In this document: positions 1 to 32,000 of the stretch, piece after piece | Layout of the letters: every line of letters starts with the position of its first letter | How positions within the stretch are numbered: the first letter of the stretch is position 1 | Source of the DNA: Candidatus Saccharimonadota bacterium | GTDB taxonomy: Bacteria > Patescibacteriota > Saccharimonadia > Saccharimonadales > Saccharimonadaceae | Assembly: GCA_023898645.1 (NCBI GenBank) | Contig: CP060232.1 | Coordinates: 240,001-272,000 of the forward strand | Length of the DNA stretch: 32,000 nt | Direction of reading: 5' to 3' | Notes under the pieces: model-generated | Told to the model about the DNA's origin: nothing | Database searches by the model: none | What the model saw: the letters and a program-made list of their open reading frames with translations, nothing else | Position numbers and translations under genes: made by a program

Positions 1-1344
1 GCCGATGCGTACTTTAGTGGTGGGATAAGCGCCGATCATGGTCATATTGTGCTTGTTGATGCGAGTAATAATGAAATCGACAGGCTAGGCTGGGGTGACG
101 CAATAAATCCGGAGACGACGGCTGTCGCGTCTCCAGCGAATGGCAAGGCATTGCAGCGAAAAACGGCAAGCTTTCACTTGCAGGACACCGATGACAATAG
201 TGTTGATTTTATCGAATCAGATCCACTGCTACATGCATCCGGTGTGTATGAAGATACGTTAGCCACGGATGTCTGCCCGAACATAGTCGACGCGCAGACT
301 ACCATGCCGGATGGTTATTTAGCTGATGAAAATGGCGATTGTCAGCCGGATAGTTGCTTAAACCTTGATGGCCTACAAATTAGCGTGCCAGAAGGTTATG
401 ATAGCGACGGAGCGGGTGTGTGTACGCAGCATGACGAGTGCGAAAATGTTGATGGCGTGCAGACTGACATACCTACCGGCATGGTGCGTGACGGCGCAAA
501 TGATTGTAGCTGGAACGTGTTGCCAATCACGTTGACTGAACTTTACCCAAATGCGACGGGCAGCGATACGGGTAATGAATTTATCGAAGTGTACAATCCA
601 ACTGATACGATGGTTGATTTAAGCCTGTACACGATTCGTGTGGGTATCAATTTAGACAAGACGTTTACATTTCCGATTGGTGCGACGATCGCACCAGGTG
701 AATACAAGTCGTTTGATAATAATACGATTAAATTCTCGCTCGTAAACTCAACGAGTCGTGTTCAACTGGTTGGGCTTGATAATGTCGTGTATGGTGACAG
801 CACTAATTACGAAAATCCGAATGAAGGCGAGTCATGGGCACTTATAAAAGGAACCTGGCAATATACTAATCGTCCAACGCCAAGCGATGAAAATCTCGCA
901 TCGATTACTGTCGAGACGAACGATAATTCCAGTAGTGGCACTAGCCCGACTTTAAAACCATGCGCACCTAATCAGTATCGTAATCCTGACACGAATCGCT
1001 GTAAAAAAATTTCTACGACTTCGTTGGCACCATGTAACGATGGCCAAGTTAGAAATCCTGAAACGAATCGTTGCCGTAATGTCGTAACGACGGCGAGCGT
1101 CCGAAAGCCTTGTAGTGACAATCAGTATCGAAGTGAGGATACGAATCGATGCCGAAACTTGCCAGCCGCTACGGTACCTGACGCTAACTTTGCAGTTCAG
1201 CCCATCAAAGATACAGGTACGGCGTTCGTTGGCTGGTGGGCGCTTGGCGGAGTTGGCCTGCTTGCTGCAGGCTACGGCGCGTGGGAGTGGCGACGAGAGC
1301 TTGCGATGCTGTGGCAAAAAGGTCTTTATCGTTTCCATAAATAA
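1..1344 (+). CDS. Lamin-tail-domain (LTD) surface protein, 5'-truncated by the window edge, with a C-terminal membrane anchor
   Basis: Frame 1 is open from base 1. ADAYFSGGISADHGHIVLVDASNNEIDRLGWGD reads like the end of an upstream LTD copy, so the GTG at 49 is not the true start. LTELYPNATGSDTGNEFIEVYNPTD...GESWALI is an LTD-type signature. There are three C-x-N-x-DG-x-Q...P-x-G modules and three C-x3-Q-x-R-x-x-(D/E)-TNRC modules. The hydrophobic tail is FVGWWALGGVGLLAAGYGAW. Confidence 0.7.
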   Translation, partial: ADAYFSGGISADHGHIVLVDASNNEIDRLGWGDAINPETTAVASPANGKALQRKTASFHLQDTDDNSVDFIESDPLLHASGVYEDTLATDVCPNIVDAQTTMPDGYLADENGDCQPDSCLNLDGLQISVPEGYDSDGAGVCTQHDECENVDGVQTDIPTGMVRDGANDCSWNVLPITLTELYPNATGSDTGNEFIEVYNPTDTMVDLSLYTIRVGINLDKTFTFPIGATIAPGEYKSFDNNTIKFSLVNSTSRVQLVGLDNVVYGDSTNYENPNEGESWALIKGTWQYTNRPTPSDENLASITVETNDNSSSGTSPTLKPCAPNQYRNPDTNRCKKISTTSLAPCNDGQVRNPETNRCRNVVTTASVRKPCSDNQYRSEDTNRCRNLPAATVPDANFAVQPIKDTGTAFVGWWALGGVGLLAAGYGAWEWRRELAMLWQKGLYRFHK

Positions 1345-1367
1345 AGACTCGCAAGTATACTCGTGAT

Positions 1368-1844
1368 ATGAGAATCATCGGCATAGATCCCGGCACCGGC
1401 ATACTCGGCTTTGGCGTCATCGACGCGCAGGGAGGCAAGACCAAGCTGGTGACGGCGGGTGTCATAACGACACCGGCGCATACGCCGATTGACGAGCGGC
1501 TAGAGGAAATATTTGATGGTCTGACAGAGATTATCGCCGAAACGAAGCCCGAGGTTATGTCGATCGAGAAACTGTTTTTTTCGCAAAACGTCACAACGGC
1601 AATCAGCGTAGCGCAAGCGCGCGGCGTGGCTATGCTGACCGGCCGCAAGGCAAAGCTGCCAATCGCAGAATATACGCCACAGCAGATCAAACAGACACTG
1701 ACTGGCTATGGCAAGGCCGACAAGAAGCAGATGCAAGAAATGGTGCGGATACAACTTGGCCTGACTGAAGTGCCAAAACCCGATGACTGCGCCGATGCGC
1801 TAGCGGCGGCGATTACTCACTACATGATGAGTCGAATCGTATAA
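1368..1844 (+). CDS. ruvC: Crossover junction endodeoxyribonuclease RuvC
   Basis: 158 aa. N-terminus MRIIGIDPGTGILGFGVID, an RNase H-fold RuvC signature. C-terminal DDCADALAAAITH acidic/catalytic motif. TATACT at 1356-1361 lies 6 nt before the ATG. Confidence 0.9.
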   Translation: MRIIGIDPGTGILGFGVIDAQGGKTKLVTAGVITTPAHTPIDERLEEIFDGLTEIIAETKPEVMSIEKLFFSQNVTTAISVAQARGVAMLTGRKAKLPIAEYTPQQIKQTLTGYGKADKKQMQEMVRIQLGLTEVPKPDDCADALAAAITHYMMSRIV

Positions 1845-1912
1845 CATACTGACCTCTGTTTGCAAGGGGCATTTAAGGGTTGTAATTATAAAAATCTGAT
1901 ATAATAGGTGCG

Positions 1913-4357
1913 ATGCAACGCCAAGGAAAATATACCAAGCGCGTGACGCCGACCCAACATGTTAAACGCCATTACCGACGAGGTTTTCGCTGGTGGCGCA
2001 AGGCGAGTTGGAAAAAGCGCATCATGCTAGTTGGTGGTCCAATCCTAGCACTTCTGATTCTGATACCCATTCTGACTTATCTGTATTTTGCCCGCGACAT
2101 ATCCAACATGGATCGCCTGATGAACCGGAACAATACCGGTGTTATTTTCTATGCCAAAGACAGTAAGACCGTGATTTACAGTAGCGGTAGCGCTATCCAT
2201 CATGATTTAGTGCCGACCGACAAGATATCAAAGAGTATGCAGGATGCGTTGGTGGCCAGTGAAGACAAAGACTTTTATAAGCACAATGGCTTCTCTGTTT
2301 TGAGCACCTTGCGCGCCGTGTATGGCTATATAGCCGGAGGCGGTAAGTCTTACGGAGGCTCTACCATTACTCAGCAGCTGGCGAAGATTACGCTACTTGG
2401 CAGCAACCGTACGTTCCTTCGTGAATACCAGGCATTTTCTGTGGCGGTAGCAATTGAAAATACCTACACAAAGAATCAGATTTTAGGCATGTATTTAAAC
2501 TCTGCATACTTTGGCGAGGGTGCGTTTGGCATAGAAGACGCGGCCAAGATATATTTCGGGACGACACCAGATAAGCTTGATTTGGCACAGTCGGCAATGT
2601 TAATCGGGTTGTTGCCGGCGCCAAGTGTTTATTCGCCTATCAGCGGTAACCCGGCATATGCAAAGGAGCGGCAGACGACGGTGCTTGGGCGCATGGTCAC
2701 AAATGGTTACATTACTGACGCTCAAAAAACGGCTGCGCTTAAAGAGAAGCTGAAGTATCAGAAGGCGAAAGCTCCTATAAACGACAGTGTCGCGCCACAC
2801 TTTGCACAGATGGTACTGGATGAGCTGTACCAGAAGTATGGAGAGGAAACGGTCACTCGTAGTGGTTATCAGGTGACAACCACGCTTGACCCAAGTGTAC
2901 AGTCGAAGCTGCAGGCGGCGGTATCTGCCAATATGGCGACGATTAACTACAATCAAGGCCACAACGCTGCTGCTGTTGCCATAGACCCGACTGACGGCGA
3001 AGTGCGAGGATTGGTAGGTAGCTACGATTGGAATAATCCAAAGTTTGGCAAAGTAAACATTGCTACGTCGTTGCGTCAGCCGGGTTCGAGCTTTAAACCG
3101 ATCTATTACGCGAATGCGCTCGCGGAAGGCGTCATAACGCCTGCCACCGTGCTCAAGGACGTTAAAACGGACTTTGGCGGAGGTTATGTGCCTCTCGACG
3201 CCGACAAGAAGTTTCGTGGCAATGTGACCGTACGACAAGCTCTGAATCAATCTCTAAATATACCGGCAGTAGAAGTTATGCAGAAATTCGGCATCAGTAA
3301 TGCCGTAGATGCAGCACGGCGTATGGGTCTGACTTCTATAAAGTCAGATAATAACTACGGACTTTCGCTAGCACTTGGTTCTGCCGAAGTAACACCGCTT
3401 GCTCTGACGAATGCGTACGCTGCATTTGCAAACGGTGGCCAGCAATACGATACGACCATCATCAAGAGTATCCAAAGCAAGTATAACGAACAGGTCTTTA
3501 AGGCGGACGAAACTTCGAAGCAGGTAATTAGTCCGCAAGGGGCGTTTCTGATTTCTGACGTGTTGTCCGACAACGCAGCTAAAGCGCCAATTTTTGGCAA
3601 TACTCTTACTACTTACGACGCCAAGACGGGCGCCGTGAAGAAAGTAGCCGTCAAGACAGGCACGACAAACGACGATCGTGACGCATGGACAGTGGGCTAT
3701 ACGCCAAAGATGGCTATAGGTGTGTGGGTGGGCAACAACGACAATGCGCCGATGCTCAACGGTAGCTCCATTATGGCGGGCCCAATCTTTACCAAGGCAA
3801 TGGGCTCTATACTGGCCGGTGACAATACGAAGTTTCCTGAGCCATCTGGCGTTGTCCAGAAGAGCGTTTGTAACAGTAATCATGGCTTGGCGGATCAGGC
3901 TGTTAAAGGTCAGACGTACCTAGAGTGGTTCCTTTCAACGTATCTGCCGTCAGACAAATGTACAGTTATAAAGCCAACACCTACGCCAACTCCAACGCCA
4001 AGCCCGAGTACTTCTCCTATACCTAGCCAAGGAATTACACTGAGCGCAAATCCTGAGAGCGGCGCTACCGTAGGAACAACGGTGACGTTTATCGCGACAC
4101 TTGCCGACAATAACTTATCAGGCGTAGTGACGTTCATGGACGGTGATCTAACGCTTGGACAAAGTCAGGTCTTTAACGGTACGGCGTCATACATAACACC
4201 TACAACGAACTGGTCAACCGGACAGCATACGATCATAGCTGAATTTACGCCTTTAGACGGTAGTTCTGGTGATACGATTACTACGTCGCTTAATTATCAG
4301 ATTACAAATGGAAATAGTGGCAGCAACGGGCACGGCCACAACTTCCCCTTTAATTAG
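1913..4357 (+). CDS. Class A penicillin-binding protein (GT51 transglycosylase plus transpeptidase) with a C-terminal Pro/Thr linker and Ig-like domain
   Basis: N-terminal TM helix. GT51 motifs EDKDFYKHNGF and GGSTITQQLAK. Transpeptidase motifs SSFKP (SxxK) and KTGTT. PTPTPTPTPSPSTSP linker followed by a beta-rich repeat-like domain. Confidence 0.9.
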   Translation: MQRQGKYTKRVTPTQHVKRHYRRGFRWWRKASWKKRIMLVGGPILALLILIPILTYLYFARDISNMDRLMNRNNTGVIFYAKDSKTVIYSSGSAIHHDLVPTDKISKSMQDALVASEDKDFYKHNGFSVLSTLRAVYGYIAGGGKSYGGSTITQQLAKITLLGSNRTFLREYQAFSVAVAIENTYTKNQILGMYLNSAYFGEGAFGIEDAAKIYFGTTPDKLDLAQSAMLIGLLPAPSVYSPISGNPAYAKERQTTVLGRMVTNGYITDAQKTAALKEKLKYQKAKAPINDSVAPHFAQMVLDELYQKYGEETVTRSGYQVTTTLDPSVQSKLQAAVSANMATINYNQGHNAAAVAIDPTDGEVRGLVGSYDWNNPKFGKVNIATSLRQPGSSFKPIYYANALAEGVITPATVLKDVKTDFGGGYVPLDADKKFRGNVTVRQALNQSLNIPAVEVMQKFGISNAVDAARRMGLTSIKSDNNYGLSLALGSAEVTPLALTNAYAAFANGGQQYDTTIIKSIQSKYNEQVFKADETSKQVISPQGAFLISDVLSDNAAKAPIFGNTLTTYDAKTGAVKKVAVKTGTTNDDRDAWTVGYTPKMAIGVWVGNNDNAPMLNGSSIMAGPIFTKAMGSILAGDNTKFPEPSGVVQKSVCNSNHGLADQAVKGQTYLEWFLSTYLPSDKCTVIKPTPTPTPTPSPSTSPIPSQGITLSANPESGATVGTTVTFIATLADNNLSGVVTFMDGDLTLGQSQVFNGTASYITPTTNWSTGQHTIIAEFTPLDGSSGDTITTSLNYQITNGNSGSNGHGHNFPFN

Positions 4358-4370
4358 CTAGAACGACTTT

Positions 4371-4697
4371 TTATTGGTTTCGAAATTGATACGTGTGTAC
4401 GTTGTACATGGGCGCGGTAGCTGGTGGCGTGTCGTTGAGTGAAGTCAAGGCAACCACGAGTACGCCAAATGAAACGAGCAGTGACACAATACCAAGCACT
4501 AGTCCTGCAACCGCTAAGTCATGATTTTGCTTGTTAAATAGTGCAACGACACCGAAAACAATTGCGATGACCGAAACAGGTAGTCCAAAGACCCCGGTCC
4601 AAGCTAGTAAAAAGCCAAAGACGCCGACGGTCAAAGACGCGACTGCCAGTCCGCTTGATACAGGTTGTTTTTCTTTCTTGTCTTTTACATCGGCCAT
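4371..4697 (-). CDS. Small DUF4190-like membrane protein
   Basis: 108 aa. Two Gly/Val-rich hydrophobic segments (LAVASLTVGVFGFLL, IAIVFGVVALF, LAVAGLVLGIVSLL) resemble DUF4190. AAGGAG lies 6 nt upstream of the ATG on the minus strand. Confidence 0.55.
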   Translation of the reverse strand: MADVKDKKEKQPVSSGLAVASLTVGVFGFLLAWTGVFGLPVSVIAIVFGVVALFNKQNHDLAVAGLVLGIVSLLVSFGVLVVALTSLNDTPPATAPMYNVHTYQFRNQ

Positions 4698-4772
4698 AAT
4701 ATGCTCCTTATATTATGTTTAAGTTTATAACACAGTTAGCCCATAGCAGTCCAACTGTGTATAATTAAATAT

Positions 4773-5351
4773 ATGATTGCGCATGTCGAGGGAACGGTGA
4801 CAGAAAAACTTATATCGTCCGTAATTGTGGACGTTCACGGAGTTGGTTATGAGGTGAATGTAGCAGCTGGCGACTACGAACGTGCCACGTTGAACGAAAA
4901 GGTGAAATTCTATACCTACCATCATATACGCGAACAGTCTCAGGAACTTTATGGGTTTAGCACACTTGCGGCCAAGAAATTATTTGAATTACTCATAACA
5001 GTGCAGGGCGTTGGGCCCAAGGCGGCGCTCTCTATACTATCGCTAGCTGATAGCGAAGTTGTGCGTGGTGCCATTGCTAGTAGTGATAGCGCATTCGTGT
5101 CTAAGGCTGCCGGAGTGGGTAAGCGTATAGCGGAACGCGTAGTGGTCGACTTAGCCGACAAGGTTGGATTGCCGCTACGTTATGACAACAACGTGTTCAC
5201 GGGGGCGTCACAACGAGTTGGCCATACAGATGAAGCACTTGAGGCATTGATGGCACTTGGATATAACCTAGTCGATGCGACAAAGGCCTTAGAGGGAGTG
5301 CCGATGGATTTGTCGACGGCCGACAGGGTTACTCAAGCATTAAAGCAGTGA
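4773..5351 (+). CDS. ruvA: Holliday junction DNA helicase subunit RuvA
   Basis: 192 aa. MIAHVEGTV...[11 protein letters not shown]-terminal OB domain. HhH region [17 protein letters not shown] and [19 protein letters not shown] at 4760-4765, 7 nt before the ATG. Confidence 0.9.
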
Positions 5352-5367
5352 TGGTATAATACGCCTA

Positions 5368-6372
5368 ATGGCTATAGAACGAATCGTCGATACGTCCGCA
5401 CATGATGACGATACCGACGAACAAGTAATCGAGACGACGCTGCGACCGCAGACGTTTGCTGATTATGTAGGGCAGGAACATCTAAAAAAGAATCTGCAAC
5501 TTGCTATCGCCGCAGCAAAAAAGCGAGGCGAACCGGTCGACCACGTGTTGCTCTATGGGCCACCGGGGCTAGGTAAGACGACTATGGCGACAGTGATTGC
5601 TAATGAGATGGGCGCGAATATTCGCGTGACGGCCGGGCCAGCAATCGAACGAGCGGGTGATCTGGCGAGTATACTGACTAATTTGGCTGACGGTGACATA
5701 TTGTTTATCGATGAGATTCATCGACTTGGACGTACCGTGGAAGAGGTGTTGTACTCGGCGATGGAAGATTTCAAGCTCGATATCGTCATAGGTAAGGGAC
5801 CAGCGGCTCGAAGTGTGCGATTAGATTTGCCAAAGTTCACGGTTATCGGCGCGACGACTCGGGCGGGTGCGCTCGCAGGACCGTTACGTGATCGTTTCGG
5901 TATGCATCATCGTCTAGAATTTTACAAACCGGATGAAGTTCAGCAAATTATAACCCGAGCGGCAGGATTGCTTGGAAGCAAGATTGATCCGCAAGCAGCA
6001 GCGATGTTAGCGGAGCGTTCTCGCCTTACACCTCGAATCGCCAACCGCCTGCTGAAGCGCGTACGTGACTACGCGGACATCAATGGCGACGGAATTATTG
6101 ACACATTGATTACGACAGAAGCACTCAATCTACTTGAAATTGACGATTTGGGACTTGATCCGGCGGATCGTCGGTTGCTTGGAAGCATGTTGGAACATTA
6201 TGGACACAATCCTGTTGGCCTTACGACGATAGCGGCGTTAACCGGTGATGAAACGACGACAATTGAAGATTTTCATGAACCGTATCTCATGCAAATAGGC
6301 CTGATTGAGCGCACGCCGAGGGGCCGTCGCGTGACGTCAAAAGCCGCCAAGCATCTTGGCAAAAATGTTTAG
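5368..6372 (+). CDS. ruvB: Holliday junction branch migration ATPase RuvB
   Basis: 334 aa. [13 protein letters not shown], Walker [10 protein letters not shown], Walker [10 protein letters not shown], sensor and winged-helix region. TGgTATAAT at 5352-5360, 7 nt before the ATG. Confidence 0.95.
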
Positions 6373-6383
6373 TGAATTGTTAG

Positions 6384-6887
6384 TTAGTGTGAACGACTTT
6401 TTTTGACGTATTCAGCTTCGCTTTGTAGGTCGGCGCGCAGTGTATAGCTTTTGCAGCTGCCTTGCGTATCGCAATTAGTCGCAGTGTAATGGTAGTTCGG
6501 ACTCTTGCCTGCATTGAGAGCATTGAGGCGCTTCTGAACATCAGTGCTGGCGTCACCTTTGTCTAGGAGTTTCTGCAATTCGTCCTTAGTCAGAATGTCT
6601 TTGCCAAGAGTAAAGCCGTCTGGGTCTGTAAATAAGTCTGGGTCAACTGACGGAAGCGTTGCTGAAGTTAATGTGGCTGGGTATGATGAATGTTCTTTGT
6701 AGTAGACTTCTTCCAGAGCGTAATACATGGCATTGATTGCTGTCTTGCGTACGGAATCTTGGCTGGCAATGTTTAATTTATTGACTTGTAAAAAAATAAG
6801 AAAGCCAGCTAGCGCAAATACGGTGGCGACAACGACTAGCTCGATAACAGTAAAGCCAGATTGTCGAGATGAAGCTGTTGTATTCAT
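6384..6887 (-). CDS. Type IV prepilin / pseudopilin
   Basis: The class III signal MNTTASSRQSG|FTVIELVVVATVFALAGFL has the G-F-T-x-x-E processing/methylation motif. I chose the ATG at 6887 rather than the track's TTG at 6893, because TGcTATAAT (plus-strand coordinates 6895-6903) sits exactly 7 nt upstream of it. Confidence 0.75.
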   Translation of the reverse strand: MNTTASSRQSGFTVIELVVVATVFALAGFLIFLQVNKLNIASQDSVRKTAINAMYYALEEVYYKEHSSYPATLTSATLPSVDPDLFTDPDGFTLGKDILTKDELQKLLDKGDASTDVQKRLNALNAGKSPNYHYTATNCDTQGSCKSYTLRADLQSEAEYVKKSRSH

Positions 6888-7040
6888 TAGCAATATTATA
6901 GCAGAAATGCGAGTAAACTTTCATTTCTTGTGCGCGTACGGCTGGAGCCCTGCTTCCTTCGGAATAAATGTGAACATTCATTTCTATCGCTACGTTGAGT
7001 TATAATAGAAAGCAGTTTAATAAACGAGGGAGATAGGCAC

Positions 7041-8081
7041 GTGGCGAAAAAGACCGATAAAGCGGCCGTGGCAGATACTGGTACTGCAGCAAGCGAAGGT
7101 AAATTGAAAGCCCTAGGGTTGGCGATGGAGCAAATCACTAAGCAATTTGGTGATGGCTCAATCATGAAATTAGGCGAGGCCCATAAGGTTGACGTCGAGT
7201 TGATCCCATCTGGCGCATTAAGCTTGGATATAGCACTCGGCGGCGGCTATCCAAAGGGTCGTATCATCGAGGTTTATGGTCCGGAAAGTTCAGGCAAGAC
7301 GACATTGACGCTACACGCGATTGCCGAAGTGCAGAGGGCGGGTGGTACAGCGGCATTTATAGATGCTGAGCACGCACTTGATCCTGCATACGCAAAAAGG
7401 CTAGGTGTCGATACCGACAACCTATTGGTTTCGCAACCTGACAATGGCGAACAGGCGCTAGAAATCGCTGAGACATTGGTTCGCTCAAATGCGGTAGACT
7501 TGGTCGTTGTCGACTCAGTTGCAGCTCTTGTGCCACAGGCAGAAATTGACGGTGAAATGGGTGATTCGCACATGGGTCTTCAGGCCCGACTTATGAGCCA
7601 GGCTCTCCGTAAGTTGACGGGAATCATTAACAAGTCAAAGACGACGGTTATATTTATCAATCAGATTCGCATGAAGATTGGTGTCATGTTTGGTAACCCT
7701 GAAACTACAACTGGCGGTAATGCATTGAAGTTCTACGCTTCTGTTCGTATCGACATTCGTCGAATCGGTCAGATTAAGAGCGGTGAGGAAATCATAGGTA
7801 ACCGTACGAAAGCTAAGATCGTTAAGAACAAAATCGCGCCACCGTTCAGGAATGCTGAATTTGACATTATGTACAACGAAGGAATCAGCAAAACAGGTGA
7901 CGTACTTGATCTAGCTGTTCAGCACGAAGTTGTAGGTAAGTCTGGTGCATGGTTTGACTACAATGGTGAAAAAATCGGCCAAGGCCGTGAGGCGGTAAAG
8001 ACATTTCTGAAGGCAAACCCGAAGGTTTTGGATGAGATTGACAAGAAGGTTCGAGAAAAAGTAGCCCAAGCAGAGGCGTAG
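7041..8081 (+). CDS. recA: Recombinase RecA
   Basis: 346 aa. [13 protein letters not shown] Walker [10 protein letters not shown] Walker B, L1/L2 loop regions ([39 protein letters not shown]). GTG start preceded by GAGGGAG. Confidence 0.97.
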
Positions 8082-8090
8082 TAAAAGTGC

Positions 8091-8414
8091 ATGGAAGCCA
8101 ATAACAGTACAGAAACAGTATTCTGGGTTAATAGGTTTTCCGAGCACACAATACGGAAGGTTTTAGAGGGTTTTCGAATACTTGAGCCGTCTAAAAAGCA
8201 GTCGATGACGATATTGTCAGCAACTAAGATAGACGAACTAGAGGATCAGCAGCTGCGAGAATCTCTGAAGCGGCAACTACAAGATGTAAGAGAGGGGGCT
8301 CTGGTAATGGAACTTCCCGTAGCCCACATGCCTCATAAAAGGTTTAGCCATTCGTATTCGGTATCGACGAAATCATCGTCTGGTACTGTTCAAGAACGGA
8401 TGACTTCAAGCTAG
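8091..8414 (+). CDS. Hypothetical protein between recA and recX
   Basis: This 107-aa ORF fills an otherwise large gap in a compact operon. It has no recognisable domain and no clear RBS. Confidence 0.3.
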   Translation: MEANNSTETVFWVNRFSEHTIRKVLEGFRILEPSKKQSMTILSATKIDELEDQQLRESLKRQLQDVREGALVMELPVAHMPHKRFSHSYSVSTKSSSGTVQERMTSS

Positions 8415-8416
8415 TC

Positions 8417-9067
8417 GTGAAAATAACAGGTATCTCCGCACAACAAAAAGACGTAAATCGCGTCAATATCATGGTGGACGGAAAATTCAGATTTAGTTTG
8501 GATATCACTCAGGTCGTTGATTTGAAAATCAGAGTCGGCAACGAGTACGATGAATCGGAAATTGCTGAACTGGAAGCGGAGAGTCAGTTTGGCAAATTGT
8601 ACGCTAGAACTCTGGAGTACTGTTTCATTCGGCCGCACTCGTCACGAGAGATAAGGGATTACCTCTACCGAAAAACAACGCGTAACACCAAAGTAAGAAA
8701 CCGTAGAACTGGCGAGTTGAGTGAGCGGCTGGGCGTGAGCAAAGAGATGACCGCACGAGTGTTTGATAGGTTGGTGGCGCGTGGTCATGTTGATGACGAG
8801 AAATTTACACGTTTTTGGGTTGAAAACCGTAATGTACGAAAAGGTACAAGTCGCCGTAAGATACAAGCAGAACTTGTCGCCAAAGGTGTGGACCGTACAA
8901 TTATCGAGAACTGTATTAACGAATCGGATCGTAATGACCAAGACGAGCTTCAAAAGATTGTACTCAAAAAACGTTCAAAGTATCCTGATGAAGAGAAATT
9001 TATGCAGTATCTTGCCCGTCAGGGCTTTTCTTATGACGATATACGAGCAGCATTGACCGACAGTTAA
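8417..9067 (+). CDS. recX: Recombination regulator RecX
   Basis: 216 aa, immediately downstream of recA. N-terminal ITGISAQQKDVNRVNIMVDGKFRFSLD, followed by repeated three-helix modules typical of RecX. GTG start. Confidence 0.8.
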   Translation: MKITGISAQQKDVNRVNIMVDGKFRFSLDITQVVDLKIRVGNEYDESEIAELEAESQFGKLYARTLEYCFIRPHSSREIRDYLYRKTTRNTKVRNRRTGELSERLGVSKEMTARVFDRLVARGHVDDEKFTRFWVENRNVRKGTSRRKIQAELVAKGVDRTIIENCINESDRNDQDELQKIVLKKRSKYPDEEKFMQYLARQGFSYDDIRAALTDS

Positions 9068-9070
9068 CAA

Positions 9071-9646
9071 TTATTTCGTTTCAATGATTTCTGGCTGCGG
9101 TTTTGTTTGCCGGAAAGGATTAACATAGTGATGTCTTAGGTTCGCATGGGCTTTGCTTTTGCTGTCCCCTGATCTAACAATGATAGTAGTGTCGTTGACT
9201 TCAACGATTTGTCCCCTATGAATAAGAAGTTCGTCGTTATTAAAACTTTTTAATAGAGGCCGCTTTACGATTAATTGTTGAACAACAAAGCTATCGACGT
9301 CTACGACGTAATCGGCCACCTTGCCAAGCTTTCTCTTTTTTTCATCGATTACTTGTTTTCCTTCTAATGCATATTCCATTTCATAGATTGCTTTGTCTGT
9401 AATTATATCGTCAGGCTCTAGAAATTCTTCACTACTGTCGATGATCATGCCGAGACTACCGATTTCACGTATGTCCACTATTCTTAGATAAGATGGATCA
9501 TGATCGAGATGAGGTCCTGTTATTTGGTAGGCGATAACTGACAGATTGTGTGGATTAATAACAGGTACGCTTGTACGAGCAAGTTCTTTGCCTGTTTGGA
9601 GCCCCATGATTGGCGTATCGATAAGCTGAGCGCTGCTTAGTAGCAT
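9071..9646 (-). CDS. Tandem PRC-barrel domain protein, last gene of the pilus cluster
   Basis: 191 aa. Two PRC-barrel-like segments (LIDTPIMGLQTGKELARTSVPVINPHNLSVIAY and LEGKQVIDEKKRKLGKVADYVVDVDSFVVQQLIV). Confidence 0.55.
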   Translation of the reverse strand: MLLSSAQLIDTPIMGLQTGKELARTSVPVINPHNLSVIAYQITGPHLDHDPSYLRIVDIREIGSLGMIIDSSEEFLEPDDIITDKAIYEMEYALEGKQVIDEKKRKLGKVADYVVDVDSFVVQQLIVKRPLLKSFNNDELLIHRGQIVEVNDTTIIVRSGDSKSKAHANLRHHYVNPFRQTKPQPEIIETK

Positions 9647-9698
9647 ATCTTTAGTATACCGTTACCGAAACAAAGTCCCAATACACTTTAGCAATTCG

Positions 9699-9980
9699 CT
9701 ACTCTACAAACGGATTAGGCCGTGGTGAAGGAAGTTTTAAGGTGGTTTTATCATTACCACTGTCACGCAGTGCTTTGATCTTATTAACCGTGTCCTCGTC
9801 AAACTTGTCAATAGTACTTGTAGGTACGTTAGTGGGCTCAGGCTGTCCAAGTGTAATCTGGTAGAGCGTGAAGGTGGCATAAGAGAGAAGTAGTCCTATA
9901 GCCGAAACAACGATAACTGTGTGGTGTTGAACAAAGAAGGTTCGTATAGCTTTGGTTAATGTATAGAGTTGAGGCGTCAT
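9699..9980 (-). CDS. Small single-pass membrane protein in the pilMNO operon
   Basis: 93 aa. One TM helix (VIVVSAIGLLLSYATFTLYQI). Its start overlaps the stop of the upstream pilO-like gene by 4 nt. Confidence 0.4.
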   Translation of the reverse strand: MTPQLYTLTKAIRTFFVQHHTVIVVSAIGLLLSYATFTLYQITLGQPEPTNVPTSTIDKFDEDTVNKIKALRDSGNDKTTLKLPSPRPNPFVE

Positions 9981-10573
9981 CGTGTATATACCTTTATGCT
10001 AATCGGATTAACTACCACTTGATTATTGGTTGCATTTTTTGACATCGATATACCCGTAAGTTGCATTTTTGTAAGATTTGACTCAATTGAATAGATAAAG
10101 TTCATAATAGCACTGTAAGAAACGGGGCTTTTTATACTAATTGATGCTTCTGTTGTTTTGAGGCCGGCTATCGAAGTTGCCGTACTTGCAGCGGATTGAG
10201 TTGAAGGCGTATCACTTGCCCCGAAAGAAAATCCTGTAATTGTGACGCCGGCTGCGGCCGCGTATGACGATATGTCGTCAATAATTTGATTTTGGTATTG
10301 GTAGTGTGTACTGTCGGCAACGATTTTCTCTGCTCTCGTTACGGCGACTTTGTTGATTTCAAGTTCATCTTTAAGTTTTTGGAGTTGAGTAACTTCATTG
10401 GAACTTACAGTGGCGGCCACATTGTCCGCACTTACTTGGTTTGAGTAATTGACTAAGAATAAGCGGAAATACCAGAATCCAGTACAAGCAACCAGTACGA
10501 GTAGCAGAATTGATGCCATGAGTATAACCTTTAATTTCGTTGCTGACAGTCCTTTTAGTTGATTGCTTATCAT
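9977..10573 (-). CDS. PilO-like type IV pilus alignment protein
   Basis: 198 aa. N-terminal TM, a coiled-coil segment, then an alpha/beta C-terminal domain. It follows pilN with translational coupling. Assignment rests on position and architecture only. Confidence 0.5.
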   Translation of the reverse strand: MISNQLKGLSATKLKVILMASILLLVLVACTGFWYFRLFLVNYSNQVSADNVAATVSSNEVTQLQKLKDELEINKVAVTRAEKIVADSTHYQYQNQIIDDISSYAAAAGVTITGFSFGASDTPSTQSAASTATSIAGLKTTEASISIKSPVSYSAIMNFIYSIESNLTKMQLTGISMSKNATNNQVVVNPISIKVYTR

Positions 10574-11136
10574 TACATATCCACCCTATTCAACTTAGCG
10601 CTTATCACAAATGAGACAGGATAATTTCCGTCTGGGCTACCGCCGCCATCCGTGAGTGCTTGGAAAAAAACGTTGCTGAAGAGTTTTGACGACTGAAAGT
10701 TTGCTTTAAGTTTGGTAGCATCTGCATAATTGCGCGCATGAGCAGAGAATGAACTTTGCTGCCCGAATGTAGAGTCGCTGAGGTTTAGGCTGTCTAAGAC
10801 GACGCCGCTAGGTACGAGCTTAGTAATTGAGTTGACGATACTCGTATAGCTGACTGCATTTGAAAATATGGTTTTAGCAACCGCAAGATTATTTTTGTAA
10901 TTTGTAGCTTGTTGACGAACGCTCGCATAATTTGAAGCTTTGCTACTATTGTCGGTGCTTGTACTGACGGCGCCCGACTGAGTGGCATGGAGGATGAAAT
11001 AAAACATTGCACTGAAAAGTACCAAGACACCAATGGCTACAAGTACCATAAAGTTGTATCGAAGGAGGACGACGTTCATACGGCCGGCGCGGATGTTGCG
11101 TTTTTCTTCGTCTGGTAGTAGATTAATCATTTCCAC
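10573..11136 (-). CDS. pilN: PilN-like type IV pilus assembly protein
   Basis: 187 aa. N-terminal INLLPDEEK motif followed by a TM helix. Overlaps the pilM stop. Confidence 0.75.
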   Translation of the reverse strand: MEMINLLPDEEKRNIRAGRMNVVLLRYNFMVLVAIGVLVLFSAMFYFILHATQSGAVSTSTDNSSKASNYASVRQQATNYKNNLAVAKTIFSNAVSYTSIVNSITKLVPSGVVLDSLNLSDSTFGQQSSFSAHARNYADATKLKANFQSSKLFSNVFFQALTDGGGSPDGNYPVSFVISAKLNRVDM

Positions 11137-12179
11137 ATCGCTCCCTTAGGAATGTTGGCGAGCCCTGCTACGCTTATATAGCGTGATCGGAATTGTTTTG
11201 CTGGCTGTGGCAATTCACCAAAATCTAAATCTTGCCAAGGGTTTGCGGTACGTGCGGGCATTACGAGCTCGTCTGTAAAGAAATCGCCGATACCGGGAAC
11301 ATTACTACCGCTACCAACAACGAGCACTTGTTCAAGCCGCCTTTCGTTGCTAATACGCTCGTTATAATAGCGAATTACTTTACGTGTTTCAGTGATGATG
11401 TTTCGAAGAGATGGTCGCAGTGCGCTAGCTAATTTTGCTTGCTTTGGGCCTGAGGAGAGACCGTTAAGCACCTTTAGTTGGTGTGCATTTTCGAGTGTGA
11501 CGCCTAACTTTTTCGAGATATCAAGCGTGAACGAGTTGCCTCCTGTCGGGACGCCACCGGTTATTCTAATGGAACCGTCTAGTACGGCTATGTCAGTGTT
11601 TGTCGCGCCTATATCAACGATGACTGTCGGCAAGTAACCTTCCTCGGTTGTTTTAAGGACTCGTGCTACGGCATTTATGGCTGGTTCGATCATTGTCGGC
11701 GTGAGACCAACGGCCTTGCAGGCGTCGAGTGTTGTGTCAACAAGCTTTCGAGGTACTGCACTCATTATGACCGTGAGTAGATCACCATTGCGCTCAATAA
11801 TTTCATAATCAACATAAAGCAAGGGCATTGGAATCGGTATATACTGTCCAACTTCAAGTGATACGGCTTCCTTAAGTGTTCTTTCTGCATTTGCCGGTAC
11901 GGTAAAGGTACGCGAAAATGTTCGAGCGGTCGGGATACCGACGACTATTTGATCACTGACAAGATTACCGACAAGCTTACGTTCAAGCAGCGTCTGTAGA
12001 CTTTTTACAAGGTAACTTCCTTCACCGTCGAGAGCTTTTTTTATCTGGGCTGGATCAAGATCCATGACACCATAACCAGTTACGAACTGGCGTTTAATAT
12101 CTATGGACATGATTTTCATGTCGGTACTGCCAATGTCAAGGCCGACAAGAGGTTTATCGTTAAAGAATAGCTTGTTCAT
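11127..12179 (-). CDS. pilM: Type IV pilus assembly ATPase-like protein PilM (actin/FtsA fold)
   Basis: 350 aa. VGLDIGSTDMKIM and VVDIGATNTDIAV actin-like phosphate-binding motifs. Confidence 0.85.
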   Translation of the reverse strand: MNKLFFNDKPLVGLDIGSTDMKIMSIDIKRQFVTGYGVMDLDPAQIKKALDGEGSYLVKSLQTLLERKLVGNLVSDQIVVGIPTARTFSRTFTVPANAERTLKEAVSLEVGQYIPIPMPLLYVDYEIIERNGDLLTVIMSAVPRKLVDTTLDACKAVGLTPTMIEPAINAVARVLKTTEEGYLPTVIVDIGATNTDIAVLDGSIRITGGVPTGGNSFTLDISKKLGVTLENAHQLKVLNGLSSGPKQAKLASALRPSLRNIITETRKVIRYYNERISNERRLEQVLVVGSGSNVPGIGDFFTDELVMPARTANPWQDLDFGELPQPAKQFRSRYISVAGLANIPKGAMWK

Positions 12180-12251
12180 TTCATGATGCCCACGTATATT
12201 TTTACAAAGTTTATTGTAGCATGGCCGTACTGCTTATGGCTAGTCATCTTA

Positions 12252-13475
12252 TTACTGAATTTGGTTCGCTAAGTTGGCTATCGGGCCCATTACACTGGCG
12301 GCGATCAAACCGACTGCACCACCCATGATGACGATCATGATTGGTTCTATGATCGAGCTTAGGCTATTGATGGCCTCGTCAACTTCTTCCTCGTAAAATT
12401 CGGCAACCTTAATGAGAACCGTATCTGTCTGGCCGGTTTCTTCACCGACTGCGAGCATTTGTGAAACGATCGCCGGATACAGTCCGCCATCTTCGAGTAC
12501 TCTTGATAGTTGTTGCCCGTTTTTAACTTTGTCGACTGCACTTAGGAGAGATTCTTCATATACGACATTTCCAAGTGCGTGAGCGGTAACCGTCATGGTT
12601 TCAAGTATGGTAACGCCTGCGCCACTAAGAGCCGAAAAAGTTCGTGCAAATCGTGCGACAACGACTTTACGAATAACTCCGTTAATTGCCGGTATTTTGA
12701 GGACGATAGTGTGGAATACTTTTCTACCGGCGGGTGTTTTGATGTATCGCAACAATAATGCGACACCGCCAACAGTGGCGGCGATGACAAATACACCATA
12801 TTGCAACATAAATGAGCTGGTGCCAAGCATGAATAAAGTCAGGGCAGGTAGCTGTGCGCCAGGTCCTGCAAGTGAGCCGATAATCTCGCCGATTTTAGGG
12901 ATGACGAAAAGCATTAAACCAAAGAACGCCAATACGGTAATAACGAGCAGGACCATAGGGTATGTCATTGCTCCCTTTACCTTTTTGCGTATGGTAGCAT
13001 TTTTTTCTTGCTGTAACGCCAATCGTTTTAGGATTTCGTCAAGAATACCGGCAGTTTCGCCAGCTCGCACCATGTTGACATAGACATCGCTAAACGTTTT
13101 AGGGTGTTTTTCAAGAGCGCTACCGAGTGTCGATCCTTCCTCAACTTCGCGGATGACTTCGCTTAAAATTTCTTTTAAAGCAGGGCTTTCCGAATGTTGT
13201 TCAAGTGAATTAAGCGATCTTAGGAGGGGTACGCCAGCTCCAACCATGGCACTTAGTTGTCGAGTGAAGATAACGAGGTCGTCAGACTTAACCTTCGTAG
13301 AATGCGTAAGACTATTGAGAAATGGTGATGATTTTTTTTCTGGAGTTATGCTCAACGGTCGAAGATTTTGCTTTTTCAGGGATTCGATAACAGCGGCTTC
13401 ATCTGCTGCGTCGATGCTGCCTTTTGTTGTCTTGTTCGACCTTTCCGTTGTTGCTACATATTGAAATACAGGCAT
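12252..13475 (-). CDS. pilC: Type IV pilus platform protein PilC (GspF family)
   Basis: 407 aa. Duplicated T2SS-F domains, three TM segments, MVRAGETAGILDEIL and MLAVGEETGQTD repeat motifs. Confidence 0.9.
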   Translation of the reverse strand: MPVFQYVATTERSNKTTKGSIDAADEAAVIESLKKQNLRPLSITPEKKSSPFLNSLTHSTKVKSDDLVIFTRQLSAMVGAGVPLLRSLNSLEQHSESPALKEILSEVIREVEEGSTLGSALEKHPKTFSDVYVNMVRAGETAGILDEILKRLALQQEKNATIRKKVKGAMTYPMVLLVITVLAFFGLMLFVIPKIGEIIGSLAGPGAQLPALTLFMLGTSSFMLQYGVFVIAATVGGVALLLRYIKTPAGRKVFHTIVLKIPAINGVIRKVVVARFARTFSALSGAGVTILETMTVTAHALGNVVYEESLLSAVDKVKNGQQLSRVLEDGGLYPAIVSQMLAVGEETGQTDTVLIKVAEFYEEEVDEAINSLSSIIEPIMIVIMGGAVGLIAASVMGPIANLANQIQ

Positions 13476-13477
13476 GT

Positions 13478-15274
13478 TTATTCCTTTGTCACTCTTAAGA
13501 CTTCTTCGATAGTTGTTTGCCCGCGCAATGCTTTTATCAGGCCGTCAATCTGCATTGTTAACATTCCTTCTGATATAGCTTGGTTTTGGATTTGCGCACT
13601 TGTAGCATTCGTAGTTATGAGTTTCTGCATTGCCGTAGTGTTGTTGAGTACTTCAAAAATACCAATACGGCCCGAAAATCCATCATGTTTACCATTTTCA
13701 TCTTCATAATCGGTAGGCTTATAAAGCGTATGAATACCTTCGGGTGTGGTGCTCAGTGGCGTGTCGCCTCCGATGCCGGCGGCTGCGGCTCGTTTTTCCA
13801 GCTCATGTATGTAGCTCATGTCTCGGTCGGACTGCAGATTAAAGAGGTGGGTAATTGCTTGCTTCTCCTCGTCGGACGGCTGGTAGGCTGTTCGTGTTTG
13901 TTTTTCTAGTTTGCGTACAAGGCGCTGGCCGACTATAGTCCTGACGGTGCTGGCAATTAAGAATGGTTCAATGTCCATGTCGAGGAGACGCGGCAAGGCG
14001 GTTGCGGCGTTGTTGGTGTGTAGCGTACTAAAGACAAGGTGTCCTGTCAGCGCAGCCTGAACTGCTAGGTTTGCCGTTTCGGCGTCACGAATCTCACCGA
14101 CCATTATGATGTTTGGATCTTGACGTAGTAGCGCGCGAAGGCCGCCTGCGAATGTAAGACCTGCTACTTCATTTGTCTGAGTTTGGTTGATCCCAGGTAT
14201 TCGATATTCTACCGGGTCTTCGATTGTACTGATGTTGACGTCAATTTTATTGAGTTGGATGAGTGCTCCGAAAAGACTAGTAGATTTACCGCTTCCTGTT
14301 GGTCCGGTGATAAGCACCATGCCGTGTGGTTCGTTAATCGCATCAGTAATTGTTTCCATGGCATAGCCCCAGTAACCCAAGTCTTCTAGGCTAACCGCTT
14401 GATTTGATTCGTCTAAAATACGCATGACGACTTTTTCACCGTCTGCAATAGGCAGCGTGCTAACACGCAAGGCGTACTGTTTGCCAGTGATATTTACCTT
14501 AAAGCGGCCGTCTTGAGGTACGCGGCGTTCGTCGATTTTAAGATTTGACAAAATTTTGATACGACTAACTAATGCTGCGTGGACATTACGCGGCAATCGG
14601 TTCACTTCTTTAAGGATTCCGTCAATACGGTATCGGATTTCGACAAAGTCTTCACGGGGTTCTATGTGGATGTCGCTGGCGTTGCTGCGAATGGCGTATT
14701 CAAGCAAAAGGTTAATCGTTTGAGCGATGGGTGAGTCTTCGCTCACGTCTTCGTCTCTGACCGATTCTACTTTTGTCTGCTCCTCGACGCGCTGCGTGTC
14801 GATAACATCGGATAACTCCTGGTCAACGCTACCGCGATATTTCTCTAAAGCAGCCTCGATATTAGCGCGTGATGCTATGTAGGTCTTCGTATTTGCGCCT
14901 ATTTGCTTTTCGATAAAGTCTACAGCTTGGACGTCGTCAGGGTCTTCCATGGCTAGGTGCATGAGACCGTTGCTGTCCACTTGGAACAAGACAGCGTTAT
15001 ATTGGCGAGCAATTCGTTCGGGGATTTTCTCTAATAGCTCAGGGGTGATTTCTTTGGGGTTTAGTTCTATGTAGGGTATGCCTGTGTACTCTGCAAACAA
15101 CTTGGTGAGAGTTTTGTCGTCGACGACATTTTTTTCAATCGCCAATTGATACATTGGTTTATGTGTATTAGCGCTCTCTGTTTTGAGGGCTGCTATATCT
15201 GCGTCAGAGAAGCGTTTACTTTGTGTGAGAAGCTTCTCTAATGTCCCATCCGATATATGCATAATCATTTCCAT
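13478..15274 (-). CDS. pilB: Type IV pilus assembly ATPase PilB (GspE family)
   Basis: 598 aa. N-terminal MshEN/GSPII-like domain, Walker A GPTGSGKST, Asp box and His box (GHLVFSTLHTNNA). The exact start among MEMIM is uncertain. Confidence 0.92.
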   Translation of the reverse strand: MEMIMHISDGTLEKLLTQSKRFSDADIAALKTESANTHKPMYQLAIEKNVVDDKTLTKLFAEYTGIPYIELNPKEITPELLEKIPERIARQYNAVLFQVDSNGLMHLAMEDPDDVQAVDFIEKQIGANTKTYIASRANIEAALEKYRGSVDQELSDVIDTQRVEEQTKVESVRDEDVSEDSPIAQTINLLLEYAIRSNASDIHIEPREDFVEIRYRIDGILKEVNRLPRNVHAALVSRIKILSNLKIDERRVPQDGRFKVNITGKQYALRVSTLPIADGEKVVMRILDESNQAVSLEDLGYWGYAMETITDAINEPHGMVLITGPTGSGKSTSLFGALIQLNKIDVNISTIEDPVEYRIPGINQTQTNEVAGLTFAGGLRALLRQDPNIIMVGEIRDAETANLAVQAALTGHLVFSTLHTNNAATALPRLLDMDIEPFLIASTVRTIVGQRLVRKLEKQTRTAYQPSDEEKQAITHLFNLQSDRDMSYIHELEKRAAAAGIGGDTPLSTTPEGIHTLYKPTDYEDENGKHDGFSGRIGIFEVLNNTTAMQKLITTNATSAQIQNQAISEGMLTMQIDGLIKALRGQTTIEEVLRVTKE

Positions 15275-15357
15275 TATAGGAAAGTTAATTTCAAATTGCT
15301 AGAGTCTTTTATAAGTAAGGTTTTGTGCCGGAACCGCTATGGGATATAATGAATAAA

Positions 15358-15822
15358 ATGATAGAGGTATCGAGTGAAAAGCAAATGCAGATTTATGGCG
15401 AACGTCTTGGCCAGTTACTGGCGGGTGGCGAGGTTGTAGAACTAGTAGGTGACGTAGGAGCTGGTAAAACAACGTTTGTGCGGGGCGTAGCTCGCGGTAT
15501 GTCTGTGGATGAAACAGTTCAAAGTCCGAGTTTTACGATTAGCCGTATTTACGAAGCATCCGATGGCCGTCGTCTTGTACACTACGATTTTTATCGACTC
15601 AGTGATCCCGGCATTATGGAAGATGAACTTGCCGAAACTGTTGGTACTGATAAAACTGCCGTTGTTATTGAATGGGCAAACTCGGTCGCCGATACTCTTC
15701 CCGAGGATAGATTAACTATCTCTATCACGGTAACCGGAGAAAATACTCGCCAGTTATCACTTTCTGGAAGTGGTGAGGTTGGCCAGCGATTGGCGGAGGC
15801 ACTTGATGATCATTCTGCTTGA
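15358..15822 (+). CDS. tsaE: tRNA t6A37 biosynthesis ATPase TsaE
   Basis: GDVGAGKTTFVRG P-loop, SPSFTI and HYDFYRL motifs. I chose the ATG at 15358 because TATAAT at 15345-15350 lies 7 nt upstream of it. Confidence 0.85.
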   Translation: MIEVSSEKQMQIYGERLGQLLAGGEVVELVGDVGAGKTTFVRGVARGMSVDETVQSPSFTISRIYEASDGRRLVHYDFYRLSDPGIMEDELAETVGTDKTAVVIEWANSVADTLPEDRLTISITVTGENTRQLSLSGSGEVGQRLAEALDDHSA

Positions 15823-16192
15823 TACTTCAACCGCGGTTTGTCGGCTGACGCTTGTAGAAAATGACGAGCGGAAAGAATTTGAATGGCAGGCGGATAGGCA
15901 ACTTGCTAGGAGTCTACTGAAGTGGCTGAGTGACCAATTGGCAAGCCAAGGAAAGGCCTGGCGAGATATTACTGGAATTGGTGCATTTTTAGGCCCTGGT
16001 AGTTTTACGGGTCTTAGGATTGGACTAACGGTACTTAATACGCTCGCCGATAGTCTGTCTGTCCCCATTGTCGGGGCAACTGGCGATGCCTGGCAGGGCA
16101 AGGCACTGGAACGTTTAGTAAGTGATGAAAATGATCAGATCATCCTACCTTATTATGGTAGCGATGCAAAGATTACAACGCAACGTAAATAG
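15806..16192 (+). CDS. tsaB: TsaB-like protein, unusually short (N-terminal ASKHA half only)
   Basis: MIILLDTSTAVCRLTLV..., GPGSFTGLRIG motif. 128 aa from the ATG at 15806, which overlaps the tsaE 3' end. Confidence 0.7.
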   Translation: MIILLDTSTAVCRLTLVENDERKEFEWQADRQLARSLLKWLSDQLASQGKAWRDITGIGAFLGPGSFTGLRIGLTVLNTLADSLSVPIVGATGDAWQGKALERLVSDENDQIILPYYGSDAKITTQRK

Positions 16193-16345
16193 CCTTGCTA
16201 TTCATCATCGCTTGGCGCTACAATAAGTCAAGTTTGTAATAACGCAGACTCCGATAATTTACTGAATACATGGCGTTCGCCGACCGACTCAACGACTGAT
16301 TTACCAGAACTCGACTCCGGCGAGACGGACGCAGGAAGGATACAC

Positions 16346-17836
16346 ATGATTGAAGCAATCATCGCCGCAGTGGTTGGTGCTCTTTGTGGTGTGAGCGGCA
16401 CAGTCGTATACACCCGCAACCGAACGGAGGCGAGTAAAAATAAGGCCGAGCAAGCGCTTGCGAAGGCTCAGGAAAAGGCAAGTCAGATAGTACTTAAGGC
16501 TAAAGATGAAGCCATTGAACTAGAGAATGAACGTCGCAAAGAATTAAAGAAAACCGAAAATCGGTTAGCTGATCGCGAAACAACACTCGACAAGAAACTT
16601 GACGAACTTGACAAGCGGGCGGAAAAACTTCGAAGTCAAGAGAGCGAAGTTGAAAACCTCAAAGACGAGATTCGCGACATCAGAAAACGTCAACAAGAGA
16701 AGTTGGAAAAAATTGCCAAGTTGTCTAAGTCTGATGCTGCCGACAAGCTTATGCAGATGACTGAACATGACATCAAGAACGATCTGAGGGGGTTGATCTC
16801 TAAACTTCAGAAAGACGCAATGGATGACGCTGAGGAGCGTGCGCAGACCGTTATTTTGACCGCTATGGAGCGTATGAGCTCTGAAGTTACAGCTGAGCGT
16901 ACGGTAACAGCTATTAAGCTGGTGGACGAAGAGATGAAGGGGCGAATCATTGGCAAGGAAGGCCGAAATATTCAGTCGCTGCAACGTGCGACAGGCGTAG
17001 ATATTTTGGTTGACGATACGCCTGGTATGATCGTGCTTTCTAGCTTTGATCCAATTCGTCGTCAGGTTGCTCGCTTAAGTCTTGAGATGCTCATGAAAGA
17101 TGGGCGTATTCACCCGGGCCGCATCGAAGAAGTCGTTGCTAAAGCTCAAAAGCAGATTGAAAAAGAAATTAAACAGGCTGGTGAGGACGCGGCGCGTGAA
17201 GTTGGCGTGACTGGTATTCCGCGTGAAATGCTGCAGTTGCTTGGCGAGCTAAAATTCCGCACATCGTACGGTCAAAACGTTCTTATGCATAGTACCGAAA
17301 TGGCACATTTGGCCGGACTTATAGCTGAGGATATTGGTGCTGATGTCCGTACTGTTAAGATTGCTACTCTGTTGCACGATGTTGGCAAAGCAGTAACACA
17401 TAAAGTTGAAGGCAAACACCATCACATCGGTGCTGAGATGGCTCGTAAATATGGCATGAAGGAAGAGATTGCTCATGCGATTGAAGCGCATCATGACGAC
17501 GTTGAGGCTACGACACCTGAAGCGTTAGTCGTTCGTGTAGCAGATGCCTTGTCGGCTGCACGCCCGGGTGCGCGCAACATTAGTGCCGAGAACTTTGTCG
17601 AGCGTATGAAAGACCTAGAGAACATTGCAAATGGTTTCAAGGGAATCGACAAAGCATACGCCATAAGCGCAGGCCGTGAAGTTCGCGTTATCGTCAGGCC
17701 GGAGAATGTTGATGACCTTAGCGCCATCAAGCTCGCCCGAGACATCGCAACAAAGATTGAGTCGACCATGCAGTATCCAGGTACTATCAAGGTCAACGTT
17801 ATTCGTGAAACTCGAGCAATAGAGTTTGCTAAATAA
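16346..17836 (+). CDS. rny: Ribonuclease Y
   Basis: 496 aa. N-terminal TM anchor, long coiled coil, KH domain (GRIIGKEGRNIQSL), HD domain (LLHDVGKA...HH...EAHHDD). AGGAAGGA RBS. Confidence 0.92.
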   Translation: MIEAIIAAVVGALCGVSGTVVYTRNRTEASKNKAEQALAKAQEKASQIVLKAKDEAIELENERRKELKKTENRLADRETTLDKKLDELDKRAEKLRSQESEVENLKDEIRDIRKRQQEKLEKIAKLSKSDAADKLMQMTEHDIKNDLRGLISKLQKDAMDDAEERAQTVILTAMERMSSEVTAERTVTAIKLVDEEMKGRIIGKEGRNIQSLQRATGVDILVDDTPGMIVLSSFDPIRRQVARLSLEMLMKDGRIHPGRIEEVVAKAQKQIEKEIKQAGEDAAREVGVTGIPREMLQLLGELKFRTSYGQNVLMHSTEMAHLAGLIAEDIGADVRTVKIATLLHDVGKAVTHKVEGKHHHIGAEMARKYGMKEEIAHAIEAHHDDVEATTPEALVVRVADALSAARPGARNISAENFVERMKDLENIANGFKGIDKAYAISAGREVRVIVRPENVDDLSAIKLARDIATKIESTMQYPGTIKVNVIRETRAIEFAK

Positions 17837-17850
17837 ACGTAAAACAAAAA

Positions 17851-17882
17851 ATAACCTCACATTTGTGAGGTTATTTTTTTGT
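17851..17882. terminator. Bidirectional intrinsic terminator between the convergent rny and DUF2419-like genes
   Basis: ATAACCTCAC-ATTT-GTGAGGTTAT forms a perfect 10-bp stem. It is flanked by an A-run upstream and T7 downstream. Confidence 0.8.
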
Positions 17883-17892
17883 CTCGAAAAAA

Positions 17893-18882
17893 TTAATAGA
17901 AATAACTCACAGTAAGATGGTGTGGTTTAAGTGATGGGTCGCTTCGCATGTCCTGGCTAATTAGCCATAGTGATACGTCGATGTCAGCAATCGTCATGTC
18001 CGGTAATAGCTCGCTGAGATTCTTACATGCAGCGATGGTCGCGGCGCGGATCTCAACTTCTTCCGTTGAGCCGCTTGGGAGTAACTGCTTGCCTATGATT
18101 TTTTGACTAAGCGATTGCGAATATTGTAAAACGCCATAATGTTCGAGAATTTGAGGTAGGCGATAGTCGGCGAACACTGTCAATTTGTGAGTATTTTTTA
18201 TAGCAAAATCAGGGTATTTTTGAGTAAGCTGCGACAAGTCGTTTGGTAAAATTTGAGCGCGTTTTAGTATCCAAATCCACTTACCCTCATACCATGCGCC
18301 ATCGCGGTAGCTCGTCAGCGCGTGCGTTATCTCGCGAGCAATCGTAGGCGCATCAAAATCACATGCTTTTAAAAAAAGGTGCGCACTACCTTCATGTTTA
18401 CGTAGCAAAAAATTAGCTGCATCGACGATATTGTTAACGCGCCATTCTAATAGAGGGATCTGAATATTGTCTTGTCCTCGGAATATGTTTGCGGCTTGCG
18501 ACAGTGTCAGCTCTGACATAAATTGTGGATCATAAATAGGCACGCCATCGTCTAATGCTTTTGCAAATGCATTTCTCAGCCCATACCATCCACCGCTTGA
18601 CTGGCTATTATGTTCGAACTTCCATTTGTCTTTATCATCTTGCGCCCAGAAGCAAAAGTTCGCGGCTGTTTCGAAATAGACAAGGTTAATGTCTTTGTCT
18701 AAATCATCAGTGCTGCCAAACGCATCCTCAACATTATCGAATCCTTTTAAAAAACGTTGTCGTACTGGTTCGGCAAGTGCTTTTAGCCCCGCGTCGTCAA
18801 TCGTCACGTCGTGAGCATGTTCCACGACAAAGTTGGCCGAATCCCATACGTCTGAAGGGGTATTAAGTGTGTCTAGTTCCAT
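17893..18882 (-). CDS. DUF2419-like protein (queuosine salvage / QNG1-type family, from memory)
   Basis: ANFCFWAQDD, GGWYGL and ADYRLPQIL segments match my recollection of the DUF2419 family. I chose the ATG at 18882 because TGcTATACT (plus-strand coordinates 18889-18897) sits 6 nt upstream. Confidence 0.6.
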   Translation of the reverse strand: MELDTLNTPSDVWDSANFVVEHAHDVTIDDAGLKALAEPVRQRFLKGFDNVEDAFGSTDDLDKDINLVYFETAANFCFWAQDDKDKWKFEHNSQSSGGWYGLRNAFAKALDDGVPIYDPQFMSELTLSQAANIFRGQDNIQIPLLEWRVNNIVDAANFLLRKHEGSAHLFLKACDFDAPTIAREITHALTSYRDGAWYEGKWIWILKRAQILPNDLSQLTQKYPDFAIKNTHKLTVFADYRLPQILEHYGVLQYSQSLSQKIIGKQLLPSGSTEEVEIRAATIAACKNLSELLPDMTIADIDVSLWLISQDMRSDPSLKPHHLTVSYFY

Positions 18883-19019
18883 GTGTTTAGTATAGCAGTA
18901 ACCGCAGCGTATGGACTCGTGTGGCAAATTGACTTGGGTAGTAATATAGTATATAATTTTGGCTCATGGAAACGCCGAATCATGAGTAGGCGCTTCTCGT
19001 TCGTAAGGATAATAGTCTT

Positions 19020-19457
19020 GTGAGAAGTTACGACTACCGGAATACGCCTCCGCACGAGGTTGAGCCGAAGAAGTCAATTGACGCGGCGAACATTGAAGGT
19101 TCGGTGACGATTTTTACTTCGCGCGGTGTGGAGTTTACACTTCACCGTGTTTCTAGAAGTATGCCACCTCGTTTTTATCAGATGTTTTCCGACCGGACAG
19201 ACATTCCGGTTATAAGTAGCGAGCTGAATTCAGCATATGGCGAGCCGTACGCAACTTTCATGATTTTAGGCAATGTATTGACTGAGCGAGCTGAGATGGT
19301 ACTCATAACTGATGATGGTTATGAAGTGGAATATAGCGTGCGACGATTCAGCGTAAAAGAACCACCGGATTCACCTGAGCCATGGCGTAGAAACGGCAGG
19401 TGTGGATTTCAAAAAACTACGAGGAATCGGCATCTGGCTAATTCCATCCAATCCTAA
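19020..19457 (+). CDS. Hypothetical protein
   Basis: 145-aa ORF with a GTG start. AAGGA lies about 10 nt upstream. It has its own downstream GGGCCC hairpin plus T-run. No recognisable domain. Confidence 0.4.
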   Translation: MRSYDYRNTPPHEVEPKKSIDAANIEGSVTIFTSRGVEFTLHRVSRSMPPRFYQMFSDRTDIPVISSELNSAYGEPYATFMILGNVLTERAEMVLITDDGYEVEYSVRRFSVKEPPDSPEPWRRNGRCGFQKTTRNRHLANSIQS

Positions 19458-19463
19458 CCCATT

Positions 19464-19492
19464 GGGCCCTACAGCAATGTATGGGCCCTTTT
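19464..19492. terminator. Hairpin terminator between convergent genes
   Basis: GGGCCC (19464-19469) pairs with GGGCCC (19483-19488), which is self-complementary. The loop is 13 nt and is followed by TTTT. Confidence 0.55.
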
Positions 19493-20462
19493 AATTTCCG
19501 GAATCGAATGAGAGCAGGTAATCTAACGCTGTCAAAGCTAGAGCTTCATTTCTACGGAGTACTTTATTTGTTACTATCGCGTCGGCTAGGTCATGATGAC
19601 GATTATTTGCTGCGACATCAGCAAGTCTATATACATGTGGTTTGATGGTAAAAACAATGAAACGCCGGTTTTCACTCGGTAGACGAGTAAGAGTTTCGCG
19701 TTCAGTTCGTAAATATATCTCATTGCCGGGATCACTTATAGTTGCTGGATCGAGTTGTGGTTTTGATGAAGGAAATATTGCGAGAGCAGAGTTTTGCTCT
19801 AGAAATATATTGTTCCTTGCAAACTGCCTTTCTGGAAACTCAGGCAGACTTATGAGTGATCGATCGACAGTTGCTTTTAGTCTGTCACTATAGCCTGCGA
19901 CTTTTGCGTGCACCTGATCCATGCCTAGCCCTATGAATTTAGGCAGATCCCAATCGGTTGGAGATGCGACGAAGCCCGCGGCCATGATGTGTCGTTCGTC
20001 ATCCTGCTGTTCGACCATACATATATCTTCTTGGCCAAGTAGGCCAGAAATTGCAAGTGCGTCCAAGCTGGAATTATCCGTATTTAGGCTGAATCTTTCG
20101 TCTGTGATTTTATTGATGACATGCGAATTTTCAAGCGTGTAGGCGTCTGGGTATTGATAGGCTAAGTAGTCGGCCTGCAAGACAAGTAGACGTGACGCGG
20201 CTGTTTGAACGGCCGTTTCGCCGATTCGTAAAACGCTGTCGGGATTTCGTATAAATTCTTTTCGTCTTAAATCTATCGACTCTGCAAGCTCGTTGTCTGG
20301 CCAGAACCACGGCAAAAACCGCTTGCTTTCATATTTTTGTTCTGCAATTGGTGACATCCTTCGCATGTTTGGCGCCGGGGAGGTTTTATTAATGAACATG
20401 TGGTTGTGTAAATATTCCACATTGGTTGAAATGACTGCATTACTTTCGGTTCTATGGTCCAT
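19491..20462 (-). CDS. DUF3445-like protein (heme-dependent oxidative N-demethylase-type family, from memory)
   Basis: 323 aa. The segment EDICMVEQQ...AAGFVASPTDWDLPKFIGLGMDQVHAKVAGY...RNNIFL resembles the DUF3445 core as I recall it. Confidence 0.5.
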   Translation of the reverse strand: MDHRTESNAVISTNVEYLHNHMFINKTSPAPNMRRMSPIAEQKYESKRFLPWFWPDNELAESIDLRRKEFIRNPDSVLRIGETAVQTAASRLLVLQADYLAYQYPDAYTLENSHVINKITDERFSLNTDNSSLDALAISGLLGQEDICMVEQQDDERHIMAAGFVASPTDWDLPKFIGLGMDQVHAKVAGYSDRLKATVDRSLISLPEFPERQFARNNIFLEQNSALAIFPSSKPQLDPATISDPGNEIYLRTERETLTRLPSENRRFIVFTIKPHVYRLADVAANNRHHDLADAIVTNKVLRRNEALALTALDYLLSFDSGN

Positions 20463-20602
20463 TTGAAGATAGTTTAGGTGAGTGTGGGAGTGCGGGCAAG
20501 CTTGAGGGGGATGATGTGATGAAAGGACATCGGCTAAAGCCTTTTCCGTTCACTCGCTTAAGAAAATACCTTAGGTGCTTTCTTTCGCTTCGTTCACTAC
20601 AC

Positions 20603-20645
20603 CAAACCTTCGTTCATTTTTGCTGAAGCAAAAATCGAAGGTTTG
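20603..20645. repeat. 43-bp near-perfect palindrome whose outer arms equal the tRNA-Pro T-arm sequence
   Basis: CAAACCTTCG-ttc-ATTTTTGC-tgaa-GCAAAAAT-CGAAGGTTTG. CGAAGGTTTGA is identical to tRNA-Pro positions 48-58 (minus strand, plus-strand coordinates 26892-26902). Confidence 0.6.
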
Positions 20646-20660
20646 AATCTCCGCCACGAA

Positions 20661-20702
20661 CCATAGAAAAACGGCCATCTACAGACGGCCGTTTTTCTAT
20701 GG
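20661..20702. terminator. Bidirectional hairpin, the probable ancestral terminator of tRNA-Pro now separated from it by the island
   Basis: CCATAGAAAAACGGCC-10 nt-GGCCGTTTTTCTATGG has 16-bp arms with A/T runs on both sides. Its right end (TGG) runs directly into TGGTCGG, the complement of the tRNA 3' end CCGACCA. Confidence 0.6.
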
Positions 20703-20706
20703 TCGG
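20700..20706. repeat. Left copy of the 7-bp direct repeat TGGTCGG (candidate att core)
   Basis: Identical to 26874-26880, which is the complement of the 3'-terminal CCGACCA of tRNA-Pro. Confidence 0.5.
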
Positions 20707-20882
20707 CTCGAAGCGACAGTCGTCGAACCTACGATCAAGACAGTTTATATAAGATTTTGCGAAACTATCAGACTTTTAAAGACAGACTGGACAGATTGCA
20801 TCACGTGCTCGATATTGTCGTAAAACCCGAAGGTTTAGATCTCATAAAGTTTACTCCGTAAAAGTAGTATAATATAGGTATT

Positions 20883-21053
20883 ATGAGCGATACGGACGAT
20901 ACCAAAGAAAAAGCTATCATTGAACCGTCACAGGCGGTGGAGTTACCGCCACAACAGTCGGCAACCGATACAAGCAACTGGGATAATAAGGTTTCAACTG
21001 ACCCAAGCGGTGAAAAGTACATACGTACAATAGACGAAGAAGATCTACTTTAA
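20883..21053 (+). CDS. Possible 56-aa acidic, low-complexity protein
   Basis: The ORF MSDTDDTKEKAIIEPSQAVELPPQQSATDTSNWDNKVSTDPSGEKYIRTIDEEDLL is below the track's size cut-off. TATAAT at 20868-20873 lies 9 nt upstream. It competes with an antisense 73-aa ORF. Confidence 0.3.
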   Translation: MSDTDDTKEKAIIEPSQAVELPPQQSATDTSNWDNKVSTDPSGEKYIRTIDEEDLL

Positions 21054-21160
21054 GTCTAGACGCCCCCCTACCTATCAAAGGTGTATTTTTAGAAAAGATA
21101 GTAAACGCACTACTAAGCTAAATTATTGCCGACGAGTAAAAACTGGTTTGTTTCCGTATG

Positions 21161-21212
21161 CCCAACAATAATGGGTGAGAACAGAGGTAAACTTGTTGGG
21201 AAGTCCCAACAA
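21161..21212. promoter_or_regulatory. Three-part 8-mer motif upstream of the OLD gene (possible operator or alternative-pairing element)
   Basis: CCCAACAA (21161-21168), TTGTTGGG (21193-21200) and CCCAACAA (21205-21212). The last two form a perfect 8-4-8 palindrome. Confidence 0.4.
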
Positions 21213-21273
21213 CGATCAAACGAAGTTTAGAGAATTGACAAGTAACCATAACCATTTTGTAAATACTGAATTA

Positions 21274-21282
21274 TGGTATACT
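21274..21282 (+). promoter_or_regulatory. Extended -10 promoter (TGgTATACT) for the OLD gene, probably leaderless
   Basis: TGGTATACT ends 6 nt before the ATG at 21289. The same geometry is seen at many core genes in this window. Confidence 0.45.
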
Positions 21283-21288
21283 TGGCCT

Positions 21289-23223
21289 ATGAAATTAGCA
21301 GAAATAAAAATTAGAGGCTACAAGTCTATAGACGAGCTTGATTTCCCCATACAAAAGTACGGAAAGAGCTACGCCACCATCTTATTGGGTAAAAATGAAA
21401 CAGGTAAAAGCAACGTTCTTGACGCAATTGCAATGACCAAACTGGCGGATAGCAAGGAGGGTGAAACCAGTTTCACGAAAATTAGGAACAGAAAAACCAA
21501 GCCAAGCAAAGTTTCTGTACTGTTTAACTTTTCCGTTGAGACTACCGATGACTATAAGACCGCTCTTATTGAGGCGCCTAATATAGAGTTACCCGATAGT
21601 CTCGTGAACAGCATCAAACTTACCAATATAGTAAAAGAGGCGTACATAAAAGACGGCGATGACAAGTATGGTGTTAGTTTTGATTTTCTCTACGATACAG
21701 TCCCTCGATTGAGCACTTACGGCGTCTTGTTTGCCACAGAACAGGTGCCAGCACAAGCCACAACACCACCTACTCCTGCAAAAACTGTTGAAAAAATCAC
21801 GGTCAAAAAGCTGGCAAGTATCACAGAAAAAGAGGAGGCAGACAAGTACTTAGAATTGAGTGATGATTTACTAAAAGGAATAATTGAAAAAGCACTCGTA
21901 GGCTTCGCAACAAAAAACACCAAAGTGGTTGTAGACAGATGGGAATACGAGCCTAGGTATTTAATCCAAGACAAGATTAAACTAGACGATTTTGTCCAGA
22001 ATGAAGATAATATACCACTTGAGAACATATTTTACCTTGCTGGTTATAAAACATACGATGAAATTGCAAAGGTAATCGAAGAGATAAAAAAAGATGACAA
22101 TGAGAGACGTAGCTTAAGTACAAACTTAACCAAAAAAGCCACTGAGTATTTACATAAAAAGTGGAAAGAACACAAGGTTGATATAGACGTAGAGGTAAGT
22201 ACGGATTACACCGTCAGGGTGACTGTTCAAGATGAAGCTGACACTGGTAACTATTATGATATGATCGACAGAAGCCAAGGCTTTCAGCAGTTTGCTTCAC
22301 TTTTATTTAGTATCTCTATAGGCAGTGCTTCGGGTAGTGTTAAAAATCACGTGATCCTTATTGACGAGCCTGAAGTTCACTTACATCCGTCTGGAGTGAG
22401 ACATATGAGAGATGAGCTATTGAAAATCGGCGAGAGTAATTATCTTTTCGTCTCTACCCATTCCAATTTTATGATAGACGGCAAGCAGAAAGAGCGCCAC
22501 CACCTGCTTACAAAAGGTGACGATAATTCGACTGAAAAAAAGCAAATCAAGACAGAGGAGAACATCAACAATGATGAAGTTCTCGAAACTGCATTCGGGA
22601 TAAACATTATTCTAGATTTTGTATCACCCCACCTATTGCTCGTAGAGGGTGACGACGACAAACAACTACTTGAAAAAGCTCTCAGTGTAGTCAAGCCAGA
22701 TAATGATATAAAGATTAGCAACGGCACAGGTTCTAATATAGTAGCTGATGCTTCTCGGTTAGCCTTCCACGATGTTATACCATTGGTTGTGTCAGACGAC
22801 GATGACGACGGAAGGCAGTATCAAACTGACATACAAAAAATCGGTAAGAATGACTTTAAAAACAAAGCCTTTACGCTCTATGGTTTAACCAGCGACATAG
22901 CAGAAAAGGGTACTATTGAAGATGCAATTCCAATTGGTTTTGTTCAAGACAAGTCTAACGAGGTTCTACACGATAACGGCTTTTCCGACATAGCGCTCGA
23001 CCCCTCCTCTCCGTTTTGCGAGCAAATAAAGTTACACCTTCGAAAAGAGATAAAAGATGTCAGGGGCAAAGCTAAGACGGTTAAAGTTAATAACTTGACT
23101 GCTGTAATTAAAGGTAAGGCTACTGAGTATCCTATAAAAGATATATCGGCTACGACTTCACCTATATTGTTCAAACTAGCAGAAGCAATACTAGCTAAGT
23201 TTGAATTAGCTGACGTCAAATAA
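21289..23223 (+). CDS. OLD-family nuclease (ABC-type ATPase plus Toprim), single-polypeptide (class-1-like) architecture
   Basis: MKLAEIKIRGYKSIDELDF...ILLGKNETGKSNVLDAI (Walker A). QGFQQFASL, VILIDEPEVHLHPSG (Walker B/D-loop), LFVSTHSNFMID (H-loop). C-terminal Toprim with HLLLVEGDDDKQLL and VVSDDDDDGRQ. The start at 21289 removes an unsupported 38-aa GTG extension. Confidence 0.8.
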   Translation: MKLAEIKIRGYKSIDELDFPIQKYGKSYATILLGKNETGKSNVLDAIAMTKLADSKEGETSFTKIRNRKTKPSKVSVLFNFSVETTDDYKTALIEAPNIELPDSLVNSIKLTNIVKEAYIKDGDDKYGVSFDFLYDTVPRLSTYGVLFATEQVPAQATTPPTPAKTVEKITVKKLASITEKEEADKYLELSDDLLKGIIEKALVGFATKNTKVVVDRWEYEPRYLIQDKIKLDDFVQNEDNIPLENIFYLAGYKTYDEIAKVIEEIKKDDNERRSLSTNLTKKATEYLHKKWKEHKVDIDVEVSTDYTVRVTVQDEADTGNYYDMIDRSQGFQQFASLLFSISIGSASGSVKNHVILIDEPEVHLHPSGVRHMRDELLKIGESNYLFVSTHSNFMIDGKQKERHHLLTKGDDNSTEKKQIKTEENINNDEVLETAFGINIILDFVSPHLLLVEGDDDKQLLEKALSVVKPDNDIKISNGTGSNIVADASRLAFHDVIPLVVSDDDDDGRQYQTDIQKIGKNDFKNKAFTLYGLTSDIAEKGTIEDAIPIGFVQDKSNEVLHDNGFSDIALDPSSPFCEQIKLHLRKEIKDVRGKAKTVKVNNLTAVIKGKATEYPIKDISATTSPILFKLAEAILAKFELADVK

Positions 23224-23256
23224 TTACGTCACTTTGATATTGTATTTTACAGACGA

Positions 23257-23484
23257 TTAACGGCCTTGTTCGTTGCGTATGTTCGTATTTGCAAAACCAC
23301 GCTTTGCCATAGCTTCGTCAAAAGTCTTGTCCATATACAACATATCGCCAATCCAGCCGATGAAAAAGTAGTTTGCTGATACACTTCTCCAGAAGGCGCC
23401 CTTGGCGTTGCCTAGATACCAGCGGTTAATCGGCAGTATAAAACTACAGTAGGTTAATGTTTTGTAAGTTTTGCGGTCTTTCAT
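23257..23484 (-). CDS. TM2-domain-like mini membrane protein
   Basis: 75 aa from the ATG at 23484, with AGGA 9 nt upstream. INRWYLGNAKGAFWR...FFIGWIGDMLYMD resembles the hRFYLG...W-x-x-D pattern of TM2 domains (recollection). Confidence 0.45.
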   Translation of the reverse strand: MKDRKTYKTLTYCSFILPINRWYLGNAKGAFWRSVSANYFFIGWIGDMLYMDKTFDEAMAKRGFANTNIRNEQGR

Positions 23485-23527
23485 ATTAGACATTCCTGTT
23501 TAGTTACTATTAACCGTTAGAGTGTCT

Positions 23528-23557
23528 TAAATAAAAAGGGACACCGCCAACGGTGTC
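23528..23557 (-). terminator. Intrinsic terminator at the 3' end of the structured leader (minus strand)
   Basis: The minus-strand RNA reads GACACCG-UUGG-CGGUGUC followed by CCUUUUUAUUU. It lies about 35 nt upstream of the TM2-like start codon. Confidence 0.55.
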
Positions 23558-23676
23558 TAAACTGTTTTTTCCGCAATAAGCTTTCACCTACTGTTTCGGG
23601 CGATGCCCCTTTCTAAGGTGAAATGCCCCGAACGGAAAAACCGACGGTTTCTTATTGCGTATTTTACAGTTTAGAC
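23528..23676 (-). ncRNA. Candidate structured RNA, either a riboswitch-like 5' leader of the TM2-like gene or a stand-alone sRNA (~150 nt)
   Basis: A minus-strand TGcTATAAT places the predicted +1 at 23676, the first base of an 11-bp closing helix (GUCUAAACUGU/ACAGUUUAGAC). A second helix is CGCAAUAAG/CUUAUUGCG. Inner helices are AAACC/GGUUU and UUUCACC/GGUGAAA. UUCGGG/CCCGAA has pseudoknot potential. The element ends in a terminator that shares 3 nt with the closing helix. Confidence 0.45.
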
Positions 23677-23683
23677 AAGGTCT

Positions 23684-23692
23684 ATTATAGCA
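23684..23692 (-). promoter_or_regulatory. Extended -10 promoter (TGcTATAAT on the minus strand) driving the structured RNA
   Basis: Plus-strand ATTATAGCA is the reverse complement of TGCTATAAT. It stands back-to-back with the plus-strand TIR promoters about 35 bp away. Confidence 0.45.
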
Positions 23693-23725
23693 CCGTGTTT
23701 GGTGAAGAAGAATTATTGTATAATA

Positions 23726-23734
23726 TGTTATAAT
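23726..23734 (+). promoter_or_regulatory. Extended -10 promoter (TGtTATAAT) for the TIR operon; a second TATAAT lies at 23719-23724
   Basis: There are tandem TATAAT boxes. A CTAGACTAGA direct repeat follows. The leader carries a GGGAAGGA RBS before the ATG at 23780. Confidence 0.45.
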
Positions 23735-23779
23735 CTAGACTAGACCTTATCTGTAAAAACACAGATGGGAAGGATAAAA

Positions 23780-24364
23780 ATGACGCAGTTTGATGAGCTA
23801 TATAAGGCTTTATACGGAGCCAATCCACCCCAAAAGAAGCCTGTACCGTCGGCTAGCTTGTCTGCGTTTTTGCGTCCCGTACAGCCAGCGCCCCGAGTTA
23901 ACACGGGGTTTTTAGGTTCACAACAAAAACCCCTTGTTAAGTTCAGAAAGCCAAAGGTTTTTGTTAGTTTTGACTATGAGCACGACCGTATATACAAACA
24001 AGCTCTTGATATGTGGGATGCAAATAAGCGTTTCGATTTTACGTTTCAAAGCCACACCCCAAATGAAATACAATCCTTCAACGTGGGTCGCATAAAAGCC
24101 GTTCTTACAACCAAAGTCAAAGAAGCTACCCACGTTATTGTGCTAGTCGGCAAATATGCCAATCAGGTGCACCCCGACACGAAGCTTATAGGTTTTCGAA
24201 ACTGGATAAACTTTGAAGTTTATCAAGCCAGACTTTATAAGAAGAAGATCATCTGTGTAATGCTAGATAACAACAACACGTTACCCGAGTGGTTAGTGAA
24301 CTCTGGTGCAACTCTGGTGAGGAGTTTCAATGAAAAAGACATAATAGAGGCACTTAAAAAATAA
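23780..24364 (+). CDS. ThsB-like TIR-domain protein (DUF1863 / PF08937-type) with a roughly 60-aa low-complexity N-terminal extension
   Basis: KVFVSFDYEHDRIYKQAL (the first TIR strand motif), THVIVLVGKYANQ, and RNWINFEVYQARLYKKKIICVML. The last contains the W-x-x-x-E helix with the conserved Glu, followed by a K-x-I-I-x-V strand. I chose the ATG at 23780 because of the GGGAAGGA RBS. Confidence 0.75.
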   Translation: MTQFDELYKALYGANPPQKKPVPSASLSAFLRPVQPAPRVNTGFLGSQQKPLVKFRKPKVFVSFDYEHDRIYKQALDMWDANKRFDFTFQSHTPNEIQSFNVGRIKAVLTTKVKEATHVIVLVGKYANQVHPDTKLIGFRNWINFEVYQARLYKKKIICVMLDNNNTLPEWLVNSGATLVRSFNEKDIIEALKK

Positions 24365-24373
24365 CTTTTTATT

Positions 24374-25003
24374 ATGACTAAATTATCAGAAGACACAAAG
24401 CTATCCGTACTAAGTGAACACTATAACAACACTGTTGATGGCTTTAAGAAACTTGGCAAGTCAAGAGAGTGGAACTTTACTGCAATACTTCTATTGCTCG
24501 TTGTAATGGCTTTCCAGTACGTATCACCAGATCAGTCGGAAAGCGTACTTACCCAACTTGTTCAGAAACAACTCGGCGTAGACGTAAGCATTAGCATTAG
24601 AGTGATTGGATCGCTTGTCTGGTTTGCTTTATTGTATGTTGCGATTAGGTACTTTCAGAGTGTTATTAACATTGAAAAACAGTATAACTATACCCACCAG
24701 TTAGAGAAAGAACTGGCGAAGAGTTATAAGGGTAAAGCGTTTACTCGTGAGGGTAAGGCATATCTCAATAACTATGCAATTTTCTCTGACTGGGTACATA
24801 TTGTTTATTGGTATATTTTCCCAGCACTTTTCCTGCTAGCTATTACCGCAAAAATTGCAGGCGAATGGCTTGTTGACGCCTCTAACTTAACTTCCGTACT
24901 TCTAAATACGCTAATTTACGTATCTCTCTTTTTATCAACAATTTTGTACGTATACTCTTTACATAAAACAAAGAAGAACACTGAAAAGGACTTACGACAG
25001 TAG
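24374..25003 (+). CDS. 4-TM membrane protein of unknown family, co-operonic with the TIR gene (candidate effector)
   Basis: 209 aa, starting 9 nt after the TIR stop. Soluble N-terminal helix. TM1 FTAILLLLVVMAF and TM2 IRVIGSLVWFALLYVAI. A charged helix follows (EKQYNYTHQLEKELAKSY). TM3 VHIVYWYIFPALFLLAI and TM4 LLNTLIYVSLFLSTILYVY. No enzymatic or known ligand-binding motif was recognised. Confidence 0.6.
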   Translation: MTKLSEDTKLSVLSEHYNNTVDGFKKLGKSREWNFTAILLLLVVMAFQYVSPDQSESVLTQLVQKQLGVDVSISIRVIGSLVWFALLYVAIRYFQSVINIEKQYNYTHQLEKELAKSYKGKAFTREGKAYLNNYAIFSDWVHIVYWYIFPALFLLAITAKIAGEWLVDASNLTSVLLNTLIYVSLFLSTILYVYSLHKTKKNTEKDLRQ

Positions 25004-25073
25004 ACTTTGACATAGGCTTCATCATATACCACAAAACAGTTGAACCTAGACACAAGGTATAATGGTAGAAAAT

Positions 25074-26885
25074 ATGGCTACAGATGATAAAAAAGCTAAA
25101 CCCTACGCGAGACAAGAGCTCACACCTCTTAGTGATGAGCAATTAAAACAAGCGGAGCAAGTTGTTGCAGAGAGCCTTAAAGACAACCCTGAGCTATTTA
25201 ACCTGCCTGATACCAAATACACCGTCGATAGCCTTGTAGACTTCTTTGTACAGTCCCTAGAAGGTAGTAGAAAGATATTACCCAAAGAAAAAAGACGATA
25301 TGTTATTTACCTACGTAAATCTACAGACGATGAAAGAAAACAAGTGAGGTCTATCGAAGACCAACGGAAAGAGTGCTTAGATCTAGCAAAGAGGCTTGAT
25401 ATAAAAGTTAGACCAGAGGATATTTTCGATGAACGGTGGTCGGCTAAAACCTCTGGTAAACGTGACATTTTCAACGCTATGATGAACGGTTTTGAGATTG
25501 GCAAATACCACGGTTTAATCTCGTGGTCACCTGATCGTTTATCACGAAATATGTTAGAGGGTGGACAGATTATCGAACACGTCGACCACGAAAAGATACA
25601 GGATCTGCTGTTTTGCACCTACGCCTTCGATAACACCCCAAATGGCAAGATGATGCTAGGCATCTTGTTTGCCACATCGAAGCAATATAGCGATAAGCTA
25701 GCCGTAGATGTTGCACGAGGTATTACGGGTGCTATTCACGAGGGAAAGTATGTCGGACTTGTTAAAAAAGGCTACTATGCAGATATTGACACAGGTAGGT
25801 TTATGCCAGATGGCGTGCACTGGCAACTATTACGCCAAGCCGTTGCAATGAGGCTCAAAGACGGCAGAACAAACCAAGAGGTAGCGGATTTTCTCAATGC
25901 CTCAAACTTTAGTTTTCGTAAGAGCCAAGATGACACGTATAAAAAAGCAAAGATGGACAAGAAGACGGTCGCTACAATATTCACTGACCCGTTTTATACA
26001 GGTGCTTACAAGTACGGTGACAATATAACCAACCTGAACGATACTTACAACTTTCTACCCCTTATGACACCAGACGAGTTTATTGCTCTAAGTCGCAATA
26101 TGTCCGACAGCTTTAACGCAAAGTTTGTTGGTCGCAATAATGTTTCCAAAAGGCTTGAGTTTGGCTTACTGAGAGAGAAAGTGATCTGTGACTATTGTAG
26201 TAAGATTATGACCTTTCAGCGTACCCAAATCAAACGTGGTAAAAATGCTGGTAGCTGGCAATTAACGTACTACTGTCGCAACAAAGATTGCGTACGTCAT
26301 AATGACGAAGAGGCGATAAGAAAGTACGGCAAAAAACTAGCTAGAAGCGTTAGTGCTAGGTTTATTACGGCACATATCGAATGGACGCTACGCCATATGA
26401 CCGCTAATATCCTTGAGGCTCATAAGCATTATATTAGCCGTATAGAAAAACAAGTGGCGATAGACAAAGAGATAGCAAAACGTAAACTATCAGAGGCTAG
26501 AGCAGAGTTAAAACGCCAAAAAGACAAGTACTCACAGTATCAGAGCTTTCAAGTTGAAGACCCAGAAACATATAAAAAGCACCACGCTGGCAAATTAGAG
26601 TTTCACCAAGCACAGATTAACGCTGTAAACGCTAGCCTCGCTTCTCTGCAAAAAGAGCTAGACGGCTTAAATAAAGCTTTGCCATCTCGTGAAGAGTTTG
26701 TTGAACTCATTAAGTCTTATCTTAAAACTATACTACAGACACGGGATTTGATTGAAGAAGACGCAGTGTATCGTGAGCTAGTGTTGAACCTACGTGCTGG
26801 CGACAACGCCGTATCTGTTATAAAGCTAAATCCACCATACGATATGATGGTGGATTTTAGCAAAAATACTTCTTGGTCGGGGTGA
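25074..26885 (+). CDS. Large serine recombinase (resolvase catalytic domain, recombinase domain, zinc ribbon and coiled coil)
   Basis: YVIYLRKSTDDE (catalytic Ser), SWSPDRLSRN, recombinase domain, CDYCSKIM...YYCRNKDC zinc ribbon, then a long coiled coil. The last four codons and the stop (TGG TCG GGG TGA) lie inside the 3' end of tRNA-Pro. I prefer the ATG at 25074, which is 10 nt after TATAAT at 25058-25063. Confidence 0.9.
   Translation: MATDDKKAKPYARQELTPLSDEQLKQAEQVVAESLKDNPELFNLPDTKYTVDSLVDFFVQSLEGSRKILPKEKRRYVIYLRKSTDDERKQVRSIEDQRKECLDLAKRLDIKVRPEDIFDERWSAKTSGKRDIFNAMMNGFEIGKYHGLISWSPDRLSRNMLEGGQIIEHVDHEKIQDLLFCTYAFDNTPNGKMMLGILFATSKQYSDKLAVDVARGITGAIHEGKYVGLVKKGYYADIDTGRFMPDGVHWQLLRQAVAMRLKDGRTNQEVADFLNASNFSFRKSQDDTYKKAKMDKKTVATIFTDPFYTGAYKYGDNITNLNDTYNFLPLMTPDEFIALSRNMSDSFNAKFVGRNNVSKRLEFGLLREKVICDYCSKIMTFQRTQIKRGKNAGSWQLTYYCRNKDCVRHNDEEAIRKYGKKLARSVSARFITAHIEWTLRHMTANILEAHKHYISRIEKQVAIDKEIAKRKLSEARAELKRQKDKYSQYQSFQVEDPETYKKHHAGKLEFHQAQINAVNASLASLQKELDGLNKALPSREEFVELIKSYLKTILQTRDLIEEDAVYRELVLNLRAGDNAVSVIKLNPPYDMMVDFSKNTSWSG
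26874..26880. repeat. Right copy of the 7-bp direct repeat TGGTCGG (candidate att core, the tRNA 3' end)
   Basis: Complement of CCGACCA (tRNA positions 70-76). Identical to 20700-20706. Confidence 0.5.
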
Positions 26886-26949
26886 AAGGACTCAAACCTT
26901 CGACCTCTCGGTCCCAAACCGAGCGCGCTATCAACTGCGCCACACCCCG
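26874..26949 (-). tRNA. tRNA-Pro (anticodon UGG), 76 nt, CCA encoded
   Basis: Hand-folded cloverleaf. Acceptor CGGGGUG/CACCCCG, D stem GCGC/GCGC, anticodon stem CUCGG/CCGAG with loop UUUGGGA, variable loop AGGUC, T stem GAAGG/CCUUU, discriminator A, CCA. Confidence 0.93.
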
Positions 26950-27020
26950 GAATACTCGTGGTATTATACCTTATTTTACGTCATGTGGAAATGGTTTGGC
27001 TGTGGTAAAGTAGGCATAAT

Positions 27021-27470
27021 ATGACAAAGAGCAAAACGTACCACTTGTTTCATGTTGTCACAAAGCGCCAACCAATACGCTTTGCACTCGTCGGTGTCGC
27101 CAATACGGCAGTCGATTTCGGAGTGTTATTTGGTTTGACAATTTTTTTGCACGTGCCAGTACTTGCTGCGAATATCGTGTCTACAAGCGTAGCTATGGCC
27201 GTCAGTTACCTACTTAACAAACGGGCAGTGTTCCGCGACACCGATATACACAATCGTCAGCAGGTAATGCTGTTCGTTGTCGTTACATTGACGAGTTTGT
27301 GGGTACTACAAGGATTTGTGCTAAGCGCTGTAACGGCGTTATTGTGGGTCGCGACAAATGTGAATCCTGAAATGACACTTTTGATTGCAAAATTGACAGC
27401 TACTGCTGTAAGCCTCATGTGGAATTACACATTGTACAGTCGTGTCGTATTTAAAAACGGTCGAAAGTAA
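27021..27470 (+). CDS. GtrA-family membrane protein
   Basis: 149 aa, four TM segments. RFALVGVANTAVDFGVLFGL N-terminal GtrA signature. Confidence 0.8.
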   Translation: MTKSKTYHLFHVVTKRQPIRFALVGVANTAVDFGVLFGLTIFLHVPVLAANIVSTSVAMAVSYLLNKRAVFRDTDIHNRQQVMLFVVVTLTSLWVLQGFVLSAVTALLWVATNVNPEMTLLIAKLTATAVSLMWNYTLYSRVVFKNGRK

Positions 27471-27473
27471 TAT

Positions 27474-29003
27474 TTAGTTGGAGCTACCGACGACGGTGGG
27501 GGCCAAGGTATTTTTTAATGTCATATTGATTGACGGAGCTGGTCCGTTTTTCCAGTACCAATTCGCCTGTGAACGTAGCAGATGAGTTTCCATGCCGCCA
27601 CCGTTTAGCGTCAGGCACAATACGATGATCGATAATGAGACGAGTGCGTTTCGTGTACGACCTTTGAAGTAGCGGATAAATAGCTCGCGATAAGCAAGTC
27701 CGATCCAGACGAATAATATCGGCATGATAAGAACAAGGTAGCGACCATTGGCAGCTACGATTGTATGCAGCTTCAGATACCCTGTGAAGTTTGTATAAAA
27801 CAGTGCGCCAACGTAGAGCGCGATTACAAGAGCGAAAAGAAGTAAATAACGATTAATTCTTATAATAGACCTCCAAAACACAAGACAAAGCAAAAGCCCG
27901 AATATGCCGATAACGTATGCCGTAATATAAGGTATCGGCAGTGGATTTTGCGTATCGTAATCGTAGTTTATCGCAAAGTATAATCTAAATACGTAGTTAC
28001 CAACCCACACGGGTGCGAAAAATTGCATTGGTGGATCGTGGGGCGGGTTTGTTGCTTTGACGGTTGCTTTCGTGTTGTAGTCACGACCCCATGGGCCAAA
28101 TTGAGCACATTCGGACACGGACCTAATCTGATCGCAAGTTGGCTCGTAGCGATGGTATGTTATTAGGTTTACTCCATATCTTTCGACAAACAGACCGATG
28201 CTAAGGATTGCTACGGCTGCAAGTACTATCTTCATCAATCGTTGCTCAAGTATGAAAGAGCGCCAGATGCTTTTTAGGGTTTTTTGTTTTGCGCCGGTTT
28301 GTAGCCAAATGATAAACAGGTAGATGAGACCAGCCAAAAATATCGGTACGAAAGCGTACTTTACGAGGCTGCCGAATATACCCGCTGCGAGCATATATAT
28401 AAATGTCTTCGCAGGTATGTTTCGGCGCTTAATTGCTTGGCTGCAGCTAATGGTGAGACTGATGAAAAGAGGAGCTATGACAAATGCTAGGTTATCGTAG
28501 TTGATTGTTGCTGCAAGGAAAGGGATGATTGGTATGAGTATAAGTATAAGAAACGAAAAGTTTATTAATGCTTCGGACGTACGAATATGCCGTAGTAAAT
28601 TACGAAATAAGTACATGCCACCAATGAATAGTCCTATGTTGATAAAACGAAGAATGATGATTTGAGCGGTCTGGTTGCTGATGAATAGAGAGATCACCCG
28701 ATAAGGGAAGCTCATTAGATAATGAAACATATACGAATCGTATCGGGTGAGATCACTGTAGGATTCTGATGCTGGTGGTTGTGTTGACATGAAGGGCAGC
28801 AATTGATGTGAATAGAGCTGTATGACCCCAAAGTGATAGTTCTCGTCGAATGCCAGTGGGTATTGGGCGGTAAGCGCAAACCAAGCCGCTTGTATAAACA
28901 ACAGACCTACAATGACGGAAAAGATTTTTTTTGAGCTGATGATGCGGTAAGCGATTTGTAAGATTTTCTTTCCCATTTGTCCCCAGGTTAATCGGCTTTC
29001 CAT
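27474..29003 (-). CDS. GT-C fold glycosyltransferase (ArnT/PMT_2-like polytopic membrane protein)
   Basis: 509 aa with at least 10 TM segments. FDENYHF acidic motif in the first extracytoplasmic loop. The start is uncertain; an alternative ATG lies at 28976, preceded by GGGGA. Confidence 0.55.
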   Translation of the reverse strand: MESRLTWGQMGKKILQIAYRIISSKKIFSVIVGLLFIQAAWFALTAQYPLAFDENYHFGVIQLYSHQLLPFMSTQPPASESYSDLTRYDSYMFHYLMSFPYRVISLFISNQTAQIIILRFINIGLFIGGMYLFRNLLRHIRTSEALINFSFLILILIPIIPFLAATINYDNLAFVIAPLFISLTISCSQAIKRRNIPAKTFIYMLAAGIFGSLVKYAFVPIFLAGLIYLFIIWLQTGAKQKTLKSIWRSFILEQRLMKIVLAAVAILSIGLFVERYGVNLITYHRYEPTCDQIRSVSECAQFGPWGRDYNTKATVKATNPPHDPPMQFFAPVWVGNYVFRLYFAINYDYDTQNPLPIPYITAYVIGIFGLLLCLVFWRSIIRINRYLLLFALVIALYVGALFYTNFTGYLKLHTIVAANGRYLVLIMPILFVWIGLAYRELFIRYFKGRTRNALVSLSIIVLCLTLNGGGMETHLLRSQANWYWKNGPAPSINMTLKNTLAPTVVGSSN

Positions 29004-29129
29004 TATTTAGAGTGTCTTGATTGGCGATTTCTCATATTCTTTCGAATCACAGACAGCAAAACTGTTCTCCATTATAGTAAATCTCCATAGTCAATTCAAC
29101 CGAACATAGGAAGGGCGTATAATAAGAAT

Positions 29130-29603
29130 ATGACTACACCGACAACAACGCCCTACGAAGCACCAGACTTTATGCTACCCGACTCTGGTGGCAACCCCTA
29201 CACGCTCAGAGAACACCATGGGAAATGGGTGGTACTCTATTTCTATCCAAAAGATGACACTCCTGGCTGTACGATTGAAGCGTGCAGCTTGCGTGATGCG
29301 CGTGATGATTTGGCGAAGCTTGGTGCGGATGTTATCGGCGTAAGCAAGGATGACGCATCGAGTCACGAAAAGTTTAAAGCTAAGCATTCTTTGAATTTTA
29401 CGTTACTCACCGACGTTGATGGCAAGGCCATGGAAGCCTACGGCGCGTGGGGAAAAAAGATGTTCGGCAATGAAGGTGTCATTCGCAAAACGTTCATTAT
29501 TGATCCTGAAGGCATGGTTCGTAAAGTTTATGGCCGCGTAACGCCGCTTGGTCACGGAGAGCAGGTCGTTGCCGAACTAAAGAAACTGCAGAACGAAGTC
29601 TAA
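29130..29603 (+). CDS. bcp: Thiol peroxidase Bcp (peroxiredoxin)
   Basis: 157 aa. FYPKDDTPGCTIEAC peroxidatic Cys motif. TATAAT at 29118-29123, 6 nt before the ATG. Confidence 0.9.
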   Translation: MTTPTTTPYEAPDFMLPDSGGNPYTLREHHGKWVVLYFYPKDDTPGCTIEACSLRDARDDLAKLGADVIGVSKDDASSHEKFKAKHSLNFTLLTDVDGKAMEAYGAWGKKMFGNEGVIRKTFIIDPEGMVRKVYGRVTPLGHGEQVVAELKKLQNEV

Positions 29604-30802
29604 GATTCTTGTCGACGACTACTAAGTATAAGCAGTCCTACAAGGGCGCTAATTGTTGAAGCTAGAAAGATGCCAATCTTGGCTGCGTCAAGTTGTGATG
29701 AGCTGTTTGGAAAAGCTAACTCAGCGATAAAGAGAGACATGGTGAATCCGACTCCGGCAATAAATCCAACTCCTATGATATGACGCCAATCAACTTCATC
29801 TGGCAGTTGCGCTATACGCAAACGCACCAACAGCCAGGACATAAGTGTGATGCCAGTCACCTTACCAAACAGCAATCCTGAGACGATTCCGACAATAATA
29901 AACGAACTTGTGGCAAACGGCTCGGGTGACATGACAAAGCCTGCGTTTGCTATTGCGAATAACGGTACAACAAAGAGGGTAGTGAGCGGTAGGAAAAACC
30001 GTTCAACTTTTTCAGGAGTAGATACCCCTTTGTCCTTTGATGAAATCGGCGCTAGCAGACCCATGACGACACCTACGATACTGGCATGGACACCGCTCAG
30101 GTGTGTCGTGAGCCACAGTAATATACCGAGACCTATCACCATCAGTAGTCGTGTTGAAAGGAAAGAGCGGAAAAGGTACGTCATTATAATGATAAAGATC
30201 GAGCAGCCAACGAAAAGCAGGTTAACTCCCCCTGTGTAGAACAGACTGATGACGAGTATGGCCAACATGTCATCTGCAACTGCGAGTGCGAGTAGGAAGA
30301 TTTTTAACTGGATTGGAACTCGGTCCCCAAGTAGTGAGAGTATGGCGACAGCGATAGCGGTGTCTGTTGCGATGGGTATCCCCCACCCCTGCAGTGCGTT
30401 CGTGTGCGCCGTAAAATCTAAATACAAGATTGCAGGAAGTAGCACGCCGCCGATTGCAGCACCGATAGGCAGGATGGCGGTTTTGTGGTCACGCAACTCA
30501 CCACGCATAAACTCTCGTTTAATTTCCAACCCGACGACTAGAAAGAACAATGCCATCAAGCCTTCGTTGAGCCATTCTTTGAGCGAAAGATCTAGTCTCC
30601 ATGTGTCAAAACCGATTGAAAGTGACTGATGCCAGAAATCTAAAAAGAGGTTTTGCAGCGGAGAGTTGACGACGAGTAGCGACAATAGTGCAGCGACGAT
30701 TACTAGTTTGCCGCCAATTGTTTCGTCGCGCAGGAAAAGGCTAAGCGATGCGCTCACTCTGAGCGGGTGCATTCTGTAAATAAGGTGTCGAACCGCTTCC
30801 AT
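29600..30802 (-). CDS. nhaA: Na+/H+ antiporter NhaA
   Basis: 400 aa. WLNEGLMALFFLVVGLEIKREF and LALAVADDMLAILVI (the paired Asp motif). Confidence 0.9.
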   Translation of the reverse strand: MEAVRHLIYRMHPLRVSASLSLFLRDETIGGKLVIVAALLSLLVVNSPLQNLFLDFWHQSLSIGFDTWRLDLSLKEWLNEGLMALFFLVVGLEIKREFMRGELRDHKTAILPIGAAIGGVLLPAILYLDFTAHTNALQGWGIPIATDTAIAVAILSLLGDRVPIQLKIFLLALAVADDMLAILVISLFYTGGVNLLFVGCSIFIIIMTYLFRSFLSTRLLMVIGLGILLWLTTHLSGVHASIVGVVMGLLAPISSKDKGVSTPEKVERFFLPLTTLFVVPLFAIANAGFVMSPEPFATSSFIIVGIVSGLLFGKVTGITLMSWLLVRLRIAQLPDEVDWRHIIGVGFIAGVGFTMSLFIAELAFPNSSSQLDAAKIGIFLASTISALVGLLILSSRRQES

Positions 30803-30804
30803 TG

Positions 30805-31524
30805 TTATCTTGGCCTCCTTAGAGCATGCTTACGGGCGAGTTTTGCTAAACGGTCATCTATGTCTGCCGCTACAAAGTCACCGAACTTTTTTATTGCCGC
30901 TTGTTCGATTAGCCAGTCAGCAATGGTTGGGTTTTTCGGAAGAAGTGAGCCGTGCATATATGAACCTATCACATTATACTGTCGAGCGCCTTCTATGCCG
31001 TCGCGGCTGTTGTTGCCGGCCCCCTGGATGACGGTGCCTAGGGGCTGAACTCCTTCGCCCAAAAAAGTCTGGCCACTATGATTTTCGTAGCCGATGATAT
31101 CTCCAAATTGTTCACTGTGCGTCACGATGTTTCCGATTAAGCGTTCCGGGCCCGCGACGGTCGATATATCAAGTAGGCCTATGCCGTCGATTGTGTGTCC
31201 ATCTTGTGTCTTGAAGTATTTTCCAAATAATTGATACAAACCACAAATCATGAGCATTGGCGTGCCGTCTTTGGCGAGTTCTCTGAGTTTACTGCCAATT
31301 TTCATCAGGTCGTCTTTGATTTTGTCTTGGCCGCTGTCTTGGCCGCCGCCCCCAACGATAATATCGACATCGTCCGGGAATGTGTCGCCAGGGTTGTAGT
31401 TGATTACTTTAGGTTCGTAACTATGCCATTTAATACGCTTTTCGAGTACGAGTGTATTGCCGTGGTCCCCGTATATATTCATGTCGCGCGGGTAAAGCTG
31501 TAGGATAACGAGCTGTTTTTTCAT
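30805..31524 (-). CDS. gatD: Lipid II isoglutaminyl synthase glutaminase subunit GatD (CobQ-type amidotransferase)
   Basis: 239 aa. ICGLYQLFG nucleophile Cys and GYENHSG motifs. Its start overlaps the murT stop by 4 nt. Confidence 0.8.
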   Translation of the reverse strand: MKKQLVILQLYPRDMNIYGDHGNTLVLEKRIKWHSYEPKVINYNPGDTFPDDVDIIVGGGGQDSGQDKIKDDLMKIGSKLRELAKDGTPMLMICGLYQLFGKYFKTQDGHTIDGIGLLDISTVAGPERLIGNIVTHSEQFGDIIGYENHSGQTFLGEGVQPLGTVIQGAGNNSRDGIEGARQYNVIGSYMHGSLLPKNPTIADWLIEQAAIKKFGDFVAADIDDRLAKLARKHALRRPR

Positions 31525-32000
31525 CGTATATCCTCCACGTGCGTTAGTTTGCCGAGCTCACGTCGCAGCGCTAGCATGGCGGTATATGTGCAATAGATTC
31601 GCTTGGGCGAAGATACGTTTTTAGAAAGGAAGTTTTTCAGTCCACCCGCTAAGTCGACGTCGATGCCGTCGACGGGAACTTCGTCGTATTGTAAACGCAA
31701 CGCCATGTCATGGGCACGAATACCGCTAACTTGAGTGACACCGCCTTGACGCAAACTGTCGAAATTAACGTCCCAGAGCCAGCTCATGTCGCGACCGTCC
31801 GCATAATTATCATTGATTGCAATCATAGTTGCTACATTAGTAGGGTCAAATGAGCTTAGGCTTAGTCGGAAACCACTCGGGTTTTTTACAAGAATCAATT
31901 CGCACGGTTGGCCACCCACGATGAGACGTTCGCCACGGCCAAATGCTGGCGTAACTTCTGAAAGACGCTTAATAAGTTTGTCTTGTTTGACGCTATTTCC
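31521..32000 (-). CDS. murT: Lipid II isoglutaminyl synthase MurT, C-terminal part (the gene continues beyond the window)
   Basis: DUF1727-type C-terminus (LILVKNPSGFRLSL, DGRDMSWLWDVNFD). The reading frame stays open upstream of the track's GTG through base 32000 (...PAFGRGERLIVGGQPCE). Confidence 0.8.
   Translation of the reverse strand, partial: GNSVKQDKLIKRLSEVTPAFGRGERLIVGGQPCELILVKNPSGFRLSLSSFDPTNVATMIAINDNYADGRDMSWLWDVNFDSLRQGGVTQVSGIRAHDMALRLQYDEVPVDGIDVDLAGGLKNFLSKNVSSPKRIYCTYTAMLALRRELGKLTHVEDIR

Follow-up and report, generated by a model that had tools for sequence, protein, structure and literature searches.

Comparison of a 32,000-nucleotide stretch of the Candidatus Saccharimonadota contig CP060232.1 (referred to below as the window) with homologous loci reveals an apparently uncatalogued structured RNA of about 150 nt, located ahead of small membrane-protein genes on Saccharibacteria integrative elements and phages. 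This RNA seems to set whether transcription ends at its own terminator, and we think it probable that it belongs to a family of 5′ leader RNAs that has not been catalogued before and whose members act in cis as transcription attenuators, although we infer both termination and read-through from the sequences. Saccharibacteria and other bacteria of the candidate phyla radiation (CPR) have tiny genomes and few recognisable regulators. The finding is of a widespread, strongly covarying cis-regulatory RNA module in Saccharibacteria, carried on integrative elements and phages, which is proposed to drive the expression of moron-type or superinfection-exclusion-type membrane-protein genes and which marks mobile-element cargo hot-spots beside serine recombinases. 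Its central device, a hairpin loop that would capture the 3′ strand and U-run of a terminator, is simple in design and testable by mutation and compensation, and the module could offer a native expression-control part where inducible systems are lacking.

All of the sequence elements listed in an earlier sequence-only reading of this region can be read directly in the window, on the minus strand and where that reading had placed them. The extended −10 element TGcTATAAT occupies positions 23684–23692 (minus strand, as for all features of the RNA below) and predicts a transcription start, G1, at 23676, which is also the first base of helix P1. The promoter proposed at this place is well supported by the family as a whole: 72 of 83 members have a −10-like hexamer 4–9 nt upstream of G1, with the TG extension as well in 54 of the 72. 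From G1 the predicted leader of about 150 nt extends to approximately 23531 and contains helices P1, P2 and P3 and an intrinsic terminator, after which comes a 75-aa open reading frame (ORF). The proposed layout of a structured leader with an expression platform is likewise borne out, in that the multi-helix leader with its terminator is promoter-proximal and 82 of 82 instances have a same-strand ORF after the RNA, at a distance of no more than 54 nt in 73 cases. As regards a leader peptide, the window RNA lacks any AUG.

The three helices that had been predicted are all present. P1 pairs nucleotides 1–11 (GUCUAAACUGU, 23666–23676) with nucleotides 112–122 (ACAGUUUAGAC, 23555–23565); it is 98.8–99.4% paired with compensatory changes at 9 of its 11 pairs, G1 is paired within it in every member, and the GAC at the end of its 3′ strand is common to the 5′ strand of the terminator, an overlap that had been pointed out before and is plainly visible in the sequence. 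P2 is formed by nucleotides 18–26 (CGCAAUAAG, 23651–23659) and 97–105 (CUUAUUGCG, 23572–23580), is 94–95% paired, and has seven to nine of its nine pairs covarying. P3 pairs nucleotides 54–61, UUUCACC(U) (UUUCACCU, 23616–23623), with nucleotides 88–95, (A)GGUGAAA (AGGUGAAA, 23582–23589), and is 93–96% paired with seven to eight of eight pairs covarying. In alignments fitted to the structure of the covariance model, pairing in P1, P2 and P3 is 93–99% overall across the family; for 45 diverse homologues the proportion of paired cells is 93.5%, with double changes at 33 of 37 pairs, and none of 500 shuffles reaches the observed values. The window sequence alone has a minimum free energy of −53.9 kcal/mol (z = −4.95), and folds as good were obtained in none of 200 shuffles.

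The conservation of individual nucleotides is distributed quite differently from that of the helices. Across the 45 diverse members, the conserved positions are those of three segments designated a, b and c, described below, together with a short linker with the consensus aAaCA; no conservation is found among these members in the joining nucleotides J1/2, J2/2a, J2a/3 and J2/1. The linker lies within the A-rich 3′ part of the P3 loop (nucleotides 79–87, CGAAACAGU, 23590–23598) and provides the only conserved nucleotides outside every supported helix. The P2a hairpin (23628–23650) is peripheral and variable, being present as a hairpin in all members but differing in sequence, length and register; in the window it has two possible folds, AAACC-GUC-GGUUU or CCG.CGG/CCG..CGG. 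The first of these, which had been put forward as part of the junction, is thus possible in the window but limited to close relatives, and the same holds in part for the GGGC-AUC-GCCC hairpin and the second GGGGCAU, which are present in the window but absent outside the main subtype or the window. A pseudoknot had also been suggested between UUCGGG and CCCGAA. In the window this pairing does no better than chance (p = 0.14), and it does not extend across the family; in a shuffle test of 81 members only 21% reach p ≤ 0.05, and those that do belong mostly to one subtype with a different a:c′ pairing, such that we reject it as a feature of the family.

The terminator, GACACCG-UUGG-CGGUGUC followed by CCUUUUUAUUU, spans 23557–23531. 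Its stem of 7 bp, with five G-C pairs (23557–23540), is followed by CCUUUUUAUU and has the composition of an intrinsic, Rho-independent terminator; a terminator scan identifies it independently of the sequence-only reading that had proposed it, and 74 of 83 members have a T-run of four or more. The 5′ strand of this hairpin, GACACCG, constitutes segment b (23551–23557), in which ACACC is nearly invariant across the family. Segment c (GGCGGUGUCCCUUUUUA, 23532–23548) comprises two nucleotides of the terminator loop as well as the 3′ strand of the hairpin and the U-run. Segment a (nucleotides 62–78, UAGAAAGGGGCAUCGCC, 23599–23615) is the purine-rich 5′ part of the P3 loop, beginning right after the P3 5′ strand, and is the proposed antiterminator strand. 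Segment c can therefore have either of two partners: b, giving the terminator, or a, giving an antiterminator helix that is 17 bp in the window and 14–17 bp in general. The two are mutually exclusive because strand c is common to both.

There are several lines of evidence that the a:c helix is conserved as a pairing. First, RNAalifold selects it as the consensus structure. Second, it is 97.8% paired with 9 of 15 pairs covarying, a result matched in none of 500 shuffles, and slid registers pair at only 47–68%. Third, among 50 distinct a/c combinations there are double changes at 13 pairs, and the observed values are again reached in none of 500 shuffles. Fourth, the covariation includes positions that are left unpaired in the terminator hairpin; indeed, the strongest signals, columns 15/34 and 16/33, are those of the terminator-loop nucleotides. 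Finally, an unbroken a:c duplex of 10–19 bp is present in nearly all of 84 unique members. The a:c helix, which is absent from the sequence-only reading, would thus be an antiterminator-type pseudoknot and is the dominant conserved interaction of the RNA; a pseudoknot is needed if a:c is to form alongside P1–P3, with a 17-bp helix in a 26-nt loop closed by the 9-nt linker.

The relative stabilities of the two pairings place a constraint on how such a switch could operate. In the window the a:c duplex has a calculated energy of −27.2 kcal/mol against −11.1 kcal/mol for the terminator hairpin, the family medians are −23.1 and −9.7 kcal/mol respectively, and the duplex exceeds the hairpin in stability in 81 of 81 members. 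With a:c far more stable than the terminator in every member, the terminator would not form at equilibrium, and the model therefore needs either kinetic control or a factor that masks a. There is also a subgroup from oral Saccharibacteria in which a:c is kept but in which there is no U-run and the spacer is about 158 nt, and the read-out in that subgroup therefore cannot be simple intrinsic termination.

The gene that would be regulated in the window (23257–23484, minus strand) encodes a small membrane protein of 75 aa that is distantly TM2-like and has the conserved C-terminal motif DKTFDEAMAKRGF. Its homologues form 94 clusters, mostly of 75 aa and starting with MKDRK. That a TM2-like ORF lies just downstream had been noted previously, and the ORF does follow the RNA; its conserved start is, however, the ATG at 23484 (MKDRK…), 46 nt past the U-run, and not 23493. 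The relationship to TM2 (PF05154) is a distant one, with weak matches in 11 of 26 homologues (the best at 9.7e-05) and none for the window protein at E values up to 10; one source labels a homologue 'TM2 domain-containing membrane protein YozV'. At about 45 nt past the terminator, the ORF would have no room for a promoter of its own. Between the terminator and the ORF, segment d (AGACACUCU, 23519–23527) is predicted to form the 5′ strand of a hairpin that sequesters the Shine-Dalgarno region, segment e (AGGAAUGUCU, 23488–23497). When 22 leaders were folded singly, the Shine-Dalgarno sequence was mostly or fully paired in most of them, and z was below −1.8 in 18 of the 22; these per-sequence folds were used since RNAalifold gave no consensus around the Shine-Dalgarno sequence, probably as a result of alignment problems.

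From these features we propose the following sequence of events. The transcript would begin at G1 and fold into P1-P2-(P2a)-P3, exposing segment a in the P3 loop, and this pre-folded loop could catch c as it leaves the polymerase. Capture would be aided by full formation of P1, which keeps the GAC of b. Once c is captured no terminator hairpin would form and transcription would proceed into the ORF; if instead a is masked, either by an upstream mimic of c, as may be the case in some subtypes, or by a putative trans factor, the b:c terminator would form and an RNA of about 147 nt would be released. The released RNA may refold, the U-tail at its 3′ end pairing with a and stacking on P3, which would leave both ends of the RNA base-paired. 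The d:e hairpin would provide additional damping at the level of translation. The best reading of the unit as a whole is that it may be a portable promoter-leader-terminator module for genes of moron-like membrane and exported proteins.

Of 55 Saccharibacteria genome loci with this ORF family, 51 have a covariance-model match to the RNA ahead of the ORF and on its strand. The model scores 180 bits on the minus strand and 35 bits on the opposite strand, and conserved G-U pairs are present in the family; the element acts at the RNA level on the minus strand. The genomic surroundings are those of mobile elements. Of about 175 other loci that were fetched, 43 have a homologue of the large serine recombinase, often adjoining a tRNA; in many genomes the recombinase gene lies immediately against the promoter of the RNA, and one phage contig that bears the RNA also encodes a terminase, a portal and a major head protein. 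The genes that follow the RNA are varied, and include TM2-like, DUF4352 (superinfection-exclusion-like) and bPH genes, genes of membrane proteins of 46 to 115 aa, and genes of larger exported proteins (among them DUF4352 proteins, a separate protein of 267 aa and another of 440 aa). They match membrane-protein families of phage morons, and what unites them is not a pathway: their products are membrane or exported proteins, and the genes have a mobile-element context.

As had been supposed, the RNA does not correspond to any known riboswitch class. A search of the whole window against Rfam 15 at the gathering threshold returned only tRNA, and in the region 23400–23800 at E values up to 10 the matches were at chance level only, the best (E = 0.3) being on the opposite strand; eight homologous loci likewise gave only tRNAs. 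The comparison included c-di-GMP-I/II, ZTP, NAD+, guanidine I–IV, fluoride, preQ1, PRPP/ppGpp and the C4 antisense RNA. In the literature we found no description of this RNA, nor of any native regulatory RNA in Saccharibacteria. The layout nonetheless has familiar counterparts. Riboswitch platforms, T-box leaders and attenuators of the PyrR and LicT types are alike in having a promoter-proximal structured leader, an intrinsic terminator just before the ORF and a conserved pairing that is incompatible with the terminator. In those attenuators, however, the 5′ strand of the terminator usually pairs with a neighbouring segment, whereas here a distant hairpin loop pairs with the loop, 3′ strand and U-run; this RNA also differs from them in its unconserved junction core, its lack of Rfam homology and its location on CPR mobile elements and phages.

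There are also phage systems with which comparison is instructive. In the C4 antisense RNA of phages P1 and P7 and the CI RNA of satellite phage P4, a loop in a phage or element leader is complementary to a site lying further along that transcript, the loop and its target change in concert from one related element to another, and the pairing controls expression of downstream genes; in phages P1 and P4 its effect is to block translation or to bring about termination, and the RNA undergoes RNase P processing and is trans-acting. The RNA described here shares the loop that is complementary to a downstream site and covaries with it (13 double-change pairs among 50 variants), a likeness of function and not of homology, there being no Rfam match to the C4 family in the window or in the region 23400–23800. 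It is unlike the C4 and CI RNAs in that, by sequence logic, pairing would remove a terminator, and in that its predicted 5′ end is the transcription start and needs no processing. At the lambda PR′-tR′ (6S) leader with Q, and at HK022 put, a constitutive promoter gives a short terminated leader and read-through follows modification of RNA polymerase by Q or by put RNA. The likeness is that of a terminated leader on a phage or prophage, placed before a gene for a small membrane protein whose expression would need read-through; the conserved feature here is, in contrast, a covarying RNA-RNA pairing with the terminator itself. A small membrane-protein ORF with its Shine-Dalgarno sequence in a predicted hairpin is reminiscent of type I toxin mRNAs (hok, aapA1 and tisB), and the order RNA-terminator-ORF resembles the toxI-terminator-toxN arrangement of the type III system ToxIN. 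Unlike such toxin loci, there is no antisense RNA gene, no tandem RNA repeat (none in 23200–23900) and no endoribonuclease, the window protein lacking an RNase domain, and the downstream genes include those of large exported proteins and not just of small toxin-like peptides.

Explanations other than a cis-acting attenuator have to be considered. In a classical riboswitch, the P2/P2a/P3 junction and the P3 loop would bind a small molecule or ion, possibly a second messenger, and binding would decide whether a is available to c. The covarying multi-helix 5′ leader (P1, P2 and P3) and the mutually exclusive a:c and b:c pairings both fit this explanation, as does the conserved unpaired A-rich motif in the P3 loop; one subtype has an upstream mimic of c that competes with P3 and would make the switch a three-state one, and heterogeneous regulons of membrane proteins are typical of second-messenger riboswitches. 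Yet highly conserved unpaired nucleotides of the kind that form a ligand pocket are not seen in the 45 diverse members, the joining nucleotides being unconserved across subtypes and a:c and b:c accounting for nearly all conserved bases. The downstream genes are mobile-element morons with no common pathway, no Rfam class is matched and there is no candidate ligand, and on balance a classical riboswitch in either respect, ligand binding or ligand control of a, seems unlikely. We would give a similarly low standing to a bolder version, in which the RNA is a new orphan class of RNA switch that is restricted to CPR mobile elements and phages and senses a global signal, with an ion, a second messenger or a factor encoded by phage or host toggling the loop-terminator pseudoknot and so activating genes of membrane or superinfection-exclusion type; specificity groups between co-resident elements might in addition be set by the variable a:c triplet. 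For the attenuator, a macromolecular factor or purely kinetic partitioning is somewhat more likely as the trigger than a small metabolite. A metabolite riboswitch is possible but not favoured, because the junction nucleotides are unconserved and the downstream genes are heterogeneous membrane proteins of mobile elements.

The RNA could alternatively be chiefly a stand-alone stable sRNA, in which termination is efficient, the RNA of about 147 nt folds as the a:c pseudoknot and acts in trans, for example as a phage or element immunity or specificity RNA like phage P1 C4 or phage P4 CI or as a protein sponge, and the ORF is expressed only by leak-through. The a:c helix runs through the U-run exactly to P3 and would bury the 3′ end of the terminated RNA, and at the other end G1 is base-paired in P1 in every member; the reach of a:c into the U-run is not needed for antitermination and fits a structural role in protecting the 3′ end equally well. 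The RNA is moreover found in phages, the variable part of a:c differs between copies in one genome or contig (L011/L039, L007/L012, L168 and L145), and in L145 there are two tandem copies, the first with no ORF directly following. But the differences in these four multi-copy cases are not statistically compelling, the only conserved loop sequence, a, is taken by its own c such that there is no obvious free seed for a target, and no target in trans emerged. The RNA is also followed nearly always by an ORF that has a Shine-Dalgarno hairpin but lacks its own promoter, making an effect in cis unavoidable, and we regard a chiefly stand-alone sRNA as quite doubtful. An element acting as DNA, for instance a palindrome or a site for recombinase binding or attachment, is highly improbable; the region is an imperfect inverted repeat and a serine recombinase gene is nearby, but the scores of the two strands are strongly asymmetric, the many conserved G-U pairs would turn into A-C mismatches if the opposite strand were read, covariation keeps pairing and not sequence, and the element is framed by a fixed promoter and terminator and lies inside the mobile element and not at its boundary. 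The suggestion of the sequence-only reading that the RNA senses a nucleotide signal derived from the adjacent TIR gene is equally hard to credit. It is prompted solely by adjacency in the window, where the ORF at 23765–24364 matches the ThsB_TIR model; tblastn found no homologue of the TIR protein, nor of its 209-aa partner, in the approximately 175 other loci, and the conserved neighbour is the serine recombinase. The abutting of the recombinase gene and the RNA promoter in many genomes suggests that the TIR pair of the window, which looks like cargo, was inserted between the recombinase and the RNA cassette. The comparative data effectively refute the TIR-sensor reading, and a tempting link between the RNA and TIR signalling has been removed as unsupported.

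Several further matches and motifs were examined in the course of this analysis. GenBank phages gave no blastn match to the RNA, and the two matches to GGGGCATCGCCCGAAAC in an exact-motif scan of viral contigs are both within coding sequence and due to chance. A possible second copy in the window at 12744–12797, a weak model match together with a repeat in coding sequence, is likewise a chance similarity. A search for an attachment site as direct repeats of the tRNA 3′ end yielded only a 10-nt match, at 20603–20612. The conserved motif GGTTCAAC…GTATAT, which is present upstream of several of the loci, is apparently not an RNA element: it seems to belong to the divergent recombinase gene, either as the 5′ end of that gene or as the stretch coding for its N terminus.

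The RNA is read on the minus strand of the window, and every element that the sequence-only reading had named was found there when the coordinates of all parts were recomputed exactly. An extended −10 box (TGcTATAAT, 23692-23684) precedes the predicted transcription start, G1 (23676), which begins an 11-bp helix, P1 (23676-23666 with 23565-23555). Inside this lie a 9-bp helix, P2 (23659-23651 with 23580-23572), a variable hairpin region following it, P2a, and P3 (23623-23616 with 23589-23582), which surrounds a 26-nt loop. The intrinsic terminator, GACACCG-UUGG-CGGUGUC followed by CCUUUUUAUUU (23557-23531), was also recovered by a terminator scan, and has a GAC in common with P1. The 152-nt RNA has a folding energy of −53.9 kcal/mol (z = −4.95 relative to dinucleotide shuffles). 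We refer to the 5′ part of the P3 loop as segment a, to the 5′ strand of the terminator as b, and to the terminator loop nucleotides, 3′ strand and U-run as c.

The RNA belongs to no Rfam family, in keeping with the earlier failure to match it to a known riboswitch class. Rfam 15 at gathering thresholds finds the tRNA-Pro alone in the entire window, a permissive scan of 23400-23800 gives chance-level matches only, and a scan of eight homologous loci returns only tRNAs; we also found no description of such an RNA in the literature on Saccharibacteria or Patescibacteria. Among 55 genome loci fetched through homologues of the 75-aa protein encoded downstream, approximately 150 nt upstream of the ORF are conserved (BlastN and visual inspection), and a covariance model trained on 16 close members places the RNA upstream of the ORF, on the same strand, in 51 of the 55; the window scores 180 bits, versus only 35 bits for its reverse complement. 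A metagenome scan with an RNA-only pattern, matches being checked by the covariance model, recovered about 45 further members. All subtypes, folded individually, have P1, P2, P2a, P3 and the terminator in common. In 31 genome members P1 is 99.4% paired with compensatory changes in 9 of 11 pairs, P2 is 95% paired (7 of 9) and P3 95.6% (7 of 8), bearing out the proposed helices. Among 45 diverse members, metagenomic subtypes included, the paired fraction of cells is 93.5%, versus 68% in shuffles and 33–45% in slid registers, and 33 of 37 pairs have double changes. Both alignments were fitted to the structure of the model, but the many distinct pair types per position leave little doubt, and the family and its structure are almost certainly real.

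The central feature of the RNA, missed by the sequence-only reading, is a helix between a and c. The RNAalifold consensus of a plain MAFFT alignment of 25 members is not P1–P3, but a 15-bp long-range helix formed by segments a and c; in the window, a (UAGAAAGGGGCAUCGCC, 23615-23599) and c (GGCGGUGUCCCUUUUUA, 23548-23532) form 17 contiguous pairs. In the 25-member alignment a:c is 97.8% paired with double changes in 9 of 15 pairs, values reached by none of 500 shuffles, and slid registers pair only 47–68%. Extraction of a and c from all members in a fixed register yields 50 distinct combinations, across which 14 core pairs hold. Covariation is strongest at a-columns 14–16 with c-columns 35–33, where one pair, for example, is CG in 23, UA in 17, GC in 4 and AU in 2, and another is GC in 24, CG in 12 and AU in 9. 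Because two or three of these c positions are terminator-loop nucleotides, the terminator stem cannot account for the covariation. G-U pairs are also conserved (GU in 36/50 at one position and UG in 23/50 at another), which shows that this strand is under selection as RNA. In all 81 members compared, a:c has a lower free energy than the terminator hairpin (median −23.1 versus −9.7 kcal/mol; −27.2 versus −11.1 kcal/mol in the window). In the main subtype a starts directly after the P3 5′ strand, and the pairing extends through the U-run as far as P3.

Outside P1–P3, nucleotides are well conserved in the 45 diverse members only in a (AAA.GGGCAYC), b (ACACC) and c (GGUGUCC plus Us) and in the 3′ linker of the P3 loop, which has a short aAaCA motif; no conservation was found at the junctions. 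The P2a hairpin varies between members, and neither the GGGC-AUC-GCCC mini-hairpin nor the duplicated GGGGCAU picked out earlier is conserved in the family. The suggested UUCGGG/CCCGAA pseudoknot does no better than shuffles in the window (p = 0.14), and we rejected it as a family feature, as it is significant in just ~21% of members, mostly of one subtype (comparison loci L021, L026 and L005). That subtype has a 9–10-nt upstream mimic of c, ACGGUGUCC, which pairs with a and overlaps the P3 5′ strand, so that three pairings compete: a with the mimic, a:c and b:c.

Of 83 members, 72 have a −10-like hexamer 4–9 nt (mostly 6–7) before G1, with a TG extension in 54 of the 72, and 74 have a T-run after the hairpin. 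In 82 of 82 cases an ORF of at least 40 aa lies downstream on the same strand; in 73 it starts no more than 54 nt past the end of the model match (median ~40 nt), a spacing too short to accommodate a second promoter. Folding of 22 leaders predicts, in most of them, a hairpin between a GACACUC-like segment immediately 3′ of the U-run and the AGGAGUGUC-like Shine-Dalgarno region; 18 of the 22 have z < −1.8. In the window the predicted TM2-like ORF (MKDRKTYK..., 23257-23484, minus strand) is indeed present and conserved among homologues as 75 aa, with its ATG at 23484 and not 23493. The protein matches no Pfam model. Its homologues form 94 clusters, almost all of them from Candidatus Saccharibacteria, and share a TM2-like hydrophobic hairpin followed by a nearly invariant C-terminal motif, (Y)MDKTFDEAMAKRGF.NT.IRN (alignment A1).

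About a third of the ~45 metagenomic members have other genes downstream, encoding DUF4352 proteins that match PHROG superinfection-exclusion-like families, a bPH_2 protein, a 46-aa protein (PHROG 'moron membrane protein'), membrane proteins of 76–115 aa, a few apparently soluble proteins, and a ~150-aa exported protein with a KKWWFW membrane anchor. This last (L026-L031, L035, L059, L102, L103, L135, L139 and L168) often lies between the RNA and the TM2-like gene, giving a two-gene operon with one leader; its ...SCSDRLGFDAY... motif is conserved, and it weakly matches a PHROG superinfection-exclusion entry. The RNA is also present on two IMG/VR viral contigs, one of which encodes terminase, portal and major head protein.

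In the window a 607-aa large serine recombinase gene (25062-26885; Pfam Resolvase and Recombinase, PHROG integrase) terminates inside tRNA-Pro (26874-26949, minus strand), overlapping its 3′ end. Recombinase homologues occur in 43 fetched loci, and the gene is often divergent from the RNA promoter, ~50–90 nt away, with a tRNA adjacent; the two promoters are back-to-back in L009, L010, L021, L033, L036 and L039. Other loci have unrelated genes between recombinase and RNA, as the window has a ThsB-like TIR protein gene (23765-24364) and one for a 209-aa multi-pass membrane protein without a family match (24374-25003). This interval is apparently a hot-spot for cargo insertion, its ORFs differing between genomes (upstream flanks of L003, L011, L012, L015, L018, L022 and L024; window 23765-25003). 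Homologues of the TIR and 209-aa proteins are absent from every other fetched locus, and those of the convergent OLD/AriA-like AAA_15 ATPase (21175-23223) are in four. The region 20600-26949 looks like a small integrative island with these three genes as cargo, the TIR pair possibly forming a Thoeris-like system whose membrane effector is uncharacterised. A 10-nt copy of a tRNA-Pro T-arm segment (26893-26902), CAAACCTTCG, occurs at 20603-20612, with an inverted copy at 20636-20645 inside a tRNA-3′-end-like stretch, TCGAAGGTTTGAATCTCCGCCACGAACCA (20635-20663), and a long perfect palindrome at 20661-20702 resembles a bidirectional terminator; 20603-20702 may be the far island boundary or a remnant attachment site.

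The comparisons show a conserved unit of predicted promoter, leader, terminator and ORF, a covarying three-way fold that displays a in a loop, and conserved pairing of c with two partners, b in the terminator and a. On this comparative basis, we think that the RNA is probably a cis-acting attenuator using a:c and b:c as alternatives. The pre-folded loop a would catch c during transcription, the terminator-loop nucleotides complementary to a emerging first and full formation of P1 retaining the GAC of b; capture would block the terminator hairpin and allow read-through. Were a unavailable, b:c would form and a ~147-nt RNA would be released, which could refold with its U-tail paired to a beside P3 and both ends paired. 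The Shine-Dalgarno hairpin may limit translation further. Since b:c is in every case much the weaker pairing, the choice between the two would have to be kinetic or made through masking of a. There is functional likeness to terminator/antiterminator leaders, the loop-to-downstream-target logic resembles that of the phage P1 C4 and P4 CI RNAs, and the gene layout that of the lambda PR′-tR′ leader, which precedes the holin gene. We know of no precedent for an antiterminator built like this one, from a remote hairpin loop paired to the loop, 3′ strand and U-run of the terminator.

A classical riboswitch seems unlikely, in that the junctions are not conserved among the 45 diverse members and the downstream mobile-element genes are heterogeneous; both points favour a macromolecular factor or fixed kinetic partitioning over a metabolite ligand. 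That the RNA acts in trans, as a stable sRNA, is quite doubtful. The earlier speculation that it senses a TIR-derived signal is highly improbable, since it is the recombinase, and not the TIR gene, that recurs in other loci.

A subgroup of oral or human-associated Saccharibacteria (L040-L050, L053 and L056; e.g. L046 2682-3000) retains P1–P3 and a 12-bp a:c helix (AGAGCAUCCGCU/GGCGGGUGCUCU), but has a hairpin without a U-run and a ~158-nt spacer before the ORF with a TATAAT-like box inside; its read-out has to be something other than simple intrinsic termination. L168 has the RNA twice on one contig (7085-7233 and 9413-9558), and tandem copies lie ~170 nt apart in L145 (12968-13102 and 13273-13407). 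The variable a:c triplets differ between co-resident copies in L168, L145, L011/L039 (one contig) and L007/L012 (one metagenome-assembled genome), which could reflect orthogonality or merely independent acquisition. Degenerate copies are also found: L029 (2340-2475) has the core of segment a deleted, and L014 (2882-2960) has the 3′ half only (the 3′ strands of P2 and P1, and the terminator); the TM2-like ORF is intact in both.

Follow-up and report, generated by a model that had tools for sequence, protein, structure and literature searches.

What does a ThsB-type TIR protein do when the gene beside it encodes not ThsA but a small protein with four predicted transmembrane (TM) helices? This question is raised by a locus in Candidatus Saccharimonadota bacterium, a CPR organism, that lies within a stretch of 32,000 nucleotides of contig CP060232.1 (assembly GCA_023898645.1, positions 240,001 to 272,000), referred to here as the window. 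A preliminary description of this DNA had proposed two genes with a 9-nt gap between them, the second encoding 209 amino acids, and the coordinates of both open reading frames were verified. Hundreds of homologues exist for the TIR protein and for the four-TM (4TM) protein alike, so neither reading frame is there by chance. The answer that we favor, with somewhat more confidence than doubt, is that the cassette is a two-gene, Thoeris-type abortive-infection system in which a TIR-made signal would gate a membrane-disrupting 4TM effector.

The first gene of the cassette (23780..24364, plus strand) encodes a ThsB-type TIR protein of 194 amino acids. The open reading frame in full runs from 23765 to 24364 and would give 199 amino acids if translation started at 23765; the ATG at 23780 is the likely start because GGGAAGGA lies directly 5′ of it and NCBI annotates the identical 194-residue product. 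This putative ribosome-binding site and a putative promoter occupy 23717..23779 on the plus strand, where the candidate promoter was read from the sequence as an extended -10 element (TGTATAAT) followed by a second TATAAT. Since a consensus promoter scan did not list the candidate at 23717..23779, a likely promoter is all that we infer there. Upstream, a bidirectional terminator-like hairpin at 23539-23558 ends the preceding unit. The TIR protein matches Pfam ThsB_TIR (PF08937, E = 1e-10, residues 66-171), PADLOC ThsB1 (8e-12), and PADLOC PDC-M50B (8e-7). The PADLOC candidate system PDC-M50 was set aside, as the TIR protein alone matches it (through PDC-M50B) and the second gene has no match at all. 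In terms of structure, the AF2 model (pLDDT 82) adopts a TIR fold, and its top PDB matches in Foldseek are a B. cereus TIR (8fz9), ThsB (9b7d), EcThsB2 (8v6t), and the SARM1 TIR. The assignment to the DUF1863/ThsB type that had been made from the letters alone is therefore borne out. Ahead of the domain is the Pro/Gln-rich N-terminal extension that had been put at roughly 60 residues; it measures about 58, with 9 Pro and 5 Gln among 59 residues by hand count, and is modeled as a short helix and a Pro-rich linker that are mostly disordered. This extension is specific to the Saccharibacteria lineage, and in most phyla the protein is a bare TIR domain of about 140 residues. The Glu of the NWINFEV motif (E146 in the 194-residue numbering, E151 in the 199-residue numbering), proposed earlier as the catalytic residue, aligns with the Glu in the WVRYE motif of B. 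cereus ThsB, which we take to be the catalytic E85, and is invariant among 38 aligned ThsB-type homologues. Beside this Glu, the window TIR carries a clade-specific, His-containing insertion of about 10 residues (H131-G138 region).

The second gene (24374..25003, plus strand) begins exactly 9 nt past the TAA of the first and encodes the presumed effector, a protein of 209 amino acids that was characterized from its reading frame, AF2 model, hydropathy, and conservation profile. Hydropathy and positive-inside charge counts predict TM segments at residues 33-51, 73-91, 141-161, and 175-193, in agreement with the four helices that had been described. The predicted layout places a cytoplasmic helix bearing H16, Y17, and R31 at the N-terminus, an outer loop between TM1 and TM2, a charged and conserved cytoplasmic helix and loop at 92-140 between TM2 and TM3 (RYFQ..IE.QY.Y.H.LE ... 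FTREG..YL..Y), and a basic tail at the C-terminus after TM4. The AF2 model is all-helical with a pLDDT of 78, and helices account fully for the 209 residues. The pLDDT drops below 50 at 126-137, the FTREG loop, which counts against a signalling model. When 111 homologues are compared, 13 of the 22 most conserved positions fall in the predicted cytoplasmic helix and loop, the conserved cytoplasmic positions are rich in Tyr, Arg, His, and Glu, and the outer loops are the least conserved parts of the protein. Conservation in this family peaks on the predicted cytoplasmic face. Searches of Pfam, PADLOC, NCBIfam, and PHROGs gave no match for the protein, and profile searches agree with the earlier statement that SIR2, SLOG, Macro, and nuclease domains are missing from it. 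Searching its fold with Foldseek against the PDB and BFVD returned generic helical bundles only (best E of approximately 0.15-0.5). No recognizable signal-binding module (SLOG, Macro, SLATT, DUF2270, DUF6650, or others) was found in it, nor any recognizable nucleotide-binding domain or fold, and the latter result also counts against a signalling model. A transporter or housekeeping family was rejected, as the 111 members show no consistent Pfam match; the weak matches that do occur (DUF1600, YpmT, and others) fall short of the cut-off and are not shared from member to member. The faint resemblance to SLATT effectors that had been suggested did not hold. SLATT/DUF4231 Pfam models (SLATT_1-6) matched none of the 111 members at E ≤ 0.05, and hhalign against a 45-sequence alignment of TIR-linked SLATT proteins, for which the SLATT+TIR module of a Staphylococcus chromogenes plasmid served as reference, gave a probability of 0.5% and a score of 15, no better than the negative control at 17.7. 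No signal emerged in hhalign with the full-length 4TM protein, its N-terminal half, or relaxed or global settings, which rules out a detectable SLATT relative.

The 4TM family comprises 860 representatives at 50% identity across many phyla and one archaeon. Of the loci whose flanking DNA is long enough to tell, 95 in number, every one has a TIR gene adjoining the 4TM gene. The two genes are thus co-conserved, and their pairing in more than 90 unrelated genomes makes an anti-phage signalling role very probable. In 91 of these loci, the TIR belongs to the ThsB family of the window and lies directly upstream, with the two genes overlapping or separated by 0-20 nt in most cases, as with the 9 nt observed here. 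The remaining 4 loci have an unrelated TIR_2 protein directly downstream of the 4TM gene, one of them a TIR-STAND NTPase (L087). Some operons contain two TIRs, arranged as TIR-4TM-TIR or TIR_2-ThsB-4TM, and in this respect resemble multi-ThsB Thoeris. No third conserved gene accompanies the pair in 22 genome loci. Across 36 loci, the commonest neighboring families are DNA methylases, restriction enzymes, Vsr, MkoA, integrases, and transposases, so the defence or mobile-element context claimed for the window recurs elsewhere and the loci are enriched in such surroundings, as a qualitative statement only. In tblastn searches, the module had no match in a phage collection or a plasmid collection, and among viral contigs it was found on a single one.

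The preliminary description called the 4TM protein novel. This stands in the sense that no known family or fold accommodates it and does not stand in another, as a "4TM" effector class is already listed, putative and unnamed, among the 29 putative Thoeris types in Table S1 and Fig. 1C of a preprint of December 2025 (Yirmiya et al., bioRxiv 10.64898/2025.12.03.692087). The 4TM-linked TIRs of that work fall in cluster 2727267812 together with a cADPR-producing TIR. Their identity to the window TIR is 37-54% across the entire domain, and against TIRs found beside 4TM homologues it reaches 87% (L055). Like the window TIR, they carry the clade-specific insertion before W-x-N-[FY]-E, and by comparison three SLATT-linked TIRs of the same cluster are 24-30% identical to the window TIR. 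These sequence relationships place the window TIR in the 4TM-linked clade of cluster 2727267812. Both the preprint class and the window module consist of two genes, a TIR and a four-TM effector, and the TIR-x-TIR gene numbering in Table S1 matches the TIR-4TM-TIR loci described above. The window effector family is probably the 4TM family of the preprint, as judged from the TIRs only, which are the sequences that Table S1 provides. The window copy differs from the preprint class in its CPR host and in the extra N-terminal extension of its TIR. A metagenome scan turned up no contig name matching Table S1, and a scan of viral contigs with one Table S1 TIR gave no match.

These features suggest a four-step mechanism. 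The small ThsB-family TIR protein would sense phage infection and, via its conserved Glu, would turn NAD+ into a diffusible ADP-ribose-derived signal. Canonical cADPR is our leading guess for this signal because the nearest characterized TIRs of the same published cluster make cADPR; the signal may differ, since identity between the window TIR and the cADPR-making type VII TIRs is only 24-30% and the window TIR has the insertion. The signal would then be bound in a cytoplasmic pocket of the 4TM protein, perhaps formed by H16, Y17, and R31 of the N-terminal helix together with Y93, Q95, Y104, Y106, E111, R125, E126, and Y130 of the helix and loop between TM2 and TM3. Finally, the 4TM protein would oligomerize or open, membrane integrity would collapse, and phage replication would stop. 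The roles could in principle be reversed, such that the TIR is a toxic, NAD+-depleting NADase and the 4TM protein is its membrane sensor, anchor, or inhibitor, which would detect phage-induced envelope or injection events and free or activate the TIR by contact. NADase effectors are common among bacterial TIRs, the catalytic Glu has been kept here, the genes are translationally coupled, and Yirmiya et al. themselves caution that the TIR of an unverified type could be an NAD+-depleting effector (bioRxiv 10.64898/2025.12.03.692087). However, a TIR that acts as an effector usually comes as a fusion with a sensor or ligand-binding domain, whereas this one is a bare domain in most phyla, belongs to the signalling (ThsB) type, and clusters with TIRs that produce signals. 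An envelope sensor should additionally constrain its outer loops, the very regions where the 4TM protein is least conserved, and the TIR-STAND partner at L087 already owns a sensor module. We therefore regard this role reversal as unlikely while giving it more credence than the alternatives that follow.

A further alternative dispenses with the diffusible signal. A phage-activated TIR would dock on the cytoplasmic face of the 4TM protein and open it, with the Glu kept for some other reason such as self-association or ADP-ribosylation of its partner. The failure to find a known ligand-binding fold in the 4TM protein speaks for such contact, its conserved cytoplasmic surface might just as well serve to bind a protein, and the clade-specific TIR insertion could be the docking element. 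The close coupling of the two genes would suit a physical TIR-4TM complex no less. Against this reading, four loci pair a normal 4TM protein with TIR_2 proteins that lack the insertion and are encoded in the opposite gene order, and the conserved 4TM motifs are kept in the two TIR_2-paired translations that were read by eye (L036 and L087). Such a swap with the motifs retained agrees with an effector that responds to what a TIR makes and not to the surface of one specific TIR. It also puts the 4TM protein at a step downstream of the TIR. The invariance of the Glu in the ThsB-type alignment argues for catalysis, and all validated Thoeris types use a small molecule. Contact without a signal is accordingly improbable to us, and the signalling model is retained.

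The surroundings of the module in the window bear on a last alternative. The module sits between an OLD-like ATPase and a serine recombinase, as had been described for a mobile island with an OLD neighbor, and a tRNA gene and low GC now accompany that picture. The first of these neighbors (21175..23223, plus strand) is an OLD-family-like ABC ATPase with a TOPRIM-like C-terminus, recognized by AAA_15 (5.5e-24), AAA_21, and motifs; its translation contains the TOPRIM-like VEGDDD and SDDDDDG, and PADLOC matches it to AriA (4e-28) and Old (1e-27). A three-gene system that includes this ATPase was rejected because no third gene is co-conserved, the ATPase itself not being so with the module in the 22 genome loci, and its sequence suggests a neighboring, independent defence candidate outside the TIR/4TM module. 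The second neighbor (25062..26885, plus strand) is a large serine recombinase (Resolvase 9e-19, Recombinase 8e-7, PHROG integrase 1.9e-47) whose 3′ end overlaps by 12 nt a tRNA-Pro(TGG) gene detected by ARAGORN (26874..26949, minus strand). The island probably integrated at this tRNA gene, which would mark its right-hand end. GC content is 0.38-0.40 across the island and climbs again past the tRNA, and housekeeping genes flank the region of roughly 20.5-26.9 kb on both sides. No att direct repeats of useful length, as expected for a serine recombinase, were found for the island, so its ends are placed only by GC content, the tRNA, and the housekeeping genes on either side. The trio of TIR, 4TM, and recombinase genes is also present in a related genome (L110). 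That the cassette is instead a toxin-antitoxin-like addiction module stabilizing the island, or a conflict system that a CPR episymbiont turns on its host or competitors, is very improbable despite its travels with a large serine recombinase in Saccharibacteria, the HipA and RelE/HigA-type genes near some related modules, and the host-dependent lifestyle of this CPR bacterium, as the pair also occurs in free-living Proteobacteria, Verrucomicrobiota, Chloroflexota, and an archaeon amid entirely different neighbors, those neighbors are often restriction-modification genes, and Yirmiya et al. chose the TIR cluster for its enrichment in defence islands (bioRxiv 10.64898/2025.12.03.692087).

Bacteria, plants, and animals all use TIR-derived nucleotides in immune signalling, and every newly found Thoeris effector has so far brought to light either a novel signal or a novel means of sensing it. 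A bolder version of the signalling model, which we offer tentatively and would not bet on, is that the 4TM protein represents a novel class of receptor whose pocket consists solely of juxtamembrane cytoplasmic helices (H16/Y17/R31 together with RYFQ...ExQYxYxHxLE...TREGxxY), unrelated to SLOG, Macro, SLATT, and DUF2270, and that the TIR insertion yields a signal beyond the known cADPR isomers and His-ADPR. If this were true, TIR immunity would gain an effector fold not seen before and perhaps a novel signalling molecule as well, at work even in tiny CPR genomes and in archaea. The 4TM family is widespread, always linked to a TIR, and without an annotated domain, which makes it a defined and tractable target for asking which signal is used, how a bare membrane protein recognizes it, and how the cell is killed or arrested. 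The value of the locus is tempered by the fact that the pairing has already been catalogued computationally and several analogous TIR/membrane-effector systems have been validated. Regardless, the window suggests that CPR bacteria with reduced genomes harbor abortive-infection systems of the signalling type, carried on small islands with a serine recombinase.

Among characterized defence systems, Thoeris has 11 validated types, several of which have bare membrane effectors. In type I, ThsA combines SIR2 and SLOG, and neither is present in the second gene here; both are also absent from the flanking reading frames of the window that were scanned (21175-23223, 23257-23493, 25062-26885, and 27021-27470). 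CBASS membrane effectors of the S_4TM (PF18159) and Cap14/Cap15 types are likewise small multi-TM proteins gated by a nucleotide second messenger. S_4TM and its relatives matched none of the 111 4TM members in Pfam (E ≤ 0.05), and no CD-NTase is conserved near 4TM genes, whose partner is always a TIR. The validated Thoeris types II, V, and VII show that small membrane effectors can be gated by the signal of a TIR. Type II joins ThsB to a TM-Macro protein and uses His-ADPR; its effector shares TM helices with the 4TM protein, which has no Macro match. Type V joins ThsB to ThsF, a DUF2270 effector with three TM helices that responds to 3′cADPR, and this bare membrane protein, which has no classical sensor domain, is believed to hold its ligand in a pocket between protomers. 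The 4TM protein has no match to PF10028 (DUF2270), and both types differ from the 4TM system in TM number and TIR cluster; what they would have in common with it, as proposed here, is a TIR signal that activates a membrane-spanning effector. Type VII consists of a ThsB and the SLATT effector ThsH, with canonical cADPR as the signal. Its effector has two TM helices in place of four, and its TIRs, at only 24-42% identity, are without the insertion. Nevertheless, the Bacillus type VII TIRs share cluster 2727267812 with the 4TM-linked TIRs, both systems pair a ThsB-type TIR with a small helical membrane protein that has conserved cytoplasmic helices, and the logic of a ligand-gated membrane effector is likely common to the two.

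The two ORFs of the module lie on the same strand (23765-25003). For the first, the TIR ORF called gene 1, we prefer the ATG at 23780 because both a ribosome-binding site, GGGAAGGA, and a -10 element of the TGTATAAT type precede it and because NCBI calls an identical 194-aa product. Gene 2 (24374-25003; 209 aa) encodes the four-TM (4TM) protein and starts 9 nt past the TAA of gene 1, as the preliminary description had stated, and a bidirectional terminator-like hairpin (23539-23558) separates the module from the preceding minus-strand small ORF. An identical protein is deposited under a "Candidatus Nomurabacteria" MAG; the nearest relatives come from Saccharibacteria MAGs, which identifies the host as a member of the CPR/Patescibacteria. 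Gene 1 had been described as a ThsB-type TIR with a catalytic Glu, and both points hold up. Residues 66-171 match Pfam ThsB_TIR (PF08937) at 1e-10, exceeding the gathering score, and PADLOC ThsB1 matches at 8e-12. The AlphaFold2 (AF2) model, built with 38 homologues, has a pLDDT of 82 overall and >90 across the TIR domain; its top PDB match is a B. cereus TIR (8fz9, E 3e-6, TM 0.71 on target), followed by ThsB (9b7d), EcThsB2 (8v6t), EcThsB (8wcf), and SARM1/TIR-1 TIR domains. The Glu of its NWINFEV motif is aligned both with the WVRYE Glu of B. cereus ThsB (BcThsB), which we take to be catalytic E85, and with the corresponding Glu in type VII Thoeris TIRs, and it is invariant in 38 of 38 homologues. 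The proposed N-terminal extension of roughly 60 residues is also seen (23780-23955, residues 1-58) and is modeled as a short helix followed by a Pro-rich linker of low confidence. It is found only in Saccharibacteria copies (here and in L001-L006 and L110), which conserve the motif M(M)xQFDELYKALYGxNPPQ..P..SLSxFLRP ahead of a linker of variable length, whereas other phyla have a bare TIR of ~141 aa with the N-terminus MAKKKVFVSFDY. A sensor or tether specific to this lineage is one possible role.

Gene 2 has four hydrophobic segments (33-51, 73-91, 141-161, and 175-193). Lys and Arg number 6 in the N-terminus, 7 in the TM2-TM3 region, and 5 in the C-tail, with 2 and 0 in the remaining loops, so an N-in/C-in topology is predicted. 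The AF2 model is all-helical (pLDDT 78, pTM 0.72), with a long helix extending from TM2 to residue 117 before a low-confidence loop at 126-137. No match to gene 2 was found in Pfam, PADLOC, NCBIfam, or PHROGs, in agreement with the earlier reading of four TM helices and no SIR2, SLOG, Macro, or nuclease domain, and Foldseek searches of PDB and BFVD with the model returned nothing beyond generic helical bundles. Scanning 111 diverse family members singly against Pfam likewise gave no recurrent family, which places gene 2 outside known transporter and housekeeping families, and no hit to SLATT, S_4TM, or DUF2270. Across these 111 sequences, 22 positions are occupied by a single residue in 80% of members or more. 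Of these, 13 map to residues 92-140, the predicted cytoplasmic helix and loop (Y93, Q95, E101, K/R102, Y104, Y106, H108, E111, R125, E126, G127, Y130, and Y134) and three in the cytoplasmic N-terminal helix (H16, Y17, and R31); conservation is lowest in both outer loops and the tail. The faint SLATT likeness that had been suggested was not borne out. The layout is similar (an N-terminal helix, two TM helices, and a conserved helix), but comparison with a SLATT alignment (86 homologues gathered, 45 aligned) gave a profile-profile probability of 0.5% and a score of 15, against 17.7 for a 4TM-versus-TIR negative control, with no gain from the N-terminal half or a relaxed alignment mode. The homologues were gathered with a bona fide SLATT protein linked to a TIR on a Staphylococcus chromogenes plasmid, which matches DUF4231 at 1e-23 and SLATT_1 at 2e-10. 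On this plasmid (NZ_CP031273, locus L103, 2061-2899), the DUF4231/SLATT_1 and ThsB_TIR genes overlap beside a site-specific integrase, an arrangement suggestive of a type VII-like Thoeris module.

A 4TM profile search of 1.84 billion representatives returned 860 proteins at E<=1e-3, of which 655 reach E<=1e-10; among the best 150 of the 860 hits, most are ~200 aa. In species-representative genomes, the hosts include Saccharibacteria, Gammaproteobacteria, Comamonadaceae, Desulfobulbaceae, Omnitrophota, Opitutales, Elusimicrobiales, Chloroflexota, and one Methanotrichaceae archaeon. All 22 genome loci carry a gene 1 homologue immediately upstream of the 4TM gene on the same strand, and no third gene common to them was found. 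When 80 metagenome loci are added, the same TIR family is directly upstream in 91 of 102, mostly with slight overlap or 0-20 nt between the genes (range -58 to +103 nt). Seven loci lack upstream room, and the other four (L036, L038, L063, and L087) have a different TIR, Pfam TIR_2, directly downstream. Therefore, the 4TM gene is paired with a TIR in every informative locus, and the co-conservation expected of the module is present. In L087 (4998-8259), the 4TM homologue is followed by a TIR_2-STAND fusion (nSTAND_NTPase4) beside an integrase-like gene, that is, an NLR-like sensor with TIR output adjoining a 4TM-family membrane protein. The conserved 4TM motifs are kept in the TIR_2-paired L036 and L087 (two translations, judged by eye). 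Some operons hold two TIRs, arranged TIR-4TM-TIR in L049 and L097 and TIR_2-ThsB-4TM in L112. Separately, the TIR_2 protein in L036 (5678-8046) has a C-terminal coiled coil (…RERILGRIEKANQLIDEYENIILMSEDPKEK…) that reappears N-terminally in the ORF that follows (…RQRILARIERANELIDDHENTLLLSESAKEK…), which suggests a shared homotypic adaptor module. An Acinetobacter pittii plasmid (pC54_003, locus L104, 1855-4701) encodes TIR, TIR, TPR-repeat, and TIR proteins adjoining a RelE/HigA pair and may hold another multi-TIR signaling operon.

The location of the module on a mobile island next to an OLD nuclease was likewise supported. GC content is 0.38-0.40 in the module region versus 0.44-0.49 elsewhere, and housekeeping genes (RNase Y, queuosine salvage, GtrA, AhpC, and NhaA) border the island. 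An OLD-like ABC ATPase on the plus strand (21175-23223; AAA_15 5.5e-24; PADLOC AriA 4e-28 and Old 1e-27, fused AriAB) has the TOPRIM-like motifs VEGDDD and SDDDDDG and no evident partner gene; it is a second, independent defense candidate on the island. The minus-strand 78-aa ORF at 23257-23493, which an independent assembly (L106) likewise annotates as a gene, matches no HMM library, and its RWYLG...GWIGD motif recalls TM2-domain proteins. Downstream (25062-26949), a large serine recombinase shares its final 12 nt with the 3′ end of tRNA-Pro(TGG), which is encoded on the other strand. The recombinase may start at ATG 25074, since a TTGAAC/TATAAT promoter-like pair lies just upstream, and a long att repeat sought in this region was not found. 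One related genome (L110) has the TIR-4TM-recombinase trio without the ATPase, and in another a recombinase is 3.5 kb from the module. In a qualitative ranking of the two ORFs nearest the module on either side (36 longer loci), the most frequent families are DNA methylases, restriction endonucleases, Vsr, phage integrases, transposases, extra TIRs, and Mokosh MkoA.

The best-supported reading is Thoeris-like signaling, in which the TIR would sense infection and produce an NAD+-derived signal that would act on the cytoplasmic face to gate the 4TM membrane effector. We favor it because a ThsB-type catalytic TIR is obligately paired with the 4TM protein, because TIRs of unrelated families, among them a TIR-STAND with its own sensor, substitute while the conserved face of the effector is kept, because some operons hold more than one TIR, because 4TM conservation is cytoplasmic, and because types II, V, and VII give precedent. 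The main rival makes the TIR an NAD+-depleting effector and the membrane protein its regulator, a possibility acknowledged for unverified types by the authors of a December 2025 preprint (Yirmiya et al., bioRxiv 10.64898/2025.12.03.692087). Activation of the 4TM protein through direct protein contact, for which close gene pairing might also be expected, is less likely than gating by a signal, and so is a non-defense addiction role for the module.

The Thoeris-like interpretation of the two genes, the SLATT hint excepted, is supported and can be compared with that preprint, which sought TIR operons in defense islands, put forward 29 putative Thoeris types, and validated types V-XI, with DUF2270, SLATT, and ion channel proteins as membrane effectors lacking a classical sensor domain (bioRxiv 10.64898/2025.12.03.692087). 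Its Table S1 lists a putative "4TM" category that comprises ~35 TIRs, every one from TIR cluster 2727267812. Over the whole domain, these share 37-54% identity with the window TIR; identity reaches 80% with a genome-locus TIR (L011) and 87% with a metagenome-locus TIR (L055), each of which neighbors a 4TM homologue. Like the window TIR, they have an H.D...IG[FY] insertion. This stretch of ~10 residues (24155-24200, residues ~126-138 in the numbering of the 194-aa product) immediately precedes the W-x-N-[FY]-E motif, in the loop ahead of the catalytic-Glu helix, and is well ordered in the AF2 model; His131 and Gly138 are invariant in the 4TM-linked clade, and the insertion was not found in aligned BcThsB or SLATT-linked TIRs. 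Its role might lie in changing the product or in contacting the effector. Judging by the TIRs, from their identity and common insertion, we think that the window module belongs to the "4TM" class. Canonical cADPR is the product of the B. licheniformis type VII TIR, a member of the same cluster (bioRxiv 10.64898/2025.12.03.692087), and for this reason cADPR is our leading, if weakly held, guess for the signal. The novelty first claimed for the module stands only in part: the class was already listed in Table S1, but the effector variant is uncharacterized, one more version of a very diverse Thoeris theme, here on the serine-recombinase island of a CPR bacterium.
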